Assembly: GCA_046760145.1 (NCBI GenBank)
Contig: JBHIDO010000002.1
Location: forward strand, 1 to 58,086
Length of the DNA stretch: 58,086 nucleotides
Origin: Candidatus Aenigmatarchaeota archaeon
GTDB lineage: Archaea > Aenigmatarchaeota > Aenigmatarchaeia > Aenigmatarchaeales > Aenigmatarchaeaceae
Direction: 5' to 3'
Position numbers and translations under genes: made by a program. Under the pieces are notes generated by a model that was not told where the DNA came from, did no database searches, and saw nothing but the letters and a program-made list of their open reading frames with translations. Shown piece by piece: positions 1 through 58,086 of this stretch (positions are counted from its first letter, which is position 1; the number at the start of each line of letters is the position of its first letter).

Positions 1-311
1 TCAAAGAAATAAAAAATAATTTAGAAAGAGATTGGTTAGTAAAAAATGTTAAAGGGTTTGGGATGAAAGAATCATCTCATTTCTTAAGAAATATTGGTTT
101 TAGAAATGTAGCAATTATCGATACTCATATCTTGAAATTTTTCAAAAAGATTGGTTTATTCAAAGGGAAAAAGGGTTCAATAACAAAAAAGCAATATTTG
201 AATTTAGAGAAAAAATTTTTCAGGTTATCTAAAGAATTGAATATTCCACCAGAAGAATTAGACATAGTTATTTGGCTTTATCAATCAGGAGAAAAACAAT
301 TTTACGGTTAA
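1..311 (+). CDS. 8-oxoguanine DNA glycosylase/AP lyase, archaeal Ogg (HhH-GPD) family, C-terminal part; the gene starts upstream of the window
   Basis: The frame of the 63..311 ORF stays open back to base 3. VKGFGMKESSHFLRNIGFRNVAIIDTHI resembles the helix-hairpin-helix/catalytic region of archaeal Ogg. Confidence 0.6.
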   Translation, partial: KEIKNNLERDWLVKNVKGFGMKESSHFLRNIGFRNVAIIDTHILKFFKKIGLFKGKKGSITKKQYLNLEKKFFRLSKELNIPPEELDIVIWLYQSGEKQFYG

Positions 312-739
312 CCTCCTATGCTCTTGAAAGGTGAAACAATTAAAGCTTTTGCAATCATTTCTATAAGTTCTTTTTCATATGCAATTAGATCACTGGCTGT
401 AATAATTCCAATCAATTTTCCATTTTCTATAACTGGCAATTTCTTTATTTTATTTTTTGTCATTATTTCTGCCGCATCTTCTAAAGTTTTATCTGGGGAT
501 ATTGTTATAGGGTCTTTTGTCATTATTTCTTCTATTTTAACTTCTTTAGAATTTCTACCAGTAGCAACCACACTATTCAAAATATTTCTTTCAGTTACTA
601 TACCTATTACTTTTCCAGCACCCGATACAACAACAAGAGAACCTATCCTGTAAGATGTCATTGTTTTTGCTGCATTTTTAACCGTATCATCAGCCCTAGT
701 TATTTTCACGTTTCTATTCATAGCATCTTTAACTAGCAT
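308..739 (-). CDS. CBS domain pair protein
   Basis: Two CBS repeats (VVVSGAGKVIGIVTERNI and LPVIENGKLIGIITASDL); 143 aa. Confidence 0.8.
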   Translation of the reverse strand: MLVKDAMNRNVKITRADDTVKNAAKTMTSYRIGSLVVVSGAGKVIGIVTERNILNSVVATGRNSKEVKIEEIMTKDPITISPDKTLEDAAEIMTKNKIKKLPVIENGKLIGIITASDLIAYEKELIEMIAKALIVSPFKSIGG

Positions 740-792
740 ATTATTCTTTAGATATTTATTATTTATAAACTTAAAAAAGAAGAAAAGAGGCT

Positions 793-1416
793 TTATCTTT
801 TGAATTTTCGTGCATATTTCTTTGCTGACTCTGCAACAACGTCCTTAAGACCAAGTCCAATTGCAATTGCTAGTCCTAGGCCTATCGAAGCAATTATAAC
901 TAGTAATATCCAGTTAATCAAAGTTGGATCAATTCCTACAAATGGCAATGCTAATGCAATTGATATGTAAACTATCAAGAAGAAAATTACATTGCCTATT
1001 ATGTCACCATAAATTGTTTTAGAGCTAACTACTTTTTCCTTTATATACATTGCTAAACTGTAACCAACTATTATTAAGGTAGCTGCTTCTATTGCTCCTA
1101 ACAAGAAAGTTATTGCACTATTAATGAATCCTATTATAGTAGCTACTCCTAAAGCTTCTGCTGCTATTTGTATGAATATAAGATATATAACCCATTTAGC
1201 AATAACTGAAAATATATCTGATAATTTAACTTTTAATTTCTCTTTTTCAACTACATACTGATCTAATTTTATTCTAATCAGAATCTCTTTAACAACCATA
1301 CCCACTGCTCTACCTACTATGAAACCTATTACTAGCCATATCAAAGCTGTTACTAATGCTGGTAAACTGATAAGAAAATTATTCCAAAGTGTTATTAGGA
1401 CATCTTGCCAAGCCAT
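793..1416 (-). CDS. Integral membrane protein of unknown function (repeated TM helices, MscS N-terminal-like)
   Basis: Several long hydrophobic helices and a basic C-terminal tail (KKYARKFKR). Confidence 0.5.
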   Translation of the reverse strand: MAWQDVLITLWNNFLISLPALVTALIWLVIGFIVGRAVGMVVKEILIRIKLDQYVVEKEKLKVKLSDIFSVIAKWVIYLIFIQIAAEALGVATIIGFINSAITFLLGAIEAATLIIVGYSLAMYIKEKVVSSKTIYGDIIGNVIFFLIVYISIALALPFVGIDPTLINWILLVIIASIGLGLAIAIGLGLKDVVAESAKKYARKFKR

Positions 1417-1468
1417 GATTTCACCTAAAACTTTATTTACTTCCTTATTTATAAATTAATCGGTAAAA

Positions 1469-2833
1469 ATGTTAAGAAATGTTTTAGAGAAAATAAGACC
1501 TTCTAAAGAAGAAAAGAATAAGATGAAGAACTTTGCTGAAAGGGTTTTAAAAATATCTAAAATAATTCTGAAAGAATCTGCAAAACCTTTATTATGTGGA
1601 TCAGTTGCCAAAGGAACTTGGATATCAAATAAAAATGAATTAGATTTGTTTTTGTTATTTAGTCCAGCAACTTCTAGAAAAGATTTAGAAAAAAAGGGAT
1701 TAGACTTTGCAAAAAATATAATAAAAAAACTTAAAGGTAAGTATGAAATTGCATATGCTGAACATCCCTATCTTAGAGGGTGGGTTGGGAAATATCAAAT
1801 TGACATAGTTCCTTGTTACTCAATAGAAGACCCTGAAAAAATAAAATCTGCAGTAGACAGAACCCCCCATCATGTAAAATATGTAATTAATAATCTGAAA
1901 AATCCTGATGAAGTTATGTTATTAAAGCAGTTTTGTGAAGCAAATGAATGTTATGGAGCTGATGTTAAAACTCAAGGATTTTCTGGATACCTTTGTGAAT
2001 TATTAATAATATATTATAAAAGTTTTGAGAATTGTATAAAAAAGGCCTCTAAATGGAGGGCAGGAACTTTAATTACATTTGATAAAATAGATAAAGAATT
2101 TGCATTAAAAAAATTCAGAACTCCATTAATAACAATAGATCCTGTTGATAAAAATAGAAATGTTGCAGCAGCTGTTTCAATAGAAACATTCTATAGATTT
2201 GTCAAAGCTTGTAATGATTTTCTTAAAAATAAGAAAATGAAGTTTTTCTTTCCTGAAAAAATAAAACCCTATTCAATTCAAGAAATATCAAAGGAAATAA
2301 AGAAAAGAGGAACTCGTTGGTATTTGATAAAGTTCAAAAGACCTGATGTAATCGATGATACTTTATATCCTCAATTAAGAAGATGTATAAAATCTTTAGA
2401 AAAGATTTTAAAAGAAAATGGATTTAGAGTCTTTAGAAAAGATTTTTGGTGTAATGATATTTGTGTTCTAGTTTTTGAAATGGATATATGGCAAGTTCCA
2501 AAGATATCTAAACATATTGGACCAAATGTCTTTAGTAGACATGCAGAAGAATTTCTAAAGCATTATAAACAATATAGAATTTTTATTGATGGTGAAAACT
2601 GGGTTGTTGAAAAAGAAAGAAAATTCCAAACAGTTCTTCCTTTGCTAAAGAATCTTATTAGAAGATCTAATAAAGAATTATTAGAAAGTGGTATTCCAAA
2701 TAAAATAGTGTCACAATTTAGAAAAGCTAGAGTTTATTCTGGAGGAGAATCAGTAAAGGTTATTTCTAAATTGCCAAAAGAATTTAAGGTATTTATGCGT
2801 AAATGGTTTGAGAAAGATTTGAATGTTATTTAA
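1469..2833 (+). CDS. cca: CCA-adding enzyme (archaeal class I tRNA nucleotidyltransferase)
   Basis: GSVAKGTWISNKNELDLFLLF nucleotidyltransferase motif, AEHPYLRG, DIVPCY, RTPHHV; 454 aa. Confidence 0.9.
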   Translation: MLRNVLEKIRPSKEEKNKMKNFAERVLKISKIILKESAKPLLCGSVAKGTWISNKNELDLFLLFSPATSRKDLEKKGLDFAKNIIKKLKGKYEIAYAEHPYLRGWVGKYQIDIVPCYSIEDPEKIKSAVDRTPHHVKYVINNLKNPDEVMLLKQFCEANECYGADVKTQGFSGYLCELLIIYYKSFENCIKKASKWRAGTLITFDKIDKEFALKKFRTPLITIDPVDKNRNVAAAVSIETFYRFVKACNDFLKNKKMKFFFPEKIKPYSIQEISKEIKKRGTRWYLIKFKRPDVIDDTLYPQLRRCIKSLEKILKENGFRVFRKDFWCNDICVLVFEMDIWQVPKISKHIGPNVFSRHAEEFLKHYKQYRIFIDGENWVVEKERKFQTVLPLLKNLIRRSNKELLESGIPNKIVSQFRKARVYSGGESVKVISKLPKEFKVFMRKWFEKDLNVI

Positions 2834-2954
2834 TCTTATATGCTGAACCCTGATAGACTGTAGGTTCTATTGAAGTATCACATCCCATGTAATTGTAGTA
2901 TTCTTCCCAGCTACAATCCAAATCAAGTGCAGATCCATCTTTACATTCAGGCAT
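2826..2954 (-). CDS. Possible 42-aa acidic Cys-containing small protein (MPECKDGSALDLDCSWEEYYNYMGCDTSIEPTVYQGSAYKIK)
   Basis: ATG preceded by AGTGATAACA (GTGAT SD-like) and a TTATATAG box. It lies in an otherwise empty 180-nt spacer and is not in the ORF track because it is under 60 aa. No recognisable family. Confidence 0.25.
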   Translation of the reverse strand: MPECKDGSALDLDCSWEEYYNYMGCDTSIEPTVYQGSAYKIK

Positions 2955-3013
2955 TGTTATCACTATATAATAGTTAAATTATACTAATATATAAAGCTAA
3001 CTATTTTATTAAC

Positions 3014-3907
3014 ATGCCTGAACCAATAAATATAATTTTTTTAGGAACAGGAGCTGCCGTTCCAAGCCTGAAAAGACATCACCCAGCGATTTTATTACGT
3101 TATGGACCTGATTATATTCTTTGGGATTGTGGAGAAGGAACGCAATTAAGACTAGAAAAAGCCAAAGTTTCTCCATTAAAGATTTCTAAAATATTTATAA
3201 CTCATTGGCATGCTGATCATTTTGCAGGATTACTACCATTAATAGAAACATTACATATTTCAAGAAGAGAAAAACCTTTAGAAATTTATGGTCCTGAAGC
3301 TTCTAGATTTGTTGATGATTTAATAGAATTAAGCTATTGGGGAATTGGATTTGGATTAACCCCAATAAATTGTGGGAAAAAAGATATAGAAAAAATCTTT
3401 GAAACAGAGGGATATGAAATCTATTCGTTAAAGGTTAAACACTCTGTCCCTGCTGTTGGATATTGTTTTAAAGAAAAAGATCACTGGAAAATAGATGTTA
3501 ATAAAGCAAAGAAATTTGGATTAGTTGGAAAACAATTAAAAGAAATTAAAAGAAAGGGAAAATTGAAGATGAAAAATAAAATTATTAAAATAAGTGATAT
3601 TGCAAGATTAATTAAAGGTAGAAAAATTGTTTATTCTGGAGATACAATACCTTGTAAGAATTTATTTGAGTTCTCTAAAGAAGCAGATTTATTAATACAT
3701 GATGCAACATTTATAGAAGAATTTCCAGAAAGACCACATTCATCTGCAATAGAAATAGCAAAACTATCAAAAAAATATAAAATAAAAAAATTAATATTGA
3801 CACATTTAAGTAGGAGGTATAGAACCTCCAAAGAAATTTTAAATGTAGTTAAACCAATTTTTAAGAATGTGAGAATTGCTGAAGATTTAATGAGAGTGAA
3901 ATTATGA
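3014..3907 (+). CDS. rnz: Ribonuclease Z (tRNA 3' endonuclease)
   Basis: Metallo-beta-lactamase HxHxDH motif (ITHWHADH); short-form length of 297 aa. Confidence 0.9.
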   Translation: MPEPINIIFLGTGAAVPSLKRHHPAILLRYGPDYILWDCGEGTQLRLEKAKVSPLKISKIFITHWHADHFAGLLPLIETLHISRREKPLEIYGPEASRFVDDLIELSYWGIGFGLTPINCGKKDIEKIFETEGYEIYSLKVKHSVPAVGYCFKEKDHWKIDVNKAKKFGLVGKQLKEIKRKGKLKMKNKIIKISDIARLIKGRKIVYSGDTIPCKNLFEFSKEADLLIHDATFIEEFPERPHSSAIEIAKLSKKYKIKKLILTHLSRRYRTSKEILNVVKPIFKNVRIAEDLMRVKL

Positions 3908-4734
3908 TAATAAAATTAGGTCCTGCTGGAATTCCAAGCATATGTAAAGGAAATTCTATTGAAGGGATAAAAGCTGTTAGAAAACTAGGACTAAGTGCAA
4001 TGGAGGTTGAATTTGTTAGAGGGGTAAAAATGAAGAATGAAACTGCAAAGGAATTGGGAAAAGTAGCAAAGGAAAATGATGTAGAATTATCAATTCATGC
4101 CCCTTATTATATAAATCTTGCAAGTAAAGAAAAAATTAAAATAAAGGAAAGTAAGAAAAGAATTCTTGATTCTATAGAAAGAGGACATCATATGGGAGCT
4201 ACAGTAGCAGTTGTGCACGCAGGATATTATGGGAAAGATAAAGAAAAGGCTAATAAAATGATATTTGATGCTTGCGAAGATATGAATAAAATTATAAAAA
4301 AGAAAAAATGGAAAACTCTGATTGGTTTAGAAACAACTGGAAAACAAGGTGCATGGGGGACTATAGATGAAATAATTGATTTATGTAAGAAAATTAAGAA
4401 ATGTGTTCCGGTTTTAGATTCTGCTCATATTTATGCAAGGAAAGGAGGAAATATAAATTATAAAGAAATTTTTAATAAATTAAAGAAATTAAGATTAAAA
4501 CATTTGCATTGTCATTTTTCTGGAATGAAATATTCTGTAGTTGGAATCGGAAAAGGAAATGAAAGATATCATTTACCATTGAAAATAGCAAGAGGTCCTG
4601 ATTTTAAAGGATTCGCAAAAGAAGTTTTGAAAAGCAAAAGAGATACAACAATAATTTCTGAATCTCCAATTCTAGAAAAAGATTCATTATATATGAAAAG
4701 TATTTTTAAAAAATTAGGATATAAATTCAAATAA
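3904..4734 (+). CDS. nfo: Endonuclease IV-like AP endonuclease (TIM-barrel, AP endonuclease family 2)
   Basis: LSIHAPYYINL, AVVHAGYYG and HCHFS metal-ligand-like motifs; 4-nt overlap with rnz. Confidence 0.7.
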   Translation: MIIKLGPAGIPSICKGNSIEGIKAVRKLGLSAMEVEFVRGVKMKNETAKELGKVAKENDVELSIHAPYYINLASKEKIKIKESKKRILDSIERGHHMGATVAVVHAGYYGKDKEKANKMIFDACEDMNKIIKKKKWKTLIGLETTGKQGAWGTIDEIIDLCKKIKKCVPVLDSAHIYARKGGNINYKEIFNKLKKLRLKHLHCHFSGMKYSVVGIGKGNERYHLPLKIARGPDFKGFAKEVLKSKRDTTIISESPILEKDSLYMKSIFKKLGYKFK

Positions 4735-5121
4735 CTACTTTTTCTCAATTAAGATACCATTAACAATTCCATTTTGACCTGGTCTAGAAGTTATTTTTAC
4801 TAATCCTAATTCAGTTTCAACAATAGCCCCTTTAGAAATAATATTCATTCTAACAAAATGGGGATTTGCAGGGTTATCCTTAACAGTTATTATTTTAGTT
4901 AATTGAGTTTTTCCTGTTTTAGGATCTGTTACATTAATTTTGTTTGTTTGCAAAATTACTTGCTTTTTTGATCCTCCTAAACTTCTAACAAACTTTTTTC
5001 TATTCTCTCCAATTTTTATTGGAATAAAATCTCTACCAAAGTTTCTTTTTTTCTTTTTTCTAAATTTTTTATATCTTCCACCAGTTTTTTTTACCCTACT
5101 TCTAAATTGAGTCAATGCCAT
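4735..5121 (-). CDS. rps8e: 30S ribosomal protein S8e
   Basis: Basic N-terminus SRVKKTGGRYKKFRKKKKRNFG and the conserved C-terminal SRPGQNG. Confidence 0.9.
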   Translation of the reverse strand: MALTQFRSRVKKTGGRYKKFRKKKKRNFGRDFIPIKIGENRKKFVRSLGGSKKQVILQTNKINVTDPKTGKTQLTKIITVKDNPANPHFVRMNIISKGAIVETELGLVKITSRPGQNGIVNGILIEKK

Positions 5122-5185
5122 AGTATCACTAAATTAATTAAAAGTTATATTTATATATATTAACATAATATGTTAAGTGATTAAT

Positions 5186-5404
5186 ATGACAACAAGACCA
5201 TTAGATGTACTAGATAAGGCAAAGGGGAAAAGAGTAATTATTAAATTAAAGAATGGTTCAGAAGTAACAGGAGTTTTACAAGCATTTGATCTACATTTAA
5301 ATCTATGGTTAGAAGAAGCACAAGAAAGAAAAGATGATACTCAAATAAAGCTTGGCTCAACTCTTGTTAGAGGAGATACAATAATATTCGTATCACCTGA
5401 GTGA
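5186..5404 (+). CDS. Sm-like archaeal protein (LSm/SmAP)
   Basis: [39 protein letters not shown] is an Sm1/Sm2 fold signature. I prefer the ATG at 5186 over the GTG at 5177. Confidence 0.85.
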
Positions 5405-5409
5405 TTGAA

Positions 5410-5595
5410 ATGGTTGGAAAAGGAACACCTTCTTTTGGTAAACATCAAAAAATCACACATATAAGATGTAGACGTTGTGGTAGACATAGTTATCATATTC
5501 GAAAGAAAAAATGTTCTGCTTGTGGATTTCCTATTTCTAAAATAAGGAAATTCAATTGGGCTTGGAAAGATATCAACAGAAATAGAAAAAAATAG
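5410..5595 (+). CDS. rpl37e: 50S ribosomal protein L37e
   Basis: [10 protein letters not shown] plus the C4 zinc ribbon [20 protein letters not shown]. This is the conserved Sm-L37e gene pair. I prefer the in-frame ATG at 5410. Confidence 0.9.
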
Positions 5596-5637
5596 ACTAA
5601 ATATTAATTATTTAAAAGTGAAAAAGAAATTAAAAAT

Positions 5638-6090
5638 ATGAAAGAAGATTATAATATATTAAAAACAATTGCTAAAGGTACAATAGAAGTTGATAGAATT
5701 GATATTGAAATTAGAAAGTTAACCGGATTCTTGATAAGAAAATTGACAATATTTTCTGTTGATAAAGGATTTGATGAGAAAATAAGTGAATTAAGTTCTT
5801 TACTATTAAGGTTAGAAGAACTAAAAGAAAGGTTGGTTAGAAATATTGAAAATATTGATAAGGTAAGAGAAGATATTGTTGATAAATTAAAAGAAAAGCA
5901 TCAAGTTCAATTTGTAGAGTTAGATGTTAGATCAACAAAATGTATAGGAAAAATAGATAATCTTCTAAATGTTATTGAAGACTCTCTCGAAGTATTTAAA
6001 GAAACAAAAAACATAACAAAAGAACAAAAAGATGAAATTACAAAAATAGAGAAAAAATTAAAGGATATCAAGGAAAAGTGGTTTAAATAA
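5638..6090 (+). CDS. Hypothetical coiled-coil protein
   Basis: 150 aa, heptad-like K/E/L-rich sequence, no recognised motif. Confidence 0.5.
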   Translation: MKEDYNILKTIAKGTIEVDRIDIEIRKLTGFLIRKLTIFSVDKGFDEKISELSSLLLRLEELKERLVRNIENIDKVREDIVDKLKEKHQVQFVELDVRSTKCIGKIDNLLNVIEDSLEVFKETKNITKEQKDEITKIEKKLKDIKEKWFK

Positions 6091-6094
6091 ACAT

Positions 6095-6104
6095 TTTTAT
6101 AAAT
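6095..6104 (+). promoter_or_regulatory. TATA-like box upstream of tRNA-Lys(CUU)
   Basis: TTTTTATAAA lies 22-31 nt upstream of tRNA position 1 (6126), the usual archaeal spacing. Confidence 0.45.
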
Positions 6105-6148
6105 TCCTTTCTTTAATTCTAAATTGGGCCCATAGCTCAGTCTGGTAG

Positions 6149-6822
6149 AAAGGAGGAACAAAAATGATTAATAAAGATGTAGCAGAATTGGTTGGCGTAC
6201 ATCTGGGAGATGGACGTATGTCCCATTATTTTGCTAGATCTGAGGATATCTTTAGATTTGAAATTTTGTTCACAGGAGATTGGGACAAAGACTCTAGATA
6301 TTATAAAGAAGTTTTACAACCCATAGTAATTAGAAACTTTGGAATTAAAGGTCATATAAAACATAGAAGAGACGATGATACAGTTAGATACGTGATTAAA
6401 AGCAAGAAACTTGCAACGTTTTTTGTACGACTTGAAATACCTGTTGGGAAAAAAGCAGAGATATGTAAAATACCCTCTGAAGTAATTTGTGACATAGATT
6501 TATCTATCGCTTGTATTAGAGGTATTTTCAATAGTGACGGCAGTATTTATAGAAGATATAATAAACGTTATAAAAATACGCCTGAAGACTATTACAAATA
6601 TGCAGTTGTACAGTTCAAAATGAAAAGCAAAGATTTGATTAAGCAAATAAAAGACGTTTTGAATAGCCTCCATATTAGAACAACTAAAATAAGCAGAAAC
6701 TGTAATAGTTGGGTATTAAGAATAACGCATCAGAAATCTATTGACATCTTTTTTGATTTATTTAAAATAAACCACAATTATCACTTGAAAAGGTATAATG
6801 ATATTCGTTCCTCTTTGCCAAA
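6149..6822 (+). mobile_element. ORF-bearing bulge-helix-bulge (BHB) intron of tRNA-Lys(CUU)
   Basis: A 10-bp intron helix pairs AAGGAGGAAC (6150-6159) with GTTCCTCTTT (6807-6816). A 4-bp central helix pairs TGGT (6143-6146) with GCCA (6817-6820). It is flanked by 3-nt bulges AG|A (6147-6149) and AA|A (6821-6823). The exon-side outer helix is weak. Confidence 0.8.
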
Positions 6823-6838
6823 AGCAACTGGCTCTTAA
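6164..6838 (+). CDS. Double-motif LAGLIDADG homing endonuclease-like protein (intron-encoded)
   Basis: Motif 1 is LVGVHLGDGRM and motif 2 is CIRGIFNSDGSIY. A GGAGG SD lies 8 nt upstream of the ATG. The last 5 codons and the TAA lie in the 3' exon; the TAA is anticodon-loop positions 36-38. Confidence 0.85.
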   Translation: MINKDVAELVGVHLGDGRMSHYFARSEDIFRFEILFTGDWDKDSRYYKEVLQPIVIRNFGIKGHIKHRRDDDTVRYVIKSKKLATFFVRLEIPVGKKAEICKIPSEVICDIDLSIACIRGIFNSDGSIYRRYNKRYKNTPEDYYKYAVVQFKMKSKDLIKQIKDVLNSLHIRTTKISRNCNSWVLRITHQKSIDIFFDLFKINHNYHLKRYNDIRSSLPKATGS

Positions 6839-6909
6839 CCAGTAGGTCGCGGGTTCGAATCCCGTTGGGCCCACCAATCTTTTTAAAGAACATTCAACAT
6901 AATTTAGTT

Positions 6910-7161
6910 ATGATGACAAGAACAGCTTCATATAGTTTATCTTTAATATTATTACTAATAGGAATAATCATAATAATCTGGAATCCCTTTGATGTAATAA
7001 TTATTTCAATTGGAATGTTTTTGATAGCAGTTGCAATAATAAATTCAGCTATAATGATTAACTTCCCTAAGAAAAGACGAAAACCTGTTGAATTAAAGAT
7101 AGTAAAGACAAAGCCTTCTACGAAAAAGCTTAAAAAAGCGGTTAGAAAAAAGAGGAAATAA
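6910..7161 (+). CDS. Small membrane protein with a lysine-rich tail
   Basis: Two hydrophobic helices followed by KKRRKPVELKIVKTKPSTKKLKKAVRKKRK. The start is moved to the ATG at 6910 because 6865-6876 is tRNA. Confidence 0.5.
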   Translation: MMTRTASYSLSLILLLIGIIIIIWNPFDVIIISIGMFLIAVAIINSAIMINFPKKRRKPVELKIVKTKPSTKKLKKAVRKKRK

Positions 7162-7276
7162 CTTCAGAGGAAAAATATACGTCAAACAGTAAACTTTATA
7201 AAGGATTAGATATAAACATAAAAAAGCCCTCTTTTGCATTTTAACTCAGTAGAGAGAGTAATCTATAGGTGGTTGA

Positions 7277-7516
7277 TTGGGAGAAATAAATGTTCTTAAA
7301 CATATCTTAGTTCCAAAGCATGTAATTCTTAAAGATGAGGAAAAGAAAAAATTACTTGAAAAATTAAAAGTAGTTCCTGAACAATTACCTAAGATATATA
7401 CAAAGGATCCAATCTCTAAAGCACTTGGAGCAAAAGAAGGTGACATAATTAAAATAATAAGAAAATCTCCAACAGCTGGTGTAACAACATATTATAGACT
7501 AGTTGTAAAAGGGTAA
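7277..7516 (+). CDS. rpoH: DNA-directed RNA polymerase subunit H (Rpo5)
   Basis: HILVPKHVILKDEEKKKLLEKLKV..LPKI...DPISKALGAKEGDIIKIIRKSPTAG; it sits directly upstream of rpoB. The start is a non-ATG (TTG) and is uncertain. Confidence 0.85.
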   Translation: MGEINVLKHILVPKHVILKDEEKKKLLEKLKVVPEQLPKIYTKDPISKALGAKEGDIIKIIRKSPTAGVTTYYRLVVKG

Positions 7517-7520
7517 TTTT

Positions 7521-10500
7521 ATGAGTTTATTAGAAGCATTTAAAAATGATGTTGGTTTTGTTAGATTTCAAATTGATAGTTTTAATGATTTTATTGATAA
7601 TAGATTACAAAAAATTATAGATGAAATTGAAGAGATAAAACCAGAGGTTCCTGAAATTGGAGAACTAGTAATAAAATTTGGAAAGGTTTCTGTTGGAAAG
7701 CCTTGTGTAAAAGAAGCAGAAGGAGCAATAAGAAATATTTTGCCTTTAGAAGCAAGATTAAGAGATTTATCATACACCGCTACAGTCTATGTAGAAGCTA
7801 CACCAATAGTTAACAAAGTTGAACAAGAACCTGTACAGGTTTTAATTGGCGAATTACCAATAATGATCAAATCTAAGATATGCCCTTTAAGTAAAATGTC
7901 AAGAGAAGAATTAGAAAGAGTTGGTGAAGATCCTGATGATCCAGGTGGATATTTCATAATAAATGGAACTGAACGTGTTCTGGTTCTAATAGAAGAAATT
8001 GCTCAAAACAGGATGATATTAAAAAAAATAAGTATTGGGAATTTTACAGAATTGATGAGGATAAATTCTGAACATAATGGTTATGTTCAAAGACATGTTA
8101 TTGAAAGGAAGAATGATGGTTCAATTTATATTTCCTTTGCAAATATTAGAAGATTACCAATTGTTGTTTTATTAAAATTACTAGGATTAGAAAAAGATAA
8201 AGATATAATTGAAAATTTAGGAGATGAACAAATAATAAATGAATTTTATGGAAATCTTTATGAAACTGATGTCCAAACTGCCAAAGAGGCATTAGATTTT
8301 ATTGGTAAACATCTGAAAATTGTTCAAAAAGAATATAGGAAAAAAAGAGTTGAACAAATAATTAATAAATATTTATTACCACATTTAGGACAATCACCTA
8401 AAAATCGAATAGACAAAGCAAATTATTTATTAAAAGCAATTAAAAAAATCATTCAATTATCATTAGATATAATTCCTGAAGATGATTTGGATCATTATGG
8501 TAACAAGAGAATAAAACTTGCTGGAGATTTATTGGAATTATTATTTAGGTCGATTCTTGTTGGAAGATGGGGATTGATTGCGAGAGTAAAATATAATTAT
8601 CAAAAAATGGCTAAAAGAGGAAAATTACCACCTATTCAAACAATTGTTGAGGCAAATGTTGTAACAAATCAACTAGCATCTGCAATGGCAACAGGAGCAT
8701 GGGTTGGAGGAAGAACAGGAGTTTCACAAAGACTAGAAAGAAAAAATTATGCTGATTCTCTTTCACATTTAAGATTAGTCTTATCACCATTAACTTCTAC
8801 TCAAGAGCATTTTGAAGCTAGAGAACTTCACTCAACACATTGGGGGAGGTTTTGTCCAGCAGAAACTCCAGAAGGTCCAACAATTGGATTGAGAAAACAT
8901 TTAGCATTATTTGCAGAAATAACAGATGGTATTTCAAAAACAGAAATGAAAAGATTAATTTCTAGTATTAAATTAGATAAAGAAGGTACAGACGTTTATT
9001 TAGATGGGGTACCAATTGGTTATACTTCTAATCCTGAAGATATTATTAAAACCCTTAAAGAAAAAAGAATGCAGGGAAAAATATCAAAAAAAATAAATTT
9101 TGTTTATTATCCTAAGTTAAATGAAATAAAAATTAATACAGATGCAGGAAGAGTTAGAAGACCTTTAGTTGTTATAGAAAATGGTAGACCGAAATTAACA
9201 GAAGAACACTTGAAAAAATTAAAAAACAAAGAAATTAGCTGGTATGATTTGGTAAATGAGGGTATTATAGAGTATTTAGATCCAGAAGAAGAAGACTCTG
9301 TATTAGTTGCATTAAATAAAGAAGATATAACATCATCTCATACTCATTTAGAATTAATGCCATTAGCTATTTTAGGGATTTCTGCTAGTTTGGTTGTATT
9401 TCCAGAACATAATAGAGGAGACAGAGTCAATTATGGAGCAAAAATGGTAGGGCAATCTATTGGAATGTATCAGAGTAACTTCTTTTTGAGAACAGATACA
9501 AAATCAAATATTTTGGTTTATCCACAAAAACCATTGGTTGTAACAGATACAATACCGGTTGTTGGTTTAAATCACCATCCAGCAGGACAAAATGTTGTAA
9601 TAGGGCTAATTAGTTATAAAGGATATAACATGGAAGATGCAGTTATTTTTAATAAGTCTTCAATAGAAAGAGGCTTATTTAGATCATTTTTCTATAGAAT
9701 ATATCCTGCTGAAGAAAAAAGATATTGGGGAGGTCAAGAGGATACAATTGGAATACCAAGTAAAGATGTTCGTGGTTATAGATCTGAAGAAGATTATGCA
9801 AACTTAGCAGAAGATGGCGTATTACCATTAGAAACTGCTGTTAAAAGTGATGATGTTTTAGTTGGAAGAATCTCTCCATTAAGATTTCTATCTGCGAATG
9901 AATTGATGTCAGGAATTGCAAACATGAGAGAAAGTTCTATTTTATTAAGACATGGAGAAACAGGGATCGTTGATAGGGTTTTCTTTACAGAAACAACTAA
10001 TGGTAACAAATTGATTAAAGTTGCAATAAGAGATTTAAGAATTCCAGAATTAGGAGATAAGTTTGCTTCAAGACATGGACAAAAATCTGTTATTGGTTTG
10101 ATTACAAATGAAGAAGATATGCCTTTCACGTCTCAAGGAATAATTCCAGATATTATTTTAAATCCACATTCTATTCCTTCAAGACAAACTATAGGACAGT
10201 TATTAGAAATGATAGCTGGAAAAACCGCAGCACTAAATGGAAAAGAAATTAATGCGTCTGGTTTTACCGGGTCAAATGAAAGTGAAATAAGAAAATTACT
10301 ACACGAATTAGGATTTAGAAGTGATGGAAAAGAAGTTATGTATAATGGAATAACAGGAGAAAAATTTGAAATAGAAATATTTATTGGGATGATGTATTAC
10401 CAGAAACTGGACCATATGGTTGCAAATAAATTGCAAGCAAGATCTAGAGGACCTGTCACATTATTAACCAGACAACCAACCGAAGGAAAAGCAAAAGAAG

Positions 10501-10775
10501 GTGGACTAAGATTAGGAGAAATGGAAAAAGACTGTTTAATTGCACATGGTGCAGTTTTAACATTAAAGGAAAGATTTGACTCTGATAAAGTTGTTGTTCC
10601 AATATGTAAGAAATGTGGTATGGTAGCTGTTTGGGATCGAACAAAGGATAAAAATGTTTGTCCTGTTTGTAAAGACTCTGATGTAATTAATACAGAAATG
10701 TCTTATGCTTTCAAATTATTATTAGATGAATTAAAATCAATGATGATTTATCCAAAGTTAAATGTAAGTGGTTAA
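7521..10775 (+). CDS. rpoB: DNA-directed RNA polymerase subunit B (unsplit Rpo2)
   Basis: 1084 aa; GDKFASRHGQKSV, PDIILNPHSIPSRQTIGQ, and the C-terminal zinc ribbon CKKCG...CPVC. Confidence 0.97.
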   Translation: MSLLEAFKNDVGFVRFQIDSFNDFIDNRLQKIIDEIEEIKPEVPEIGELVIKFGKVSVGKPCVKEAEGAIRNILPLEARLRDLSYTATVYVEATPIVNKVEQEPVQVLIGELPIMIKSKICPLSKMSREELERVGEDPDDPGGYFIINGTERVLVLIEEIAQNRMILKKISIGNFTELMRINSEHNGYVQRHVIERKNDGSIYISFANIRRLPIVVLLKLLGLEKDKDIIENLGDEQIINEFYGNLYETDVQTAKEALDFIGKHLKIVQKEYRKKRVEQIINKYLLPHLGQSPKNRIDKANYLLKAIKKIIQLSLDIIPEDDLDHYGNKRIKLAGDLLELLFRSILVGRWGLIARVKYNYQKMAKRGKLPPIQTIVEANVVTNQLASAMATGAWVGGRTGVSQRLERKNYADSLSHLRLVLSPLTSTQEHFEARELHSTHWGRFCPAETPEGPTIGLRKHLALFAEITDGISKTEMKRLISSIKLDKEGTDVYLDGVPIGYTSNPEDIIKTLKEKRMQGKISKKINFVYYPKLNEIKINTDAGRVRRPLVVIENGRPKLTEEHLKKLKNKEISWYDLVNEGIIEYLDPEEEDSVLVALNKEDITSSHTHLELMPLAILGISASLVVFPEHNRGDRVNYGAKMVGQSIGMYQSNFFLRTDTKSNILVYPQKPLVVTDTIPVVGLNHHPAGQNVVIGLISYKGYNMEDAVIFNKSSIERGLFRSFFYRIYPAEEKRYWGGQEDTIGIPSKDVRGYRSEEDYANLAEDGVLPLETAVKSDDVLVGRISPLRFLSANELMSGIANMRESSILLRHGETGIVDRVFFTETTNGNKLIKVAIRDLRIPELGDKFASRHGQKSVIGLITNEEDMPFTSQGIIPDIILNPHSIPSRQTIGQLLEMIAGKTAALNGKEINASGFTGSNESEIRKLLHELGFRSDGKEVMYNGITGEKFEIEIFIGMMYYQKLDHMVANKLQARSRGPVTLLTRQPTEGKAKEGGLRLGEMEKDCLIAHGAVLTLKERFDSDKVVVPICKKCGMVAVWDRTKDKNVCPVCKDSDVINTEMSYAFKLLLDELKSMMIYPKLNVSG

Positions 10776-10776
10776 G

Positions 10777-10946
10777 ATGATACCAAAAGATATCAAGAAA
10801 AATATTGAAAATATGGCAAGAACAGGAGAATTATTTCCCAATGAGATACAGATAGAACTTGGAAGTGGTAGAGTAGCTATCATGGAAAAAAGAGAAATAA
10901 GAAATTATGGAGATAGTGTTTTCATATACGAAAGGCGTGATAAATT

Positions 10947-10950
<4 letters not shown>
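10777..10950 (+). CDS. Hypothetical 57-aa protein wedged between rpoB and rpoA1
   Basis: The ATG is 2 nt after the rpoB stop (an in-frame GTG at 10768 overlaps rpoB). Its stop overlaps the rpoA1 ATG (ATGA). No recognised family. Confidence 0.45.
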
Positions 10951-14550
<3,600 letters not shown>

Positions 14551-14554
14551 TAAT

Positions 14555-14824
14555 GTGACATTAGAAGAATTAAAAGATGCATTAACCAAAAATAATGTTA
14601 TTATCGGTAGTAAGAGAACAATTAAATATTTAAAAACAAAGAATGTAAAATTAGTTATGATTGCTAGTAATTGTCCTGAAAATATTAAGAATGATATTAA
14701 TCATTACTCAAAAATTTCTAAAATAAAAGTAGAAAAATTTGATGGTACAGCAAAACAATTAGGAATATTTTGTGGTAAACCATTTCCAATAGCAACTCTA
14801 GCAATAAAGAGTGAAGTAAAATGA
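14555..14824 (+). CDS. rpl30e: 50S ribosomal protein L30e
   Basis: VIIGSKRTIKYLKTKNVKLVMIASNCP and the conserved position after rpoA2; GTG start. Confidence 0.85.
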   Translation: MTLEELKDALTKNNVIIGSKRTIKYLKTKNVKLVMIASNCPENIKNDINHYSKISKIKVEKFDGTAKQLGIFCGKPFPIATLAIKSEVK

Positions 14825-15219
14825 GAGACTTTGATACAGATACAATAAGAGTTATAACTGCTTTTGAAAATATAACTGGAACTGAAGTTAGAGATTGTAT
14901 TATTTATGATACTATTTATTTCTTAGTTAACCCTGGAAAGGTTGCAATTGCAATTGGAAAAAATGGACAAACTATTAGAACTGCAGAAAAAATGTTAAAA
15001 AAACCTATAAAAATTTTTGAATGGTCTGAAAATGATTTGGAATTTATAAAGAATATGATTCCCCAATCTCAAAAAATAGAAATTAATGATGATAATGCAA
15101 TTGTTTCTTTAGATTCCAAAGACAGAGGTGCTGTTATTGGAAGAGAAGGAAGTAACATAAACGTTATCAGAGAATTCTTATTAAGAAATTCAAATATAAA
15201 AAAATTGAAAATAATCTAA
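14821..15219 (+). CDS. nusA: NusA-like KH-domain transcription termination/antitermination factor
   Basis: Two KH GxxG motifs (GKNGQTIRTAEKML, GREGSNINVIREFL) and the conserved position after L30e. Confidence 0.8.
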   Translation: MRDFDTDTIRVITAFENITGTEVRDCIIYDTIYFLVNPGKVAIAIGKNGQTIRTAEKMLKKPIKIFEWSENDLEFIKNMIPQSQKIEINDDNAIVSLDSKDRGAVIGREGSNINVIREFLLRNSNIKKLKII

Positions 15220-15220
15220 T

Positions 15221-16357
15221 TCATAAGAATGGACCAACAAAATCATAAATTAAGATTAATAAAATAACATAAGTTATTGCTTTAACAATTGCTTTTGATC
15301 TTTTCTTGAAAAATCTATCTGTTAGAGCCTGTATTATTAATCCTCCATCTAAAGGATAAATTGGTAATATATTGATTATTCCAACTGCTAATGAAAACAA
15401 AGATATCATTGTTAACAGTGGAATTAGAATTCCTATAAAAAAGGCTGTATTTACTTTAAAAACAGGAGAATAGGTTATACCCATATAAGTTGTATTAGTT
15501 TCTTCATCAAATGCTAAAGCTATGTTATAATTGTTTCCATTTGACTTTACTGTTATAGTTTCATTGGGTTGTACATAACCTATTTCTTCATAAAAATACC
15601 CTCTACCAGCTAAATATTCATTATAACTGGTTGTTATAGGAATCCCATTAATTTCTGTTAATATCATTCCTCCCTTTAATCCAGCTATTTCAGCAGGACT
15701 AGAAGAATTAACGCTTATTAATTGGATTCCTGGGCTAACAGCCATTGGCCAAATTACATATAATGTTAAAAGAAAGACAACAAATGAAACTAGGAAATTT
15801 GCAAATGAACCAGCAGAAAATATCCTTAGTTTTGTTAAGGTTTTTGCCTTTTTTATTTGTTTTTCTTGAGGTTCAACAAATGCACCTGGAAATATTGCTA
15901 AAAGTAATAGACCAACTGATTTTAACTTTATTTTCTCTGCTCTTGCAATAATTCCATGAGATAATTCATGTGGAACTAGTATACAAAAGATTGTAATTAT
16001 CCAGAACCAAAACGGAATTAAAATATAACCTGGTCCTGTAGAGCCCGTAGCACTTGGGGTTGGTAAAATAAATTGTAATGCTGGCTCTTTGATAACTCCT
16101 ACTGATATATTGTAACTTAAAACTGATAAAAGATATAATCCCTGTAACATATAATAGAAACAAACTATTATTCCTATAGTTGAAACAATTTTCCAGAATA
16201 AAGGTGATTTTTGAGCCATTTTATCTATAAATTTTCTAAACTTTTTAGTTCTACGCATTAAAAGAATGTATTTGAATTCAATATTTTTTCTATCCTTATA
16301 TATCAAAATGCCAAGTATAATAAAAAACGCAATTATTGATAATGTATAAACATCCAT
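15221..16357 (-). CDS. Site-2 protease family (M50) membrane metalloprotease with PDZ domain
   Basis: HELSHG zinc motif, a central PDZ-like segment (PAEIAGLKGGMILTEINGIPI), and the distal LPIYPLDGG motif. Confidence 0.85.
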   Translation of the reverse strand: MDVYTLSIIAFFIILGILIYKDRKNIEFKYILLMRRTKKFRKFIDKMAQKSPLFWKIVSTIGIIVCFYYMLQGLYLLSVLSYNISVGVIKEPALQFILPTPSATGSTGPGYILIPFWFWIITIFCILVPHELSHGIIARAEKIKLKSVGLLLLAIFPGAFVEPQEKQIKKAKTLTKLRIFSAGSFANFLVSFVVFLLTLYVIWPMAVSPGIQLISVNSSSPAEIAGLKGGMILTEINGIPITTSYNEYLAGRGYFYEEIGYVQPNETITVKSNGNNYNIALAFDEETNTTYMGITYSPVFKVNTAFFIGILIPLLTMISLFSLAVGIINILPIYPLDGGLIIQALTDRFFKKRSKAIVKAITYVILLILIYDFVGPFL

Positions 16358-16411
16358 AAGCTCTTTTTGTATGGCTATAATTTAAATATTTAGGTAATAC
16401 TAAGTGATAGT

Positions 16412-17977
16412 ATGGAGGTACATTGGGCAGATAAAACTGCTAAAGAGTTGGAAAAAGAAAAGCAACCCATTCATCTAAGTGCTGGATTATCTATGAGAGG
16501 ATTACAACACATAGGAAGACTAAGAGGAGAATTAATAGTAGATGATGTAATAAAAAGAATTTTAGAGAAAAAGAAAATAAAAACAATTCAATATTTAATT
16601 CAATATGATCATGATCCGCAAAAAGAAAAACCATTAAAAATAGTTTTAAAAGATCCTAAATTAGTTAAAAAATATACTGGTATGAGATTAAATGATATCC
16701 CTTGTCCTGACAAATGTTGCTCTAGTTGGAATGAACATTTTTGGAAAGATTTTGGAAATTATTTGAAAGATTTTGGACTGAAACCTAAGATAGTAAAAAC
16801 ATCTGAAATTTATAAGAAAAAAGAGTTTAAAGAAATAATTAAAAAATGTTTAACTGGAAGAGAAAAATTAAGATTATTAGTAAATAAGTACAGGAAAAGA
16901 AATCCTTATCCTAAAGGTTGGATCCCTTATAATCCAATTTGTAACAAATGTAAAAAAATAACAGATGCTGAACCTATCTCATTTGATTTGGAAAAATTTA
17001 CAATTAAGTATAAATGTAAATGTGGAAATATGGGAGAATCTTCTTTAACAGAAGGGAAGTTGAATTGGCGTATTGAGTGGGCAGCTTTATGGAAATTTTT
17101 ACATATTGAATTTGAACCATATGGAAAAGATCATGCAGCTGCTGGTGGAAGTAGGGAAAGTTGCTCTTATATTGCAAAAAATTTCTTTAACATAGAACCT
17201 CCAAAAGGTTTTCCGTATGAATGGGTAGCATTATCTAAAGGTGGAAAAGAAATAGGTGAAATGACTGCTTCTGGTTTTATAGGTATTTCACCAAAAGAAT
17301 GGTTAGAAATTGGTGAACCAGAAGTTTTAAGATATTGGTTCATAAAATCAAAGCCAATGAAAAGATTAGTATTAGATTTGACTAATATTCATGTTCTGTT
17401 TGATGAGTACGATGAAGGAGAATTGGTTTATTTTGGAGAGAAAAAAATAGAAAATGAAACTGATAGAGAACATATTAAAAGAAGCTATGAATTATCTCAG
17501 ATAAAAATACCAAAAAGATCATTAGTGATTCCATATAATTTTGCTGCAATAGTTTCTCAACTCATGAATCTAGATAGTGCAATAAAATTGTTTAGGACAA
17601 CTGGTCATATAAAGGGAAAAATAAGCAAAGATGAAGAAAAGAGAATTGAAAAAAGACTAAAATCAGCAAAGAATTGGGTAGAAAAATATGCTCCTGAATT
17701 TAAAATAAAATTAATTGAGAAACCTGACTCTAGTAAATTAAATGAAAAACAAAAAAAAGCATTGAAAGATTTATCAAAAGAATTAAAAAAGAAATTAAGT
17801 GAAAAGGAACTTTACACAAAATTTTTTGAAATAGCTAGAAATAATGATTTAGAATCCAAAATATTTTTCAGAGGAGCATATCTAATTTTATTAGGAAAAC
17901 CATTCGGACCAAGATTGGCTCCACTTATTCTATCAATAGGAAAAGAAAGGGTTAAAAAAATATTTGAAAGTATTTAA
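16412..17977 (+). CDS. lysS: Lysine--tRNA ligase, class I
   Basis: N-terminal HWAD, an HIGH-like LQHIGRLRGE, GKDHAAAGGS, and 521 aa, typical of archaeal class I LysRS. Confidence 0.8.
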   Translation: MEVHWADKTAKELEKEKQPIHLSAGLSMRGLQHIGRLRGELIVDDVIKRILEKKKIKTIQYLIQYDHDPQKEKPLKIVLKDPKLVKKYTGMRLNDIPCPDKCCSSWNEHFWKDFGNYLKDFGLKPKIVKTSEIYKKKEFKEIIKKCLTGREKLRLLVNKYRKRNPYPKGWIPYNPICNKCKKITDAEPISFDLEKFTIKYKCKCGNMGESSLTEGKLNWRIEWAALWKFLHIEFEPYGKDHAAAGGSRESCSYIAKNFFNIEPPKGFPYEWVALSKGGKEIGEMTASGFIGISPKEWLEIGEPEVLRYWFIKSKPMKRLVLDLTNIHVLFDEYDEGELVYFGEKKIENETDREHIKRSYELSQIKIPKRSLVIPYNFAAIVSQLMNLDSAIKLFRTTGHIKGKISKDEEKRIEKRLKSAKNWVEKYAPEFKIKLIEKPDSSKLNEKQKKALKDLSKELKKKLSEKELYTKFFEIARNNDLESKIFFRGAYLILLGKPFGPRLAPLILSIGKERVKKIFESI

Positions 17978-18678
17978 TGCCCGAATCTTCTTTTCCTTTC
18001 TTGAAATTCCTTAATACAATTTTTAAAATCTTCTTTTTCAAATTCTGGCCACATCTTATCTACAAATACCAATTCAGAGTATGCAGATTGCCATAACAAG
18101 AAATTACTTAATCTCTTTTCACCACCAGTTCTTATTATCAAATCAGGATAAGGTGTACCATCTGTGTATAAAGAATTTTTAACTAAATCTTCATTAATAT
18201 CCTTAATATCAATTATTCCTTTAGAAACCTTTTTTGCAATATCAATTATTGCATCTGTTATTTCTTCTTGTCCCCCATATGCAACTGCTATATTTAAAAA
18301 ATATTTATCATAATTCTCTGTTGCTTTTTCTGCTTTTCTAATTGCATCTTGAACATCCTTAGGTAGCCTATGAATTCTTCCAATTGCCTTAACTCTAATT
18401 TTATATTTGTGAACATCATGTTCTGGATCTAATATTTCTAATGCTTCTTTTTTGAATAGTTTCATAAGAAAATCAAATTCTTTTTTTGGTCTTGAAAAAT
18501 TTTGAATAGAAAATGAATATAATGTAACATACTTAACTCCGCATTCTTTGCACCATTCTAAGACTTTTCTAACCTTTTTAACCCCCCATTCATGACCTTT
18601 CCATGGTTGCTTCATTAAACGCTTTGCAAACCTTCTATTTCCGTCCAGAATAATTCCAATATGCTTAGGAACCTTCAT
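17974..18678 (-). CDS. uppS: cis-prenyltransferase (undecaprenyl diphosphate synthase family)
   Basis: HIGIILDGNRRFA, RTGGEKRLSNFLLWQSAYSELVF. Confidence 0.9.
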   Translation of the reverse strand: MKVPKHIGIILDGNRRFAKRLMKQPWKGHEWGVKKVRKVLEWCKECGVKYVTLYSFSIQNFSRPKKEFDFLMKLFKKEALEILDPEHDVHKYKIRVKAIGRIHRLPKDVQDAIRKAEKATENYDKYFLNIAVAYGGQEEITDAIIDIAKKVSKGIIDIKDINEDLVKNSLYTDGTPYPDLIIRTGGEKRLSNFLLWQSAYSELVFVDKMWPEFEKEDFKNCIKEFQERKRRFGH

Positions 18679-18924
18679 TTAACCACTTTAAAAGTTTATA
18701 ATAAAATTGATATTTAAATATTTTTCTAAGTATGGTAAGTGGATTCTATAAGATTTTCTGAATATATTCTTCAATCCAATGCCCTAAATAAGAAATTAAG
18801 TTCAAGTATATCGAAAATATATGTACCATACTACTTTATATACCTATTAACATTACTTTAAGCAGTATACAGATGATTATGTTATAATAATCAAATGTAT
18901 AACTAATAATAAGGTGAAAAAATA

Positions 18925-19092
18925 ATGAGACATAACGAAAGGTCTGGAAGATTCAGAAGAAACTTTGGACCTAGAAAGATGCATAAAGCGGTATGTTCTG
19001 AGTGTGGAAAGGAATGTGAAGTTCCTTTCAAACCAACAGAGGGCAAGCCTGTCTTTTGTAAAGAGTGTTTTGCTAAAAGAAGAAGATTTTAG
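18925..19092 (+). CDS. 55-aa zinc-ribbon protein (CxxC...CxxC), basic termini
   Basis: MRHNERSGRFRRNFGPRKMHKAVCSECGKECEVPFKPTEGKPVFCKECFAKRRRF; GGTGA SD 8-12 nt upstream. Absent from the ORF track because it is under 60 aa. Confidence 0.6.
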   Translation: MRHNERSGRFRRNFGPRKMHKAVCSECGKECEVPFKPTEGKPVFCKECFAKRRRF

Positions 19093-19146
19093 TAAATTCT
19101 AAGAAATTAGATTACTATGCTTAGTGTGAACTATAATCTATAAAAG

Positions 19147-19232
19147 TGCGGGGAGTGAGATTTGAACTCACGAAGCCACTAAGGCACAAGGCCCTCAACC
19201 TTGCACGTTTGACCAGACTCCGCCATCCCCGC
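19147..19232 (-). tRNA. tRNA-Leu(GAG), class II, no intron, no encoded CCA
   Basis: GCGGGGA TG GCGG AGTCTGGTCAAA CGT G CAAGG TTGAGGG CCTTG, then a long variable arm, GTGAG TTCAAAT CTCAC TCCCCGC A. Confidence 0.9.
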
Positions 19233-19636
19233 TATTTTATTTTTTCTTTAGAAAGTTTAATAGCTTTCTTAATATCACTAAATGTTTTAAAACTATTTAA
19301 TTTATTTAAAGGTAACCATAAAAATTCACTGTGGTCTGATAATTTTATATTTTCCTTTCCAATCAGTCTAACAAGATAATTTATTTGAATCGCATGTCTG
19401 TTTTCTTTTTCCACAAAGAAATGATGAATATTAACTGGCCTTATTATTTTAATATTCAGATTTGTTTCTTCTTTAAATTCTCGTATCAATGCTTTATTTG
19501 GATCTTCTTTAAATTTTACCTTTCCACTAGGTAGTTCCCATTCACCAGGATAAATTTCTTCATCATCTTTTCTTTTCAATAATAGGACTTTATCATTTTT
19601 TATCAAAACTCCAGCAACAACTATACTTTGAATCAT
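19232..19636 (-). CDS. NUDIX hydrolase
   Basis: Nudix box GEWELPSGKVKFKEDPNKALIREFKEETNL. The last base of its TAG stop is G1 of tRNA-Leu. Confidence 0.85.
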   Translation of the reverse strand: MIQSIVVAGVLIKNDKVLLLKRKDDEEIYPGEWELPSGKVKFKEDPNKALIREFKEETNLNIKIIRPVNIHHFFVEKENRHAIQINYLVRLIGKENIKLSDHSEFLWLPLNKLNSFKTFSDIKKAIKLSKEKIK

Positions 19637-19660
19637 AAAATAGAATATATAATTGAAATA

Positions 19661-19936
19661 TTAAAGTTTTTTCAAATGTTCTGGTTTTGCAATTATTTTC
19701 TTTAACTTATTCCCGTCTTTTATTTGAACTATATAAGCTCTTCCTCTTTTTCCAATAACTTCTCCAGTTAAACCATAAAATCTTCTAAATGGCATTTTTT
19801 GAACTCCTGATTCTATTTTTATTGCTACCTTATCTCCTTTAGAGAATTTTTTCATAAATTGATTTACAGTCATTCTTTTTGTTTTTCTGAACTTTTCTCT
19901 TGTTCTTCTTCTTGCTCCATGCGATTTTACAACCAT
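19661..19936 (-). CDS. rpl21e: 50S ribosomal protein L21e
   Basis: KSHGARRRTREKFRK... and an SH3-like core GDKVAIKIE. Confidence 0.9.
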   Translation of the reverse strand: MVVKSHGARRRTREKFRKTKRMTVNQFMKKFSKGDKVAIKIESGVQKMPFRRFYGLTGEVIGKRGRAYIVQIKDGNKLKKIIAKPEHLKKL

Positions 19937-19937
19937 A

Positions 19938-20405
19938 TTAATCCTTTTCCTTATCTGGATTTAAGAAAACTAATTCTATTCCTGCTTCTTTTAAAAATTG
20001 TCTTGATAATTCTGCATCATGATAAGGCCTTGCACAAACCACTCTTTTTATTCCTGCATTTATTATCATCTTTGCACAAATAAGACATGGCTCATCTGTT
20101 GTATAGAGGGTTGCACCTTCTGTTGATGCTCCGTGCATTGCTGCCTGTACAATTGCATTTTGTTCTGCATGTGCAGTTCTCCAACAATGTTCTTTAATTT
20201 TTCCCGTATGATCTGTTGATTTTACCATTAAACAACCAACATCATGACAATGTGGTAAACCCTTTGGAGCACCAGAGTATCCTGTTGAAATAATACGTTT
20301 GTCTCTTACAATAATAGATCCTACATTTAATCTTGGACAAGTTCCTCTTTTAGAAACTTCTTTGGCTATACTTAAAAAATATTCATCCCAACTTGGTCTC
20401 TCCAT
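19938..20405 (-). CDS. dCMP deaminase (cytidine/deoxycytidylate deaminase family)
   Basis: HAEQNAI and PCLICAKMI zinc-binding motifs. Confidence 0.85.
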   Translation of the reverse strand: MERPSWDEYFLSIAKEVSKRGTCPRLNVGSIIVRDKRIISTGYSGAPKGLPHCHDVGCLMVKSTDHTGKIKEHCWRTAHAEQNAIVQAAMHGASTEGATLYTTDEPCLICAKMIINAGIKRVVCARPYHDAELSRQFLKEAGIELVFLNPDKEKD

Positions 20406-20423
20406 AAAATCCCTTATAAATAA

Positions 20424-21752
20424 TTATTTAAAACCTTTAAATCTTTTAGCTAATTTGGCAAACATTCCTCTTTTGCTAGTAACCATTTTCATCATCCTCT
20501 TCATTTGTTTATAATTCTTTAGTAATTCTCTAACTTCTGACTCATTTGTTCCAGAACCCTTAGCAATTCTTTTTATTCTAGAAGGGTTTATAATATCTGG
20601 ATTCTCTTTTTCTTCCTTTGTCATGGACTCTATAATAAATTTCCATTTTTTCATTTTAGATTCTTGTTTAGAAATATCAAATTTCTTTGGTAATTTAATC
20701 ATACCCATTCCAGGCATCATATCAAGAACATTTTTTAATGATCCCATTTTACCCATTCCCTTTAATTGTTCATAAAAATCATCCATTGTAAATTTTCCTG
20801 TTGTTATTCTTTCTGCAACTTTCTTAGCTTTTTCTGGTTTAATAGCTTCTTTTGCTTTTTCTAGTAATGATTGCAAATCTCCAAACCCAATTAATCTTGA
20901 AATAAATCTTTCAGGGTCAAAAATTTCTAATGCTTCAATTTTTTCTCCTGTTCCGATAAATTTAACTGGAGCCCCTGTAACTGCGCAAGCTGTTAATGCT
21001 CCACCTCCTTTAGCGGTTCCATCCATTTTTGTTAAGAATATACCGGTTATTCCTACTAATCTATTAAATTCTTTTGCTTGTGTACCTGCTGCTTGTCCCA
21101 AATCAGCTGGTATTGTTAGTAAAACTTCATCTGATTTTATAAATTCTCCTAATTTTTTTAATTCATTTGCTAATTCTTTATCTAATGCATCTCTTCCTGC
21201 AGAATCGAATATCAAAATATCATATTTTTTGAATTTTTCAATTCCATTTTTTGCAATCTCTAATGGATCTTTAATTTCTCTAGAAATATAATATGGAATG
21301 TTATTTTTCTTTGCTAATTGCTCTATTTGATCCATGGCAGCTGGTCTGTGAATATCACAACCAATAATTGCTGGTCTTAGCCCCCCTTTCTGATAATATT
21401 TTGATAACTTTGCGATAGAGGTTGTTTTGCCTGACCCAAACAAACCTATAAATAAGATTTTTCCTGGTTTCATTATTATTTCAGGTTTTTTTCCAACAAA
21501 TTTTACTAGTTCATCATAAACGATTTTAACTAGATGTTCTTTTGGCGTCATACCAGCAGGAGGTTTTTCATTTAATGCTCTATTTTTTATTCTTTCTATT
21601 AGTTGTTTAGCCAGTTCAACATTAACGTCTGCAGCTAACAAAGTTCTTTGCATATCATTTCCTAGCTCTTCAACTACCTCTTTATCAATATAACCTGCTT
21701 TGGTTATTTTCCTTAATGCTTTTTTTAAACCTGAAGATAATTTTTCAAGCAT
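20424..21752 (-). CDS. srp54: Signal recognition particle protein SRP54
   Basis: GLFGSGKTTS, DSAGR, TKMDGTAKGG, and a Met-rich M domain. Confidence 0.95.
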   Translation of the reverse strand: MLEKLSSGLKKALRKITKAGYIDKEVVEELGNDMQRTLLAADVNVELAKQLIERIKNRALNEKPPAGMTPKEHLVKIVYDELVKFVGKKPEIIMKPGKILFIGLFGSGKTTSIAKLSKYYQKGGLRPAIIGCDIHRPAAMDQIEQLAKKNNIPYYISREIKDPLEIAKNGIEKFKKYDILIFDSAGRDALDKELANELKKLGEFIKSDEVLLTIPADLGQAAGTQAKEFNRLVGITGIFLTKMDGTAKGGGALTACAVTGAPVKFIGTGEKIEALEIFDPERFISRLIGFGDLQSLLEKAKEAIKPEKAKKVAERITTGKFTMDDFYEQLKGMGKMGSLKNVLDMMPGMGMIKLPKKFDISKQESKMKKWKFIIESMTKEEKENPDIINPSRIKRIAKGSGTNESEVRELLKNYKQMKRMMKMVTSKRGMFAKLAKRFKGFK

Positions 21753-21789
21753 AGAAAGAGTTTAATTTTTAATGTTTTTAAATATTATT

Positions 21790-22266
21790 ATGAAAGTTGT
21801 TGGAATTGATTTAGCTGGAAAACCTAAAAATCCAACTGGTTTCTGTTTATTAACAAAGCATGGAGCTGAAACCAAGGTATTATACACAGACCTTGATATT
21901 TTAAAGGAAATTGAAAATATTAAACCCAAATGTATAGCAATTGATGGACCATTCTGGTCTCCTAGGATTGGTGCATGGAGACCTTGTGATGAAAAATTAT
22001 TAAAAAGAGGTTTCAGACCTCTTTCTCCTTTATTACCAACAATGAAATTGTTAACAATGAGAGCTTCTCATTTAATGAGAGTTTTAAAGGAAAGAAAGTA
22101 TAAAGTAATAGAAGTTTTTCCGCAAGCAACTGAAAGAATTCTAGGACTAACAAAAGAACCAAGAAAAAATGAACATGAATATGATGCATTATTATGTGCA
22201 CTAACAGCTAAGGCTTATTTAGAAGGAAAATATGAGAATCTGGACGGAATCATAATACCGAAATAA
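21790..22266 (+). CDS. DUF429-like predicted RNase H-fold protein
   Basis: MKVVGIDLAGKPKNPTGFCLL N-terminus; assignment from motif memory only. Confidence 0.45.
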   Translation: MKVVGIDLAGKPKNPTGFCLLTKHGAETKVLYTDLDILKEIENIKPKCIAIDGPFWSPRIGAWRPCDEKLLKRGFRPLSPLLPTMKLLTMRASHLMRVLKERKYKVIEVFPQATERILGLTKEPRKNEHEYDALLCALTAKAYLEGKYENLDGIIIPK

Positions 22267-22296
22267 ATATAAAGTTATTAATGCAATTGAAATTCT

Positions 22297-22584
22297 ATGA
22301 AAGATAAAATTATAAAGTTATTAATAAAAACATTGAAAGAATGTAATTCTATTTGTGAAGATTGTAACTATAAAAAAGGGAGTATTCTTTCTTATGAATG
22401 TGAGCTAGGAATAAGAACAGTAGAGAAAGTAAAATCTGAAAAAGAAATAACTCATAATACAATTACTAATTTTAATTATGGTACGTATTATGTGAACAGT
22501 TTATATGATGCATCAAAAGAAATTAATCCTATAGGTGTACAAGCTAACATTAGAAATTTAATAAGATTAGCAAAATCATTATAA
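22297..22584 (+). CDS. Hypothetical Cys-containing protein
   Basis: 95 aa, CNSICEDCNYKKGSILSYEC; no recognised family. Confidence 0.4.
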   Translation: MKDKIIKLLIKTLKECNSICEDCNYKKGSILSYECELGIRTVEKVKSEKEITHNTITNFNYGTYYVNSLYDASKEINPIGVQANIRNLIRLAKSL

Positions 22585-23640
22585 TAAGTTCTTAACAACT
22601 TTATCAGCATTAAATTTCTCTAAATCATCATAACCTTGACCAACTCCTAAATATAACAAAGGTTTTTTTATTGTATAGGCAGCAGAAATAGCTGCTCCAC
22701 CTTTTTCATATACATCTACCTTTGTTATTATTAATCCATCAACTCCAACTGCGTCATTAAACATTTTACATTGGTCATAAATATCATTTCCAGTTAGTGC
22801 ATCCAAAACAAGAATCTTCAAATCAGGTTTATTAACTCTTATTATTTTCTTTAATTCATCCATAAGATTTATGTTGGTATGAGATCTTCCAGCTGTATCA
22901 GCCAATATAACATCAATGTCCTTTGCCTCTGCATGTTTAACTGCATCAAAAACAACTGCTGCAGGATCAGCCAGATATTTTTGTTTAATAACCTCTATTC
23001 CTAACTTCCTTCCATGTTCTTCTAGTTGTTCAATACTTGCAGCTCTCCATGTATCAGCTGCAGCAAAAACACATTTTAAATTATTTTTATTTAGTAATTT
23101 CCCAATTCTAGCAATAGTTGTGGTTTTACCAGATCCATTAAAACCTAAAAATACTATCAAAAATGGTTTTTTTGATTTAACCTTTTTTAAGAAATCATAT
23201 CCATCTACGTTCAAAATTTCTGTTATTGATTTTTTAAATGAATTATTAATTATTTTTTCAATTTCCCTTCTCTTTACAGATTTTCCTATTAATTCTTTTT
23301 TTAAATCTTTAATTATTTTTTCTGCAACTTCAACTGCAACATCTGACTGAATTAAAGAAATTTCTAAATCTTTCATAACTTCATTCAAGTCTTCGTCTTT
23401 CAATTCTTTTTCTGTAATAGCTTTTTTTATTTTTCTAATTAAACCCTTTTTCTTCTCTGGTTTTTTCTTTACCTCTTTAATTTCTTCCTTCAACTTAGGT
23501 TCTATTTTCTCAATTTCTTCAGGAATTTTATCTTCTTTTATTTCTTTTTCGATCTTTTCTATAACTTCTTCTTTTTTCTTAGCTACATTTTTTATTTTAT
23601 TAACACTTTCTTTTAGTTTCTTCTTTAAGAATCCAAACAT
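22579..23640 (-). CDS. ftsY: Signal recognition particle receptor FtsY
   Basis: GFNGSGKTTT, DTAGR, TKVDVYEKGGAA, and a K/E-rich N-terminal region. Confidence 0.93.
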   Translation of the reverse strand: MFGFLKKKLKESVNKIKNVAKKKEEVIEKIEKEIKEDKIPEEIEKIEPKLKEEIKEVKKKPEKKKGLIRKIKKAITEKELKDEDLNEVMKDLEISLIQSDVAVEVAEKIIKDLKKELIGKSVKRREIEKIINNSFKKSITEILNVDGYDFLKKVKSKKPFLIVFLGFNGSGKTTTIARIGKLLNKNNLKCVFAAADTWRAASIEQLEEHGRKLGIEVIKQKYLADPAAVVFDAVKHAEAKDIDVILADTAGRSHTNINLMDELKKIIRVNKPDLKILVLDALTGNDIYDQCKMFNDAVGVDGLIITKVDVYEKGGAAISAAYTIKKPLLYLGVGQGYDDLEKFNADKVVKNLL

Positions 23641-23644
23641 TTTA

Positions 23645-24037
23645 TCACTTTTGTACTTCTAATTCTATTTTTCTCATTTGATCAATTATTATTTGTGCTT
23701 GATTAGAAAGATCATCAAGAACATTTTCCACTTCATTTATTTTCTTTTCCAGAATTTCAATTGCATCTTTTCTTTTTTTCTTTATTGCAACCCCACTACC
23801 AATTCCAACTATAATATTATTACTATCTAATATTCTTCCAAAAACAAAGTTGCCACTACCAATTGGAATCAATGCATCACTGGGTTTAATATTCTTTAAT
23901 TCTTCTGTTGCAAGTTTTGTACTCCTTAATTCTTCTAGCCTTCTTGTTATTAATGTTTCTCTTTCTTGAATTATTCTTAAATTATTTTGTAACATTTGAT
24001 GTTGTATTACTTTCTTCTCCATTTCTTCCTTTTTCAT
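23645..24037 (-). CDS. pfdA: Prefoldin subunit alpha
   Basis: Coiled coil, then a beta hairpin (LIPIGSGNFVFGRI...VGIGSGVAIKK), then coiled coil. It has the conserved neighbourhood with ftsY and aIF6. Confidence 0.8.
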   Translation of the reverse strand: MKKEEMEKKVIQHQMLQNNLRIIQERETLITRRLEELRSTKLATEELKNIKPSDALIPIGSGNFVFGRILDSNNIIVGIGSGVAIKKKRKDAIEILEKKINEVENVLDDLSNQAQIIIDQMRKIELEVQK

Positions 24038-24690
24038 TTAAACACCTCATCTATCCTTCCTAATTCTGGACCTGTAGTCTGTTCTGAAAAAATAATTCCT
24101 TTGTTATTAACTATTATTCCAGACTTTACAAAAGGACTTCCATAATTTACAGTTCCTATATCAACTTTTACATTTAAAAGTTCTTCTATTTTTCGAATCT
24201 CATCTTTCTTTGAATTCATATGACATAAACAACCTTTATTATTAGCAATAGCAGTTGAACCAACTATTTCTAAACCAGCTATTGTCCCTGTTACTATTTC
24301 ACAATTTAAAACATCTTTTATTTGTTTTTTGAATTTTTTCAAATTCTTTGATATCAAACAACCATAATCATTGCATAATATTAAATTTCCCAAAGCAGTT
24401 TTTCTTGAATTAATTATTTCGAAATTTAAATCTAGTTTTTTCAAATTTCTAATTTCTTGTTTTTCGATTATTTTAGGTAATAAGATGCCATTTTTATTAC
24501 CAGTAGAAAATATTCCAACCAATTCTGTTCCAGCTATTTTTATTATTTTTATTTTTACATTTAGAGTATGTTTTATTTTTTTTAATATTTTTTTACTAGG
24601 TTCTAAACCTAACAAACAATATTTATCAGTAGAAAAACCATACAAACCAATATTTGGGTCTCCGTAAAAACTTGTTTTAAGGAATTTCAT
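24034..24690 (-). CDS. eif6: Translation initiation factor 6 (aIF6)
   Basis: Pentein repeats, FYGDPNIGLYGFSTDKYCLLG, 218 aa. Confidence 0.9.
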   Translation of the reverse strand: MKFLKTSFYGDPNIGLYGFSTDKYCLLGLEPSKKILKKIKHTLNVKIKIIKIAGTELVGIFSTGNKNGILLPKIIEKQEIRNLKKLDLNFEIINSRKTALGNLILCNDYGCLISKNLKKFKKQIKDVLNCEIVTGTIAGLEIVGSTAIANNKGCLCHMNSKKDEIRKIEELLNVKVDIGTVNYGSPFVKSGIIVNNKGIIFSEQTTGPELGRIDEVFK

Positions 24691-24721
24691 GATTTTTATT
24701 GATTAAATAAGAACTTAAAGT

Positions 24722-25201
24722 TTACACAGGATGTTCAGGAGTTTCTTTTTTAATTTCGGTTTTATCTTCTTTAATCTCTTTTTCTATTTCTTCTTTTGGT
24801 TCTGGTTCCTTCTTTTTTCCTGATTCTTCTTCTAATTCTTCTTGAATTGTCATTTTTCTTCTTTCCTTTCTTTCTTTTTTTATTTTCTCTTTTCTTGCTT
24901 TTTTCTTTTTCTCTTTCTTCTTTAATTCTTTTTTAGAAGGAGTTACAATATCAACTCCAATTAGTTCAGCATAAACAATATCTTCTTCTTTTATTGCATG
25001 AATTCTTATTTTTCTTGGAGGTTTTTTTGCTCCTCTTTTCCAAATATTTTCATTAATAGATTTTCCAATTTTAATTTTTTCAGCTTTCATATGCCTTTTC
25101 AAATAATTTCTAACAATATTTGCAGCTTTTTTCGATCTTCTTATTCTTTGTTTTCCATAAGCATCTCTTAACGGAATGTTAAAAATTCTTTCTTCTGGCA
25201 T
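24722..25201 (-). CDS. rpl31e: 50S ribosomal protein L31e with a roughly 70-aa K/E-rich C-terminal extension
   Basis: ERIFNIPLRDAY...INENIWKRGAKKPPRKIRIHA core, followed by a low-complexity KKELKKKEKKKKARKEKIKKERKERRK...EPKEEIEKEIKEDK tail. Confidence 0.85.
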   Translation of the reverse strand: MPEERIFNIPLRDAYGKQRIRRSKKAANIVRNYLKRHMKAEKIKIGKSINENIWKRGAKKPPRKIRIHAIKEEDIVYAELIGVDIVTPSKKELKKKEKKKKARKEKIKKERKERRKMTIQEELEEESGKKKEPEPKEEIEKEIKEDKTEIKKETPEHPV

Positions 25202-25205
25202 AAGA

Positions 25206-25406
25206 TCATCTCTGAGTTTCTATGAACCTCTCTATTGATCTGTCAAATGTTTTTTCTACATCTTTAGGAAAAAAACACGCTGGTAATTCTCCTCTTTTCC
25301 AATGAGACTTAATACATTCACAACATATACCCTTTTTTGAGCAAGGTTCGTATGTACATGGGCAGTTTTGCTTATTTATCTCAATGTTAGAACAAGGTTT
25401 TCTCAT
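25206..25406 (-). CDS. Small Cys-rich protein (8 Cys + His), unknown function
   Basis: [46 protein letters not shown]. The start is moved to the ATG at 25406, which overlaps the L39e stop (ATGA). Confidence 0.55.
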
Positions 25407-25564
25407 TTTTTCAACCTTCCTCTTCTCCAATTCTTTGTTCTATGAACTTGAATTCTTCTTGTTCTTGCACGTTTTCCATATCTTTTAAGATCAGCCCATC
25501 TAGGAGCTCTCTTCTTTTTTGAAGCCTTTATTAATCTTAACTTTTTAGGTAATTTTTTAGGCAT
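25403..25564 (-). CDS. rpl39e: 50S ribosomal protein L39e (53 aa; missing from the ORF track)
   Basis: Manual translation gives [53 protein letters not shown]. It has the conserved position upstream of L31e. Confidence 0.85.
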
Positions 25565-25568
25565 CTAA

Positions 25569-25823
25569 TCACTTTCTTTTTATTTTTGTTTTTCTCTTTT
25601 TAGGAATTAAAAGGTTTAATATCTGTTTTAATTTTTTATCATCAATTACCTTTTTTAATTGACCTGATTGATGAAGTTGAATCAAATACATTTCCAATTG
25701 TGAAGCAATTATAGGATTTACCATTTTAATTCTTCCTAATCTTTCGTAAGCTTTTTTTGATAAAATTTTTCCTAAAATTTTCTTTTTTTCATTTTCTAAT
25801 TCTATCATGTCTGGTTCTGTCAT
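25569..25823 (-). CDS. PDCD5-like dsDNA-binding protein
   Basis: ILSKKAYERLGRIKMVNP..A.QLE.YLIQL.QSGQL; conserved neighbour of S19e. Confidence 0.75.
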   Translation of the reverse strand: MTEPDMIELENEKKKILGKILSKKAYERLGRIKMVNPIIASQLEMYLIQLHQSGQLKKVIDDKKLKQILNLLIPKKRKTKIKRK

Positions 25824-26236
25824 TTAATCAACTTATCAACAAATCTTTGACCTTGAGGTGTTATTTTTCTTCCCTTTCTTGGTTTTTCAACCTTTTCGAT
25901 ATATCCTGCTGCTTCTAATTGTTGCAATATTAATCTTATTATTTTTCCACCAGCTTTTCTATGATGAGCAGGTTTATGACCCCTTCTCTTTCTTGATCCA
26001 AATGCTGTTCTAAGTCTTTGAACACCTATTGGACCTTTTAAGTAAATTTTTCTTAAAATTGCTGCTGACCTCATATACCACCAGTCTTTTTGAATAGGAG
26101 GTTTTTCTGCATTTACTCCTGTTTTCACAAATCTAGACCAATCTGGAGGTTTTATATTTTCATTTTTCTTTAATTCTTCTGATAATTTCTTTATTAATTC
26201 TGATGGTGGGATATCTCGCATTTTATCACATAACAC
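25820..26236 (-). CDS. rps19e: 30S ribosomal protein S19e
   Basis: PDWSRFVKTGVNAEKPPIQKDWWYMRSAAILRKIYL...GGKIIR.ILQQLE.AGY. Confidence 0.92.
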   Translation of the reverse strand: MLCDKMRDIPPSELIKKLSEELKKNENIKPPDWSRFVKTGVNAEKPPIQKDWWYMRSAAILRKIYLKGPIGVQRLRTAFGSRKRRGHKPAHHRKAGGKIIRLILQQLEAAGYIEKVEKPRKGRKITPQGQRFVDKLIK

Positions 26237-26244
26237 TTTGTTAT

Positions 26245-26406
26245 TTAAATATTTAATCTATACTTCTTTACTATTTTATTTATTAATTCTTTATATCTTT
26301 TAGAATACTTAGGGTATTTCTTAATCATTTTCTTTAAAATTTCTATTCTTTCCTTTGCTATTTTGATTTGTTGATTTCTAATTTGTAGCCTTTTTTTGTA
26401 TTTCAT
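26245..26406 (-). CDS. RNase P protein component Rpp21-like, N-terminal helical domain only (53 aa, no zinc ribbon)
   Basis: IAKERIEIL....YPKYSKRYKELINKIVKKYRLNI resembles the two N-terminal helices of archaeal Rpp21. The ORF stops before the CxxC ribbon would begin. The start is trimmed to 26406 because 26416-26448 is tRNA. Confidence 0.5.
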   Translation of the reverse strand: MKYKKRLQIRNQQIKIAKERIEILKKMIKKYPKYSKRYKELINKIVKKYRLNI

Positions 26407-26453
26407 AAAAACACTTGGTGCGGCCGCTGGGATTTGAACCCAGGTCATCAGCT

Positions 26454-26467
26454 TTCTTCATAGTCTA
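26454..26467 (-). other. tRNA-Gly intron 2 (14 nt, canonical 37/38)
   Basis: TAGACTATGAAGAA. The central helix pairs CTTC (positions 32-35) with GAAG, and the bulges are CA|T and AA|A. Confidence 0.8.
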
Positions 26468-26475
26468 TGGAAGGC

Positions 26476-26492
26476 TTACCCACATAAATGTT
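26476..26492 (-). other. tRNA-Gly intron 1 (17 nt, position 29/30)
   Basis: AACATTTATGTGGGTAA. The central helix pairs ACCT with GGGT, the bulges are CA|A and AA|G, and 3-bp helices lie on both sides. Confidence 0.8.
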
Positions 26493-26508
26493 TGAGGTCC
26501 TAACCAGA

Positions 26509-27360
26509 CTAGACTACGGCCGCATTATCAAATAATTTCAATAGTTTCTCTATTTCTTGATTATTGAACATTGCTAGTGCCCAAGAGTTCATAGTTCTAT
26601 CTGGATATATTTTAGCTTTGATATTTGCCTTATTTAAGATATCAAGAACGTCCTTTAAAAGTATTTTAGTACTCTGTTTTATTGCTAGTGTTCTTCTACC
26701 ATCTTTACGCATACTTAATGAACCATCAGAATCGTAAAGACCACGTATAAAATTTATCTGAAGTAATAGTGGAGCATCTTTTATAATTTTCGGAACTCGT
26801 ATATTATTCTTTTTCTTTCCTTCTGGTAAATCAAATACATACATCAAAAATTGTTTAATAGGAATTGAGGTAAAGGATAGAACAGAATAATTCCTGTAGT
26901 TTATAATTTTAGATTCAACATTGAAGGTATTATCAACTATAGTTTTTATTACTCTTAAATCTTTACTTGATATTGTAATAGTAGCTCTTTCAGTTGTAAT
27001 TCCACCATCACCAATAATAACACCTATTAAGTAAGCTAATTTATTATTTAATCTTCTTGGTAATTGTATTATTTTACCATTTCTAGAAGAAAATCCACTC
27101 ATTATTTTGTATGCTTCATCAATATATTTTGTATTTGATAGTCTTTTACATAAATAAATAAAATTTCTAATTGAAATTGGAGTAGATTTCTTCCATTTGT
27201 AAATAAGTGATTTATGTACACTAAGTTCTTTAGATAAATCTGAAATAGAAATTTTTAACTTTAACATTTCTAAGATTTCAGAAACTAGAGATGTTATCCC
27301 ATGAATGTAAATATTTTGATTTGTTTTTCCTAGTTTTATTAAATAATTTCTTATTTCCAT
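26509..27360 (-). CDS. LAGLIDADG homing endonuclease-like protein with an N-terminal HTH extension
   Basis: HTH-like ISISDLSKELSVHKSLIYKWKK; motif 1 LIGVIIGDGGI; motif 2 FIRGLYDSDGSL. The last 5 codons and the TAG (GCG GCC GTA GTC TAG) are positions 1-15 of tRNA-Gly. Confidence 0.85.
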   Translation of the reverse strand: MEIRNYLIKLGKTNQNIYIHGITSLVSEILEMLKLKISISDLSKELSVHKSLIYKWKKSTPISIRNFIYLCKRLSNTKYIDEAYKIMSGFSSRNGKIIQLPRRLNNKLAYLIGVIIGDGGITTERATITISSKDLRVIKTIVDNTFNVESKIINYRNYSVLSFTSIPIKQFLMYVFDLPEGKKKNNIRVPKIIKDAPLLLQINFIRGLYDSDGSLSMRKDGRRTLAIKQSTKILLKDVLDILNKANIKAKIYPDRTMNSWALAMFNNQEIEKLLKLFDNAAVV

Positions 27361-27406
27361 AATAATTCACCTAGACTGGTGCATAAGATAATTAAACTAG
27401 AATTAT

Positions 27407-27802
27407 TTAAAAAGACTCTCTTATTTTTCTAGCAATATTTTTCATTTCTTCATCAGATAATTTTTTAACATTCTCTACATTAATTGATCCTCCATGTCCA
27501 TCATTCGAAAATCTAGGAACTAACCAAATATGTGCATGTTCTACTTCTTCTCCAAATATCATCGAAACAACCCATTCTGTATTAAAAGCTTTCCTAATTG
27601 CATTTGCAATTTTACTTACAACTTCGAAATATTCTCCAACATTTGGTACATCCCAAACCCATCTATAATGCTTTTTTGGAATAACCATTGTGTGTCCTGG
27701 ATTTAATGGTCTTATATCTAGAAATGCTAAAAAATTATCACTCTCATAAACTTTATAACTAGGTATTTCTCCCTTTACAATTTTACAAAATATACAATTC
27801 AT
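27407..27802 (-). CDS. HIT family (histidine triad) nucleotide hydrolase
   Basis: CIFCKIV N-terminus, FLDIRPLNPGHTMVIPKKH, and the HAHIWLVPR histidine triad. The start is trimmed to 27802 because the upstream part of the ORF is tRNA-Trp. Confidence 0.9.
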   Translation of the reverse strand: MNCIFCKIVKGEIPSYKVYESDNFLAFLDIRPLNPGHTMVIPKKHYRWVWDVPNVGEYFEVVSKIANAIRKAFNTEWVVSMIFGEEVEHAHIWLVPRFSNDGHGGSINVENVKKLSDEEMKNIARKIRESF

Positions 27803-27851
27803 GTTATCACCAATGGTGGGGTCGCCCGGATTCGAACCGGGATCAGCTGGT

Positions 27852-27918
27852 ATCACCATGGCACCAGAGCCACATACCAACTTTTTTATCATCTTTTCAT
27901 CAAAGCTCCAGCAAAATT
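27852..27918 (-). other. tRNA-Trp intron 2 (67 nt, 37/38)
   Basis: A near-canonical BHB. CTCC (32-35) pairs with GGTG with one T-T mismatch, and the bulges are AG|A and AT|A. It contains a perfect TGATGA. Confidence 0.6.
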
Positions 27919-27953
27919 CTGGAGCCAGCCATCTTAACCTGGTTGGACCACGA

Positions 27954-27971
27954 TTCTGGTTTTAAAAAAAT
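27954..27971 (-). other. tRNA-Trp intron 1 (18 nt, position 4/5 in the acceptor stem)
   Basis: ATTTTTTTAAAACCAGAA. The central helix pairs CTGG with CCAG, and the bulges are GG|A and AA|T. The inner helix pairs TTTT with AAAA. A 7-bp outer helix pairs leader GACCATG (27978-27984) with CGTGGTC (27946-27952). Confidence 0.8.
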
Positions 27972-27989
27972 CCCCAGCATGGTCGCCCT

Positions 27990-28727
27990 TCAACGACCCC
28001 ATTTTATTAATTTATTCCTTTTATTTATATTATTAAAACCTATTTGTTCTTTATATGATTCCAAACTCTTTGTCTTTATGTCAAAAACTAAACCTTTGGT
28101 TTTATAACCGTCTTTTCTTAGATTACCATTGATTATCCAGGTTTTTGTAGTTTCTATGTTAAATCTTTTAAGCATATCCTTCATATCTTTCATAAATAAT
28201 TTTCCATTTTCTAATTTTTCTTCAATCTTATGTAATTTAAATCTTATTTTCATTCTATTTGGTTCTTTCCAAATACTACCCTCACAATCAAATGCGATTT
28301 TTAAATATAATCTAGCAAATTCTAGATTATTTTTTATCCATGTTGGAACTAAAAATGTTTGTTTTACTTTACTTCCTGTTGGAGTATCCAAAAGTTTTAG
28401 AATTCTAGAAATTGGAGCAGAAATTATTCTATATTCGTAACATGTCCCAAAATTACTTTTTATTTTTCTATATTTTCCAATTAAATTAAATTCTTTTTTA
28501 ACCAATCTTTCAATTTCTTTCAACTCAGATAATAGAGAGCTAGTAAATAGAAATGCCTTTTCAGATAAGTATAGATGCCCATTAAAAGTTAAAAATGAAA
28601 TAATCTTTACTAGATCCTCATTTCCATAAATAGGAAAATTAATTTTATATTTTTCCATTGATTTTAATGCAAATTTCTTAAGTTTATATGAATTAAGAAA
28701 TTGTGTTTTAGTTAATATTGGCTTCAT
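27990..28727 (-). CDS. LAGLIDADG homing endonuclease-like protein (first motif degenerate)
   Basis: Motif 1 is ISFLTFNGHLY, with Asn where the catalytic Asp is expected. Motif 2 is YLKIAFDCEGSIW. It shares the PTGSK...VP linker with the other three. Its stop region GGGGTCGTTGA copies the first 8 nt of mature tRNA-Trp. Confidence 0.75.
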   Translation of the reverse strand: MKPILTKTQFLNSYKLKKFALKSMEKYKINFPIYGNEDLVKIISFLTFNGHLYLSEKAFLFTSSLLSELKEIERLVKKEFNLIGKYRKIKSNFGTCYEYRIISAPISRILKLLDTPTGSKVKQTFLVPTWIKNNLEFARLYLKIAFDCEGSIWKEPNRMKIRFKLHKIEEKLENGKLFMKDMKDMLKRFNIETTKTWIINGNLRKDGYKTKGLVFDIKTKSLESYKEQIGFNNINKRNKLIKWGR

Positions 28728-28747
28728 AATTAAAAATTATGTTATCA

Positions 28748-28755
28748 AATATAAA
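28748..28755 (-). promoter_or_regulatory. TATA-like box upstream of the LAGLIDADG/tRNA-Trp gene string
   Basis: TTTATATT on the minus strand, 21-28 nt upstream of the ATG at 28727. Confidence 0.35.
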
Positions 28756-29041
28756 TAGTTGGTAGATGACCCCTTGTTTAGAATAGAATATTTGTTAGTG
28801 AAGAAATAAAAATATCTATAATGGGACATTATTCTGATAAGGGAAGTGTACCATAGTCTCAAATGGAGAAGAAGAATTTATAAAGGGAGTAAAAATTGAA
28901 AATGAAAACGATGTTAAAGACGCCGCATATGCATTAAAAATGGTGATAGAAAAAGCATTAGAAACAAAACAATATATAGAAGTTCATTAAATAATTTTAC
29001 TTAGATTCTTAGAATACATTTTCTAAATATTAATTTTATAA

Positions 29042-29114
29042 AGCCTCGGGAGGGTCTCGAACCCCCGACCTGCGGTTTACAAGACCGCCGCTCTTCCAAC
29101 TGAGCTACCGAGGC
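29042..29114 (-). tRNA. tRNA-Thr(UGU), no intron, no encoded CCA
   Basis: GCCTCGG TA GCTC AGTTGGAA GAGC G GCGGT CTTGTAA ACCGC AGGTC GGGGG TTCGAGA CCCTC CCGAGGC T. Confidence 0.95.
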
Positions 29115-29153
29115 ATAATCAAATTTTATATTAACATTTTTTAAATATATCTT

Positions 29154-29498
29154 ATGCTTGGAGAAGTGATTTTAGCAATAATTGCTGCTGTTATTGGTGG
29201 CTTATCTTTATCTATTCAGAAACTCGGTCTAGACAAAGTTAAAAAAATAAGACCAAAAGATTTGATTAAATCTAAGACATGGATAGCTGGAATTTTACTT
29301 GCCTTAACAGGATTTACTATTTATATATATGCATTAAGTGTAGGGAAGATTGCAATAATACAACCTTTAATGGAAACAGCAATGGTTTTCTCAATTATTT
29401 TCAATTATTTATTATTTAGAGAAAAATTGAGTCGGTTCGAAGGTTTTTGTTTTATTTTGGTATTTATAGGAATAATACTAATTGCGTTTGGTGGTTGA
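29154..29498 (+). CDS. 4-TM DMT-superfamily (EamA/SMR-like) half transporter
   Basis: 114 aa, four hydrophobic helices; paired with the adjacent similar gene. Confidence 0.55.
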   Translation: MLGEVILAIIAAVIGGLSLSIQKLGLDKVKKIRPKDLIKSKTWIAGILLALTGFTIYIYALSVGKIAIIQPLMETAMVFSIIFNYLLFREKLSRFEGFCFILVFIGIILIAFGG

Positions 29499-29834
29499 AT
29501 GAATTATAAAGTATACGCAATAATAACTGGAATATTTTTTGGAACAGGTGCTTTATTGATAAAAGTTTTTCTAAATGATTCTTATTGGTTTATTTTGTTA
29601 TTAGCACTAATTCTTGGTTTAACTGGTTATGGATTTCTGCAATTTGCATTGAAAAAAGGTAGAGGAAACATTACATTAGTTTTAGCATTAGGAATTTCAA
29701 GTGTTATTGCAATTTTGGGAGGAATATTCCTATTATCAGAAATTTTATCACTCCTAGAAATAACTGGAGTTATTCTTATCTTATTAGGACTTATTTTGTT
29801 AAAGTTTAAGAAGAGATTTATAAATATTTTCTAA
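29499..29834 (+). CDS. 4-TM DMT-superfamily (EamA/SMR-like) half transporter, second subunit
   Basis: 111 aa, four hydrophobic helices; it starts at the base after the previous stop. Confidence 0.55.
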   Translation: MNYKVYAIITGIFFGTGALLIKVFLNDSYWFILLLALILGLTGYGFLQFALKKGRGNITLVLALGISSVIAILGGIFLLSEILSLLEITGVILILLGLILLKFKKRFINIF

Positions 29835-30920
29835 ATCTTTAGAACAATTTTGAATTGAATATTTCTTTACCGTTTCTAATCCATTCTTTATTAATTTATT
29901 TCTTAATTTTTTATTATTTAATATTTTCAAAATATGTTTATGAATTTCATTATCATTATTAAATAAAATTCCGTTGTAATTGTTTATTACAAAATCCTTA
30001 AAACCTAAAGCATTTTTAACAATAACCGGGCATTTGGATGCAAATGCTTCTAAAGCAACAACACCTTGAGTTTCCGTTTTAGAAGCACAAGCAAAAACAT
30101 CAGAAGTTTTATAATATTTTATTAAACTTTTTGGTTGAACCTTTTTATGAGAAATATAACCTGTAAATTCAACATTTTTTAATTTCATTTTTTTAACCAA
30201 ATTCTCTAATTCTTTTCTATATGGTCCATCAGAAGTTATTATTAATTTGGCATCAATTTTTTTGAGAAGTTTTTTAAATTCTCTTAAAATAACATCAATC
30301 CTTTTTTCTTTTGTTATTCTACCAACATGTAAAATTACTGGAACTTTATTTTTCTTTTTAACTTTAATGTTAAACTCTTCTAATTTCAAACCTGTTGGTA
30401 GAACTTTTATTGGTTTTCTAATTCCATAACTTTTTAATAATTTTTTTATTGGATTGCTAGGAACAGTTATTATATCGGCTCTATTAAAGAACCATTTTGT
30501 ATACTTTCTTATTGCTCTTTTATTTATCTTTTTTAAGAACTTTCTTTTTGTCAAATAATGAACATAATCTGTAAGAAATGTATGATATGTCATTACAATT
30601 GGTATTTTCAAAAATTTTGCTATTGACAAACCGATCAAACCAATAGAGGCAGGAGATTGTAAATGAATTATATCTGGTCTTATTTTTCTAATTATCCTTA
30701 AAACTTTTAGAGATGGTAATCCAATTCTATATTCAGGATAAGGTCTGAAACTAAAGGATCGTAAAGCATATACATTTTTTTCTTTTCTTAACTTCTTATC
30801 ATAAGGACAGACAATATATACTTTATGCCTTTTTCTCAATTGTTCTGAAAATAACTTTATAGAAGTAACAACACCATTTACTTGAGGGGTATAGGTATCT
30901 GTAAAGAATACAATTTTCAT
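29799..30920 (-). CDS. Glycosyltransferase family 4 (GT-B fold)
   Basis: N-terminal KIVFFTDTYTPQVNGV and C-terminal ASKTETQGVVALEAFASKCPVIV (E-x7-E-like). Confidence 0.85.
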   Translation of the reverse strand: MKIVFFTDTYTPQVNGVVTSIKLFSEQLRKRHKVYIVCPYDKKLRKEKNVYALRSFSFRPYPEYRIGLPSLKVLRIIRKIRPDIIHLQSPASIGLIGLSIAKFLKIPIVMTYHTFLTDYVHYLTKRKFLKKINKRAIRKYTKWFFNRADIITVPSNPIKKLLKSYGIRKPIKVLPTGLKLEEFNIKVKKKNKVPVILHVGRITKEKRIDVILREFKKLLKKIDAKLIITSDGPYRKELENLVKKMKLKNVEFTGYISHKKVQPKSLIKYYKTSDVFACASKTETQGVVALEAFASKCPVIVKNALGFKDFVINNYNGILFNNDNEIHKHILKILNNKKLRNKLIKNGLETVKKYSIQNCSKDLENIYKSLLKL

Positions 30921-30927
30921 TATCTCA

Positions 30928-31629
30928 CTAGTTATAATCTTCTCTAATATACTTTATATCTTTTAATTTCTTTCCTAACAATAATCTCATATCTCCTTTG
31001 AACCATGTCCATAATGTTTTTAAATAACCATGCTTTTCCATTCTTCTTGTTGAAACTTTAACATTTAACCTCTTGTCATAAGTTATTTTTCCTAATTTTC
31101 TGAATCTAAAACTCAAATCTGCATCGTCAGAATGCGGTAAAATTCTATAACCTCCTATTTTTTGAAAAACATCTTTTTTAAAAGCAGAATTTGTTCCACC
31201 TAAACAATAATACTTGAATAAACTAGATATTCTTATTAAATATCTTAAAAAGAAAAAGGTTATTTTTGATTTTCTAGTTTTTTCTATTGGCTCATCAGGA
31301 CCACAAACAGCAATTGAACCATTATTTAGGTGATATAAAATGTTTTCTAACCAATCTTTTGGAACGATAACATCTGCATCTGTTGTTGCAACAAAATCAT
31401 ACTTTGCAATTCTTATTCCATCATTTCTTGCACCGGCAACACCTTTGCTTTTCTGAATAATAACCTTATCTGCATATTTTTTTGCAATTTCCCTTGTTCT
31501 ATCATTAGAATTTCCATCCACAACTATTACTTCATAAGAATTTCTAGGAATTGTTTGATTTGTTAATTTTTTCAATGTTCTTTCTATAAATTTTTCTTCA
31601 TTATAGGTTGGTATTATCACTGATATCAT
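30928..31629 (-). CDS. Glycosyltransferase family 2
   Basis: ISVIIPTYNEE, VVDGNSNDRT, TDADV (DxD). Confidence 0.85.
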   Translation of the reverse strand: MISVIIPTYNEEKFIERTLKKLTNQTIPRNSYEVIVVDGNSNDRTREIAKKYADKVIIQKSKGVAGARNDGIRIAKYDFVATTDADVIVPKDWLENILYHLNNGSIAVCGPDEPIEKTRKSKITFFFLRYLIRISSLFKYYCLGGTNSAFKKDVFQKIGGYRILPHSDDADLSFRFRKLGKITYDKRLNVKVSTRRMEKHGYLKTLWTWFKGDMRLLLGKKLKDIKYIREDYN

Positions 31630-31669
31630 TTTATCACCTGGTGCCTGGGGTGGGATTTGAACCCACGAC

Positions 31670-31697
31670 TTCTAGCCTCTTTTTTGTATTTAGAGGT
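31670..31697 (-). other. tRNA(CAU) intron 3 (28 nt, 45/46 in the variable loop)
   Basis: The central helix pairs CTAG with CTAG, the bulges are AG|A and AA|G, and the intron helix pairs CCTCT with AGAGG. Removal creates the variable loop AGGTC. Confidence 0.75.
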
Positions 31698-31705
31698 CTC
31701 TAGAT

Positions 31706-31759
31706 CTCTCAGCTGACTAAGTTTTCAGTCATGCCTTAAGGTCATAACTCATAACAACT
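31706..31759 (-). other. tRNA(CAU) intron 2 (54 nt, canonical 37/38)
   Basis: The central helix pairs CTCA (32-35) with TGAG, and the bulges are TA|A and AG|A. It is flanked by the 5-bp anticodon stem CTAGA/TCTAG and the intron helix GTTG/CAGC. Confidence 0.8.
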
Positions 31760-31766
31760 TATGAGT

Positions 31767-31779
31767 TTCGCCAATTTTT
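31767..31779 (-). other. tRNA(CAU) intron 1 (13 nt, 30/31)
   Basis: AAAAATTGGCGAA. The central helix pairs CGCT with GGCG, the bulges are AG|A and AA|A, and the exon helix pairs GAG with CTC. Confidence 0.8.
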
Positions 31780-31787
31780 CTAGCGCT

Positions 31788-32411
31788 CTAACCAGCTGAG
31801 CCACCCAGGCTCATTTTTTCATTCAACCAATTTTTATATTTTGTTTGATGTTTAGGATTTATAAATCCTACCTCTTTATAAAATATTTTGGTATTTCTAT
31901 ATCCATTAAATTGTAGACGTGTGAATTTTGGATATAAACCGCCTTTCATACCAATACTTTCTAATTTTTGTTTTATTTGTTCTAATAATGGAATAGAAAT
32001 ACTTCTAAATTCTATTCTTGGATACATTATACCATTATTATTAGTAATAACTAGAGAACCATCAGTTGCAAAAATTCCGGATATAATATCTTTCTCTAAA
32101 TTATGATCGAAGAATATTTTAGGAATAGATATATTTTTCTTTTTACCAACAGGAAAGCCCAAAGATTTTATGTACTCAAAAAGTTCTTTATCAGAGAAAT
32201 TTATTTCTATTTTCCCATGTTTGGACCTTTTCTTATATACAACTTTCTTTTTTCTAATCTTAGCCAAAATTGGGATAACTATCTTGTCAAAGAAAGGTTG
32301 GTCATTATAATAATTACAGGTTATAACTATGGCTCTTGCTCTAGAATATCTAGAGAGACAACCATCACCAATTAGTATTCCATAAAGATTTGCTAAATCT
32401 TTGTTAATCAT
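31788..32411 (-). CDS. Double-motif LAGLIDADG homing endonuclease-like protein
   Basis: Motif 1 is LYGILIGDGCL and motif 2 is IISGIFATDGSL. Its N-terminus MINKDLANL parallels the intron-encoded paralog. Its last 7 codons and the TAG are positions 1-23 of the tRNA(CAU). Its start overlaps the DUF362 stop. Confidence 0.85.
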   Translation of the reverse strand: MINKDLANLYGILIGDGCLSRYSRARAIVITCNYYNDQPFFDKIVIPILAKIRKKKVVYKKRSKHGKIEINFSDKELFEYIKSLGFPVGKKKNISIPKIFFDHNLEKDIISGIFATDGSLVITNNNGIMYPRIEFRSISIPLLEQIKQKLESIGMKGGLYPKFTRLQFNGYRNTKIFYKEVGFINPKHQTKYKNWLNEKMSLGGSAG

Positions 32412-33213
32412 ATCTATTTACTCCGACTTTAATTTTTTTAACTAATGTTGGTTTATTACCTATTTTCATTTGTATTGCTTTATCTATATAAAAAACTTTA
32501 TCATAACCCAAAATCTTTGCACCAACACAATCTACAGCTACAGGATCTTCTCCAACTATTGTGATATCAAATTCTTTTAATTTCCCATATAAATGAGAAC
32601 CATACATACCTGTTGTACCATCTATAACTCCTAAATTAGGTTTAATCTTTTTTAAAATATCACACATTCTTTGTGTCCAAATTTCATAAGAATCTTCTTT
32701 ATGCATAAAGGATTTATTAGGGTAACTTCCTTTTGGTTTTAAAATACCCATCATATTTTTTAATGTAAGAGTTACTTCAAATGCATGTTCTTTTAGAGGT
32801 ACTGCTGATATCAAATAATCTGTTTTCAAAATGAATTTTGTTACCTCAATATTTTTCCATAATTCTCCATTTAGTTTTATGGTTACAAATTCAAAATCAT
32901 CAAAGTTTATCAATTCAACATTATAATTTTCAGTTAAGTAACGATATCCAGCTTTTTCAAAACATTTATCAGTATAATAACCAGCCGAGCTCTCTCCTAT
33001 TAATATTTTATACTTATTATCATCTAAGAATTTTATTATTCCTTCTAATAATTCTGGTCTCGTGACTGCTCCAGAATCTTTTTTCATTGGTTCAACCAAA
33101 TTTGGTTTTATTAATATTTTAGAATTAACCTTGGGTAAACTCGGTGAAAGTTCTTTCAATGCGTTTTCAGTTCTTTTTATTATATCCTTTCCTTCACATA
33201 TTACAACTTTCAT
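32404..33213 (-). CDS. DUF362-like protein
   Basis: KILIKPNLVEPMKKDSGAVTRPELLEGIIKFL and GESSAGYYTDKCFEKAGY. Assignment is from motif memory. Confidence 0.55.
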   Translation of the reverse strand: MKVVICEGKDIIKRTENALKELSPSLPKVNSKILIKPNLVEPMKKDSGAVTRPELLEGIIKFLDDNKYKILIGESSAGYYTDKCFEKAGYRYLTENYNVELINFDDFEFVTIKLNGELWKNIEVTKFILKTDYLISAVPLKEHAFEVTLTLKNMMGILKPKGSYPNKSFMHKEDSYEIWTQRMCDILKKIKPNLGVIDGTTGMYGSHLYGKLKEFDITIVGEDPVAVDCVGAKILGYDKVFYIDKAIQMKIGNKPTLVKKIKVGVNRYD

Positions 33214-33222
33214 CTAATCACA

Positions 33223-33376
33223 TGGTGGGCCCGACGGGATTCGAACCCGCGACTCCCGGGTTTAAAGACCGAGACTAACAGTCTGCAGGTTTTCTTCCTG
33301 TCATTGCTAAAAGCTCAACATGCTTTTATCCTGACGGATAAAAGCCCGGTACTCTACCAGACTGAGTTACGGGCCC
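33223..33376 (-). tRNA. tRNA-Lys (probably UUU) with a 77-nt insertion in the anticodon loop; splice junctions unresolved; CCA encoded
   Basis: GGGCCCG TA ACTC AGTCTGGTA GAGT A CCGGG CTTTTA [77 nt] A CCCGG GAGTC GCGGG TTCGAAT CCCGT CGGGCCC A CCA. All four arms pair perfectly. Confidence 0.7.
33262..33338 (-). other. Intervening sequence of tRNA-Lys(UUU), drawn at 37/38; no BHB found by eye
   Basis: It begins with a perfect 10-bp hairpin GCTTTTATCC-GTCA-GGATAAAAGC (33322-33345) that buries the anticodon loop. It ends in ...CTCGGTCTTTAA. Confidence 0.5.
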
Positions 33377-33624
33377 CTTGTAATTCTTTTTAATTTATCA
33401 AATTTATCTTTTGTTAAATCTATCCATAATCCAAAACTTCCATTAATATCCGATATTTCTAACATTTTCTTTCTCTTATCTTTATGAAGTTCTATTACTA
33501 CTTCTCTACTTCTTAGTTCTAAAGATAATTCCTTTCCTGCTAAATTTCTTGGTTGATCTAACCGAATATCTTTCCATTCGATTAATCTTTGTGCAACACC
33601 CTTGTCTAATTTCAATATTATCAT
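33367..33624 (-). CDS. 85-aa hypothetical protein, possible decayed single-motif LAGLIDADG remnant
   Basis: MLEISDINGSFGLWI resembles a LAGLIDADG motif with Asn replacing the second acidic residue. The start is trimmed to 33624 (upstream is tRNA-Asp). The TAA stop is positions 8-10 of tRNA-Lys(UUU). Confidence 0.4.
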   Translation of the reverse strand: MIILKLDKGVAQRLIEWKDIRLDQPRNLAGKELSLELRSREVVIELHKDKRKKMLEISDINGSFGLWIDLTKDKFDKLKRITRGP

Positions 33625-33635
33625 ATTATCACAGG

Positions 33636-33709
33636 CGCCCGAGTGGGGATTTGAACCCCAGTCACAAGCTCGACAGGCTCGCATACTAACCAGACTATAC
33701 TACCCGGGC
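33636..33709 (-). tRNA. tRNA-Asp(GUC), no intron, only CC encoded after the discriminator
   Basis: GCCCGGG TA GTAT AGTCTGGTTA GTAT G CGAGC CTGTCGA GCTTG TGAC TGGGG TTCAAAT CCCCA CTCGGGC G. Confidence 0.95.
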
Positions 33710-33863
33710 ATAAATTAGAATTATTTGTAACTATATTTAAATGCTTTTAAGTTGAGGTAAAAGCAAAACCGAAATCTCACAACCCATGTTCAATGATGAA
33801 TAAAGTGAAATAAAAAATATTTGATTTTTGCGGAGTTGCAGATTTTTTGGGGGAATATACCTA

Positions 33864-34385
33864 CTAACCAAAAGGATTACTGAGGTCTAATCCAAAAATA
33901 TTCTGAGATTTGTCTCTTAATTTTCTTATTTTATTATTTGATTTATTTATCAATTTAATTCTAAATTGTTGTAACCCAAAACCAGGAGATTTATCCAGTT
34001 TTTTTTGAAGTTTATGTTTCAATTCGTTCTCTACATATTTATTAACATTTCCGACCAGAACAACAATAACTCCTTCTTCGTAATCATCTTCATAATCATC
34101 TATCTGCCCTTGTAATCGATTAATTTGAGATTTAGATTTTAGATCTTTTTTGAGTTCAATTCCAACTTTTCTATTCCCTACTGCAATATCACAAAGACCT
34201 CTACCATCTTCTTTCCTAATCAAAATATTTTTAGTTCCAAAAAGCATATTTGTAGAACTACTAAGTCTATCGTGGATAAAGTTCATTAAGTCATCCCTAT
34301 ATTTTAATTCATTGGGATATTTCTGTTGTGGTTTCCACTGATTTATTATTTCAACAACTTCATCAAATAGACTCATTCCAAACAT
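33864..34385 (-). CDS. Hypothetical protein with a PD-(D/E)xK-like nuclease motif
   Basis: GRGLCDIAVGNRKVGIELKKD fits D-x10-E-x-K. An acidic DDYEDDYEE segment follows. No family recognised. Confidence 0.4.
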   Translation of the reverse strand: MFGMSLFDEVVEIINQWKPQQKYPNELKYRDDLMNFIHDRLSSSTNMLFGTKNILIRKEDGRGLCDIAVGNRKVGIELKKDLKSKSQINRLQGQIDDYEDDYEEGVIVVLVGNVNKYVENELKHKLQKKLDKSPGFGLQQFRIKLINKSNNKIRKLRDKSQNIFGLDLSNPFG

Positions 34386-34468
34386 AATAAAATATTAAAT
34401 TTCTTATATTTATTAAGTTTCCCCTTTTAGCACACATCTCTAAGGTTGGTAAGAATAAAGTTTAAAAA

Positions 34469-34581
34469 TCGCCAGCGTCCTGGGCTTCCCGTGTTTTCCA
34501 CAGTACAACCCAGATCGATGGAGCGATTCACTACCGTGTTCGAATGGGAACGGGTCTTTCCACTCCTCTTTGACCGGCGAC
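34469..34581 (-). rRNA. 5S ribosomal RNA (free-standing)
   Basis: On the minus strand, TCGCCGG...CCCGTTCCCATTCGAACACGGTAGTGAATCGC...GGGAAGCCCAGGACGCTGGCGA. The terminal helix pairs TCGCCGG with CTGGCGA. It is a GC-rich island in AT-rich DNA. The ends are accurate to a few nt. Confidence 0.85.
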
Positions 34582-34584
34582 AAA

Positions 34585-34866
34585 TTAGAATAGCCCTCTA
34601 GAATATTTAAAGTTTATAGAATCACTAAATTCTGGTTTTCCTATATCTCTTAAATTATAACTATCTAAAATAGAACTTACTGAACTTATTTGTCCTTCTA
34701 TAATAGTTTCTAAATCTATCATATTTTTAGGTGGAATTGGAAAAATAGCATCATTATTATTTTTATATAAATCGTGCTCTAATTCAATTACTATATAATT
34801 ATGCGTTAGTTCTTCTTCATCTCTTTTTATAGTTTTTGTAACCGATCTTAGTTCTGATACACTCAT
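34585..34866 (-). CDS. Hypothetical 93-aa protein, paralog of the upstream ORF
   Basis: IVIELEHDLYKNNNDAIFPIPPKNMI shares an EHDL-x2-NNN-x2-I-x2-IP motif with the 34863..35195 ORF. Its stop lies 3 nt before the 5S rRNA 5' end. Confidence 0.5.
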   Translation of the reverse strand: MSVSELRSVTKTIKRDEEELTHNYIVIELEHDLYKNNNDAIFPIPPKNMIDLETIIEGQISSVSSILDSYNLRDIGKPEFSDSINFKYSRGLF

Positions 34867-35195
34867 TGTTTACACCTTTCAATATCTAAATAAATAAAAA
34901 CATTACGTGAAGTTGTTTCTCTAAGACCTTCGTATCTTGTTTCTCTTAAAAGGATATCATCTCCTCTATAATTGTTTGATTCTTCAAACCCTCTTAAAAT
35001 ATAATTTCCTTGCTCAAATCTGGTTAACATATCTGTTAAACATTCTAATTGTTCACCAGTAAAACCACACTCTCCTTTTGAAGAATAAAGAGAACCTTGT
35101 AATCTACGTAATACATTCTGTGGTATAGTTAAAATTGTTCCATTATTATTTAGCACAAGATCATGCTCCTCATCAAATATAACTCTTTGGTTCAT
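34863..35195 (-). CDS. Hypothetical 110-aa protein
   Basis: VIFDEEHDLVLNNNGTILTIPQNVL; 4-nt ATGA overlap with the downstream paralog. Its residue usage is not lysine-rich, unlike the host genes. Confidence 0.5.
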   Translation of the reverse strand: MNQRVIFDEEHDLVLNNNGTILTIPQNVLRRLQGSLYSSKGECGFTGEQLECLTDMLTRFEQGNYILRGFEESNNYRGDDILLRETRYEGLRETTSRNVFIYLDIERCKQ

Positions 35196-35221
35196 AGGAT
35201 TTATAATTAATAAATAATATA

Positions 35222-35334
35222 TTTAAAGCTTACGGTATACGTAAAGAAATAGTAAAAAAATAACAATAATCGTTAAATTTATATACTAATTCGTATAATG
35301 AATACTACTATATCATTAGATAGAAAGATTTAAG
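35222..35334 (+). repeat. Degenerate direct-repeat copy of the lysC-lrp intergenic region plus the first ~12 codons of lrp
   Basis: Aligns with 42147-42259 at roughly three quarters identity by eye. It contains the exact 17-mer TCGTATAATGAATACTA (35291-35307 = 42216-42232) and a truncated ORF, MNTTISLDRKI*. Confidence 0.75.
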
Positions 35335-35335
35335 T

Positions 35336-35704
35336 TTAGATTTTGATTTTTTCCTCTATATAATCTTCATCATCAGACGGAATCTCTATTACAAGAAATT
35401 CTAACATTTCTGATCCAATATTTTTTACTCTATGTGCTACCCCTTCGGGTATAGGAATAACTGATGGGGCTTCTATTTTGAATCTTTCTCCGTCTAGAAT
35501 TATCTCTCCCATACCTCTAGAGAAATGATAAACATGTTTTGTTTTTTCATGGGAGTGATAGGGCACAAATTTTTCTGATTCTAGAAAAACATAAGAAACA
35601 GAGAGTTCAGTTTCCTCTACTATTGGAATATATCTTACTCCTTCTGTTTCGTGCACAATACTTTGGGAAAAATCTAATTCTGTAAAAGAATTTGATCCTG
35701 TCAT
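35336..35704 (-). CDS. Cupin domain protein (last gene of the lysine operon)
   Basis: HSHEKTKHVYHFSRGMGEI...GVAHRVKN is a cupin metal motif; ATGA overlap with the aminotransferase gene. Confidence 0.7.
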   Translation of the reverse strand: MTGSNSFTELDFSQSIVHETEGVRYIPIVEETELSVSYVFLESEKFVPYHSHEKTKHVYHFSRGMGEIILDGERFKIEAPSVIPIPEGVAHRVKNIGSEMLEFLVIEIPSDDEDYIEEKIKI

Positions 35705-36867
35705 AAAGACATTCTCCCTATGGCTTCTTCTATTATAGACTCAGGCTGAATTAATGATAATCTTATATAATTTGTTGCATAATCTCCGAAAGCCAAACCA
35801 TGAGTTACTACAACACCCTTTCTTATCATTTCTTTTGTGAAATCAACAGAATTCATACCACAATCAAACCAAAGATAAAATGTAGCTTTTGGGTTTTCTA
35901 CTTTATATCCTATTTCATTCAAACCCTTAACTGCAACATCTCTTCTTTTTCTATAAGTATCAACAATCTCTTCTATCTCCGGGGGTCTCTGGGAACTCTC
36001 ATAACTATCCAGAGCAGCAGCTGCTGCAGCTTGAATATAAGTTGGAGAAGCCATATCAACCTGAGACTTAACTTTTACCATCCCCCCAATCACATCTTGG
36101 TTTCCAACGGCAAACCCTATTCTATCCCCGCCCATTGAAAAGGTTTTAGAGAAACTATTCATTTCAACATGATCCATTCCCCCGTCAAATTGGAGTAAGG
36201 AAGGTGCCATATAACCATCAAAAGTTATTTCTGAGTAAGCATTGTCAAATGCTATGACTATCCCATTATCTTCTGCAAAATTCAAAGATTCTTTCAAGAA
36301 TTCATTGCTAGCTATAGCAGTAGTAGGATTGTTGGGATAATTTAGATACATTAATTTTGCCTTTTTTACAATTTCAGTAGGTATAGAGTCAAACAATGGA
36401 AGATAGCCATTTTCCTTTTCGAGATTCATATAATAAGGAACCCCCTCGTTCAAAATTGCTCCACCCTTTGCATAAACCGGATATCCTGGATCAGGAACTA
36501 AAACAAAATCTCCTGGGTCTACAAGAGTTTTAGCAATAACACCCAAACCTTCTTTAGACCCAATCAAATTAGTAACATTTTCTTCTTCTAAACTAACCCC
36601 GAATCTGTTTTGCATCCAATTTGCAACAGATTCTCTAAAGAAAGGTTCTCCCCCACTTGAGTTAAGTGTATATCTGTGATGTTTTTGTTTTTGTGTTTCT
36701 TTTGCCAATACATCTAAAATAAACTGTGGGGTTGGTACATCTGGTATTCCTACCCCAAGTCTTATTAAGTCTACACCTTTGTTTTCTTGTTCCTTTATCA
36801 AATCCTCTATGTAAACAAATGCGTATTTTGGAACCCTCTTGACCCTTTCAGCTAACTTTACTTTCAT
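35701..36867 (-). CDS. Class I PLP aminotransferase, LL-diaminopimelate aminotransferase (DapL)-like
   Basis: VPKYAFVYIEDL...IRLGVGIPDVPTP N-terminus, YPNNPTT, and the SFSKTFSMGGDRIG PLP-lysine motif, in an operon context with dapA/dapB/lysA. Confidence 0.6.
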   Translation of the reverse strand: MKVKLAERVKRVPKYAFVYIEDLIKEQENKGVDLIRLGVGIPDVPTPQFILDVLAKETQKQKHHRYTLNSSGGEPFFRESVANWMQNRFGVSLEEENVTNLIGSKEGLGVIAKTLVDPGDFVLVPDPGYPVYAKGGAILNEGVPYYMNLEKENGYLPLFDSIPTEIVKKAKLMYLNYPNNPTTAIASNEFLKESLNFAEDNGIVIAFDNAYSEITFDGYMAPSLLQFDGGMDHVEMNSFSKTFSMGGDRIGFAVGNQDVIGGMVKVKSQVDMASPTYIQAAAAAALDSYESSQRPPEIEEIVDTYRKRRDVAVKGLNEIGYKVENPKATFYLWFDCGMNSVDFTKEMIRKGVVVTHGLAFGDYATNYIRLSLIQPESIIEEAIGRMSL

Positions 36868-38114
36868 GTTATCGTCCTTGCAATATCTTTGTAAGTTTCT
36901 CTTCTTCTTATCAATGTAGATTTTTCTTTGTCAATCAAAACTTCTGCAGGCCTTAATCTTGAATTGTAGTTTGAGCTCATTGAAAATCCATATGCACCTG
37001 CATTTAGAATTGCTAAAATATCATCTTTTCTTGGTTTTGGTATTTCTCTTTCTTTAATTCCATTCTTGTCTCGTGTAAAAACATCTCCAGATTCACAAAC
37101 ATTTCCAGTAATAAGAACTTCTTCTTTTTCTCCGTAAGGGTTTGACAAATTTACAATTTCATGATAAGCTCCATAAAGAACAGGTCTTATTAAATGATTA
37201 AAGCCTGTATCGGTTCCAATGAAGGTATAACATGGAGTCAATTTTCTATCTGTAACCATTGTTAAAAGAGAACCTGAATCTGCAACATAATATCTTCCAT
37301 TTTCTAAGATAAGGTCAAGATCCCTCCCATAATTTTCACACCATTGTTCAAAAATTTCACTGAGACCAACACCAAAATTGTTTAAATCAATTTCATTTTC
37401 ATTCGGACCGTAAGGAATTCCAACCCCACCTCCAAAATTTACATATTCCAAATCTGGAAAATTCTCAGCTGTTCTTAGCAAAGATTTTGAAGCCTTTAGA
37501 AATGGCTCACTTGTTAAAAATCTAGATCCTATATGCATATGAAGTCCTACTATTTCCAATTCGCAATCTTTTGCTGTTTGGATTATTTCATTAACTTGAG
37601 TGTAAGGAATTCCAAATTTACTTTTTTCATCACCTGTAATAACATATTCATGATGACCTGCCCCTATACCAGGATTTATTCTAACTGAGATTCCATTAAG
37701 TCTTTCTTCAAGACTTGCATAGGTTTCTATTTGTTCCAAAGAGTCTGCATTAAAATTAATATTTTCTGCTCCAACAATTTCTAAATCTTTTTGAGAGGCG
37801 CTATTAGATGTGAAAAACATTTCTTTAGAATTAAAACCAGCAAGTTTTGAAAATTCAATTTCCCCAGGACTAGCAACATCAATACCGTGACAACCAGCTT
37901 CTTTTAAAACTTTCATTATGTGAGGATTTGCATTAGCCTTACATGCATAAAGAAGTTTTTTTGGTTCATAAATCACAGCCTCAGCAACCTCTGAGAATCT
38001 TTCCACTATCTTACTTTTTTCATAAACATAAAGAGGAGTTTCAAATTCATCTACAAATTCTCTAAACCCAACATCCTCAAAAAGGAAATTTCCATTATCA
38101 AAATTCATAAGCAA
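36864..38114 (-). CDS. lysA: Diaminopimelate decarboxylase
   Basis: YACKANANPHI (PLP Lys), HMHIGS, CESGD, 416 aa. Confidence 0.88.
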   Translation of the reverse strand: MLMNFDNGNFLFEDVGFREFVDEFETPLYVYEKSKIVERFSEVAEAVIYEPKKLLYACKANANPHIMKVLKEAGCHGIDVASPGEIEFSKLAGFNSKEMFFTSNSASQKDLEIVGAENINFNADSLEQIETYASLEERLNGISVRINPGIGAGHHEYVITGDEKSKFGIPYTQVNEIIQTAKDCELEIVGLHMHIGSRFLTSEPFLKASKSLLRTAENFPDLEYVNFGGGVGIPYGPNENEIDLNNFGVGLSEIFEQWCENYGRDLDLILENGRYYVADSGSLLTMVTDRKLTPCYTFIGTDTGFNHLIRPVLYGAYHEIVNLSNPYGEKEEVLITGNVCESGDVFTRDKNGIKEREIPKPRKDDILAILNAGAYGFSMSSNYNSRLRPAEVLIDKEKSTLIRRRETYKDIARTIT

Positions 38115-39003
38115 TCCCCAAATTTTTCATAACTTTATCAACTTCTATTCTAGACTCTTCTGTCAATGGTGTAAGTGGTAATCTAGGAACCCCAGCATCT
38201 ATTCCTACTTTGGTTAGCATATAATGTGCTGGTATTGGATTAGTTTCTATAAATAATGCTTCGTACAAGTCCCTTAATTGTTCATCAATTGCAATGGCAG
38301 ATTCATATTGTCCTTCAAGAGCATAATGTACCATATCAGAAGTTTTTTTAGGATCAATATTTGCTGATACAGAAATTACTCCATAACCTCCATTTTTTAT
38401 TATTTCGTATGTTAGTCCATCATCTCCAGAAAGAACACTGAAATTTTCTAAATCAGAAGTTTCGTCAATGATTTTTTTTATTTTATCAATATCACCAGAT
38501 GCTTCTTTTACAGCAATTATGTTACTATATTCCCTTGCCAATCTCACAACAGTATCTGGTTCAATACTTCTAGCAGTTCTACCAGGAACATTATAAATAA
38601 TTAATTCTCCTTGAATTGCATTTGCAATTCTTCCATAGTGCATAAACAATCCTTCTTGCATTGGTTTGTTCTGATATGGACTTATTTGCAGATGCGTTTT
38701 AATCCCAAAATCCTCAAAACATAAAGCATCTTCTATAGCTTGTTTTGTATAGTTCGAACCATCACCCACTATAACTTCTTTTCCCTTTGCTATATCCAAA
38801 ACAGTCTGAACTATTTGTTCTTGCTCTTCCATGTCAAAAGAATTTGCATGACCTGTACAGCCTAAAGGTACTACACCGTCTACACCACCACTTATTACAT
38901 ATTCAACCAAATTTTCTAGAGCTTCAAAATTTACAGGACTATCTAAATTTTCTTTATCCGAAGTTATCGGAGTTACCAATGCTGGAAAACAACCTTTTAA
39001 CAT
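38098..39003 (-). CDS. dapA: 4-hydroxy-tetrahydrodipicolinate synthase
   Basis: GVDGVVPLGCTGH, IYNVPGRT, AVKEASGD (Schiff-base Lys). Confidence 0.9.
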   Translation of the reverse strand: MLKGCFPALVTPITSDKENLDSPVNFEALENLVEYVISGGVDGVVPLGCTGHANSFDMEEQEQIVQTVLDIAKGKEVIVGDGSNYTKQAIEDALCFEDFGIKTHLQISPYQNKPMQEGLFMHYGRIANAIQGELIIYNVPGRTARSIEPDTVVRLAREYSNIIAVKEASGDIDKIKKIIDETSDLENFSVLSGDDGLTYEIIKNGGYGVISVSANIDPKKTSDMVHYALEGQYESAIAIDEQLRDLYEALFIETNPIPAHYMLTKVGIDAGVPRLPLTPLTEESRIEVDKVMKNLGIAYEF

Positions 39004-40044
39004 TCAATCACCCAATCCTAATTTATAAAATAGTTCAGCATTTAAGACTGAACCACCCGCAGCACCTCTTATTGTATTATGTGAGAGCGAAAAGAATTTA
39101 TAATTAAAAATATTGTCTGTTCTCAATCTACCAACACTAACAGTCATACCATTACCACGCATTCTATCTAATCTAGGTTGTGGTCTATCTTCTTCCTCAA
39201 AAATATATAAAACATCTTTTGGAGACGAATACAAACCATATTCTTTCAAAGGATTGAAACTCTGTATATATTGTTTTAATTCTTCCACATCTTTCTGATT
39301 TTTAACTCTAACCTGAATATGTTCTGTATGACCGTCTATGACAGGAACTCTAGAGCAGGATACAGAATAAATTACATCGGGATTGTGCATCATTTTTTTA
39401 GATTCTATTTCAATTTTTTCTTCTTCCTGTCTTATAAATGGAATAACATTTGATACCATAACTCCACCCGGATATGCACCTTTGCCTGCTCCAGATAATG
39501 CCTGATAAGTTGTAACATTTACTTCTTCCAAACCACACAAATCATCTATAGGTTTTAATGGTAAAAGCAAACCTGTTGCAGAGCAATTGGGATTCTTAAT
39601 AATACAACCACCATTATTTTCATACCATGCCTGACCTCTTACAAGTTCTAAATCTGAACCATTTACTTCAGGGATAACAAGTGGGATATCTGATTCCATT
39701 CTCATTGCACTTGAATTTGAAAAAACTTTTACTCCCTGTTCAGCAAGTGAAATTTCTAATTCTTTTGGAACTTCACCGCTTGGCAAAGCAGAAAAAGCAA
39801 GATCAATTCTTTCTGCAATATATTTTATATCATCCAGCCCACCTCTTTCTATTTCCATATCTTCTAATTCTTCTGGTACAACAAAATCATCTAATCCCCA
39901 TATATCTTTTAATTTCTTACCAGCAGTAGAATTTCCTGTTATTATTTCTAAATTAAAATATGGATGTTCATAAAGCATTTGCACAAATCTCTGTCCCACA
40001 AATCCTCCGCCCAAGATTCCAACTTTTTTCATTTTATTCACCAA
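39004..40044 (-). CDS. asd: Aspartate-semialdehyde dehydrogenase
   Basis: VGILGGGFVGQ Rossmann motif, NPNCSATG active-site Cys, and SHNTIRGAAG. Confidence 0.9.
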   Translation of the reverse strand: MVNKMKKVGILGGGFVGQRFVQMLYEHPYFNLEIITGNSTAGKKLKDIWGLDDFVVPEELEDMEIERGGLDDIKYIAERIDLAFSALPSGEVPKELEISLAEQGVKVFSNSSAMRMESDIPLVIPEVNGSDLELVRGQAWYENNGGCIIKNPNCSATGLLLPLKPIDDLCGLEEVNVTTYQALSGAGKGAYPGGVMVSNVIPFIRQEEEKIEIESKKMMHNPDVIYSVSCSRVPVIDGHTEHIQVRVKNQKDVEELKQYIQSFNPLKEYGLYSSPKDVLYIFEEEDRPQPRLDRMRGNGMTVSVGRLRTDNIFNYKFFSLSHNTIRGAAGGSVLNAELFYKLGLGD

Positions 40045-40735
40045 ATATATCTTCTAACATTTGATCAAAGGTATAAAGGCCCTTTTTATTTCTAATCCAA
40101 CGTGCAGCTTCTAATGCACCCTTTGCAAAACCTTCTCTACTTTTTGCAGCATGTGTAATTTCTATCGAATCTCCCTGAGAATCAAAAATTGTTGTATGGG
40201 TTCCTACAATACTTCCTACTCTTACACTACTAATCGGAATATTCTCATATCCAGATTGTTTTAATATCTCTTTAATTTTTTTAGCAGTTCCAGATGGTGC
40301 ATCAAGTTTTTGATCATGATGCATCTCAATAACAGCTGGATCATAATCTAATCTTTTAAGATCTTTTCCTATTTTTTCCAATATTCTATAATATACATTT
40401 ACTCCCAATGAAAAGTTTGGAGCAAATATAAAACCAACATCAGACTCCATTACAATAGATTTTACCTCATCAAGAGAATCATACCAACCTGTTGTACCAA
40501 CAACAATATCTTTTCCTAAACTACAAACCTTTCTAATATTTTCAACAACAGAATCTGGAGATGTGAAGTCGATACAGACATCCGCTCCTTGAACACTTTC
40601 CTTGTTTATTTCTTTATACAAGGCATCAGTACTGATTGGGTCTATTGTAGAGTAAACTTCAAAATGTTCTGAACTATTTGCTAGACTTTCTACTTCTCTT
40701 CCCATTTTACCGTATCCTATTAAAGATATTTTCAT
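40034..40735 (-). CDS. dapB: 4-hydroxy-tetrahydrodipicolinate reductase
   Basis: KISLIGYGKMG, EMHHDQKLDAPSGTA. Confidence 0.9.
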   Translation of the reverse strand: MKISLIGYGKMGREVESLANSSEHFEVYSTIDPISTDALYKEINKESVQGADVCIDFTSPDSVVENIRKVCSLGKDIVVGTTGWYDSLDEVKSIVMESDVGFIFAPNFSLGVNVYYRILEKIGKDLKRLDYDPAVIEMHHDQKLDAPSGTAKKIKEILKQSGYENIPISSVRVGSIVGTHTTIFDSQGDSIEITHAAKSREGFAKGALEAARWIRNKKGLYTFDQMLEDIFGE

Positions 40736-42123
40736 TTTTTAACCTCCGGAAAAAATTCATCATGAAGCAAATTGACAGCTCTCTGAAGATACTTTTGGTC
40801 CACTACTAAACCTATACTTCTTGATGATGCACCTTCTGACAACATAACGTGATTAACGTCATTATCAGCAAGTGCCTTTAACGTTCTTGCTGTTACACCA
40901 ACTGTTTTACCAATTCCCTCTCCAACAACATTGATACTTGCCATATTCGGTCTGTGAGTAACAGTAGCAAAGGGTTTTAATCTTCTCTTAATTTCACTCA
41001 TGTATATATCATTATCAACAGTTAATGAAATACTAGTTTCTGATGTTGCAAGCATATCAACAGATTTTCCATATTCACTAAATGCTTCAAAAATATGCGC
41101 AAGGTAACCAGGTTGATCGACCATTTTTGTTGATTCAACATTAATAAGAGTTATATCCTCTTTATGAGCAATCGCTTTAACTTGACCATCACCAGCTTCT
41201 GATTCACGAGTTATTTTTGTACTCGAATTGTCAGGCTTGAATGTGTTAAAGATGTAGACAGGTATGTTTTTTTCCATTGCAGGTTCAATCGCTTTTGGAT
41301 ATAAAACTCTTGAACCAAAGTGTGCTAACTGTGCTGCTTCTGCAAAAGATAGATTTTCAGCAGTTTTTGCATTTGAAACCAAGTTTGGGTCTGCAGTCAT
41401 TATACCATTAACATCTGTCCAGATTTCAATGTAATCAGCATCCAAGGCAGCTCCAATAACTGCTGCTGATAGGTCTGAACCACCCCTTCCCAAAGTTGTT
41501 ATCTCTCCTTTTGGTGTCATACCAATAAATCCAGGTGAAACCCAAACCTTATCTTGTTTAAATTCTTCTTTTATATCTTCATCATAACTCCAGTCGGCTG
41601 TTATAGCATTATAAGCATAATCCAAAACTTCTGCATTACCAAAATTCTCATCTGTTATTATATGAAAGAGCCCATACTCTGCATCAATTCCTCTATCTCG
41701 TAAAGTAGCAGTAAATATGTTGGCAGATAATCGTTCTCCATACGAGGTTATTAGATCTTGAAATCTAGCAAAGTTTGAATCCCTATTTTTAAGTGCATGA
41801 TCTAAATCCGTAACAAGTTCTTCCCAAGTTTGTTCTTCAGAATATTTTTTTTTAATGTTACACATTAAATCGTTAGTAAGGTCTTTATGTCTTTTGTAAA
41901 TAGAAGATAAATCTGATTCATAAGAATTACCTTTATGGGCTTGAGTAGCACACTTTATCAACGCATCTGTTACTTTTGTTTCATAGCCTTTTGCAGTACC
42001 AACAGCAGAAGTTACAACAACAAGATCTTTTTCAAATGACTTTCTTTCTTCAACAATGTCAGCAGATTTCCTAATAGCATAAGCATTTCCAAGTGAAGAT
42101 CCACCGAATTTCATTACAATCAT
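40732..42123 (-). CDS. lysC: Aspartate kinase
   Basis: IVMKFGGSSLG, GRGGSDLSAA, and C-terminal ACT-like repeats. Confidence 0.9.
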   Translation of the reverse strand: MIVMKFGGSSLGNAYAIRKSADIVEERKSFEKDLVVVTSAVGTAKGYETKVTDALIKCATQAHKGNSYESDLSSIYKRHKDLTNDLMCNIKKKYSEEQTWEELVTDLDHALKNRDSNFARFQDLITSYGERLSANIFTATLRDRGIDAEYGLFHIITDENFGNAEVLDYAYNAITADWSYDEDIKEEFKQDKVWVSPGFIGMTPKGEITTLGRGGSDLSAAVIGAALDADYIEIWTDVNGIMTADPNLVSNAKTAENLSFAEAAQLAHFGSRVLYPKAIEPAMEKNIPVYIFNTFKPDNSSTKITRESEAGDGQVKAIAHKEDITLINVESTKMVDQPGYLAHIFEAFSEYGKSVDMLATSETSISLTVDNDIYMSEIKRRLKPFATVTHRPNMASINVVGEGIGKTVGVTARTLKALADNDVNHVMLSEGASSRSIGLVVDQKYLQRAVNLLHDEFFPEVKK

Positions 42124-42146
42124 GCTAAAAGTGGATAAGTAAACCT

Positions 42147-42259
42147 TTTAAATCTTACGTATACAGTAAAAATTCAGAAAAATATCTACTAGAAACGTTA
42201 GATTTATATATTAAATCGTATAATGAATACTAATATGTTATTAGACCAAAAAATTTTAG
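42147..42259 (+). repeat. Functional copy of the direct repeat (lysC/lrp divergent control region plus lrp start)
   Basis: See 35222-35334; it contains the lrp ATG at 42223. Confidence 0.75.
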
Positions 42260-42642
42260 ATGAGTTAAGAAAAAACTCAAGAAAATCAAATGTAGAAATA
42301 GCTAAGAAATTAAAAGTATCAGAAGGAACAGTAAGAAAAAGGATACAAAGATTAATTAAAAGAGGTGTGATCAAAAAATTTACAATAGAGATATCCACAA
42401 AAACCGGATTTTCAACAATGGTATTAATAAAAAGCAAACCCCAAGTCAATACTTCTAAAATAGTTGAAAATATTAAAAAAATAAAAGATGTTGAAAGTAT
42501 TTTTGAAACTGCAGGAGATTATGATGTGATTGTAAATATTGTTACAATATCTGCAGAAAGTTTTAATAACATTATTGAAAGGGTAAGAAAAATAGATGGA
42601 ATTTTAGAAACAGAAACACTGACTATTCTAAAAATATCTTAA
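42223..42642 (+). CDS. Lrp/AsnC family transcriptional regulator
   Basis: LDELRKNSRKSNVEIAKKLKVSEGTVRKRIQRL HTH plus a RAM-like C-terminal domain; divergent from lysC. Confidence 0.88.
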   Translation: MNTNMLLDQKILDELRKNSRKSNVEIAKKLKVSEGTVRKRIQRLIKRGVIKKFTIEISTKTGFSTMVLIKSKPQVNTSKIVENIKKIKDVESIFETAGDYDVIVNIVTISAESFNNIIERVRKIDGILETETLTILKIS

Positions 42643-42674
42643 GTATTTAAGTTTTTTTGAACATTAATAAAAGC

Positions 42675-43553
42675 ATGAACTCTATGATAATACCTGGAAG
42701 CGCATCTAAAGAATTAGCAAAACTTTTTTCTGAGAATCTAGGATATCCACTAGCAAATGTAGAATATACAAAATTTCCTAATGGAGAATTTAAAGTTGGA
42801 ATAAAGGAAGATGAATTACCTAAAACAGTTTACATTGTACAATCTACTTATGAACCACAAGGAATGCATTATTTTGAAGCATATTTCTTATCAGAACAAG
42901 CTAGAGATGAATTTTCAGTAGGTGAAGTAATAGGAATTTTTCCATTTATGGGTTTTTCTAGGGAATATTCTTCTATAAAAAGGATTTTTAAACAGCTTAA
43001 AAATTCAGGAATTAATAGGGCAATAACATTTGATGCTCATTTTCATAGGGAAGAGGGGAAATGTGATGATTTTGATATATCCTGCCATACTTTGACTGCA
43101 AGTAAACCATTAATCGACTATGCTATTGAAAGATTCTCTCTTGAAAATCCATTTATAATTAGTCCTGATAAGGGTGGGAAGGAAATAGTTAGTAAATATG
43201 AAGATAAATACGATGCTACATTTTTGATAAAGGAAAGATTGAGTCCTGACAAAGTAAGAATTGTTAGATTAGCAAATGAAGAATTAGATGTAGAAGGTAG
43301 AAATATTATTCTTAATGATGATACTATGGGTACTTGTGATACCATGATAGAGGCTTCAGAATATTTGAAATCTAGGGGTGCAGAAAGAATTATAGCAACT
43401 GCCACACACGCAGAGCTAGTTCATATAAAAGATGCATATAATTCATTAGCGCATGAGGTAAGTGGCATCGTAGTTACTGATACTATTCCTAACTTTTTAA
43501 GTGATGTGGTTTCTGTTTCTAATCTTATTCAAAGAAATAAAGAATTTCTTTAA
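42675..43553 (+). CDS. prs: Ribose-phosphate pyrophosphokinase (PRPP synthase)-like
   Basis: IIPGSASKELAKLFSENLGYPLA..EYTKFPNGE and NDDTMGTCDTM (PRPP loop-like). I prefer the ATG at 42675 over the TTG at 42657. Confidence 0.7.
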   Translation: MNSMIIPGSASKELAKLFSENLGYPLANVEYTKFPNGEFKVGIKEDELPKTVYIVQSTYEPQGMHYFEAYFLSEQARDEFSVGEVIGIFPFMGFSREYSSIKRIFKQLKNSGINRAITFDAHFHREEGKCDDFDISCHTLTASKPLIDYAIERFSLENPFIISPDKGGKEIVSKYEDKYDATFLIKERLSPDKVRIVRLANEELDVEGRNIILNDDTMGTCDTMIEASEYLKSRGAERIIATATHAELVHIKDAYNSLAHEVSGIVVTDTIPNFLSDVVSVSNLIQRNKEFL

Positions 43554-43560
43554 AAAAGAG

Positions 43561-43672
43561 TCCCGTCTGGGAGATTCGAACTCCCGACCTACCGGTTTCT
43601 GAGCAACTGCTAAATGAGCAATACAAATGTAAAGCTCTACAGCCGGTCGCTCTACCACTGAGCTAAGACGGG
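43561..43672 (-). tRNA. tRNA-Tyr(GUA) with one 40-nt intron at 37/38; no encoded CCA
   Basis: CCCGTCT TA GCTC AGTGGTA GAGC G ACCGG CTGTAG [40 nt] A CCGGT AGGTC GGGAG TTCGAAT CTCCC AGACGGG A. It has the C1-G72 pair typical of archaeal tRNA-Tyr. Confidence 0.9.
43597..43636 (-). other. tRNA-Tyr intron (40 nt, 37/38)
   Basis: A near-canonical BHB. CTG of 32-34 pairs with CAG, with one T-T mismatch in the 4-bp helix. The bulges are AG|A and AA|A. Confidence 0.7.
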
Positions 43673-43706
43673 CTAAACAGAAATTAATCCGAGAAGTATT
43701 TATAAT

Positions 43707-45098
43707 TTACTTAACCTTTACAGAAACTGTTCTGGTTTTTCCCAAACCTCTCAAAGGAATTACATTTGATTTTCTTGTTAATAGTCTTCCCCTATGTGCA
43801 GCTTTAACAGAAGCTGATGGTAATACAACTTTTCCTACTATATCTCTTAAGGCTTTAATTTCATAATGTAGCATCCTTTCTTCATGAGCTCTTATTTTAC
43901 CTATTCTCCATACTAATTCTGTTCCTGCTGCAACCTTTCTTATAATTGGTTTTATAGTTGCAAATTTACTAACAATTGTAAAATCTGATGGAACAATATC
44001 TCTTACAATAACTCTTCCCATTTCTCTTCTTCTATTTTTAATATTTAAGGAAATGGAAGTTTGTTTACCCTTTCTAATATTTCTTGTAGTAATATTTTTT
44101 GAAATAGATAATGCAATAAATTGCCAATAAATAAATAAACCAATTGAAACTGCAAATATTATGAAGATGTAAGTTGGCCAATAAATTTCAGAATAACTTA
44201 ATGTTACTGTTTCATCTGGTTCTATTCTTGTTAACCATAAATATTCATTATCTGCAATGAAAGCTGGGGTTGGTCCAGAATATAGAGAATACCATTCTTT
44301 AGAAACTTCTGATCTTATTTCTGCGTCTCCTCCTTTATTTCCTTCGTTTGTAGCCGTGATTGTAATAAAGCTCCCAAATGGTGTTGTTGAAACTTCTTTA
44401 TCATAGACAATATCAACAATTTGAGGAATCACAAAATTTTTGGTGTCGGTATAAAGGTTATTTCCAGCAACATCAAGTACTTTTACCTCAACTGTATAGT
44501 TATGCGGTTCCATATCTTTCAAGGAATATGTTTCCTGAAAATATTCAGTATCATATGGTTCTAGAATTCCAATAGGAATTATTTTTTCTTTATCAAACAT
44601 TGTTAACTTAACATTCAAGTCCAAATCTCTTGTTCCTATGTTTTCAACAGTTCCAGAAACTGTTAATTTATCTTTACAACTTATACAACTTAAACTAAAA
44701 TCTTTTACAATAGCATCTGTTACTTGCTTAACGTATATTAGAAAATCTTCTTCTAGATATTCATTTGTATTACTCTTGGTAATCTTTAATGTATATTGAT
44801 ATGTAGCAGAAGTTGCATCTTTTGCTGGCTTAACATAAATGTTCATTGAACCACTTCCACTAGCAGGAATTTTTATTAGACCAGGATACTCAGGACTTAC
44901 CCATTCTAGTGGAACTCCTACAACAGAAACTTCAAACCATTGCTCAGGTCCAGGATTATTAATATTCAAAGTTATTATTCCTGTCCTTCCAGCATAATAT
45001 TCTTTATCTACATCAAGACTTATTGTAAAATCTTGAGCTTTAACCAATATTATAGAAAATAAGAAAATTATTAAAAAAGTAAAGATTATTTTTTTCAT
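43707..45098 (-). CDS. Secreted/membrane-anchored beta-sandwich repeat protein (putative cell-surface protein)
   Basis: Signal peptide MKKIIFTFLIIFLFSIILVKA, beta-rich repeats, and an internal TM helix YIFIIFAVSIGLFIYWQFIAL. The start is trimmed to 45098 to avoid the aIF2-gamma overlap. Confidence 0.55.
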   Translation of the reverse strand: MKKIIFTFLIIFLFSIILVKAQDFTISLDVDKEYYAGRTGIITLNINNPGPEQWFEVSVVGVPLEWVSPEYPGLIKIPASGSGSMNIYVKPAKDATSATYQYTLKITKSNTNEYLEEDFLIYVKQVTDAIVKDFSLSCISCKDKLTVSGTVENIGTRDLDLNVKLTMFDKEKIIPIGILEPYDTEYFQETYSLKDMEPHNYTVEVKVLDVAGNNLYTDTKNFVIPQIVDIVYDKEVSTTPFGSFITITATNEGNKGGDAEIRSEVSKEWYSLYSGPTPAFIADNEYLWLTRIEPDETVTLSYSEIYWPTYIFIIFAVSIGLFIYWQFIALSISKNITTRNIRKGKQTSISLNIKNRRREMGRVIVRDIVPSDFTIVSKFATIKPIIRKVAAGTELVWRIGKIRAHEERMLHYEIKALRDIVGKVVLPSASVKAAHRGRLLTRKSNVIPLRGLGKTRTVSVKVK

Positions 45099-45130
45099 AC
45101 AAATCATTAGTACTTGCAAGTTTAAATAAT

Positions 45131-46345
45131 TTATTCTATAATTCCCCAACCAATAAGTCTCCATCTATCTGAAATTCTTCTTGATAAAACTACTCTTTCT
45201 CCTTTCTCTGCACATACTGGAATTTTTAAATTAATCTCACATTTTTTATTTTTTATACTTTTTACTATTCCCAATGTTCTAGATGTTCCAATATTCAGCA
45301 TTAACTGCTCTTCCTTTTTTATAGGTTCTATTTCTAAATCTAATATTTTTTCAAATAATTCTACTTTCAGAGAAACATTATATAATATATCTGGTAAGTC
45401 CTTACCAGCTCTTGTTCCTGTCAAGAAATCAGCTTTGGTTAGTGAAGGGTCTAATTCTGTTAACACCCCTAATAAACCTCCAGGACCAACTTCTTTTAAA
45501 TTTTTTCCAGCTTTTTGTAGTCCAATAACCTTTGTTTCTAAGGAAATCCATTTATTTTTAATTTGAATTCCTGGTTTTATTTCTATTTTATCATTAATTT
45601 TTAATTTTCCTTGTAACAGAGCTCCTCCTAGAACTCCACCTTTCAGATTTTTAATTTCAGTTCCTGGTTTATTAATGTCAAATGATCTTACTACGAACAT
45701 TTGAGAAGGTTTTGAAATATCTCTTTCTGGGGTTGGTAAATATTCTTGAATAGCTTCTAAGACTTTATCAATGTTAATCTTTTGTTCAGAAGAAACAGGA
45801 ATTATTGGTGCATTATCAGCTATTGTTCCCTTTATAAATTCTTGGATTTGTTTATAATTTTCTAGAGCTTCTTCTTTTGAAACTAAATCAATTTTATTTT
45901 GAACTATGACTATATTTTTAATTCCTACAATATCTAAGGCCATTAAATGTTCTTTTGTTTGTGGTTGAGGACATTTTTCATTTGCAGCTATTACAAATAA
46001 TACACCATCCATTAAATTTGCACCTGCAAGAACTGTTGCCATTAATGTTTCGTGACCAGGAGCATCTACAAATGATACTGTTCTTACTGGTTCTGCCTTT
46101 TCCATACATTTTCCACACTTATCCTTAGAAATAAATTTTCCGCATTTTTTACATTTATAAATTGTTGCATCTGCATAACCCAATTTTATTGTGATTCCTC
46201 TTTTTAGTTCTTCAGAATGAGTTGCAGGCCATTTTCCAGAAATAGCCTCAACTAAAGTAGATTTACCATGATCAACATGACCAAGAGTACCAATATTAAC
46301 TTCTGGTATTAATTTTGGATCTATTTCTTCTTTGATTTCACTCAC
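45131..46345 (-). CDS. eif2g: Translation initiation factor 2 subunit gamma
   Basis: GHVDHGKSTL, the zinc knuckle CKKCGKFISKDKCGKC, DAPGHE, NKIDL. Confidence 0.95.
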   Translation of the reverse strand: MSEIKEEIDPKLIPEVNIGTLGHVDHGKSTLVEAISGKWPATHSEELKRGITIKLGYADATIYKCKKCGKFISKDKCGKCMEKAEPVRTVSFVDAPGHETLMATVLAGANLMDGVLFVIAANEKCPQPQTKEHLMALDIVGIKNIVIVQNKIDLVSKEEALENYKQIQEFIKGTIADNAPIIPVSSEQKINIDKVLEAIQEYLPTPERDISKPSQMFVVRSFDINKPGTEIKNLKGGVLGGALLQGKLKINDKIEIKPGIQIKNKWISLETKVIGLQKAGKNLKEVGPGGLLGVLTELDPSLTKADFLTGTRAGKDLPDILYNVSLKVELFEKILDLEIEPIKKEEQLMLNIGTSRTLGIVKSIKNKKCEINLKIPVCAEKGERVVLSRRISDRWRLIGWGIIE

Positions 46346-46805
46346 CTTCCCATTGTCTTATTTTCCAAGCTTTTAATTCCTCGGAGTATGGTAAATCTTC
46401 TGGTAATGGGTTTACAGTATAAATTTCAATGTTTTTATTATGACAAATATTTAAACCATAAGCATAAGCTATTTCTGCAAACGTATTACCTCCTATATAA
46501 TTTTTTATTCCATTTTTATCATAATTTAAAACTAAAAGTATATCACTTTCTTTAATTTTTTGAAAATGTTTTTTGGTTGCTATTCTTTTGTATCTTTCAA
46601 ATTCTTCTAGGTTTCCTTCGACATCACGAATAGCATGAAAATCTCCATTATATTTACTATACATAAGAGGGGTTTCAACTTCAAATCCTTGGCTTTCTAA
46701 TTTTTTCTTCCATTCTATAATTTTCTTAGCATGTTTCATACTACTACAAATAACTACTCTTTTGAATTTACTCACCTTCCTTTTTTTCTTCTTTAGGTTT
46801 CTCAA
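46338..46805 (-). CDS. Hypothetical Rossmann-like protein (nucleoside 2-deoxyribosyltransferase-like?)
   Basis: VVICSSMKHAKK...ESDILLVLNYDKNGIKNYIGGNTFAEIAYAYGL pattern. It overlaps both S6e (38 nt) and aIF2-gamma (8 nt). The start is uncertain. Confidence 0.35.
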   Translation of the reverse strand: MRNLKKKKRKVSKFKRVVICSSMKHAKKIIEWKKKLESQGFEVETPLMYSKYNGDFHAIRDVEGNLEEFERYKRIATKKHFQKIKESDILLVLNYDKNGIKNYIGGNTFAEIAYAYGLNICHNKNIEIYTVNPLPEDLPYSEELKAWKIRQWEGE

Positions 46806-47286
46806 TCTTTTTTTCTTCTACTTTCTTTTCTTTAACTTCCTCTTTTGGTTTTTCTTCTTTAACTTCTTCCTTCTTCTCTTCTCCCTTGATTCCTAACATT
46901 GCAGGGATATTACCCTCACCTTCAATAATTTTAACATTAACTTGTGCAATATCATTAGAAATTGTATTTCCTCTAATATATTTTCTTTTTCTCATTCCCT
47001 TTATTTTAACTTTAATTTTCTTTCCTCTCTTCTTTTTTATTTTATAGCCTCTAAAACCTGTTCCTTTAGTTAACAAAGCTTTTCTTCTCATTGTACCTTC
47101 TAAATCTTTTCTCATTGGAACTCCATCCTTATCAGAACCTCCAGTAATTTCTAATTTAAAACCTGTTAAACCTAATGGAGAACCATCAAAAGTATCACCA
47201 ATCTTCATTCCAATTAAGATTGGGAGTTCTTTTTCAATTTGATAAGCTTTTCTTGTTTTAGGATCAGATATTACTATTTTAAACAC
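46768..47286 (-). CDS. rps6e: 30S ribosomal protein S6e with a K/E-rich C-terminal tail
   Basis: FKIVISDPKTRKAYQIE...GFKLEITGGSDKDGVPMR core, then EEKKEEVKEEKPKEEVKEKKVEEKKIEKPKEEKKEGE. Confidence 0.9.
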   Translation of the reverse strand: MFKIVISDPKTRKAYQIEKELPILIGMKIGDTFDGSPLGLTGFKLEITGGSDKDGVPMRKDLEGTMRRKALLTKGTGFRGYKIKKKRGKKIKVKIKGMRKRKYIRGNTISNDIAQVNVKIIEGEGNIPAMLGIKGEEKKEEVKEEKPKEEVKEKKVEEKKIEKPKEEKKEGE

Positions 47287-47363
47287 TTTATCACCCCAGT
47301 TTTGTGGTTAAACCACTCACTACCAGGTTGTTTAATAATTATAAAGAAAGTATTTAAATGTTT

Positions 47364-48065
47364 TTAAAAGTATGGTAATAACATTGAAACTTTATTTTTA
47401 TAATCTAAATATTTTTTACCAAATTTCTTTTCTAGATAAATTTCTTCATATTTCGATAATTTGTAATAAGAAAAGACTAGAATTGGCCACATAATTATTG
47501 TTATTAGGGTTGGCCAAGCAAATAACCAAGCTGTAACAATTAATAGAATTCCAAAATATTGGGGGTGTCTAACAATTTTATAAATTCCATCAGTAACCAA
47601 TCCTTTGGACTTATAAATTTTTTTCCAACCTAAAATTATGAAAATCATTCCTGTTATAGAAAAAATTCCTGCTATTAATGAAGTTAATAACAAATCATAA
47701 TTCACACCAAAGAAATCAAAACTAAATGCTATAACAGGAGAATTCTGAGGAATACTTACAAACGAAGAAAGAAAATAAGCTGTTAAAGGGATACCAAACA
47801 TTTCTGTGAATAATGCAATTATAAAAGCTATGTAAATACTAGTAGATTTTTTCCATGTCCCTTTTTTTAATGGATGATAAATTAAGAAAAACGAAAACAT
47901 GGAAAATATAATTATATAGAATAAAACTAAATCCCATCTATTCTGAAATAAATATAAACTAGATTCTGGATTTAACAACCATGTTATGTTTTGAATAAAA
48001 TAAGGTCCTACAAATACTAAAAATAAAATAAATAATACACTGTATATCAATATACCCTTTCTCAT
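47364..48065 (-). CDS. Isoprenylcysteine carboxyl methyltransferase (ICMT)/phospholipid methyltransferase family membrane protein
   Basis: Multi-TM protein with LVTDGIYKIVRHPQYFGILL. Confidence 0.6.
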   Translation of the reverse strand: MRKGILIYSVLFILFLVFVGPYFIQNITWLLNPESSLYLFQNRWDLVLFYIIIFSMFSFFLIYHPLKKGTWKKSTSIYIAFIIALFTEMFGIPLTAYFLSSFVSIPQNSPVIAFSFDFFGVNYDLLLTSLIAGIFSITGMIFIILGWKKIYKSKGLVTDGIYKIVRHPQYFGILLIVTAWLFAWPTLITIIMWPILVFSYYKLSKYEEIYLEKKFGKKYLDYKNKVSMLLPYF

Positions 48066-49780
48066 TTTAATCCCAAGATTTCTTTAGCTAACTCAACTTC
48101 TTCTTTCATATCCAATTCTTCCAAAACCTTTAAATCATCTTTGGTAATAACAGTTGTTAATTCATCTTCCTCTTTTATTTGTCTACCAACAGTAGGACCA
48201 TCAATAGAAATTGCAACTCTATCTCCTTTTACTGCTTTTTCAATAGAAACATTTTCAGATTGAATCGCTTTTACAACTCCAATTTCTTTTCCTTGTTTTT
48301 GCAATTTAACTCCTGATTTTAAAAAACCTTCCAGAATCTCAACTCCAACTATTGCTGGGTTTGAAGCTCTGAAAACCATCCCTTTTAGTATTAATACCTT
48401 AGCAGGCCTTGTTATTGATTCTAATTTCTTTAATCTTATCTCTTCTTTGGTTTTTTCAATAAATTCTTCATAATCTTCAATCAATTTGTAAATAATATTA
48501 TTTTTTAAAATCTTTATTTTCCTGTCCATAGCTTCTTTTTTAGCAGCATCTTCAATTCCAACGTTAAACGCAATAATTATTCTTTTCAATGGATCTTTAA
48601 TAGTTTCTATCTCTATTACATCTTTTCTTAAAACATTTCCTACTTCTGCTTTTTTAATTTCAACATCTTTCAAAATGTTTATCAAAGCTTCTAAACTTCC
48701 TAATGTATCAGCCTTAAGAATTATTCCTTCACCAGTTTTTTCAAATTCAATTTCTGTTTCAGATATTAATTCTTGTTTTATTTTTTCTATATCTTTTTCA
48801 TTATGAACAGAAGCAATAGGATTTCCTGCAATTGCATTTTCTAAGTCAGGAGCAGATATTTTAATTCCAGCTGCTGCTTCTACTTTATCTACTGATTCAA
48901 ATTGCTTTTCAACTCTGATTTCTCTTAAAACTGGTGGTTTTAACAATGCTTTAATTTTTGTGACAATTGGTTCTTTTCCCCCAATAATTAACCAGTCTCC
49001 TTTTTTTATTTCTCCGTCATATAGAATGACATCAATTGTTGTTCCTAATCCTTTCACTTCTTTTACTTCTAGAATTGATCCTCTGCCAATTCCTTTGGTT
49101 ACTTCTAATTCTTTTTTGAGAAATTGTTGTGATAATCCTGACAATATCATTAATAATTCTGGAATACCTTCACCTGTAATTCCAGAACATGGAACAATTG
49201 CAATTGTTTTCTTAAAGTCTTTTATTTTGTCAAATCTTTCTGTTTCAAATCCTCTTTCAGAGATTTGTCCAATTAATTTGTACAATTCGTTATCTATTCT
49301 TTCTCTTACAAATTCTGGTTGTTTTTTATAACTTTCTAGAAAACATGCATTTTCATTTTTAATCCACCCTTCTATTCTATCGATTTTTGTTGCGGCAATT
49401 AAAAAAGGTGTTTTGAATTCTTTTAGAAATTGTAAAGATTCATCAGTTTGTGGTTTGAATCCCTCATTAATATCAATAACTAGAATTGCTAGGTCTGCAA
49501 TGCTAGTGCCACGTTTGCGTATACTCGTAAATGCAAAATGACCTGGTGTATCTAATAGTAATAATCCTGGAATTTCTATTTTTATTTTAAGTTTTTCTAA
49601 TAAATCTCCGCAAATATCCTTAATTGTTTTGATAGGAATTTCTGTTGCTCCAATATGTTGAGTTATTAATCCTGGTTCTTTTGTTACAACTAAGGTCCCT
49701 CTAATCTTGTCTAGCAAAGTTGTTTTTCCATGGTCCACATGACCTAAAACTGATACTATTGGCTGTCGCATCTTAATCAC
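48062..49780 (-). CDS. infB: Translation initiation factor aIF5B (IF-2)
   Basis: RQPIVSVLGHVDHGKTTLLD, DTPGH, ATKIDR, 572 aa. Confidence 0.95.
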   Translation of the reverse strand: MIKMRQPIVSVLGHVDHGKTTLLDKIRGTLVVTKEPGLITQHIGATEIPIKTIKDICGDLLEKLKIKIEIPGLLLLDTPGHFAFTSIRKRGTSIADLAILVIDINEGFKPQTDESLQFLKEFKTPFLIAATKIDRIEGWIKNENACFLESYKKQPEFVRERIDNELYKLIGQISERGFETERFDKIKDFKKTIAIVPCSGITGEGIPELLMILSGLSQQFLKKELEVTKGIGRGSILEVKEVKGLGTTIDVILYDGEIKKGDWLIIGGKEPIVTKIKALLKPPVLREIRVEKQFESVDKVEAAAGIKISAPDLENAIAGNPIASVHNEKDIEKIKQELISETEIEFEKTGEGIILKADTLGSLEALINILKDVEIKKAEVGNVLRKDVIEIETIKDPLKRIIIAFNVGIEDAAKKEAMDRKIKILKNNIIYKLIEDYEEFIEKTKEEIRLKKLESITRPAKVLILKGMVFRASNPAIVGVEILEGFLKSGVKLQKQGKEIGVVKAIQSENVSIEKAVKGDRVAISIDGPTVGRQIKEEDELTTVITKDDLKVLEELDMKEEVELAKEILGLK

Positions 49781-49805
49781 TAAGAATATTAAAATTTAAG
49801 AGTAT

Positions 49806-50324
49806 TTAAATTGTTTTTATATTTTCTAATACTCTATCAATAGCAATCTTAAACCAAGGGGTATACTTATCAGGATTTTCTTGAATATCTTTTCTTAATT
49901 CTTCAATATTAATCCATTTCCATTCAGAAATTTCTTTAAAATCTGGTTTAACTTCACCGTCATATTTTCCGATAAATACATGATCAAATTCATTTTCTGA
50001 CAAACCATTTTTAAAATCAGCTTTATAAATAAAACTAAATACCTCTTTTAATTCGCAATCAAAACCAAATTCTTCTTTAAGTCTCCTATGAACTGCTTGC
50101 TCTAATGTTTCTCCTTTTCTTGGATGACTACAGCACGTATTAGCCCAGAGATCACCAAAATGATATTTATCTTCTGCTCTTTTCTGAATCAATAATTGTC
50201 CTTTAGAATTAAATACAAAAATTGAAAATGCTCTGTGTAATTTTCCTCCATTCATATGGGCTTTTATCTTTTCTTCAAATCCAATTTCATTATCATTTTC
50301 ATCAACAAGTATTATTTCTTCCAT
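49806..50324 (-). CDS. idi: Isopentenyl-diphosphate delta-isomerase, type 1 (Nudix-like)
   Basis: LHRAFSIFVFNSKGQLLIQKRA..K..FGDLWANTCCSHP..GE...A..RRL.EE.G. Confidence 0.8.
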   Translation of the reverse strand: MEEIILVDENDNEIGFEEKIKAHMNGGKLHRAFSIFVFNSKGQLLIQKRAEDKYHFGDLWANTCCSHPRKGETLEQAVHRRLKEEFGFDCELKEVFSFIYKADFKNGLSENEFDHVFIGKYDGEVKPDFKEISEWKWINIEELRKDIQENPDKYTPWFKIAIDRVLENIKTI

Positions 50325-50325
50325 A

Positions 50326-51111
50326 TCATAACCTTATTATTGTTCCGATTTTTTCTCCCTTAAATGCTTTAATTATATTTTCTGAAACATTAGCATTTAT
50401 AATTTGTGATTCTACTCCAACTTCTAATAATTGTGAAATTTTTCCAAACATCCCCCCAGTAACATCAATATCACTAGAAGTTTTTAACCATTCTCTAACT
50501 TGACTAATATTCTGAGAATTAATTTCAGGAATTAATTTTGCATGTGAATCTTTTTTAGGGTCTCCTGTAAAAATTCCATCAACATTTGTTGCATGAATAA
50601 TTTTTTTAGCATTTAATTTTTTTGCTAAATATGGTGCTAATTGATCTCCTGATAATATAGAACATCCTTGAGATTTATCATAAGCAGGAACACCATATAA
50701 AACTGGAATCATTTTTGCTTGCAATAAACCCTTTATTGCAGTTAAACTCATTTCTTTTATTTTCCCTAAATCCATAACAACAAAAGAAGATGCTTGACAA
50801 GGAATTGCTGGCAAACCTTCATTAATTAAATATTTTGTTACAATAGAATTCAATTCATTTTGTAATCTTTGTGTTTCAGCAAAGGCTTTTAATTGTTCAA
50901 ATGTCTTTATTCCTTTGTTAATTCCTGTTCCCTTAACAATTGGATGACCATAAGAACCTGCACCGTGAATTAAAATCATAGATATTTCTGTATTATAAAC
51001 AGATGCTAATTCTTTTGAGATTCTTTCCAAATTTTCATAATTTACTTTTGGTTTTTTACTACTTTTATCTGTTATAATTGAGCCTCCTATTTTTAGGATA
51101 ACTAGACTCAT
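50326..51111 (-). CDS. Isopentenyl phosphate kinase
   Basis: LVILKIGGSIITDK, HGAGSYGH, and an amino-acid-kinase fold. I prefer the ATG at 51111, which removes the overlap with the GGPPS gene. Confidence 0.8.
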   Translation of the reverse strand: MSLVILKIGGSIITDKSSKKPKVNYENLERISKELASVYNTEISMILIHGAGSYGHPIVKGTGINKGIKTFEQLKAFAETQRLQNELNSIVTKYLINEGLPAIPCQASSFVVMDLGKIKEMSLTAIKGLLQAKMIPVLYGVPAYDKSQGCSILSGDQLAPYLAKKLNAKKIIHATNVDGIFTGDPKKDSHAKLIPEINSQNISQVREWLKTSSDIDVTGGMFGKISQLLEVGVESQIINANVSENIIKAFKGEKIGTIIRL

Positions 51112-51112
51112 A

Positions 51113-52162
51113 TTAAAACTCTCTTTCAACCAAGAAATTTGCAATTGCCTCTAGTTTTTTTCTTCCCTCATTCTCAGGAATTTTATTTTTCAATTCTTCT
51201 ATTGCTTTTTTACACATTTCTCTTGCATAATTTTTTGCATAACTTATTGAGTCATATTTTTTAAAAATATTAATAACTTCTAATTTTTCTTCTAGTGTAA
51301 TATCTTTTTTACCAATTAATTCTCTTAATCTTTTTTTATCATCTTCATTTGCATTCTGAAATGCGTAAACCAAAATTAAGGTTCTTTTTCCTTCTCTGAT
51401 ATCACCTGCAAAATCTTTACCTATTCCACCACCTGCAGTCCCGGGTGCAATTTTTTCTTGTTCTTCAGTCATTGTAACATTCAATATATCATCTTGAATC
51501 TGAAATGCAACACCAACTGCAGTTCCAAAATTCATTAAAGCCTTTCTTTGTTCGTCATTTCCATCTGCAATCACAGCTCCTATTGCACAAGGTGTTCCAC
51601 CAGTATAATAACCTGTTTTATGAAGAGACATTTTTTTATACCAATCAAGGGTTGCATGAGACAAATCTTTATCCCTTTGATCAATCTCAAATGCTTGTCC
51701 TTCTCCTGTTCTCATAAACATTTCATTGAATAATTCTAAAACTTTCATTGTTTTTTCTGGTCCCCAATTATCTTTTCCATTTAGAAGTGCATCATAAACC
51801 TTCATGAAAAGATAATCACCAATATTTATTGCATGGGGGATTCCATATTTAACATGCATTGATGGTCTTCCTCTTCTCATCTCAGAATAATCTTCAATAT
51901 CATCATGAACTAACAAATATGTATGGGCAATTTCTAAAGCTGCACCAGCAGGAATTGTATCATTAGGATTTCCATTTAAAGCTTCGCACGCTAAAGCGAT
52001 TAAAGCTGGTCTAAATCTCTTTCCTCCTGCACCTATGTAATGCCAACATCCCTCGAATAATATTTGTGGTTCTCCTTTTTTTGGGATTACTCTTTCTATT
52101 TCCTTATCAATTAAGGGTTTTATTTCTGTTAATATCCTTTTAATATCCTCCATAAAAATCAC
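51113..52162 (-). CDS. Geranylgeranyl diphosphate synthase (trans-polyprenyl synthase)
   Basis: LVHDDIED (first Asp-rich motif) and QIQDDILN (second). Confidence 0.88.
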   Translation of the reverse strand: MIFMEDIKRILTEIKPLIDKEIERVIPKKGEPQILFEGCWHYIGAGGKRFRPALIALACEALNGNPNDTIPAGAALEIAHTYLLVHDDIEDYSEMRRGRPSMHVKYGIPHAINIGDYLFMKVYDALLNGKDNWGPEKTMKVLELFNEMFMRTGEGQAFEIDQRDKDLSHATLDWYKKMSLHKTGYYTGGTPCAIGAVIADGNDEQRKALMNFGTAVGVAFQIQDDILNVTMTEEQEKIAPGTAGGGIGKDFAGDIREGKRTLILVYAFQNANEDDKKRLRELIGKKDITLEEKLEVINIFKKYDSISYAKNYAREMCKKAIEELKNKIPENEGRKKLEAIANFLVEREF

Positions 52163-52227
52163 TTTATACTCTTTAAAGTATATAAGTTTGTATTATTTTA
52201 TTCCTACTCTCTACATAAGGTAGTTAA

Positions 52228-52989
52228 TCAGAATTTAAATTTTTCTGCATCTTTCCATAAATTTTCAAAATAAGATTTCATAACATTTATGAATGCAGGA
52301 TTATCTGACCAAATAAAATCAGATTCAGATGGTTCATCAATTCTTATACAAACTTCTTTTCCATCAACTAAACAAATTCTTGGTTGAATTTCTAAAGGAG
52401 TCATCCTAACCTCTATTCCTTGTGATGCATACCATTTTGCTCTTGCCAATGCAATTTCATTAATAAATTTTTTTATTCCTAACATTTTAACTTTAATACC
52501 TCTCTTTCTAATTTTAATAACTTCATTATCTAACATAGGAATTCTAGAAAATTCTTTTGTTAAAGCATAGGCATATTTTTTTGTTCTCTTTGCCATTTCA
52601 GTTGATTTTTCTAAAAAAGCTCTTTTCCCTTTAGATAGCCAAATTCCACCTTTAGTTTTAGAAGGTTTTAATTCTTTCAAAATAGAATTTGCTTTAGATT
52701 GTAAATCACTAATATATTTTTTCTTTTGATTAATTATTTTTTTCAATGCAATAACTGGTTCAACAGCTCTATATTTTCTAGGTTTTGCAGAAGAAATTTC
52801 AATTAAAGATTTAGTCACTAATGACCTAACCACTTCATATATTTTTGATTGTGGAATTCCTGTTAAATTACTTATTTTGTAAGCTGTTAATGATCCGTAT
52901 TTAGTTAAAACTAGATAAGTTTTCGCTTCATATTGATTCAAACCAAATTTTGATAAATCATTAATAAGACTTTGATCCATTGTCCTCAA
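52228..52989 (-). CDS. TrmB family transcriptional regulator
   Basis: GLNQYEAKTYLVLTKYGSLTAYKISNLTGIPQSKIYEVVRSLVTKSLI winged helix. Confidence 0.8.
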   Translation of the reverse strand: MRTMDQSLINDLSKFGLNQYEAKTYLVLTKYGSLTAYKISNLTGIPQSKIYEVVRSLVTKSLIEISSAKPRKYRAVEPVIALKKIINQKKKYISDLQSKANSILKELKPSKTKGGIWLSKGKRAFLEKSTEMAKRTKKYAYALTKEFSRIPMLDNEVIKIRKRGIKVKMLGIKKFINEIALARAKWYASQGIEVRMTPLEIQPRICLVDGKEVCIRIDEPSESDFIWSDNPAFINVMKSYFENLWKDAEKFKF

Positions 52990-53491
52990 CCTTGAACTCC
53001 TTAACTACTTCTAAATGACATTTATTATAAATATTATCTTTGCATTTCTCAGGTCTTTTAGGATAAATCGCACATCTTCCATAAGTATTTAAAACAGGAC
53101 ATGCATAACCAATAGAATATTTATCCTTTTCTCTATCATAAAAAATTCTATACCAATTTTTATTTCCTACTAACCACGGTTCTTCTGGTCCTATTATTGG
53201 TTGTGGTGGTATTTCAACCATATTTTTTAAATTATTTTCAAGAATTTCAAATTCTTTCTTATAATATTTTTTAAACTGTTCAGTATTATAAGGGACGCCT
53301 AGAAATTCTTCTGAGTGCTCAAAAAAACAACAATTTCCTTCACAATTTTTACATTCAGAATGACTAAATGAATCTGAAGGAAATTTTACATCTTCTGTAA
53401 TAATCGGAAATGGTTGAATCCAAAATCTCTCTCTTTCTAATTCTTCAATTATTTCTTTTTGTAATTCTTTTGATATTGACATATTATTCAC
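52961..53491 (-). CDS. YkgJ-like Cys-cluster (CxxCxxCC) protein
   Basis: SECKNCEGNCCFF and CPVLNTYGRCAIYPKRPEKC. Confidence 0.55.
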   Translation of the reverse strand: MNNMSISKELQKEIIEELERERFWIQPFPIITEDVKFPSDSFSHSECKNCEGNCCFFEHSEEFLGVPYNTEQFKKYYKKEFEILENNLKNMVEIPPQPIIGPEEPWLVGNKNWYRIFYDREKDKYSIGYACPVLNTYGRCAIYPKRPEKCKDNIYNKCHLEVVKEFKVEDNGSKSY

Positions 53492-53855
53492 TATAAAATT
53501 CTAAAATTAGTTCATTCATAGGATATTTATCTTTAAATTCAACATATTCTTCTTTCATTATACTCAAACCTAATTTCTTCATTAATTTTTGATCTTCAAT
53601 TATTTCATTTATTTTACGTTGGATAATTTCATTCCACCTTCTTTCTAATATGTATTTTTTATCTGATTCTAAGTAAGGACAGTTTTCAATACTTTCATCA
53701 CATATAACATAATCTCGCCTTTCATAATATTCTATCATGAATTTTGGAATGCTGCTTGGTGATATTATATCTTTTCCTTCTATAGGACATGTTTTTACAG
53801 GAAAAACAACTCCTTTCAAGTTTTTACTTTCATCAACATAAGCTAACCTACACAT
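53484..53855 (-). CDS. Hypothetical protein
   Basis: 123 aa, 8-nt overlap with the downstream gene, no recognised motif. Confidence 0.4.
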   Translation of the reverse strand: MCRLAYVDESKNLKGVVFPVKTCPIEGKDIISPSSIPKFMIEYYERRDYVICDESIENCPYLESDKKYILERRWNEIIQRKINEIIEDQKLMKKLGLSIMKEEYVEFKDKYPMNELILEFYSE

Positions 53856-53901
53856 TACAACTATATTCTAAACGACGGAATATAAATATAACTACGTCAG
53901 T

Positions 53902-54573
53902 TCATAAACTCTTTAAATATAAAGGTAGATTCTTTAAATCAGTATATATTATGTTATTTTCAATTTTATGATCTTTACCCAAATAAAATGATAGATTTCC
54001 ATCTCTTAGCATTAGAATATCATTAGGACCATTTCCTATGTTTACTGATTTTCTATTTCCTGTTAATTCTTTTGCTTTTCTAGCTCTGCTTTCAGAATCC
54101 CAAAGATTTAATACATTTCCTGTAATAATTTTCTCACTAGAAAATTCCATTGTAGTTCCATAAACATCTATTTTAGTTTTTGGTATTTGGGGTTGGATTA
54201 TTTTTGATATGTATACATCTGCAGCTTCTGACCCTGAACCTGTAAAAACATTCATTTGAATAGGATAAAGCTCTTCTAAAACAGATTTTAAATATCTACT
54301 AATTCCAGTAACCTTGATAATTCTCTCTGCACTTTCTATATACTCATCAAAAGATATTTCGTGTTTTCCTGCTATTTTAACTAACTCCTCAATCCTTGTT
54401 CTCCAATCTTTTTCAGTCTTAGTCACATCAAGAATTTCATCATATATTCCATAATGCTTTTCATTAAGAATATAAAATTGATCAATACTTAGGTTATCTA
54501 GCGAAGGGAATGGTAAAAATTCTTTCTTATATAAAAATTTATCTAAATCAGTATTGACAACTATATTTCTCAT
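53902..54573 (-). CDS. Hypothetical protein, possibly a HAD-superfamily hydrolase
   Basis: N-terminal VNTDLDKF (DxD-like) and C-terminal IGNGPNDILM (GDGxND-like). Confidence 0.35.
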   Translation of the reverse strand: MRNIVVNTDLDKFLYKKEFLPFPSLDNLSIDQFYILNEKHYGIYDEILDVTKTEKDWRTRIEELVKIAGKHEISFDEYIESAERIIKVTGISRYLKSVLEELYPIQMNVFTGSGSEAADVYISKIIQPQIPKTKIDVYGTTMEFSSEKIITGNVLNLWDSESRARKAKELTGNRKSVNIGNGPNDILMLRDGNLSFYLGKDHKIENNIIYTDLKNLPLYLKSL

Positions 54574-54639
54574 ATTATTACTGATGAGTAATCAAATATT
54601 TAAAGATTATTTTTTATCCTTCAAAACCAATGAATCTTT

Positions 54640-55653
54640 ATGAAATTAAAGAAGGTACAAGAAGGAAAAATAAAATTATGGATTTATCCTGGAAGAATTT
54701 ATGATGTTCCGGTTTTTTATAATCCAGAAATGGAATTATCAAGAGATATTTCTGTTTCTTGTATACAAACCTTTCAAAAACAATCTAAATTAAATCTAAA
54801 TATATGTGATGCCTTAGCAGGAACAGGAATTAGGGGTTTGAGATATGCAAAGGAAATTTCTGGAATTAAAAAAGTAGTGTTAAATGATAAAAATCCAAAG
54901 GCATTTAATCTAATTAAAAAGAGTATTAAATTAAATAAACTTTCTAGAAAATGCATTGCTAAAAAAGGAGATGCAAATGTTCTTTTACATGAGAATGTTT
55001 TTAATGTAATTGATATTGATCCATTTGGTTCACCAAATATCTTTCTAGATTCAGCTGCAAGATCAATCTGGCATAAAGGTTTTTTATGTGTAACAGCAAC
55101 TGATACTGCTCCATTGTCAGGAACTTATCCTCAAACCTGTTTTAAAAAATATGGAATTTTTTCAAAAAAAACTGAATATTATTCTGAATTAGGAATGAGA
55201 ATTCTAATTTCTTATATAATTTTAACACTAGCAAAAAGAGACAGATCATTTATTCCTTTGTTATCACATGCAACTAGACATTACTTCAGGGTCTTTGGAA
55301 AGATTGAACATCTAGGAAAATTAAGAAATATATTGAAGCAATTTAAAATGTTTGACGGAATCGGACCAATATACTTAGGAAAAATAAAAGATAATAAATT
55401 TTGTAAAGAGGTTCTAAAAGATTTACAAAAAAGGGATTTTAAATTAGGAAAACAAGAAGAAAGATTATTAAAATTAATAATAAGTGAAATTGATGTTCCA
55501 TTTTATTATGATTTGCATAGAATGAGAAAAAAACAATTGCCAAAAATAGACGAGGTAATCAAAAAATTAAAGAAAAAAGGATTTAAAGCAAGTAGAACCC
55601 ATTTTTGTTTGACTGGAATAAAAACAAATGCTAATATAAAATTTTTTAAATAA
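54640..55653 (+). CDS. trm1: tRNA (guanine26-N2)-dimethyltransferase Trm1
   Basis: FYNPEMELSRDISV, DALAGTGIRGLRYA, IDIDPFGSP. Confidence 0.88.
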   Translation: MKLKKVQEGKIKLWIYPGRIYDVPVFYNPEMELSRDISVSCIQTFQKQSKLNLNICDALAGTGIRGLRYAKEISGIKKVVLNDKNPKAFNLIKKSIKLNKLSRKCIAKKGDANVLLHENVFNVIDIDPFGSPNIFLDSAARSIWHKGFLCVTATDTAPLSGTYPQTCFKKYGIFSKKTEYYSELGMRILISYIILTLAKRDRSFIPLLSHATRHYFRVFGKIEHLGKLRNILKQFKMFDGIGPIYLGKIKDNKFCKEVLKDLQKRDFKLGKQEERLLKLIISEIDVPFYYDLHRMRKKQLPKIDEVIKKLKKKGFKASRTHFCLTGIKTNANIKFFK

Positions 55654-55662
55654 TTCCTTTAA

Positions 55663-55986
55663 TCAAGATTTTCTATGTTTTTCTCCAATTAATTCCTCAA
55701 GCTCTTCTGTTCTTTTATTAAGGGTTGCTTCAAGGTTATACAAAGTAAATTCTTTAAGTAATGTGGAGTCAGGATTTTCTCTACTTTCCTTTTTTAGAAC
55801 TCTAATCATTCTATTTAAAGCAAGAGTAGCATTGTAAAGTGGTTCAGTTTTATCTTCGTGGGAGTTTAAATTTTCATATAAACTATAATTTTTTAAATAA
55901 TCTTCTCTTTGTTCATTTAAAAATTTTCTTCTTCTTTTTCTAAGAAGAATCAATTTTTCTTCTTTTGTCATTCCCATAAAAATCAC
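55663..55986 (-). CDS. Hypothetical helical protein
   Basis: 107 aa, K/E/L-rich, 4-nt overlap with the upstream small ORF. Confidence 0.4.
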   Translation of the reverse strand: MIFMGMTKEEKLILLRKRRRKFLNEQREDYLKNYSLYENLNSHEDKTEPLYNATLALNRMIRVLKKESRENPDSTLLKEFTLYNLEATLNKRTEELEELIGEKHRKS

Positions 55987-56171
55987 TTTGCTCTTAATTT
56001 TAATCTATTATAAATTGGACATACACCAACTTTTTGCCAAAAACATCTAGATCCTAAACATCTCTTCAAATCCTTGTAATAATAACAAGTTTGAACTCTA
56101 TTCCCTTTTCTAATAACCACTGGTCTTTTTAAACTAAGTCTCCTAAACATTGAACCACCAAGTCTTCTCAT
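55983..56171 (-). CDS. Hypothetical basic 4-Cys protein
   Basis: 62 aa, C-x8-C-x4-C-x8-C spacing, basic. Confidence 0.35.
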   Translation of the reverse strand: MRRLGGSMFRRLSLKRPVVIRKGNRVQTCYYYKDLKRCLGSRCFWQKVGVCPIYNRLKLRAK

Positions 56172-56237
56172 ATAATCACTCTTAGGTAATAAATACTAGG
56201 TTAAAGTAATATTTAAAACTATCGTTCAGTAGTAAAA

Positions 56238-56802
56238 TCAAGAAAATTTGAACAAAAACTTGTTCAAATCTATCCGGTGCTTCTTTATTTCAATTCCATC
56301 TTTTTTAAGTTTTTCTATCTTTTTGTGTATACCTTTTGAATATCCACCTATTCTTCCATTAGAATATATAACTTTATAGCAAGGAATCTCAAGATCTTTA
56401 TTCTTACTCAACAATCTAGCAACAACCCTAGGATGTAGCTTTAGCTTTTTCCCTAATAGCTTGTAGGTAGTTACTCTTCCCTTTGGAATTTTCTTCAAGA
56501 TTCTCAAGATATTTTTTTCTTGCAAATAAAATCAACCCATCAACAGGTATATGGTCTTCTTCAGATTGTGTAATAACTTTATAATCTGAATTTATCTTAT
56601 CATATTTTATTATTACACTTCCCTTAAAACTATACCCTGTTTTTTCATCATAAAGAAAACCTAGTCTAGAAAGTATTCCTATCATAGCATACTCAGTACC
56701 CAATGATTTTAATTTTCTAATAACTTGTAAATCTTCATTTGTGACAAAATCTAAAGATTTTTTTAATTCTTTTCTAAGAGAATTCTTCATAATTATATAC
56801 AT
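56238..56802 (-). pseudogene. ogt: Ogt-like (methylated-DNA-protein-cysteine methyltransferase) gene split into two overlapping frames at an A7 run
   Basis: The 56238..56525 ORF is the MGMT C-terminal domain (GRVTTYKLLG...HPRVVARLL...IPCYKVI), and its first in-frame start is a TTG. The 56428..56802 ORF ends in a different frame. Removing one A from the A7 run (56512-56518) fuses them. Confidence 0.55.
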
Positions 56803-56836
56803 GTTTTGCAGAAAATAACATTAACTACGACAATTA

Positions 56837-57406
56837 CTAAAACCTCTTGACAGGACCTGTTACAAATAATCTGTATCTAATGTTTTCTCCTTCTAATTCT
56901 TCTAAAATTCTCTTAATTACAGCATTCATAGGATCTGGCATTAAATTTATTCTTTTCTTGATATCATCAAAACTTTTAAATGGACCATTTTTTCTTTCTT
57001 TAATAATATCCCACATATGCTTTTTTCCAACCCCAGGCAGTAATTCTAGTTGATGTAAACGAGTAGAGATTGGTCTTGCATTATTAAAGAATTCTACAAA
57101 TCTTGACTCATTCTCTTTAACAATCTTCTCAACCACAAATGGTAATTCGCTTCTTGCAAATGTTGTTAAATCTTTTGTAGTAATTCTTCTTTTAATATGA
57201 TCAACATGATCTCTTTTTCCTTCTCCTATATAAAGTTTATCTCCAGATTTAATAGTAGCATCTTTTCTTACCACAATTTCTAATAATGAGAAATACTTTT
57301 CTCCTATAACTTGAGCTATTGGTTCACTTCTTCCTGTAGCATGACCTCTAGGTAAGAAATCCAGTACTATAACATTTTCATCTTTTAGAAATGGCATAAC
57401 AATCAA
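56837..57406 (-). CDS. DUF655-like nucleic-acid-binding protein (OB fold + HhH)
   Basis: VIVLDFLPRGH...LHQLELLPGVGKKHMWDIIKER; conserved neighbour of rpoF. Confidence 0.7.
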   Translation of the reverse strand: MIVMPFLKDENVIVLDFLPRGHATGRSEPIAQVIGEKYFSLLEIVVRKDATIKSGDKLYIGEGKRDHVDHIKRRITTKDLTTFARSELPFVVEKIVKENESRFVEFFNNARPISTRLHQLELLPGVGKKHMWDIIKERKNGPFKSFDDIKKRINLMPDPMNAVIKRILEELEGENIRYRLFVTGPVKRF

Positions 57407-57732
57407 CTATACCTTTTAATTATATCTAAAATTTTTTTTATTTCATCTTCCTTTAAAGAGAATTTTTCTCTAGAAAATACTATTCTTAATTCATCTGGGT
57501 TTTTTGGCAAAAGATTTAGAATTTGTACCATTGTTTCTGGAGACATTCTTAAAACACCTGATAATTCTTCTAAAAATTTATTAGCTTTTTTTGAATCCTT
57601 AATCTTAGTAAATTTCCTTAAATGCTCTAATGCTAGTTTTTGCTCATATGATAATTCTTTTCCCTTCTCACGACTAACCAAAATATCCCTTGCTTCTGGC
57701 ATGCCTATTGGTTTAATTTTTAAAACTTTCAT
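57403..57732 (-). CDS. rpoF: DNA-directed RNA polymerase subunit F (Rpo4)
   Basis: 109 aa helical protein, SYEQKLALEHLRKF, in the position upstream of the DUF655 gene. Confidence 0.7.
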   Translation of the reverse strand: MKVLKIKPIGMPEARDILVSREKGKELSYEQKLALEHLRKFTKIKDSKKANKFLEELSGVLRMSPETMVQILNLLPKNPDELRIVFSREKFSLKEDEIKKILDIIKRYS

Positions 57733-57772
57733 AAAATCCTCTATTTTAATTTATAATTTAAGATTTAAAAAA

Positions 57773-58057
57773 TCATCTCCTTAAGTGTTTTTTTCTAACA
57801 GATTTTCCTCTTTTTACAACCCTATGAAATCTAGCACAACTAGGACAAATATACATTTTTTGTCTTGACATATGAATTTGAGAACGATCAACCTGCCTTA
57901 GAATTGTTGGGTCTGTTATTCTAAGTCCTTTGTATTTAATAAAAGTTTTGTATCTAGGAACCTTTTTACCACAATAGCCACAGCTAACCATTTGTTCTTT
58001 TCCTCTTGTTTTTGAGTGTGCATAATGTCTTGTATACGGTGCTTTTGAAACTGGCAT
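57773..58057 (-). CDS. rps26e: 30S ribosomal protein S26e
   Basis: Basic N-terminus; VSCGYCGKKVPRYK and YICPSCARFHRVVK zinc-ribbon pairs. Confidence 0.7.
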   Translation of the reverse strand: MPVSKAPYTRHYAHSKTRGKEQMVSCGYCGKKVPRYKTFIKYKGLRITDPTILRQVDRSQIHMSRQKMYICPSCARFHRVVKRGKSVRKKHLRR

Positions 58058-58086
58058 AAATATGATTTAGTTTAGAAGTATTTAAC

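Follow-up and report, generated by a model that had tools for sequence, protein, structure and literature searches.

A 172-nt pre-tRNA(CAU) gene, read 31810 to 31639 on the minus strand of the window (the whole 58,086-nt stretch of DNA that was analysed), is very probably a functional archaeal tRNA gene with three introns of the BHB type, most likely encoding an elongator tRNA-Met in an AT-rich DPANN host. The host resembles Aenigmarchaeota (DPANN), with a genome of 29% GC. Three small protein-spliced introns in one tRNA are an extreme but known gene structure. Features of the locus are given in Table 1.

Table 1. The tRNA(CAU) gene with its predicted exons and introns, and the neighbouring features, in window positions (^, predicted cut).
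Feature	Position	Strand	Sequence or evidence
Complete pre-tRNA(CAU) gene	31639..31810	-	RF00005, 49.8 bits; CCA genomically encoded at 31641-31639
Exon 1: acceptor 5' strand, D-arm, position 26, anticodon-stem positions 27-30	31780..31810	-	GCCTGGGTGGCTCAGCTGGTTAGAGCGCTAG
Intron 1, 13 nt, at 30/31	31767..31779	-	AAAAATTGGCGAA; BHB CGCT AG^A ... GGCG AA^A
Exon 2: positions 31-37, holds the CAU anticodon	31760..31766	-	ACTCATA
Intron 2, 54 nt, at canonical 37/38	31706..31759	-	BHB CTCA TA^A ... TGAG AG^A
Exon 3: positions 38-45	31698..31705	-	ATCTAGAG
Intron 3, 28 nt, at 45/46 in the variable loop	31670..31697	-	BHB CTAG AG^A ... CTAG AA^G
Exon 4: positions 46-73 and CCA	31639..31669	-	GTCGTGGGTTCAAATCCCACCCCAGGCACCA
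Proximal 9-bp hairpin	31746..31767	-	AACTCATAA-GTTG-TTATGAGTT; anticodon loop paired with the 5' part of intron 2
TATA-like element, read from the sequence	31831..31842	-	AAAATATAAAAA; -32 to -21 of the tRNA, within the endonuclease ORF
LAGLIDADG homing-endonuclease-type ORF, 207 aa	31788..32411	-	PF14528, 33.8 bits (cutoff 22.5)

The Rfam tRNA model matched positions 31642-31810 with 104 extra nucleotides within the anticodon arm, and ARAGORN run on the window did not call a gene at 31639-31810. Once segments of 13, 54 and 28 nt are excised, the predicted mature tRNA is a 74-nt cloverleaf followed by the encoded CCA, in which all four stems are free of mismatches and the 7-nt anticodon loop, CTCATAA, carries the CAU anticodon, U33 and A37. 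Presented with this 77-nt spliced product, ARAGORN called tRNA-Met(CAT) with a perfect cloverleaf. The product foreseen by the sequence-only reading that preceded this analysis (anticodon stem CTAGA/TCTAG, loop CTCATAA, variable loop AGGTC) forms a perfect cloverleaf on splicing. The 172-nt sequence was identical across three assemblies from separate sequencing runs. The TATA-like element upstream could possibly be the promoter of the tRNA itself, a weak indication in a genome of 29% GC.

We defined a BHB as a 4-bp central helix with two 3-nt bulges on opposite strands and cleavage after the second bulge nucleotide, flanked by at least one of the helices h and h'; the strict form, hBHBh', has both. 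Pairing of position 32 with intron nucleotide -3 is known, and the geometry used here agrees with it. All three junctions showed the 4-bp central helix (CGCT/GGCG, CTCA/TGAG and CTAG/CTAG for introns 1, 2 and 3) with the cut falling after the second bulge base, as the sequence-only reading had stated. The lengths of the central helix (H), outer helix and inner helix were (4,3,1), (4,1,4) and (4,0,5), respectively. The first motif is of the hBH/BHL type, with an outer helix of 3 bp and a 6-nt loop; the second has a 4-bp inner helix, GTTG/CAGC, and its outer helix is the anticodon stem, which is complete only once intron 1 is gone; the third is of the HBh' type, with the 5-bp inner helix CCTCT/AGAGG. 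Each motif thus has one flanking helix, of 3, 4 or 5 bp, and none has both in the primary transcript. The earlier description of these motifs as near-perfect BHBs was overstated, since no full hBHBh' was found and all three are relaxed (hBH/BHL and HBh'), so their processing would need an EndA of broad specificity.

Restoration of the cloverleaf is by itself not discriminating, because 46 two-segment and 4533 three-segment removals also give a formally valid arm; no one-segment removal did so, and none of the 46 two-segment solutions was bounded by BHBs. When the BHB geometry was imposed at every junction, exactly one solution was obtained from 7 candidate introns, and a BHB-bounded solution of any kind arose in 1 of 3000 shuffled inserts. 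A permissive solver returned dozens of spurious "tRNAs", indicating that a requirement of H=4 and a 2-bp flank is too lax to discriminate. The introns proposed in the sequence-only reading (13 nt at 30/31, 54 nt at 37/38 and 28 nt at 45/46) match the sequence exactly, and the unbiased enumeration, the alternative-junction test and the orthologues all agree with them.

The parses of eight orthologues were made by eye and then verified with junction sliding. In the closest, L008, the unique solution consists of introns of 11 nt at 30/31 and 39 nt at 38/39, without a third intron; its anticodon arm and variable loop are identical to those of the predicted product, with TCTAGAGGTC uninterrupted and the variable loop AGGTC. 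L011 has a 30/31 intron, a homologous 37/38 intron of 48 nt (...TATGAGTTATGACC...GCTGAGAG^ATCT) and a third intron at 15/16. Homologues of intron 1 ending in GGCGAA were found in L008, L011, L169, L112 and others, and intron 1 is absent from L004 and L006. Intron 3 is absent from L008, L004 and L006, where the variable loop reads A(G/A)GTC without interruption, so the predicted exon junctions match the intron-less homologues.

The individual intron positions recur more widely, the 30/31 intron in tRNA(CAU) of DPANN, Bathyarchaeia and Nitrososphaeria and the 45/46 intron in Bathyarchaeia. Both occur together in the tRNA(CAU) of Bathyarchaeia, L099 and L119, where the 45/46 motif, CTGG AG^A ... 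CCAG AA^G, has the same bulges as intron 3 and differs from it in the central helix by a compensatory G:C to A:T change. The tRNA(CAU) genes of L112, L170, L099, L115, L169 and L150 (Bathyarchaeia, Nitrososphaeria and other DPANN) share 63-67 of 74 nucleotides of the mature sequence and the 30/31 motif CGCY AG^N ... GGCG AA^A with the gene described here, but have one or two of the three introns and mostly no adjacent LAGLIDADG ORF; in L169, from Aenigmatarchaeota, the acceptor stem is the same as here. The exact combination of 30/31, 37/38 and 45/46 was found in no other sampled locus, and an exact 27-mer of exon 1 had no match in species-representative genomes.

The identity of the tRNA leans toward elongator Met over Ile2, judging from its sequence. 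Initiator tRNAs are marked by A1-U72 and by an anticodon stem whose bottom consists of three consecutive G-C pairs. This tRNA is not an initiator, because it has G1-C72 and its anticodon stem lacks a run of three G-C pairs. The same gene structure would also suit a tRNA-Ile2 that reads AUA by means of agmatidine at C34, a reading that we consider unlikely while giving it serious weight. AUA outnumbers AUG in the genes of the window (225 versus 101 of 5228 codons, AUA making up 4.3%), so an AUA decoder is essential somewhere in the genome, and a few homologues of the linked endonuclease (L013, L017, L019) abut tRNA-Ile(GAU) instead, with a D-arm, an anticodon stem and a 30/31 intron ending in GGCGAA that resemble those of CAU tRNAs. 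However, the acceptor stem, GCCTGGG/CCCAGGC, bears little resemblance to the GGGCGGG-type stems found in sampled DPANN tRNA-Ile(GAU), and the mature sequence is identical to those tRNAs at only 54-57 of 75 positions (72-76%), versus 63-67 of 74 for the cross-phylum tRNA(CAU) of the GCCGGGG...CCCCGGC type, which we take to be the elongator-Met type in archaeal tRNA sets; identity to Nitrososphaerales tRNA(CAU) reaches 91%. Also counting against Ile2, some DPANN archaea use tRNA-Ile(UAU) and are missing TiaS (PMC3239211). A literature search for published TiaS/Ile2 identity rules found nothing usable.

The precursor is predicted to fold stably (z = -5.3), and its minimum-free-energy (MFE) fold contains both the intron-3 motif and the proximal hairpin, which competes with the BHB of intron 2. 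The sequence-only reading had proposed that this 9-bp hairpin would sequester the anticodon, and the hairpin is real; it belongs to the minimum-energy state, and its arrangement, CTCATAA-loop-TTATGAG, is kept in the initial set of eight orthologues. Relative to the MFE fold, forming the intron-2 BHB costs about 10 kcal/mol and showing all three BHBs together about 15 kcal/mol, whereas the motifs of introns 1 and 3 can be presented at little energetic cost. In the scheme we envisage, the archaeal splicing endonuclease EndA would cleave every 3-nt bulge behind its second base, and the four exons would be sealed by an RtcB-type ligase to give a canonical 74-nt tRNA with encoded CCA. The folding model suggests that intron 2 would be spliced last, because the conserved hairpin must open and because the anticodon stem cannot form in full while intron 1 is in place. 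A Pfam scan of 26 ORFs of the window revealed no gene for EndA or a ligase.

The same hairpin raises the prospect that the 37/38 insert leaves in two steps, first a 14-nt mini-intron (CTCA TA^A ... TGAG TT^A) and then 40 nt, making four excisions with the same mature tRNA. That the hairpin is a conserved MFE state speaks for this, as does the tRNA-Lys(UUU) gene in the same window, whose insert splits by means of just such a proximal element. The 14-nt candidate, however, offers a 4-bp helix alone, essentially without a flanking helix and with its bulge bases paired in the hairpin, and it falls outside the 7 BHB candidates, whereas excision of the full 54 nt is bounded by H=4 and an adjacent 4-bp inner helix. 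We consider two-step removal of intron 2 quite improbable and retain a single 54-nt intron. Intron 2 was also considered as a box C/D guide RNA and rejected; Rfam gave no match for it, even with a permissive cutoff, and the loose UGA-rich motifs that it contains arise from the BHB complementarity itself.

It is very unlikely that the locus is a decaying or non-functional copy, with its predicted BHBs unused and a working tRNA(CAU) elsewhere. Processing would be demanding, given three BHBs of relaxed form and a strong hairpin that competes with them, and the view covers only 58 kb of the genome, but after splicing the gene has four perfect stems and an encoded CCA, preceded by a TATA-like element at the right distance; its BHB solution is unique where shuffled inserts yielded one in 3000, several diverged lineages have orthologous multi-intron genes that occupy the same place with respect to the endonuclease, and other tRNA genes of the window are built alike. 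Least probable of all is excision of the third segment at another junction (39/40 to 44/45), leaving the variable loop AAGTC in place of AGGTC: CTAGA is repeated at both ends so that removal of 28 nt gives a valid cloverleaf at six alternative registers, AAGTC is the variable loop of L006, L011 and L169, and the Rfam alignment picked the distal CTAG-AAGTC, but the alternative registers have H of at most 3 and no flanking helix, versus (4,0,5) at 45/46, the nearest orthologue sharing the anticodon stem has AGGTC, and the Bathyarchaeia 45/46 introns have identical AG^A and AA^G bulges.

The three-intron gene has company in the window, where nine introns are spread over five of the eight tRNA genes; four further tRNA genes carry BHB introns, and ARAGORN recovered three of the eight. 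Taken as one unit, the 77-nt insert of tRNA-Lys(UUU) lacks a BHB (H=0); it resolves into abutting BHB introns of 18 and 59 nt. In tRNA-Lys(CUU) a 674-nt BHB intron interrupts the D-stem and contains a LAGLIDADG paralogue; a group I intron was rejected for this insert, as no Rfam intron match was found in the window and the insert has a strong BHB with a 10-bp inner helix.

Directly upstream of tRNA(CAU) lies the LAGLIDADG ORF, the final 23 nt of which overlap tRNA positions 1-22. It encodes two motifs, LIGDGCL and FATDGSL, and in a family alignment of 24 sequences G15-D16-G17 and D117-G118 were invariant; its nearest PDB relatives are 2dch (E=1e-12) and I-DmoI (1e-7). It had been remarked that the endonuclease ORF ends inside the D-loop. 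The overlap is real, with the TAG stop codon (31790-31788) at the border of D-loop and D-stem, but it is incidental read-through to the first stop codon, and the meaningful fact is instead the systematic linkage of this LAGLIDADG family to tRNA genes. Using Rfam and a scan of both strands, we found that in 68 of 77 metagenomic loci the family abuts a tRNA gene, which nearly always has the anticodon CAU (a same-strand regular expression for the T-arm linked 8 of 80 loci, an undercount relative to that scan). Each endonuclease lineage tracks a single isoacceptor: tRNA(CAU) in the Met type and tRNA-Lys(CUU) in the Lys type, with a third lineage lying beside tRNA-Gly(UCC). Family members either stand free, at one or the other end of the tRNA gene, or reside within the 674-nt D-stem BHB intron.

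[quoted passage not shown] We tentatively suggest, as a possibility that falls short of being the likelier case, that these are active homing endonucleases targeting the tRNA genes that they abut, one isoacceptor per lineage. That would make them the first agents of DNA-level mobility to be connected with archaeal tRNA genes and their introns, and repeated break and repair could explain the intron richness of same-strand endonuclease-linked alleles such as the three-intron tRNA-Met. The related idea that the 30/31 intron interrupts the target of the endonuclease, in the manner of collaborative homing in some phages, was weakened, because this intron is widespread without an adjacent endonuclease (L169, L103, Bathyarchaeia, Nitrososphaeria) and because introns are missing from most of the tRNA(CAU) genes linked to an endonuclease.

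With this gene, the maximum of three introns per tRNA known from Thermoproteales is reached in a DPANN lineage as well. Standard finders miss such genes, which is relevant to the "incomplete tRNA sets" described for DPANN and to how their coding capacity is estimated. Its transcript, with three differing kinds of relaxed BHB and a conserved competing hairpin, is also a natural substrate on which to examine how specific DPANN splicing endonucleases are and in which order they cut. For Thermoproteales, the inferred intron "transposition" lacks a known agent (PMC4033280). A LAGLIDADG family that nearly always adjoins a specific tRNA gene, and sometimes lies in a tRNA intron, is a concrete candidate for an agent of archaeal tRNA intron gain and spread.

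Among known systems, the tRNA genes of Thermoproteales, with up to three BHB introns each, hold the reported maximum (PMC4033280, PMC4090602), and resemble the present gene in having several protein-spliced introns at canonical and non-canonical positions with relaxed hBH and HBh' motifs. Their hosts are hyperthermophilic crenarchaea, whereas this gene belongs to an AT-rich (29% GC) DPANN-type archaeon. The sequence-only reading was right that three-intron tRNAs are reported from Thermoproteales, but the positions are not peculiar to that group, since 30/31 and 45/46 recur in other archaea. Marked disruption of tRNA genes in DPANN has already been reported (PMC5829648), and ultrasmall DPANN archaea have many non-canonical or multiple tRNA introns, with standard predictors leaving their tRNA sets incomplete (PMC3239211, PMC5829648). 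The gene shares with those of ARMAN-2 and of lineages with an L3-loop EndA that a standard predictor, here ARAGORN, missed it; in ARMAN-2, up to two introns per tRNA (53/54 and 59/60) have been described, versus three here, and the tRNA genes of Aenigmarchaeota fall outside those reports. Ectopic and multiple BHB-like introns, three-intron genes included, also occur in nuclear tRNAs of the red alga Cyanidioschyzon merolae (PMC3728597, PMC9602550), where the host and the endonuclease are both eukaryotic; phylogenetically, those genes are unrelated to the tRNA(CAU) locus. The closest parallel to the linked ORF is found in archaeal rRNA BHB introns with LAGLIDADG genes (I-DmoI; PDB 2dch), which share its monomeric double-motif class and, like the paralogue in tRNA-Lys(CUU), lie inside a BHB intron; the hosts there are rRNA genes, whereas here they are tRNA genes, and the Met-linked copy is free-standing, overlapping the 5' end of the tRNA rather than being intronic.

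The minus-strand tRNA(CAU) gene of the window matched the Rfam tRNA covariance model from 31810 to 31642 with 49.8 bits (gathering score 29), in an alignment with perfect acceptor, D and T arms and 104 unaligned nucleotides within the anticodon arm; CCA is encoded in the genome at its 3' end (31641-31639). ARAGORN run on the window did not detect this gene. Excising 13, 54 and 28 nt yields GCCTGGGTGGCTCAGCTGGTTAGAGCGCTAGACTCATAATCTAGAGGTCGTGGGTTCAAATCCCACCCCAGGCA followed by CCA, which ARAGORN identifies as tRNA-Met(CAT) with all stems fully paired. Bulge-helix-bulge (BHB) splicing motifs were coded as 4 nt before the 5' bulge pairing with 4 nt before the 3' bulge, with bulges of 3 nt each and a cut after the second bulge nucleotide, a geometry in keeping with the classical base pair between position 32 and intron position -3.

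Restoration of the cloverleaf alone is weak evidence for this parse, because with arbitrary junctions 46 two-segment and 4533 three-segment removals also give a formally valid anticodon arm (no one-segment removal does). Single BHB-like motifs are also frequent, with 27 in the 172 nt. The joint requirement of a BHB at each junction and a valid arm is strong evidence: the seven BHB candidates in the anticodon arm allow exactly one valid combination, identical to the three introns proposed in a sequence-only reading, and any BHB-bounded solution was found in 1 of 3000 shuffled inserts. The repeated CTAGA permits six other registers for intron 3, each giving the variable loop AAGTC; these have at most 3/4 central pairs and lack a flanking helix. 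The three-intron reading is thus confirmed, but its description of the motifs as near-perfect was too generous, since each of them has a relaxed form (hBH/BHL, HBh' and HBh'). Relaxed motifs require broad-specificity types of EndA, the archaeal splicing endonuclease (PMC5829648, PMC3239211).

Features of the window and intron positions in tRNA(CAU) genes of relative loci (L handles). BHB motifs have the cut marked by a slash; triples score central, outer and inner helix.
Feature	Coordinates	Strand	Description
tRNA-Lys(CUU)	6126-6877	+	one 674-nt intron at 22/23, D-stem
LAGLIDADG paralogue, 224 aa	6164-6838	+	inside tRNA-Lys(CUU)
tRNA-Gly(UCC)	26419-26523	-	17 nt at 29/30, BHB (4,3,3); 14 nt at 37/38, BHB (4,3,1)
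LAGLIDADG paralogue, 283 aa	26509-27360	-	ends 15 nt inside tRNA-Gly(UCC) 5' end
LAGLIDADG_3 ORF, 245 aa	27990-28727	-	more divergent; Pfam 27.8 bits
tRNA(CAU) intron 1	31779-31767	-	13 nt at 30/31; CGCT AG/A ... GGCG AA/A, (4,3,1)
tRNA(CAU) intron 2	31759-31706	-	54 nt at 37/38; CTCA TA/A ... TGAG AG/A, (4,1,4)
tRNA(CAU) intron 3	31697-31670	-	28 nt at 45/46; CTAG AG/A ... CTAG AA/G, (4,0,5)
LAGLIDADG ORF, 207 aa	31788-32411	-	two LAGLIDADG motifs
tRNA-Lys(UUU)	33226-33376	-	77-nt insert at 37/38, abutting introns of 18 and 59 nt
tRNA-Lys(UUU) intron, 18 nt	33338-33321	-	middle cut common to both introns
tRNA-Lys(UUU) intron, 59 nt	33320-33262	-	middle cut common to both introns
tRNA-Tyr(GUA)	43561-43672	-	one canonical 40-nt intron at 37/38, BHB (3,5,2), central helix slightly imperfect
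L004 tRNA(CAU)	5835-5957		acceptor stem (~32 nt), 38/39 (29 nt)
L006 tRNA(CAU)			38/39 (34 nt)
L008 tRNA(CAU)			30/31 (11 nt, AAATTGGCGAA), 38/39 (39 nt); third intron absent
L009 tRNA(CAU)			31/32 (23 nt), 38/39 (34 nt)
L011 tRNA(CAU)			15/16 (31 nt), 30/31 (13 nt), 37/38 (48 nt)
L016 tRNA(CAU)			30/31 (55 nt), 37/38 (47 nt)
L169 tRNA(CAU), Aenigmatarchaeota			30/31 (12 nt), 37/38 (43 nt)
L099, L119 and Bathyarchaeia tRNA(CAU)			30/31 and 45/46; 45/46 motif CTGG AG/A ... CCAG AA/G

Three contigs, each assembled from a separate sequencing run, carry the same 172-nt precursor sequence, which is therefore not an assembly artefact. The window has a G+C content of 29.3% and encodes a 5S rRNA and the archaeal markers ribosomal proteins L31e and S6e, eIF-6, Trm1 and DUF655, and the glycosyltransferase flanking tRNA-Met has its nearest named relatives in Candidatus Aenigmarchaeota/Aenigmatarchaeota MAGs. 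Within 31629-31645 (minus strand) the CCA end of tRNA-Met overlaps a Shine-Dalgarno-like GGTGAT that precedes the glycosyltransferase start by 9 nt, so the genes are packed very tightly here.

Orthologous tRNA(CAU) genes were gathered by glycosyltransferase synteny, homologues of the upstream ORF and a DNA pattern scan. In L008, where the upstream ORF has 65% identity to that of the window, the tRNA(CAU) has a single strict-BHB solution, and its anticodon arm and variable loop (CTAGA-CTCATAA-TCTAG-AGGTC) are exactly the product predicted for the window. The 37/38 intron of L011 is visibly homologous to the window's, and the acceptor stem of L169 is the same, GCCTGGG/CCCAGGC. In Bathyarchaeia the 45/46 motif shares its bulges with that of the window, and its central helix differs by a compensatory pair of changes, G to A in the exon and C to T in the intron. 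The gene in L004 is syntenic, with 70% identity in the flanking glycosyltransferase, and its acceptor-stem insert has a relaxed motif with a junction anywhere from 3/4 to 7/8. Each of 30/31, 37/38 and 45/46 is shared with relatives and is therefore a site of repeated insertion in this family of tRNAs; the special feature of the window gene is the combination of all three predicted positions in one gene. Across these predictions, intron positions in the family turn over rapidly between relatives.

The minimum-free-energy fold of the precursor (-63.5 kcal/mol, z = -5.3) includes the stems of the acceptor, D and T arms, the motif of intron 3 and a 9-bp hairpin, AACUCAUAA/UUAUGAGUU (31746-31767, minus strand), already noted in the sequence-only reading; it pairs the anticodon loop with the 5' part of intron 2. 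Forcing the BHB of intron 3, 1 or 2 gave -62.3, -60.3 and -53.6 kcal/mol, respectively, and forcing all three gave -48.9 kcal/mol. The intron-2 BHB competes with the hairpin, whose opening would need about 10 kcal/mol, and its outer helix is the anticodon stem, complete only once intron 1 is excised. It is a reasonable inference that processing would be sequential, with intron 2 removed last. The eight orthologues that were examined first all contain the element that forms the hairpin (CTCATAA and TTATGAG around a short loop), with the rest of their introns diverged; it was seen in L004, L006, L008, L009, L011, L016 and L024.

The mature tRNA is probably an elongator Met tRNA. It is identical at 67/74 positions to a Nitrososphaerales tRNA(CAU) and at 63/74 to a Bathyarchaeia tRNA(CAU), and its acceptor is of the GCC...GGC type, which we take to mark elongator Met in archaeal tRNA sets. 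AUA makes up 4.3% of codons, which counts against a firm Met call, but identity as tRNA-Ile2 is unlikely: archaeal Ile2 tRNA is similar to Ile1, and DPANN tRNA-Ile(GAU) genes are only 54-57/75 identical to the mature sequence and have GGGCGGG-type acceptor stems. An initiator is excluded because of G1-C72 and the A/U-rich anticodon stem.

Eight tRNA genes were identified in the window, five of them interrupted by nine introns altogether, and ARAGORN finds only the three uninterrupted ones. As a single unit the insert in tRNA-Lys(UUU) has no BHB (H=0), and as two abutting introns each has one; the proximal AAAG element is used by both helices, and the distal end repeats the anticodon-loop CTTTAA/A. 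CCA is also encoded in tRNA-Lys(CUU) (6875-6877), tRNA-Lys(UUU) (33223-33225) and tRNA-Gly (26416-26418), and is absent in tRNA-Tyr.

The 207-aa ORF beside tRNA-Met scores above the Pfam PF14528 cutoff, and both Asp-Gly pairs of its LAGLIDADG motifs are invariant in 24 family members. Among solved structures it is closest to enzymes encoded in archaeal introns (2dch, I-DmoI) and to the endonuclease domains of inteins. Its end does lie inside the tRNA gene, as previously noted, but the overlap is read-through to the first stop codon; the homologous ORF in L008 extends into intron 2. Among 80 metagenomic loci with a homologue of this Met-type protein (L011-L090), 77 had enough flanking sequence, and a tRNA gene abuts the 3' end of the ORF in 68 of these (8.7% for random positions in the same loci), 61 convergent with a typical overlap of 19 or 41 nt and seven on the same strand. 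The anticodon loop carries CAU in nearly all of these tRNAs; a few are Ile(GAU). In many endonuclease-adjacent tRNA(CAU) genes (L022, L041, L043, L047, L066-L068, L070, L073, L074 and others) the loop is CTCATGA, with G37 rather than A37; tRNAs decoding ANN codons normally have A37, modified to t6A. The idea that the 30/31 intron shields the endonuclease target site was weakened, because this intron occurs widely where the endonuclease is absent, and the tRNA(CAU) genes linked to the endonuclease are mostly intron-less.

Two further LAGLIDADG paralogues in the window are each tied to a tRNA gene, that at tRNA-Gly(UCC) in the same arrangement as at tRNA-Met. In tRNA-Lys(CUU), AAGGAGG and then the ATG of the ORF come after the 5' piece (6126-6148), and T36-A37-A38 of the anticodon loop serves as the stop codon of the ORF. 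The intron has the BHB TGGT AG/A ... GCCA AA/A, cutting after 6148 and 6822, and an inner helix of 10 bp in which the Shine-Dalgarno region is paired. Homologues of this Lys-type protein confirm the link: they again lie within a D-stem intron of tRNA-Lys(CUU) in L093/L094 and L095/L096 (the latter NCBI assembly GCA_975955935.1), so that the intron-borne arrangement is repeated in two diverged lineages (protein identity 41-44%), of which one is an NCBI MAG; in L091 the homologue is followed, 20 nt further on, by an intact tRNA-Lys(CUU) with a 30/31 intron. Some 315 nt downstream of tRNA-Thr(UGU) is the fourth ORF, of LAGLIDADG_3 type, which has no abutting tRNA. Given the association of Met-type proteins with CAU and Lys-type proteins with Lys(CUU), each endonuclease lineage appears to be dedicated to one tRNA gene.

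The presence of an elongator-Met-type tRNA with three introns in a genome resembling Aenigmarchaeota is thus well supported. A targeted literature search found no report of LAGLIDADG genes within or next to tRNA genes of archaea, and no published endonuclease-encoding archaeal tRNA intron was found in the literature searched. The result likeliest to be new is the systematic linkage of a LAGLIDADG family to particular tRNA genes, with one case of a tRNA intron that carries the endonuclease gene, and this family is a candidate agent of mobility for tRNA genes and introns. Archaeal BHB introns are known to harbour homing endonuclease genes; the cases that PMC6125680 and PMC4496867 describe sit in rRNA genes.

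Follow-up and report, generated by a model that had tools for sequence, protein, structure and literature searches.

Two probable abutting introns, with a likely fixed order of removal, in the anticodon loop of a DPANN tRNA-Lys(UUU) gene

How can a tRNA be spliced when the two sides of its only obvious splice junction refuse to pair? This question is raised by the tRNA-Lys(UUU) gene at 33376..33223 on the minus strand of the window, the whole 58,086-nt stretch of DNA analysed here (29% G+C), in which a 77-nt insert follows tRNA position 37. When introns were allowed, ARAGORN called this gene tRNA-Lys(ttt) and put an intron of 77 nt behind position 37; in its default mode, it did not detect the gene. 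The Rfam tRNA model matched the minus strand at 33226-33376 with 56.1 bits and placed a 78-nt insertion in the anticodon loop. Both programs thus bear out the original prediction of a tRNA gene carrying a 77-nt insert in this loop. The 5' exon (positions 1-37, GGGCCCG...CCGGG CUUUUA) occupies 33339..33376 and the 3' exon (positions 38-73, A CCCGG GAGUC GCGGG UUCGAAU CCCGU CGGGCCC A) occupies 33226..33261, both on the minus strand and both delimited by the Rfam match, ARAGORN with introns allowed and inspection of the sequence; a genomically encoded CCA, seen in the sequence itself, follows at 33223..33225 (minus strand). The acceptor, D, anticodon and T stems are all intact, which agrees with the prediction that the gene looks functional. 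The stems had been described as perfect throughout, and this needs one correction, namely a G-U pair reported by ARAGORN in the T stem. CUUU is present at both exon/insert junctions, and GCUUUUA has a second copy inside the insert (33314..33308).

Introns, one to three per gene, are also present in several other tRNA genes of the window. In tRNA-Tyr(GUA) (43561-43672, minus strand), the 40-nt intron forms a relaxed bulge-helix-bulge (BHB) motif only, either CUG/CAG with a U-U mismatch or a version with a 2-nt bulge, which suggests that the endonuclease of this organism tolerates imperfect motifs. The 3' portion of a tRNA-Lys(CUU), from the anticodon arm to the CCA, is located at 6817-6865 on the plus strand and scores as a partial tRNA.

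The 4-bp central helix of a BHB includes the first two bases of the anticodon (PMC4090602, a review). For a single intron at 37/38, this helix must join positions 32-35 to the four intron bases that precede the last two. In the present gene, CUUU (positions 32-35) would face CUUU, giving 0 of 4 central pairs, and the earlier claim that a canonical single BHB is impossible at 37/38 therefore holds. The anticodon-masking hairpin of 10 bp that had been described is likewise present. In this hairpin, here referred to as helix X (33345..33322, minus strand; identified by folding and checked in the sequence), G31-A37 and the first three intron bases (GCUUUUAUCC) are paired with GGAUAAAAGC across a GUCA loop. 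Helix X is a perfect 10-bp helix and is part of the MFE fold; it masks the 5' splice site as well as the anticodon loop, and it competes with the outer BHB described below. Its 3' strand, GAUAAAAGC, is invariant across all homologues. The hairpin at the 3' end of the insert can adopt two alternative registers, AGACUG/CGGUCU or AGACU/AGUCU.

We searched the full 154-nt precursor for all helices of 4 bp that have a 3-nt bulge at each end, on opposite strands, following the geometry of archaeal pre-tRNAs, and placed each cut after the second bulge base, a rule that was checked on covarying introns. CCGG/UCGG had been the sole arrangement of 4 bp with 3-nt bulges to be noticed at first, but the systematic scan yielded two better ones. 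Two motifs have the correct 3' cut (AA|A before C39): motif (b), which removes 30 nt, and motif (a), which removes 59 nt and is taken up again below. Motif (b) reads GAAG-AAA-ACC...GGU-CUUU-AAA. GAAG (33297..33294) and CUUU (33267..33264) form 4 of 4 pairs, and each strand has an AA|A bulge; the inner helix (ACC/GGU), on one side, has 3 bp, and the 3' bulge, on the other, abuts C39 of the anticodon stem. The outer helix of (b) is the anticodon stem, which is non-contiguous on the 5' strand and contributes one contiguous base pair (G:C39), the 5' strand of the stem being parted from GAAG by helix X and by a further hairpin, the K-hairpin. The segment removed, intron b, is the 30-nt sequence AACCUG...GUCUUUAA (33262..33291, minus strand), located by the BHB scan and forming the first step of the only route that was found.

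Removal of the remaining 47 nt (UCCGUC...GGAAGAA; 33292..33338, minus strand), an outer intron at 37/38, forms the second step of this route. The outer BHB reads CUUU-UAU-CCGUCA...UGACAG-GAAG-AAA and has 4 of 4 central pairs between CUUU(32-35) and GAAG, with UA|U and AA|A as its bulges and the 5-bp anticodon stem as its outer helix; the inner helix, CCGUCA/UGACAG, has 5 of 6 pairs and one C-A mismatch. This motif is complete only once intron b is gone, as it needs GAAG-AA|A directly before C39. The two motifs share the tetranucleotide GAAG (33294..33297, minus strand), which is invariant in the alignment: in the central helix of b it forms the 5' strand, and in that of the outer intron the 3' strand. 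Both are relaxed hBHBh' forms, and such forms are acceptable to broad-specificity enzymes only.

An exhaustive search of one-step and two-step routes under fixed criteria returned exactly one, the loss of 30 nt and then of 47 nt, with CUUUUAA as the loop of the product. The spliced product (CCGGG-CUUUUAA-CCCGG in the anticodon arm) is a canonical cloverleaf with a 7-nt anticodon loop, called by ARAGORN as tRNA-Lys(ttt) of 77 nt including the CCA. Any route at all was obtained in 29 of 3000 dinucleotide-preserving shuffles of the insert (~1%), and the resulting p of ~0.01 is modest, the route criteria having been chosen after the sequence had been inspected. The original prediction found no BHB and held the splicing route to be unexplained. 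Neither statement is supported, since the search gives a pair of standard BHBs whose successive use would take out the entire insert precisely at 37/38, and since the same architecture occurs in homologues. It had also been foreseen that a BHB identified by a folding search would remove the puzzle. This is essentially what happened, but the solution consists of two abutting introns, not one.

We consider it probable, judging from the sequence, that the 77-nt insert consists of two protein-spliced (BHB) introns placed end to end, with a zero-length exon between them, and that these are removed in a fixed order. Helix X would sequester the CUUU of the anticodon loop in the primary transcript, and GAAG of the outer intron would therefore pair with the CUUU at the insert's 3' end. 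This pairing would form the b BHB with its 3' bulge against the anticodon stem; the splicing endonuclease would then remove the 30-nt intron b, and the ligase would join ...GGAAGAA to ACCCGG. GAAG would now precede AA|A-CCCGG, helix X would open and GAAG would pair with CUUU 32-35, so forming the canonical 37/38 BHB from which the 47-nt outer intron would be excised. The mature anticodon loop would be CUUUUAA, that of tRNA-Lys(UUU). Intron b would have to go first because GAAG serves both motifs, and the order would be obligatory because removal of the outer intron first would leave b with CUUU facing CUUU, a dead end. It is plausible that helix X enforces this order by hiding CUUU(32-35) and leaving GAAG free. 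The sequences show the motifs, the uniqueness of the route, its recurrence in homologues and the correct product; the actual cleavage, its order in vivo, any religation of the intermediate and the part of helix X in imposing the order are inferred.

A metagenome scan with the 5' exon returned three true homologues of the architecture seen in the window (L014, L015 and L016). All of them carry helix X and an invariant core, GAUAAAAGCAUGUUGAGC-variable hairpin-GC(U/A)AUGACAGG(G)AAGA, and the sequence between GAAG-NN| and A38 differs. The route search gave the same unique two-step route in each, with both central helices 4/4 in L014; in L015 and L016, it was obtained only when a 3/4 central helix was allowed for b. 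These latter two also contain a better-paired BHB register (AGAU/AUCU), shifted by 2 nt at either end, whose product would be impossible; this register may be a decoy or a sign of a composite b intron. The outer BHB recurs in all three with the inner helix CCUG/CAGG. A relative reconstructed from metagenomic contigs has CUG/CAG in place of the CCUG/CAGG of L014, and this paired indel supports the inner helix of the outer BHB.

That relative came from Logan contigs of vent and sediment metagenomes, which were aligned to the window and L014. In the contigs of these relatives, the outer-intron core is constant, and the element that follows GAAGAA| is hypervariable (12, 13, 13, 14, 37 and >30 nt). 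Its versions include AGGGUACUUCAC, AGGUAACCUUCAA, AACUAACUCUUCAA and GCUCUGCCUUCAG, plus a longer one with a hairpin of its own. The readable 3' ends of the variable elements are all CUUC, CUUU or CUAC followed by NN|A, and CUUC and CUUU are complements of GAAG. This pattern can be read as a conserved, resident outer intron whose 3' cleavage site would be the precise seat of a second intron that is independent and changes fast. The contigs that share the architecture belong to several distinct organisms, ranging from 29 to 56% G+C, and their exons show compensatory changes.

A scan of a genome collection with the 3' exon returned eight DPANN (Nanobdellati) MAGs, L001 and L006-L012, in which the same tRNA with near-identical exons has reached a different solution. 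In their tRNA-Lys(UUU) genes, an intron of 21 nt with a perfect BHB interrupts 30/31; next come a micro-exon, GCUUUUA(A), and a 37/38 intron that ends in GAAG-NN|A as in the window. The central helix of the 30/31 intron covaries among them (CACC/GGUG vs CGCC/GGCG). These genes also require two ordered splices in the anticodon arm (for example, L001:2530-2680), but helix X and the core of the outer intron were not seen there. The 5' end of their first intron, GCUCUUAA, mimics the anticodon loop of Lys(CUU). A comparable micro-exon model for the window, with the second GCUUUUA (33314..33308) as the true anticodon loop, was rejected, as no BHB supports an intron at 30/31-35/36 and as the GCUUUUA segment is merely the variable hairpin in L014-L016.

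The energies of the two conformers differ. In the window, the b-BHB conformer lies 3.7 kcal/mol above the MFE; in L014, it belongs to the MFE fold. For the covarying BHBs of L001 and L008, the distance from the MFE is about 3 kcal/mol, and the value for b in the window is in that range. The outer BHB conformer lies 7.0 kcal/mol above the MFE in the window and 5.5-6 kcal/mol above it in the homologues. The outer BHB is this costly because it has a competitor in helix X or, in the window, in a slipped register, and the second step would therefore require the opening of helix X.

Further elements were observed around the locus and in its relatives. At L014:2252-2318, and at the same place in L015 and L016, an extra insert of 38-68 nt ("alpha") lies within the loop of helix X. 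It carries a BHB-like motif, UGCG-AAC-GCCG.../...CGGC-CGCU-AUC, with covariation between GCCG/CGGC and GCUG/CAGC and with helix X as the outer helix; in relatives, alpha is shorter or is replaced by the 6-nt loop UGCUAG. It may be a third, intron-in-intron element. L015 also has a 42-nt T-loop intron (L015:3250-3291) that is precisely missing from contigs of close relatives in two metagenomes, and this is an intron presence/absence polymorphism. In the vent metagenome runs X1-X4, depth over the exons of window positions 33222-33376 is 10-20x higher than over the intron; many other organisms in these runs share the Lys exons with different introns or none, providing a natural series of intron states. 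A search for sequencing runs that contain the locus of the window, L014 or L015 returned DNA metagenomes exclusively. Comparison of the locus with L014 and L015 revealed no conserved neighbouring proteins, the order tRNA-Asp-tRNA-Lys alone being shared; in the window, tRNA-Asp lies directly upstream (33367-33709, minus strand). An ORF of 85-105 aa between the two tRNA genes, which overlaps tRNA-Asp in its 3' part and tRNA-Lys in its first 10 nt, occurs in the window and in neither L014 nor L015. A scan of viral contigs with the intron core gave one match, a chance one inside a coding region.

Four other explanations of the insert were weighed. According to the one that survives best, which we nevertheless find distinctly unlikely, there is a single 77-nt intron and no religated intermediate: a broad (alpha-beta)2 or epsilon2 endonuclease would cut independent half-motifs, with CUUU/GAAG paired for the 5' cut and GAAG/CUUU (or AAAG/CUUU) paired for the 3' cut, and with the tRNA body holding the exons together for one ligation. 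In some archaea, 5' and 3' splice sites can indeed exist as independent hBH and HBh' entities (PMC4090602), and DPANN endonucleases are described as broad in specificity in passages of two papers (PMC3239211, PMC5829648). As this explanation needs the same two conformers, all of the route-search evidence fits it equally well. However, both conformers present the shared middle site GAAGAA|A, so that three cuts would be expected anyway, and an outer BHB formed with no prior religation would lack a 3' bulge and an unbroken outer helix. It is a variant of the two-intron explanation, not a different structure. We also tried a model in which both half-sites are used at once in one conformer and rejected it, reasoning from the order of the pairs that a pseudoknot would be needed.

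Motif (a) offers another way out of the insert, though we give it very little credence. It reads AAAG-CAU-GUUGAG...CUCGGU-CUUU-AAA, with a 4/4 central helix, a 6-bp inner helix (three of the pairs G-U) and the same 3' cut as (b), and its removal (59 nt, 33320..33262) would leave an 18-nt mini-intron, UCCGUCAGGAUAAAAGCA, at 37/38. This leftover does have CUUU/AAAG and a proper CA|A 3' bulge, but its 5' splice site lies inside the perfect helix X, where UAU faces AUA and no bulge is formed. The route fails the search because that splice site stays in a perfect helix. In addition, conformer (a) lies 9.8 kcal/mol above the MFE, and its partner strand CUCGGU is absent from all homologues, in which GUUGAG is conserved as part of the K-turn-like motif described below. 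The (a) route was rejected on these grounds: the failure of the search, the energy and the missing partner.

That the gene is a decaying, unspliceable pseudogene, with another gene supplying tRNA-Lys(UUU), is also highly improbable. The outer BHB is imperfect and energetically disfavoured, as would suit decay. Against this, all four stems are intact; the architecture and the invariant intron core are kept in several organisms whose contigs range from 29 to 56% G+C, with compensatory changes in the exons; and the two-step route is preserved in each of the homologues L014-L016, allowing for the 3/4 central helix of b in L015 and L016.

Splicing within the CUUU direct repeat (31/32 to 35/36), which would give the loop CUUUAAA with a UUA anticodon reading UAA and had made the spliced anticodon seem ambiguous, is formally possible through the repeat and can draw on the CCGG/UCGG arrangement with its 3-nt bulges, but this product is structurally unsupported and biologically implausible, and we hold it to be next to impossible: CCGG/UCGG lacks flanking helices; the route search found nothing leading to CUUUAAA; of the 45 long ORFs of the window, 25 end in TAA, the most frequent stop; AAA makes up 8.9% of the codons of these ORFs and requires a UUU tRNA; the gene shares its T arm exactly, and its acceptor stem almost exactly, with tRNA-Lys(CUU) of the window; and the corresponding 7-mers of homologues, CUUCACA and CUACAGA, are kept as complements of GAAG and not as an anticodon loop.

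Returning to the two-intron explanation, we consider what the conserved core of the outer intron might be. Its elements follow the order: antisense to the anticodon loop, UUGA, variable hairpin, (A/U)AUGA. The part from UUGA onwards (33298..33318, minus strand) consists of UUGA, the hairpin GC-UUUUA-GC and AAU-GA-CAG, with invariant flanks and a covarying hairpin. The flanks UUGA and (A/U)AU-GA-CA do not change among the homologues, and the hairpin is free to vary (UUUUA, GCGCGCACGCGC or UGCGCAAGCA). This looks like a K-turn, or more precisely a box D'/C'-like motif: a GA lies directly 5' of the stem, and the other strand has the stem, a 3-nt NRU loop and a GA. It has the potential for tandem G-A/A-G pairs; the consensus G6:C1 pair is replaced by A:U, and the order is D' then C', which is that of box C/D sRNAs. 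In one relative, the C'-like position is occupied by a canonical GUGAUGA.

Directly upstream of this K-turn-like motif is the 10-nt antisense to G31-A37, namely the 3' strand of helix X. The 10-bp duplex starts at N+4, and N+5, which would mark the methylation target, pairs with C32 in the window as well as in L014-L016; a vent relative with a spacer shortened by 2 nt has U34 at N+5. As N+5 thus falls on C32 or on U34 among relatives, the target is uncertain. Neither a terminal box C (RUGAUGA) nor a terminal box D (CUGA) is present at the ends of the 77-nt insert or across the circularised intron junction, and an Rfam search of the locus gave no match to an sRNA family. A guide or L7Ae-binding function of the core is possible, and we would put it slightly below an even chance. 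A more specific proposal, which we regard as doubtful, would combine several features of the locus: the 47-nt outer intron would be a one-K-turn ("half-mer") box C'/D' guide RNP that 2'-O-methylates the anticodon loop of its own pre-tRNA through its 10-nt antisense, at C32 if the N+5 rule applies; helix X would be the timer that forces b first; and the second intron would have arisen from repeated insertion at the cleavage site of the resident intron.

In the genome studied here, and in this genome only, the loop of the K-hairpin (33306-33314, minus strand) repeats the anticodon-loop sequence, GCUUUUAGC. UAAAAGC of helix X is complementary to the GCUUUUA copy (33314..33308), and pairing of the two enters the MFE fold once intron b is removed. 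The repeat may be a decoy that frees the real anticodon loop and helps to displace helix X.

Nested and ordered multiple-intron pre-tRNAs of Thermoproteales were reportedly described by Sugahara et al. in 2007/2008. Nested introns in which the last BHB is formed only after the others have been removed are a known arrangement in some archaea (PMC3728597), and the tRNA genes of Crenarchaeota (Thermoproteales) resemble the present gene in having at least two BHB introns per gene, a last BHB that needs prior removal, and protein enzymes. The present gene differs in that its introns would abut, with a zero-length exon, in that GAAG serves both central helices, and in its lineage, DPANN. The 5' side of the b motif is built from intron and not from exon, because GAAG is shared by the two BHBs. 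Nested, ordered tRNA introns being already known, abutting introns that share GAAG would be a new form of them.

Box C/D guides inside tRNA introns are known from the pre-tRNA-Trp of Euryarchaeota (PMC4090602), and the 66-nt intron within Nanoarchaeum equitans elongator tRNA-Met also carries a box C/D guide (PMC3491384). Like these introns, the outer intron has an antisense to the anticodon region of its own tRNA, here beside a K-turn-like box motif, and guide pairing and the BHB would be mutually exclusive folds. Unlike them, it has one K-turn-like motif (D'/C'), no terminal C/D boxes, and degenerate boxes (UUGA; AAUGACA); pairing starts from N+4; N+5 falls on C32 and not on 34 or 39; and the tRNA is Lys(UUU). 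Its likeness to a guide is read from the nucleotide sequence.

An apparently unspliceable tRNA gene thereby becomes an ordinary, testable case. Gene finders and BHB predictors that expect one intron per site will miscall such genes. If new BHB introns enter where an endonuclease site is already in place, one would expect just what close relatives show, namely unrelated elements at the same cleavage site. The guide-like core adds tRNA-Lys(UUU) to the few tRNAs (Trp, and Met of N. equitans) whose introns resemble modification guides, and a guide role would explain why the intron has been retained in reduced DPANN genomes. If the proposal of a half-mer guide were true, this locus would reveal the reason for keeping such introns as well as the point of entry of new BHB introns.

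What the first reader, a model, noticed from the sequence alone, without database searches (positions are those of the whole stretch)
35336..43553. A compositionally foreign, translationally coupled lysine (DAP-aminotransferase route) operon lacks dapF and has a terminal cupin gene
Seven genes run lysC-dapB-asd-dapA-lysA-aminotransferase-cupin. Each junction overlaps by up to 17 nt or abuts directly. An Lrp regulator is divergent from lysC, and a PRPP synthase gene follows the regulator. The DNA is visibly richer in G+C than the backbone. For example, the 60-nt line starting at 36001 has 26 G+C, whereas the line starting at 30301 has 13. The proteins also lack the lysine-rich bias of the host genes. 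The block lies between tRNA-Asp (33636-33709) and tRNA-Tyr (43561-43672). Amino-acid biosynthesis is usually sparse in small DPANN-type genomes, so acquisition of lysine synthesis by a very Lys-rich proteome would be notable. A DapL-type route requires a diaminopimelate epimerase, and none is in the operon. The ATGA-coupled cupin sits where a pathway gene would be expected.
Basis: partly seen in the sequence, partly recalled or inferred. Interest (0 to 1): 0.6.

Follow-up and report, generated by a model that had tools for sequence, protein, structure and literature searches.

The report
Acquired lysine operon lacking dapF, with cupin
A tiny DPANN archaeon picked up a complete-looking lysine-synthesis gene cassette that lacks the usual epimerase gene (dapF), and its last two genes, a divergent DapL-like aminotransferase and a small metal-binding cupin, travel together in other lineages too, so the cupin is a testable but unproven candidate for the missing step.

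Summary
Seven overlapping or abutting minus-strand genes (lysC-dapB-asd-dapA-lysA-DapL-like aminotransferase-cupin) face a LysM-like Lrp gene followed by prs.

**Composition.** This is the most GC-rich seven-gene block in the assembly. The excess sits at codon position 1, as in FtsZ, EF-2 and the thermosome, so it reflects conserved proteins. Only the aminotransferase and cupin are GC-enriched at four-fold sites.

**Foreign origin.** This is supported by other evidence:
- Family relatives keep eIF2gamma-DUF11-tRNA-Tyr-5S-tRNA-Asp with 82 nt to 2.7 kb between tRNA-Tyr and 5S. This genome has 8,979 nt there.
- A 130-nt direct repeat brackets cupin-to-lysC exactly.
- None of 371 class genomes has this aminotransferase type.
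- DapL and LysA trees place the genes apart from in-class homologs.

**dapF.** I found no dapF, Ddh or other racemase family in the assembly (65% complete), and no dapF in 40 relatives. In-class lysine clusters carry dapF beside dapL.

**The cupin.** It is a 3-His monocupin of a tiny subfamily. Members sit beside DapL-like aminotransferases in at least three other lineages, one of them apparently without a lysine pathway. Its role as epimerase substitute is untested; I put it at about 15%.

An earlier scan note on this same stretch had reported the repeat.

The parts
40732..42123 (-). lysC, aspartate kinase with ACT domains; first gene of the operon
   Evidence: PF00696 and ACT domains; TIGR00657 358 bits against a cut-off of 208.7
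40034..40735 (-). dapB, 4-hydroxy-tetrahydrodipicolinate reductase
   Evidence: TIGR00036 173.9 bits against a cut-off of 122; overlaps lysC by 4 nt
39004..40044 (-). asd, aspartate-semialdehyde dehydrogenase (archaeal/eukaryal type)
   Evidence: TIGR00978 321.9 bits against a cut-off of 301.2
38098..39003 (-). dapA, 4-hydroxy-tetrahydrodipicolinate synthase
   Evidence: TIGR00674 285.6 bits against a cut-off of 206; abuts asd
36864..38114 (-). lysA, diaminopimelate decarboxylase with canonical motifs
   Evidence: TIGR01048 405 bits against a cut-off of 298. Aligns end to end with solved LysA structures, with the CESGD and PLP-lysine motifs present
35701..36867 (-). Divergent DapL-like class-I aminotransferase
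   Evidence: Best families are TIGR03540 (443 bits, cut-off 593) and NF006756 (431 bits, cut-off 507). Falls in an archaeal DapL-annotated clade (100*) with a 7-member subclade (99*). Has the second-highest four-fold-site GC of 185 genes
35336..35704 (-). 122-aa monocupin with conserved His50, His52 and His91 and a C-terminal E-x-P-P/S-D-D-x-D motif; ATGA-coupled to the aminotransferase
   Evidence: PF07883. AlphaFold2 pLDDT 94. Foldseek neighbours are Thermococcus mini phosphomannose isomerases, TTHA0104, DddK and KdgF. Subfamily alignment A4. Partners of DapL-like genes elsewhere
42223..42642 (+). Lrp/AsnC regulator, LysM-like, divergent from lysC across a 99-nt intergenic region
   Evidence: PF13412 and PF01037; NF040947 LysM 133 bits, below its cut-off of 180. 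Homologous lrp genes head the in-class lysine clusters
42657..43553 (+). prs, ribose-phosphate diphosphokinase; part of the inserted block
   Evidence: TIGR01251 164.6 bits against a cut-off of 113. Not found in any of the 20 family genomes
35210..35339 (.). Left copy of the 130-nt direct repeat; holds a decayed lrp start and promoter-like boxes and ends at the cupin stop codon
   Evidence: 93 of 130 nt identical to the right copy. The next best match of that 130-mer anywhere in the genome is 69 of 130
42135..42264 (.). Right copy of the direct repeat: the live lysC/lrp intergenic region plus the first ~40 nt of lrp
43561..43672 (-). Intron-bearing tRNA-Tyr(GUA); conserved boundary of the variable slot
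   Evidence: Rfam RF00005 60.6 bits. Same gene in the same place in relatives
34467..34581 (-). 5S rRNA; the other conserved boundary of the variable slot
   Evidence: Rfam RF00001 71 bits. In relatives it lies 82 nt to 2.7 kb from tRNA-Tyr
34585..35195 (-). Two small overlapping ORFs (110 and 93 aa) with no family; further cargo of the insert between the left repeat and the 5S rRNA
   Evidence: No Pfam family at threshold. No homolog in the slot of relatives
33636..33709 (-). tRNA-Asp(GUC), syntenic flank
   Evidence: ARAGORN and Rfam

Best explanation
**What it is.** This is a horizontally acquired and largely ameliorated lysine-biosynthesis cassette. It sits in a variable slot between tRNA-Tyr and the 5S rRNA gene of a small AT-rich DPANN genome. 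Earlier scan notes call the lineage Aenigmatarchaeota; I did not verify that.

**How it is organised.** A divergent LysM-like Lrp gene shares a 99-nt bidirectional control region with a seven-gene, translationally coupled operon.

**Inferred pathway (from family assignments).**
- LysC and Asd make aspartate semialdehyde.
- DapA and DapB make tetrahydrodipicolinate.
- The divergent DapL-like aminotransferase makes diaminopimelate.
- LysA makes lysine.

**The missing step.** The canonical LL-to-meso epimerase DapF is not in the cassette. It is probably not in the genome either.

**The last two genes.** The aminotransferase and a small 3-His cupin form a conserved two-gene module. Its synonymous-site composition differs from the other five genes, which suggests a separate history. 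The cupin therefore most likely acts on the aminotransferase's substrate or product. Its chemistry is unknown. It is the only unassigned gene in the cassette, which makes it the best local candidate for the stereo-inversion that LysA needs.

**The GC-richness.** It is mostly an effect of conserved protein composition.
For: **Gene identities and coupling.**

**Empty site.** G007, G016, G009 and G001 keep eIF2gamma-DUF11-tRNA-Tyr-[82 nt / 400 nt / 2.6 kb / 2.7 kb]-5S-tRNA-Asp. This genome has 8,979 nt in that slot. The cargo in G009 is unrelated.

**Distribution.**
- A LysA match turned up in only 2 of 41 close genomes: this one and a weak 33%-identity match in G001.
- prs was found in none of the 20 family genomes.
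- dapB above its cut-off was found in 13 of 301 phylum genomes.
- None of 371 class genomes has this aminotransferase type: 735 bits here, 386 for the next best.

**Trees.**
- The aminotransferase groups (99*) with sequences that include a 'Woesearchaeota'-labelled one. That group lies inside a 100* archaeal clade, apart from all 16 in-class sequences.
- LysA pairs (100*) with one metagenome protein and is separated (98*) from the in-class LysA clade.

**Repeat.** 93 of 130 nt are identical, against a genome-wide next best of 69. The repeat brackets cupin-to-lysC exactly.

**Composition.**

**No dapF, Ddh or racemase.**

**dapF is normally clustered.**
- G188 has lrp-dapA-dapB-lysC-asd-dapL-dapF-lysA.
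- 7 of 8 in-class genomes with lysA have dapF.
- 29 of 81 metagenome or genome DapL loci have dapF nearby (mostly directly upstream of dapL) and none has the cupin.

**Aminotransferase-cupin pairing.**
- In G315 the two genes overlap by 4 nt.
- P0004 and P0123 lie on one 4,486-nt contig.
- P0007 and P0124 share a 9,724-nt contig, and P0394 and P0398 share a 7,397-nt contig.
- NCBI records OGX07317 and OGX07316 carry adjacent locus tags A2Z88_01915 and A2Z88_01920.
- The cupin subfamily groups at 93 SH-aLRT, and a single clade is not rejected.
Against: - The genome is 64.7% complete, so dapF could lie in unassembled DNA.
- In G315 the aminotransferase-cupin pair occurs where dapA, dapB and lysA were not found (that genome is 71% complete). 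The pair is therefore not tied to lysine synthesis everywhere.
- The aminotransferase scores below NCBIfam's DapL cut-offs, whereas the in-class DapL that sits next to dapF passes them. Its substrate is inferred, not shown.
- I found no paper describing a cupin-fold amino-acid epimerase in the library searched.
- The co-location of pairs on metagenome contigs rests on equal contig lengths and adjacent accessions, not on reading the DNA.
- I could not check read coverage across the island junctions.
Confidence: 0.6

Rival explanations
1. The cupin supplies the missing stereo-inversion. It would act either as a metal-dependent LL/meso-diaminopimelate epimerase, or as an isomerase on the cyclic imine tetrahydrodipicolinate so that the L-specific aminotransferase yields meso-DAP directly. 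The aminotransferase-cupin pair would then replace DapL plus DapF.
For: - It is the only unassigned gene in a cassette that otherwise covers every step except epimerisation.
- It is ATGA-coupled to the aminotransferase.
- The pairing is conserved in at least four lineages.
- The partner aminotransferase clade is divergent from canonical DapL.
- No dapF, Ddh or known racemase family is in the assembly or in the relatives.
- In other clusters dapF sits next to dapL.
- The cupin fold includes isomerases, among them phosphomannose and phosphoglucose isomerases, KdgF and BacB, which appear among its nearest solved relatives.
Against: - I found no precedent for a cupin amino-acid or imine epimerase.
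- The pair in G315 lacks detectable dapA, dapB and lysA.
- The subfamily is tiny and evolves fast: 27-57% identity, with only 11 hits below 1e-10 among 1.8 billion representatives.
- A 3-His site is more typical of dioxygenases (my own knowledge).
- Nothing here tests activity.
Confidence: 0.15
2. A canonical dapF, or an Alr-family DapF2, lies in the unassembled ~35% of the genome. The cupin would then be an accessory or unrelated passenger at the operon's tail.
For: - Completeness is 64.66%.
- Passenger genes at the tails of lysine operons have been seen elsewhere in this scan (note e1-1256226).
- DapF2 shows that non-clustered replacements exist (PMC13759103).
Against: - None of the 40 relatives has dapF, so a second independent acquisition would be needed.
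- When DapL-route genes are clustered in this class, dapF is usually in the cluster.
- The conserved aminotransferase-cupin pairing argues against a random passenger.
Confidence: 0.25
3. No dedicated epimerase exists. LL-DAP would be converted to meso-DAP slowly by a promiscuous PLP enzyme, such as LysA itself or the aminotransferase, as is thought to happen in E. coli dapF mutants. Alternatively LysA accepts LL-DAP. The cupin would then do something else for the aminotransferase, such as handling its keto-acid or cyclic-imine substrate.
For: - An E. coli dapF deletion has no growth defect (PMC13759103).
- LysA has the alanine-racemase fold and scores 29 bits on PF01168, above that family's cut-off of 24.1.
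- A slow-growing symbiont needs little flux (inference).
- KdgF-like ring-opening cupins are among the structural neighbours.
Against: - LysA looks canonical, and characterised LysA enzymes are meso-specific (my own knowledge).
- No other racemase family was found that could supply the side activity.
- This is speculative.
Confidence: 0.2
4. The cassette is ancestral to the lineage and was lost from all sampled relatives. On this view it was inherited vertically and not transferred.
For: - Synonymous-site composition of five of the seven genes is native.
- DAP-pathway genes occur patchily across the class.
Against: - Relatives have an 82-nt empty site at exactly this position.
- In-class DapL and LysA fall in other clades.
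- No class genome has this aminotransferase type.
- A direct repeat brackets the cassette.
Confidence: 0.07

Closest known systems
DapL (LL-diaminopimelate aminotransferase) variant of the diaminopimelate lysine pathway, as in methanogens, Chlamydia, plants and cyanobacteria
   Same: LysC, Asd, DapA, DapB, a DapL-family aminotransferase and LysA are all present, with no Ddh found. The in-class relative G188 shows the textbook cluster lrp-dapA-dapB-lysC-asd-dapL-dapF-lysA.
   Different: There is no DapF in the cassette or the assembly. The aminotransferase belongs to a divergent clade that scores below the curated DapL cut-offs. A cupin gene is coupled to it. The gene order also differs.
DapF2, the alanine-racemase-family protein that replaces DapF in Staphylococcus (Ashniev et al. 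2022, as cited in PMC13759103; complementation shown in PMC13759103)
   Same: It is a precedent for DapF being replaced by a non-homologous enzyme found through gene association with lysine genes.
   Different: DapF2 is a PLP-dependent fold-type III enzyme. No such gene was found here, and the candidate here is a metal-binding cupin.
Small metal-binding monocupins of Pfam Cupin_2: TM1459, TTHA0104, Thermococcus mini phosphomannose isomerases (7zvm, 7zvy), KdgF, DddK
   Same: Same fold and size, with the HxH...H metal motif.
   Different: Sequence identity is only 12-21%. The Glu of motif 1 is not conserved in the subfamily. The subfamily has its own N-terminal E-G-x-x-Y motif and C-terminal E-x-P-P-D-D-x-D motif. 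None of these relatives is linked to amino-acid synthesis.
BacB then aminotransferase in bacilysin biosynthesis: a bicupin isomerase acting on a 2-oxo acid just before transamination (my own knowledge; BacB matched)
   Same: A cupin isomerase and an aminotransferase act in consecutive steps on one keto-acid scaffold. This is a working analogy for the pair.
   Different: BacB is a bicupin in a secondary-metabolite pathway. No specific sequence relationship exists beyond the superfamily.
HGT-driven gain of amino-acid biosynthesis in DPANN (for example lysA gains inferred in Micrarchaeota, PMC12892359)
   Same: A host-dependent small-genome archaeon gains lysine synthesis genes.
   Different: Here the insertion site, an empty site in relatives and a bracketing repeat are resolved for a whole operon.

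Membership tests
DapL-variant DAP lysine pathway operon | Aspartate kinase and aspartate-semialdehyde dehydrogenase | tested here: met
   TIGR00657 358 bits (cut-off 208.7); TIGR00978 321.9 bits (cut-off 301.2)
DapL-variant DAP lysine pathway operon | DapA and DapB | tested here: met
   TIGR00674 285.6 bits (cut-off 206); TIGR00036 173.9 bits (cut-off 122)
DapL-variant DAP lysine pathway operon | LL-diaminopimelate aminotransferase (DapL) | tested here: inconclusive
   The best families are the DapL models, but the scores fall below their cut-offs: 443 against 593 and 431 against 507. The protein nests in a 100*-supported archaeal clade whose named members are annotated DapL. The in-class DapL that sits next to dapF passes the cut-offs.
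DapL-variant DAP lysine pathway operon | Diaminopimelate epimerase DapF | tested here: not met
   No PF01678 or TIGR00652 match, no hit to my own DapF HMM and no tblastn hit in the 552-kb assembly. None in 40 relatives. The assembly is 64.7% complete.
DapL-variant DAP lysine pathway operon | Diaminopimelate decarboxylase LysA | tested here: met
   TIGR01048 405 bits (cut-off 298); aligns with solved LysA structures
DapL-variant DAP lysine pathway operon | No alternative branch (Ddh; DapD/DapC/DapE) | tested here: inconclusive
   Ddh (TIGR01921) was not found. DapD and DapE were not searched.
Cupin_2 metal-binding monocupin | Double-stranded beta-helix fold | tested here: met
   AlphaFold2 pLDDT 94.2 with ten or more strands. 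Foldseek probability 1.0 to many monocupins, TM up to 0.79.
Cupin_2 metal-binding monocupin | Motif 1 (HxH...E) and motif 2 (H) metal ligands | tested here: inconclusive
   His50, His52 and His91 are invariant in the subfamily. The motif-1 Glu position is not conserved: Lys56/His57 here. Metal binding itself cannot be tested with these tools.
DapF family (PF01678) or DapF2 (Alr family), applied to the cupin | Homology to a known diaminopimelate epimerase | tested here: not met
   The cupin matches only cupin families. It can be at most a functional analogue, not a member.
Genomic island in a tRNA-flanked variable slot | Absent from the same site in relatives, between conserved flanks | tested here: met
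   The gap between tRNA-Tyr and 5S is 82 nt in G007, 400 nt in G016, 2.6 kb in G009, 2.7 kb in G001 and 8,979 nt here.
Genomic island in a tRNA-flanked variable slot | Flanking direct repeats | tested here: met
   A 130-nt repeat with 93 of 130 nt identical. It brackets the lysine cassette only, not the whole insert.
Genomic island in a tRNA-flanked variable slot | Integrase or other mobility gene | tested here: not met
   No such Pfam family in the small ORFs of the insert.
Genomic island in a tRNA-flanked variable slot | Deviant composition at synonymous sites | tested here: inconclusive
   Five genes are native-like (p = 0.15). The aminotransferase plus cupin deviate (p = 1e-5).

The most novel reading that the evidence does not exclude
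A divergent DapL-like aminotransferase and its conserved partner, a small 3-His cupin, together convert tetrahydrodipicolinate to meso-diaminopimelate, with the cupin providing the stereo-inversion. This would be a non-homologous replacement of DapF and the first cupin-fold epimerase or isomerase acting in amino-acid biosynthesis.
Probability: 0.15. Interest if true: 0.8.

Novelty: new variant of a known kind. Interest (0 to 1): 0.55.

Why it matters
Gaps in amino-acid pathways are being filled systematically. GapMind 2026 (PMC13759103) confirmed one non-homologous DapF replacement, DapF2. This locus offers a concrete and cheap-to-test second candidate: a conserved aminotransferase-cupin pair sitting in a lysine operon that lacks dapF.

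The locus is also a cleanly resolved case of a host-dependent DPANN archaeon gaining a whole biosynthetic operon. It has an insertion slot, an empty site in relatives and a bracketing repeat.

Finally, it is a worked example of a pitfall. In a very AT-rich genome, a visibly GC-rich stretch can simply be a run of conserved enzymes.

Tried and rejected
I fell back on equal contig lengths and adjacent NCBI accessions.

**Searches that gave little**
- The genome-contig scan gave only one locus at 42% identity.
- The metagenome scan was swamped by a generic PDPGYPVY pattern and returned only loci at 46% identity or less. I used these as a background set.
- The viral-contig scan found nothing.
- Single-sequence AlphaFold2 of the cupin was poor (pLDDT 56). 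I redid it with an alignment.
- The ESM Atlas returned only generic cupin clusters.

**Ideas considered and dropped**
- Ectoine-synthase-like role for the cupin: no PF06339 match here, and only a 26-bit hit to ectoine synthase for the G315 protein.
- The cupin as a resident gene that the operon fused to by chance: rejected, because the repeat boundary and the ATGA coupling place it inside the cassette.
- Synteny between cupin and lrp genes in relatives: those proteins are only about 30-35% identical and belong to other subgroups, so I did not use it.

Full report
**Observation.**
- lysC, dapB, asd, dapA and lysA all pass the curated NCBIfam cut-offs.
- The sixth gene is a class-I aminotransferase. 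Its best families are the LL-diaminopimelate aminotransferase models, but it scores below their cut-offs (443 against 593; 431 against 507).
- The seventh is a 122-aa protein that matches only Cupin_2.
- The junctions overlap by 4, 11, 0, 17, 4 and 4 nt, and the last one is an ATGA.
- A LysM-like Lrp gene diverges from lysC across 99 nt, and prs follows it.
- tRNA-Asp and an intron-bearing tRNA-Tyr flank the region. A 5S rRNA gene and three small ORFs without a family also lie inside it.

**Composition.** The GC-richness is real. The two example lines hold 26 and 13 G+C, and the operon is the most GC-rich of 420 seven-gene blocks (33.9%). The excess, however, is at codon position 1 (0.479, top 0.2% of blocks).
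- GC3 (0.188) is at the 94th percentile of blocks and the synonymous codon-usage distance is at the 81st.
- The genes elsewhere in the genome with equal or higher GC1 are FtsZ, the thermosome, EF-1alpha, EF-2, RadA, MCM and PcrB.
The lower lysine content has the same cause.
- At four-fold degenerate sites the first five genes match the genome (odds ratio 1.2, p = 0.15).
- The aminotransferase and the cupin together are twice as GC-rich there as the rest: 20% against 9.7%, p = 1e-5. Against the other five genes, p = 0.002. The aminotransferase ranks second of 185 genes.

**Foreign origin.** Comparison with relatives settles what composition cannot.
- *Empty site.* Four genomes of the same family keep the order eIF2gamma, DUF11 protein, tRNA-Tyr, 5S rRNA, tRNA-Asp, tRNA-Lys. 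The gap between tRNA-Tyr and 5S is 82 nt (G007), 400 nt (G016), 2.6 kb (G009) or 2.7 kb (G001). In this genome it is 8,979 nt and holds prs, lrp, the operon and two small ORFs. The G009 cargo is unrelated: peptidase S51 and a lycopene-cyclase-like protein. The slot is therefore a variable site.
- *Distribution.* A LysA match appears in only 2 of 41 close genomes: this one and a weak 33%-identity match in G001 that carries a stop codon. prs appears in none of the 20 family genomes. dapB above its cut-off appears in 13 of 301 phylum genomes. None of the 371 class genomes has this type of aminotransferase: 735 bits here, 386 for the next best.
- *Aminotransferase tree.* It groups (SH-aLRT 99) with six metagenome or MAG proteins of 56-61% identity, one of them labelled Woesearchaeota. 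That group lies inside a 100-supported clade with Bathyarchaeota, Nitrososphaerota, Promethearchaeota and Micrarchaeota sequences, apart from all 16 in-class sequences.
- *LysA tree.* LysA pairs with a single 65% homolog and lies in a DPANN-rich group. That group is separated (98) from the in-class LysA clade.
- *Repeat.* A 130-nt direct repeat (35210-35339 and 42135-42264) is identical at 93 of 130 positions. The next best match of that 130-mer anywhere in the genome is 69 of 130. It brackets cupin-to-lysC exactly and contains the lrp start and the promoter boxes. An earlier first-reader note (e1-4496404) had reported this repeat, and I confirmed it.
- *Reading.* Together this fits an old acquisition that has since been ameliorated, or a donor that was equally AT-rich.

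**The missing epimerase.** No dapF is found in the assembly by Pfam, by NCBIfam, by an HMM I built from seven in-class DapF proteins, or by tblastn.
- There is also no Ddh, Asp/Glu racemase, proline racemase, PhzF or alanine-racemase family.
- None of the 40 relatives has dapF, so a dapF hidden in the missing 35% would need a second acquisition.
- Where the pathway is clustered in this class, dapF is normally part of it. G188 has lrp-dapA-dapB-lysC-asd-dapL-dapF-lysA. Seven of eight in-class genomes with lysA have dapF. In 29 of 81 unrelated DapL loci dapF lies nearby, mostly directly upstream of dapL, and the cupin never does.
- Against over-reading the gap: an E. coli dapF deletion grows, presumably through a promiscuous racemase, and the one confirmed replacement, DapF2, is an alanine-racemase-family protein (PMC13759103).

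**The cupin.**
- *Structure.* With an alignment it folds as a confident monocupin (pLDDT 94). Its nearest solved structures are generic small cupins: Thermococcus mini phosphomannose isomerases, TTHA0104, DddK and KdgF.
- *Family size.* An exhaustive search of 1.8 billion representatives gave only 11 hits below 1e-10.
- *Subfamily.* Its nearest relatives share invariant His50, His52 and His91, an N-terminal E-G-x-x-Y motif and a C-terminal E-x-P-P-D-D-x-D motif. They group at SH-aLRT 93 among 55 monocupins.
- *Pairing, the new point.* In class genome G315 a subfamily member overlaps by 4 nt the end of a DapL-like aminotransferase. Cupin P0123 and the closest aminotransferase homolog P0004 (61% identity) each lie on a single 4,486-nt contig from the same sources. 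Cupin P0124 and aminotransferase P0007 share 9,724-nt and 7,397-nt contigs. Their NCBI copies are OGX07316 and OGX07317, with adjacent locus tags.
- *Reading.* The aminotransferase and cupin are therefore a conserved two-gene module. This fits their shared, deviant synonymous-site composition.
- *Caution.* G315 shows no dapA, dapB or lysA (that genome is 71% complete). The module is therefore not confined to lysine synthesis.

**Mechanism.**
- *Shown:* gene identities, coupling, insertion, absence of dapF from the data in hand, and the conserved pairing.
- *Inferred:* the operon converts aspartate to lysine by the DapL-type route under a LysM-like regulator, and the cupin acts on the aminotransferase's substrate or product.
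- *Speculative:* the cupin provides the LL-to-meso inversion, either on DAP or on the cyclic imine before transamination.
- I found no paper linking cupins to amino-acid epimerisation.

My estimates are:

| Reading | Probability |
|---|---|
| The cupin supplies the inversion | about 15% |
| dapF lies in unassembled DNA | about 25% |
| Promiscuous epimerisation | about 20% |

**Known context and novelty.** HGT-driven gains of amino-acid synthesis in DPANN, including lysA, are already described (PMC12892359). The acquisition is therefore a new instance of a known theme. The dapF-less cassette with a conserved aminotransferase-cupin module is a new variant and gives a directly testable gap-filling hypothesis.

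**Limits.**
- The taxonomic label rests on earlier notes that I did not verify.

Noticed in passing
window 35210-35339 and 42135-42264: A 130-nt direct repeat brackets the lysine cassette. The left copy carries a decayed lrp start. Its lysC-promoter-like box sits about 30 nt upstream of the 110-aa ORF at 35195, so it may now drive that ORF.
   Followed up: partly
window 42657-43553: The PRPP synthase gene prs is part of the inserted block. It was not found in any of the 20 family genomes and appears in only 2 of 40 relatives, at 32-39% identity.
   Followed up: partly
L179:4957-7575 (G009), L181:12056-14772 (G001): The slot between tRNA-Tyr and 5S rRNA is a variable site in this family. In G009 it holds unrelated cargo: peptidase S51, a lycopene-cyclase-like protein, a zinc-ribbon protein and a winged-helix protein.
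   Followed up: partly
G240:C66 (L140:5324-6955); also G060, G161, G201, G066: Several class genomes carry dapB, with dapA beside it in G240 and G060, but no dapF and no full lysA; DapL was searched and missed only in G240. This hints at a use of DapA/DapB outside lysine synthesis.
   Followed up: no
L055 (G087:C6:26026-27216) and L002 (G001:C10:601-1770): The LysA reading frames in G087 (one TGA and one TAG) and in G001 (one TAA) contain in-frame stops. Lysine genes may be decaying in some relatives.
   Followed up: no
L005, L006, L007, L190, L199, L015: More distant small cupin genes lie within about 1 kb of Lrp/AsnC-family regulator genes in six class genomes from several families.
   Followed up: no
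G000 contig C27:491-1765: This gene has the highest four-fold-site GC in the assembly (0.28, against a genome value of 0.097). It is a stronger compositional outlier than anything in the lysine operon.
   Followed up: no
window 33864-34385: A 173-aa ORF without a family sits between the 5S rRNA and tRNA-Asp. In relatives these two RNA genes are only about 50-300 nt apart.
   Followed up: no
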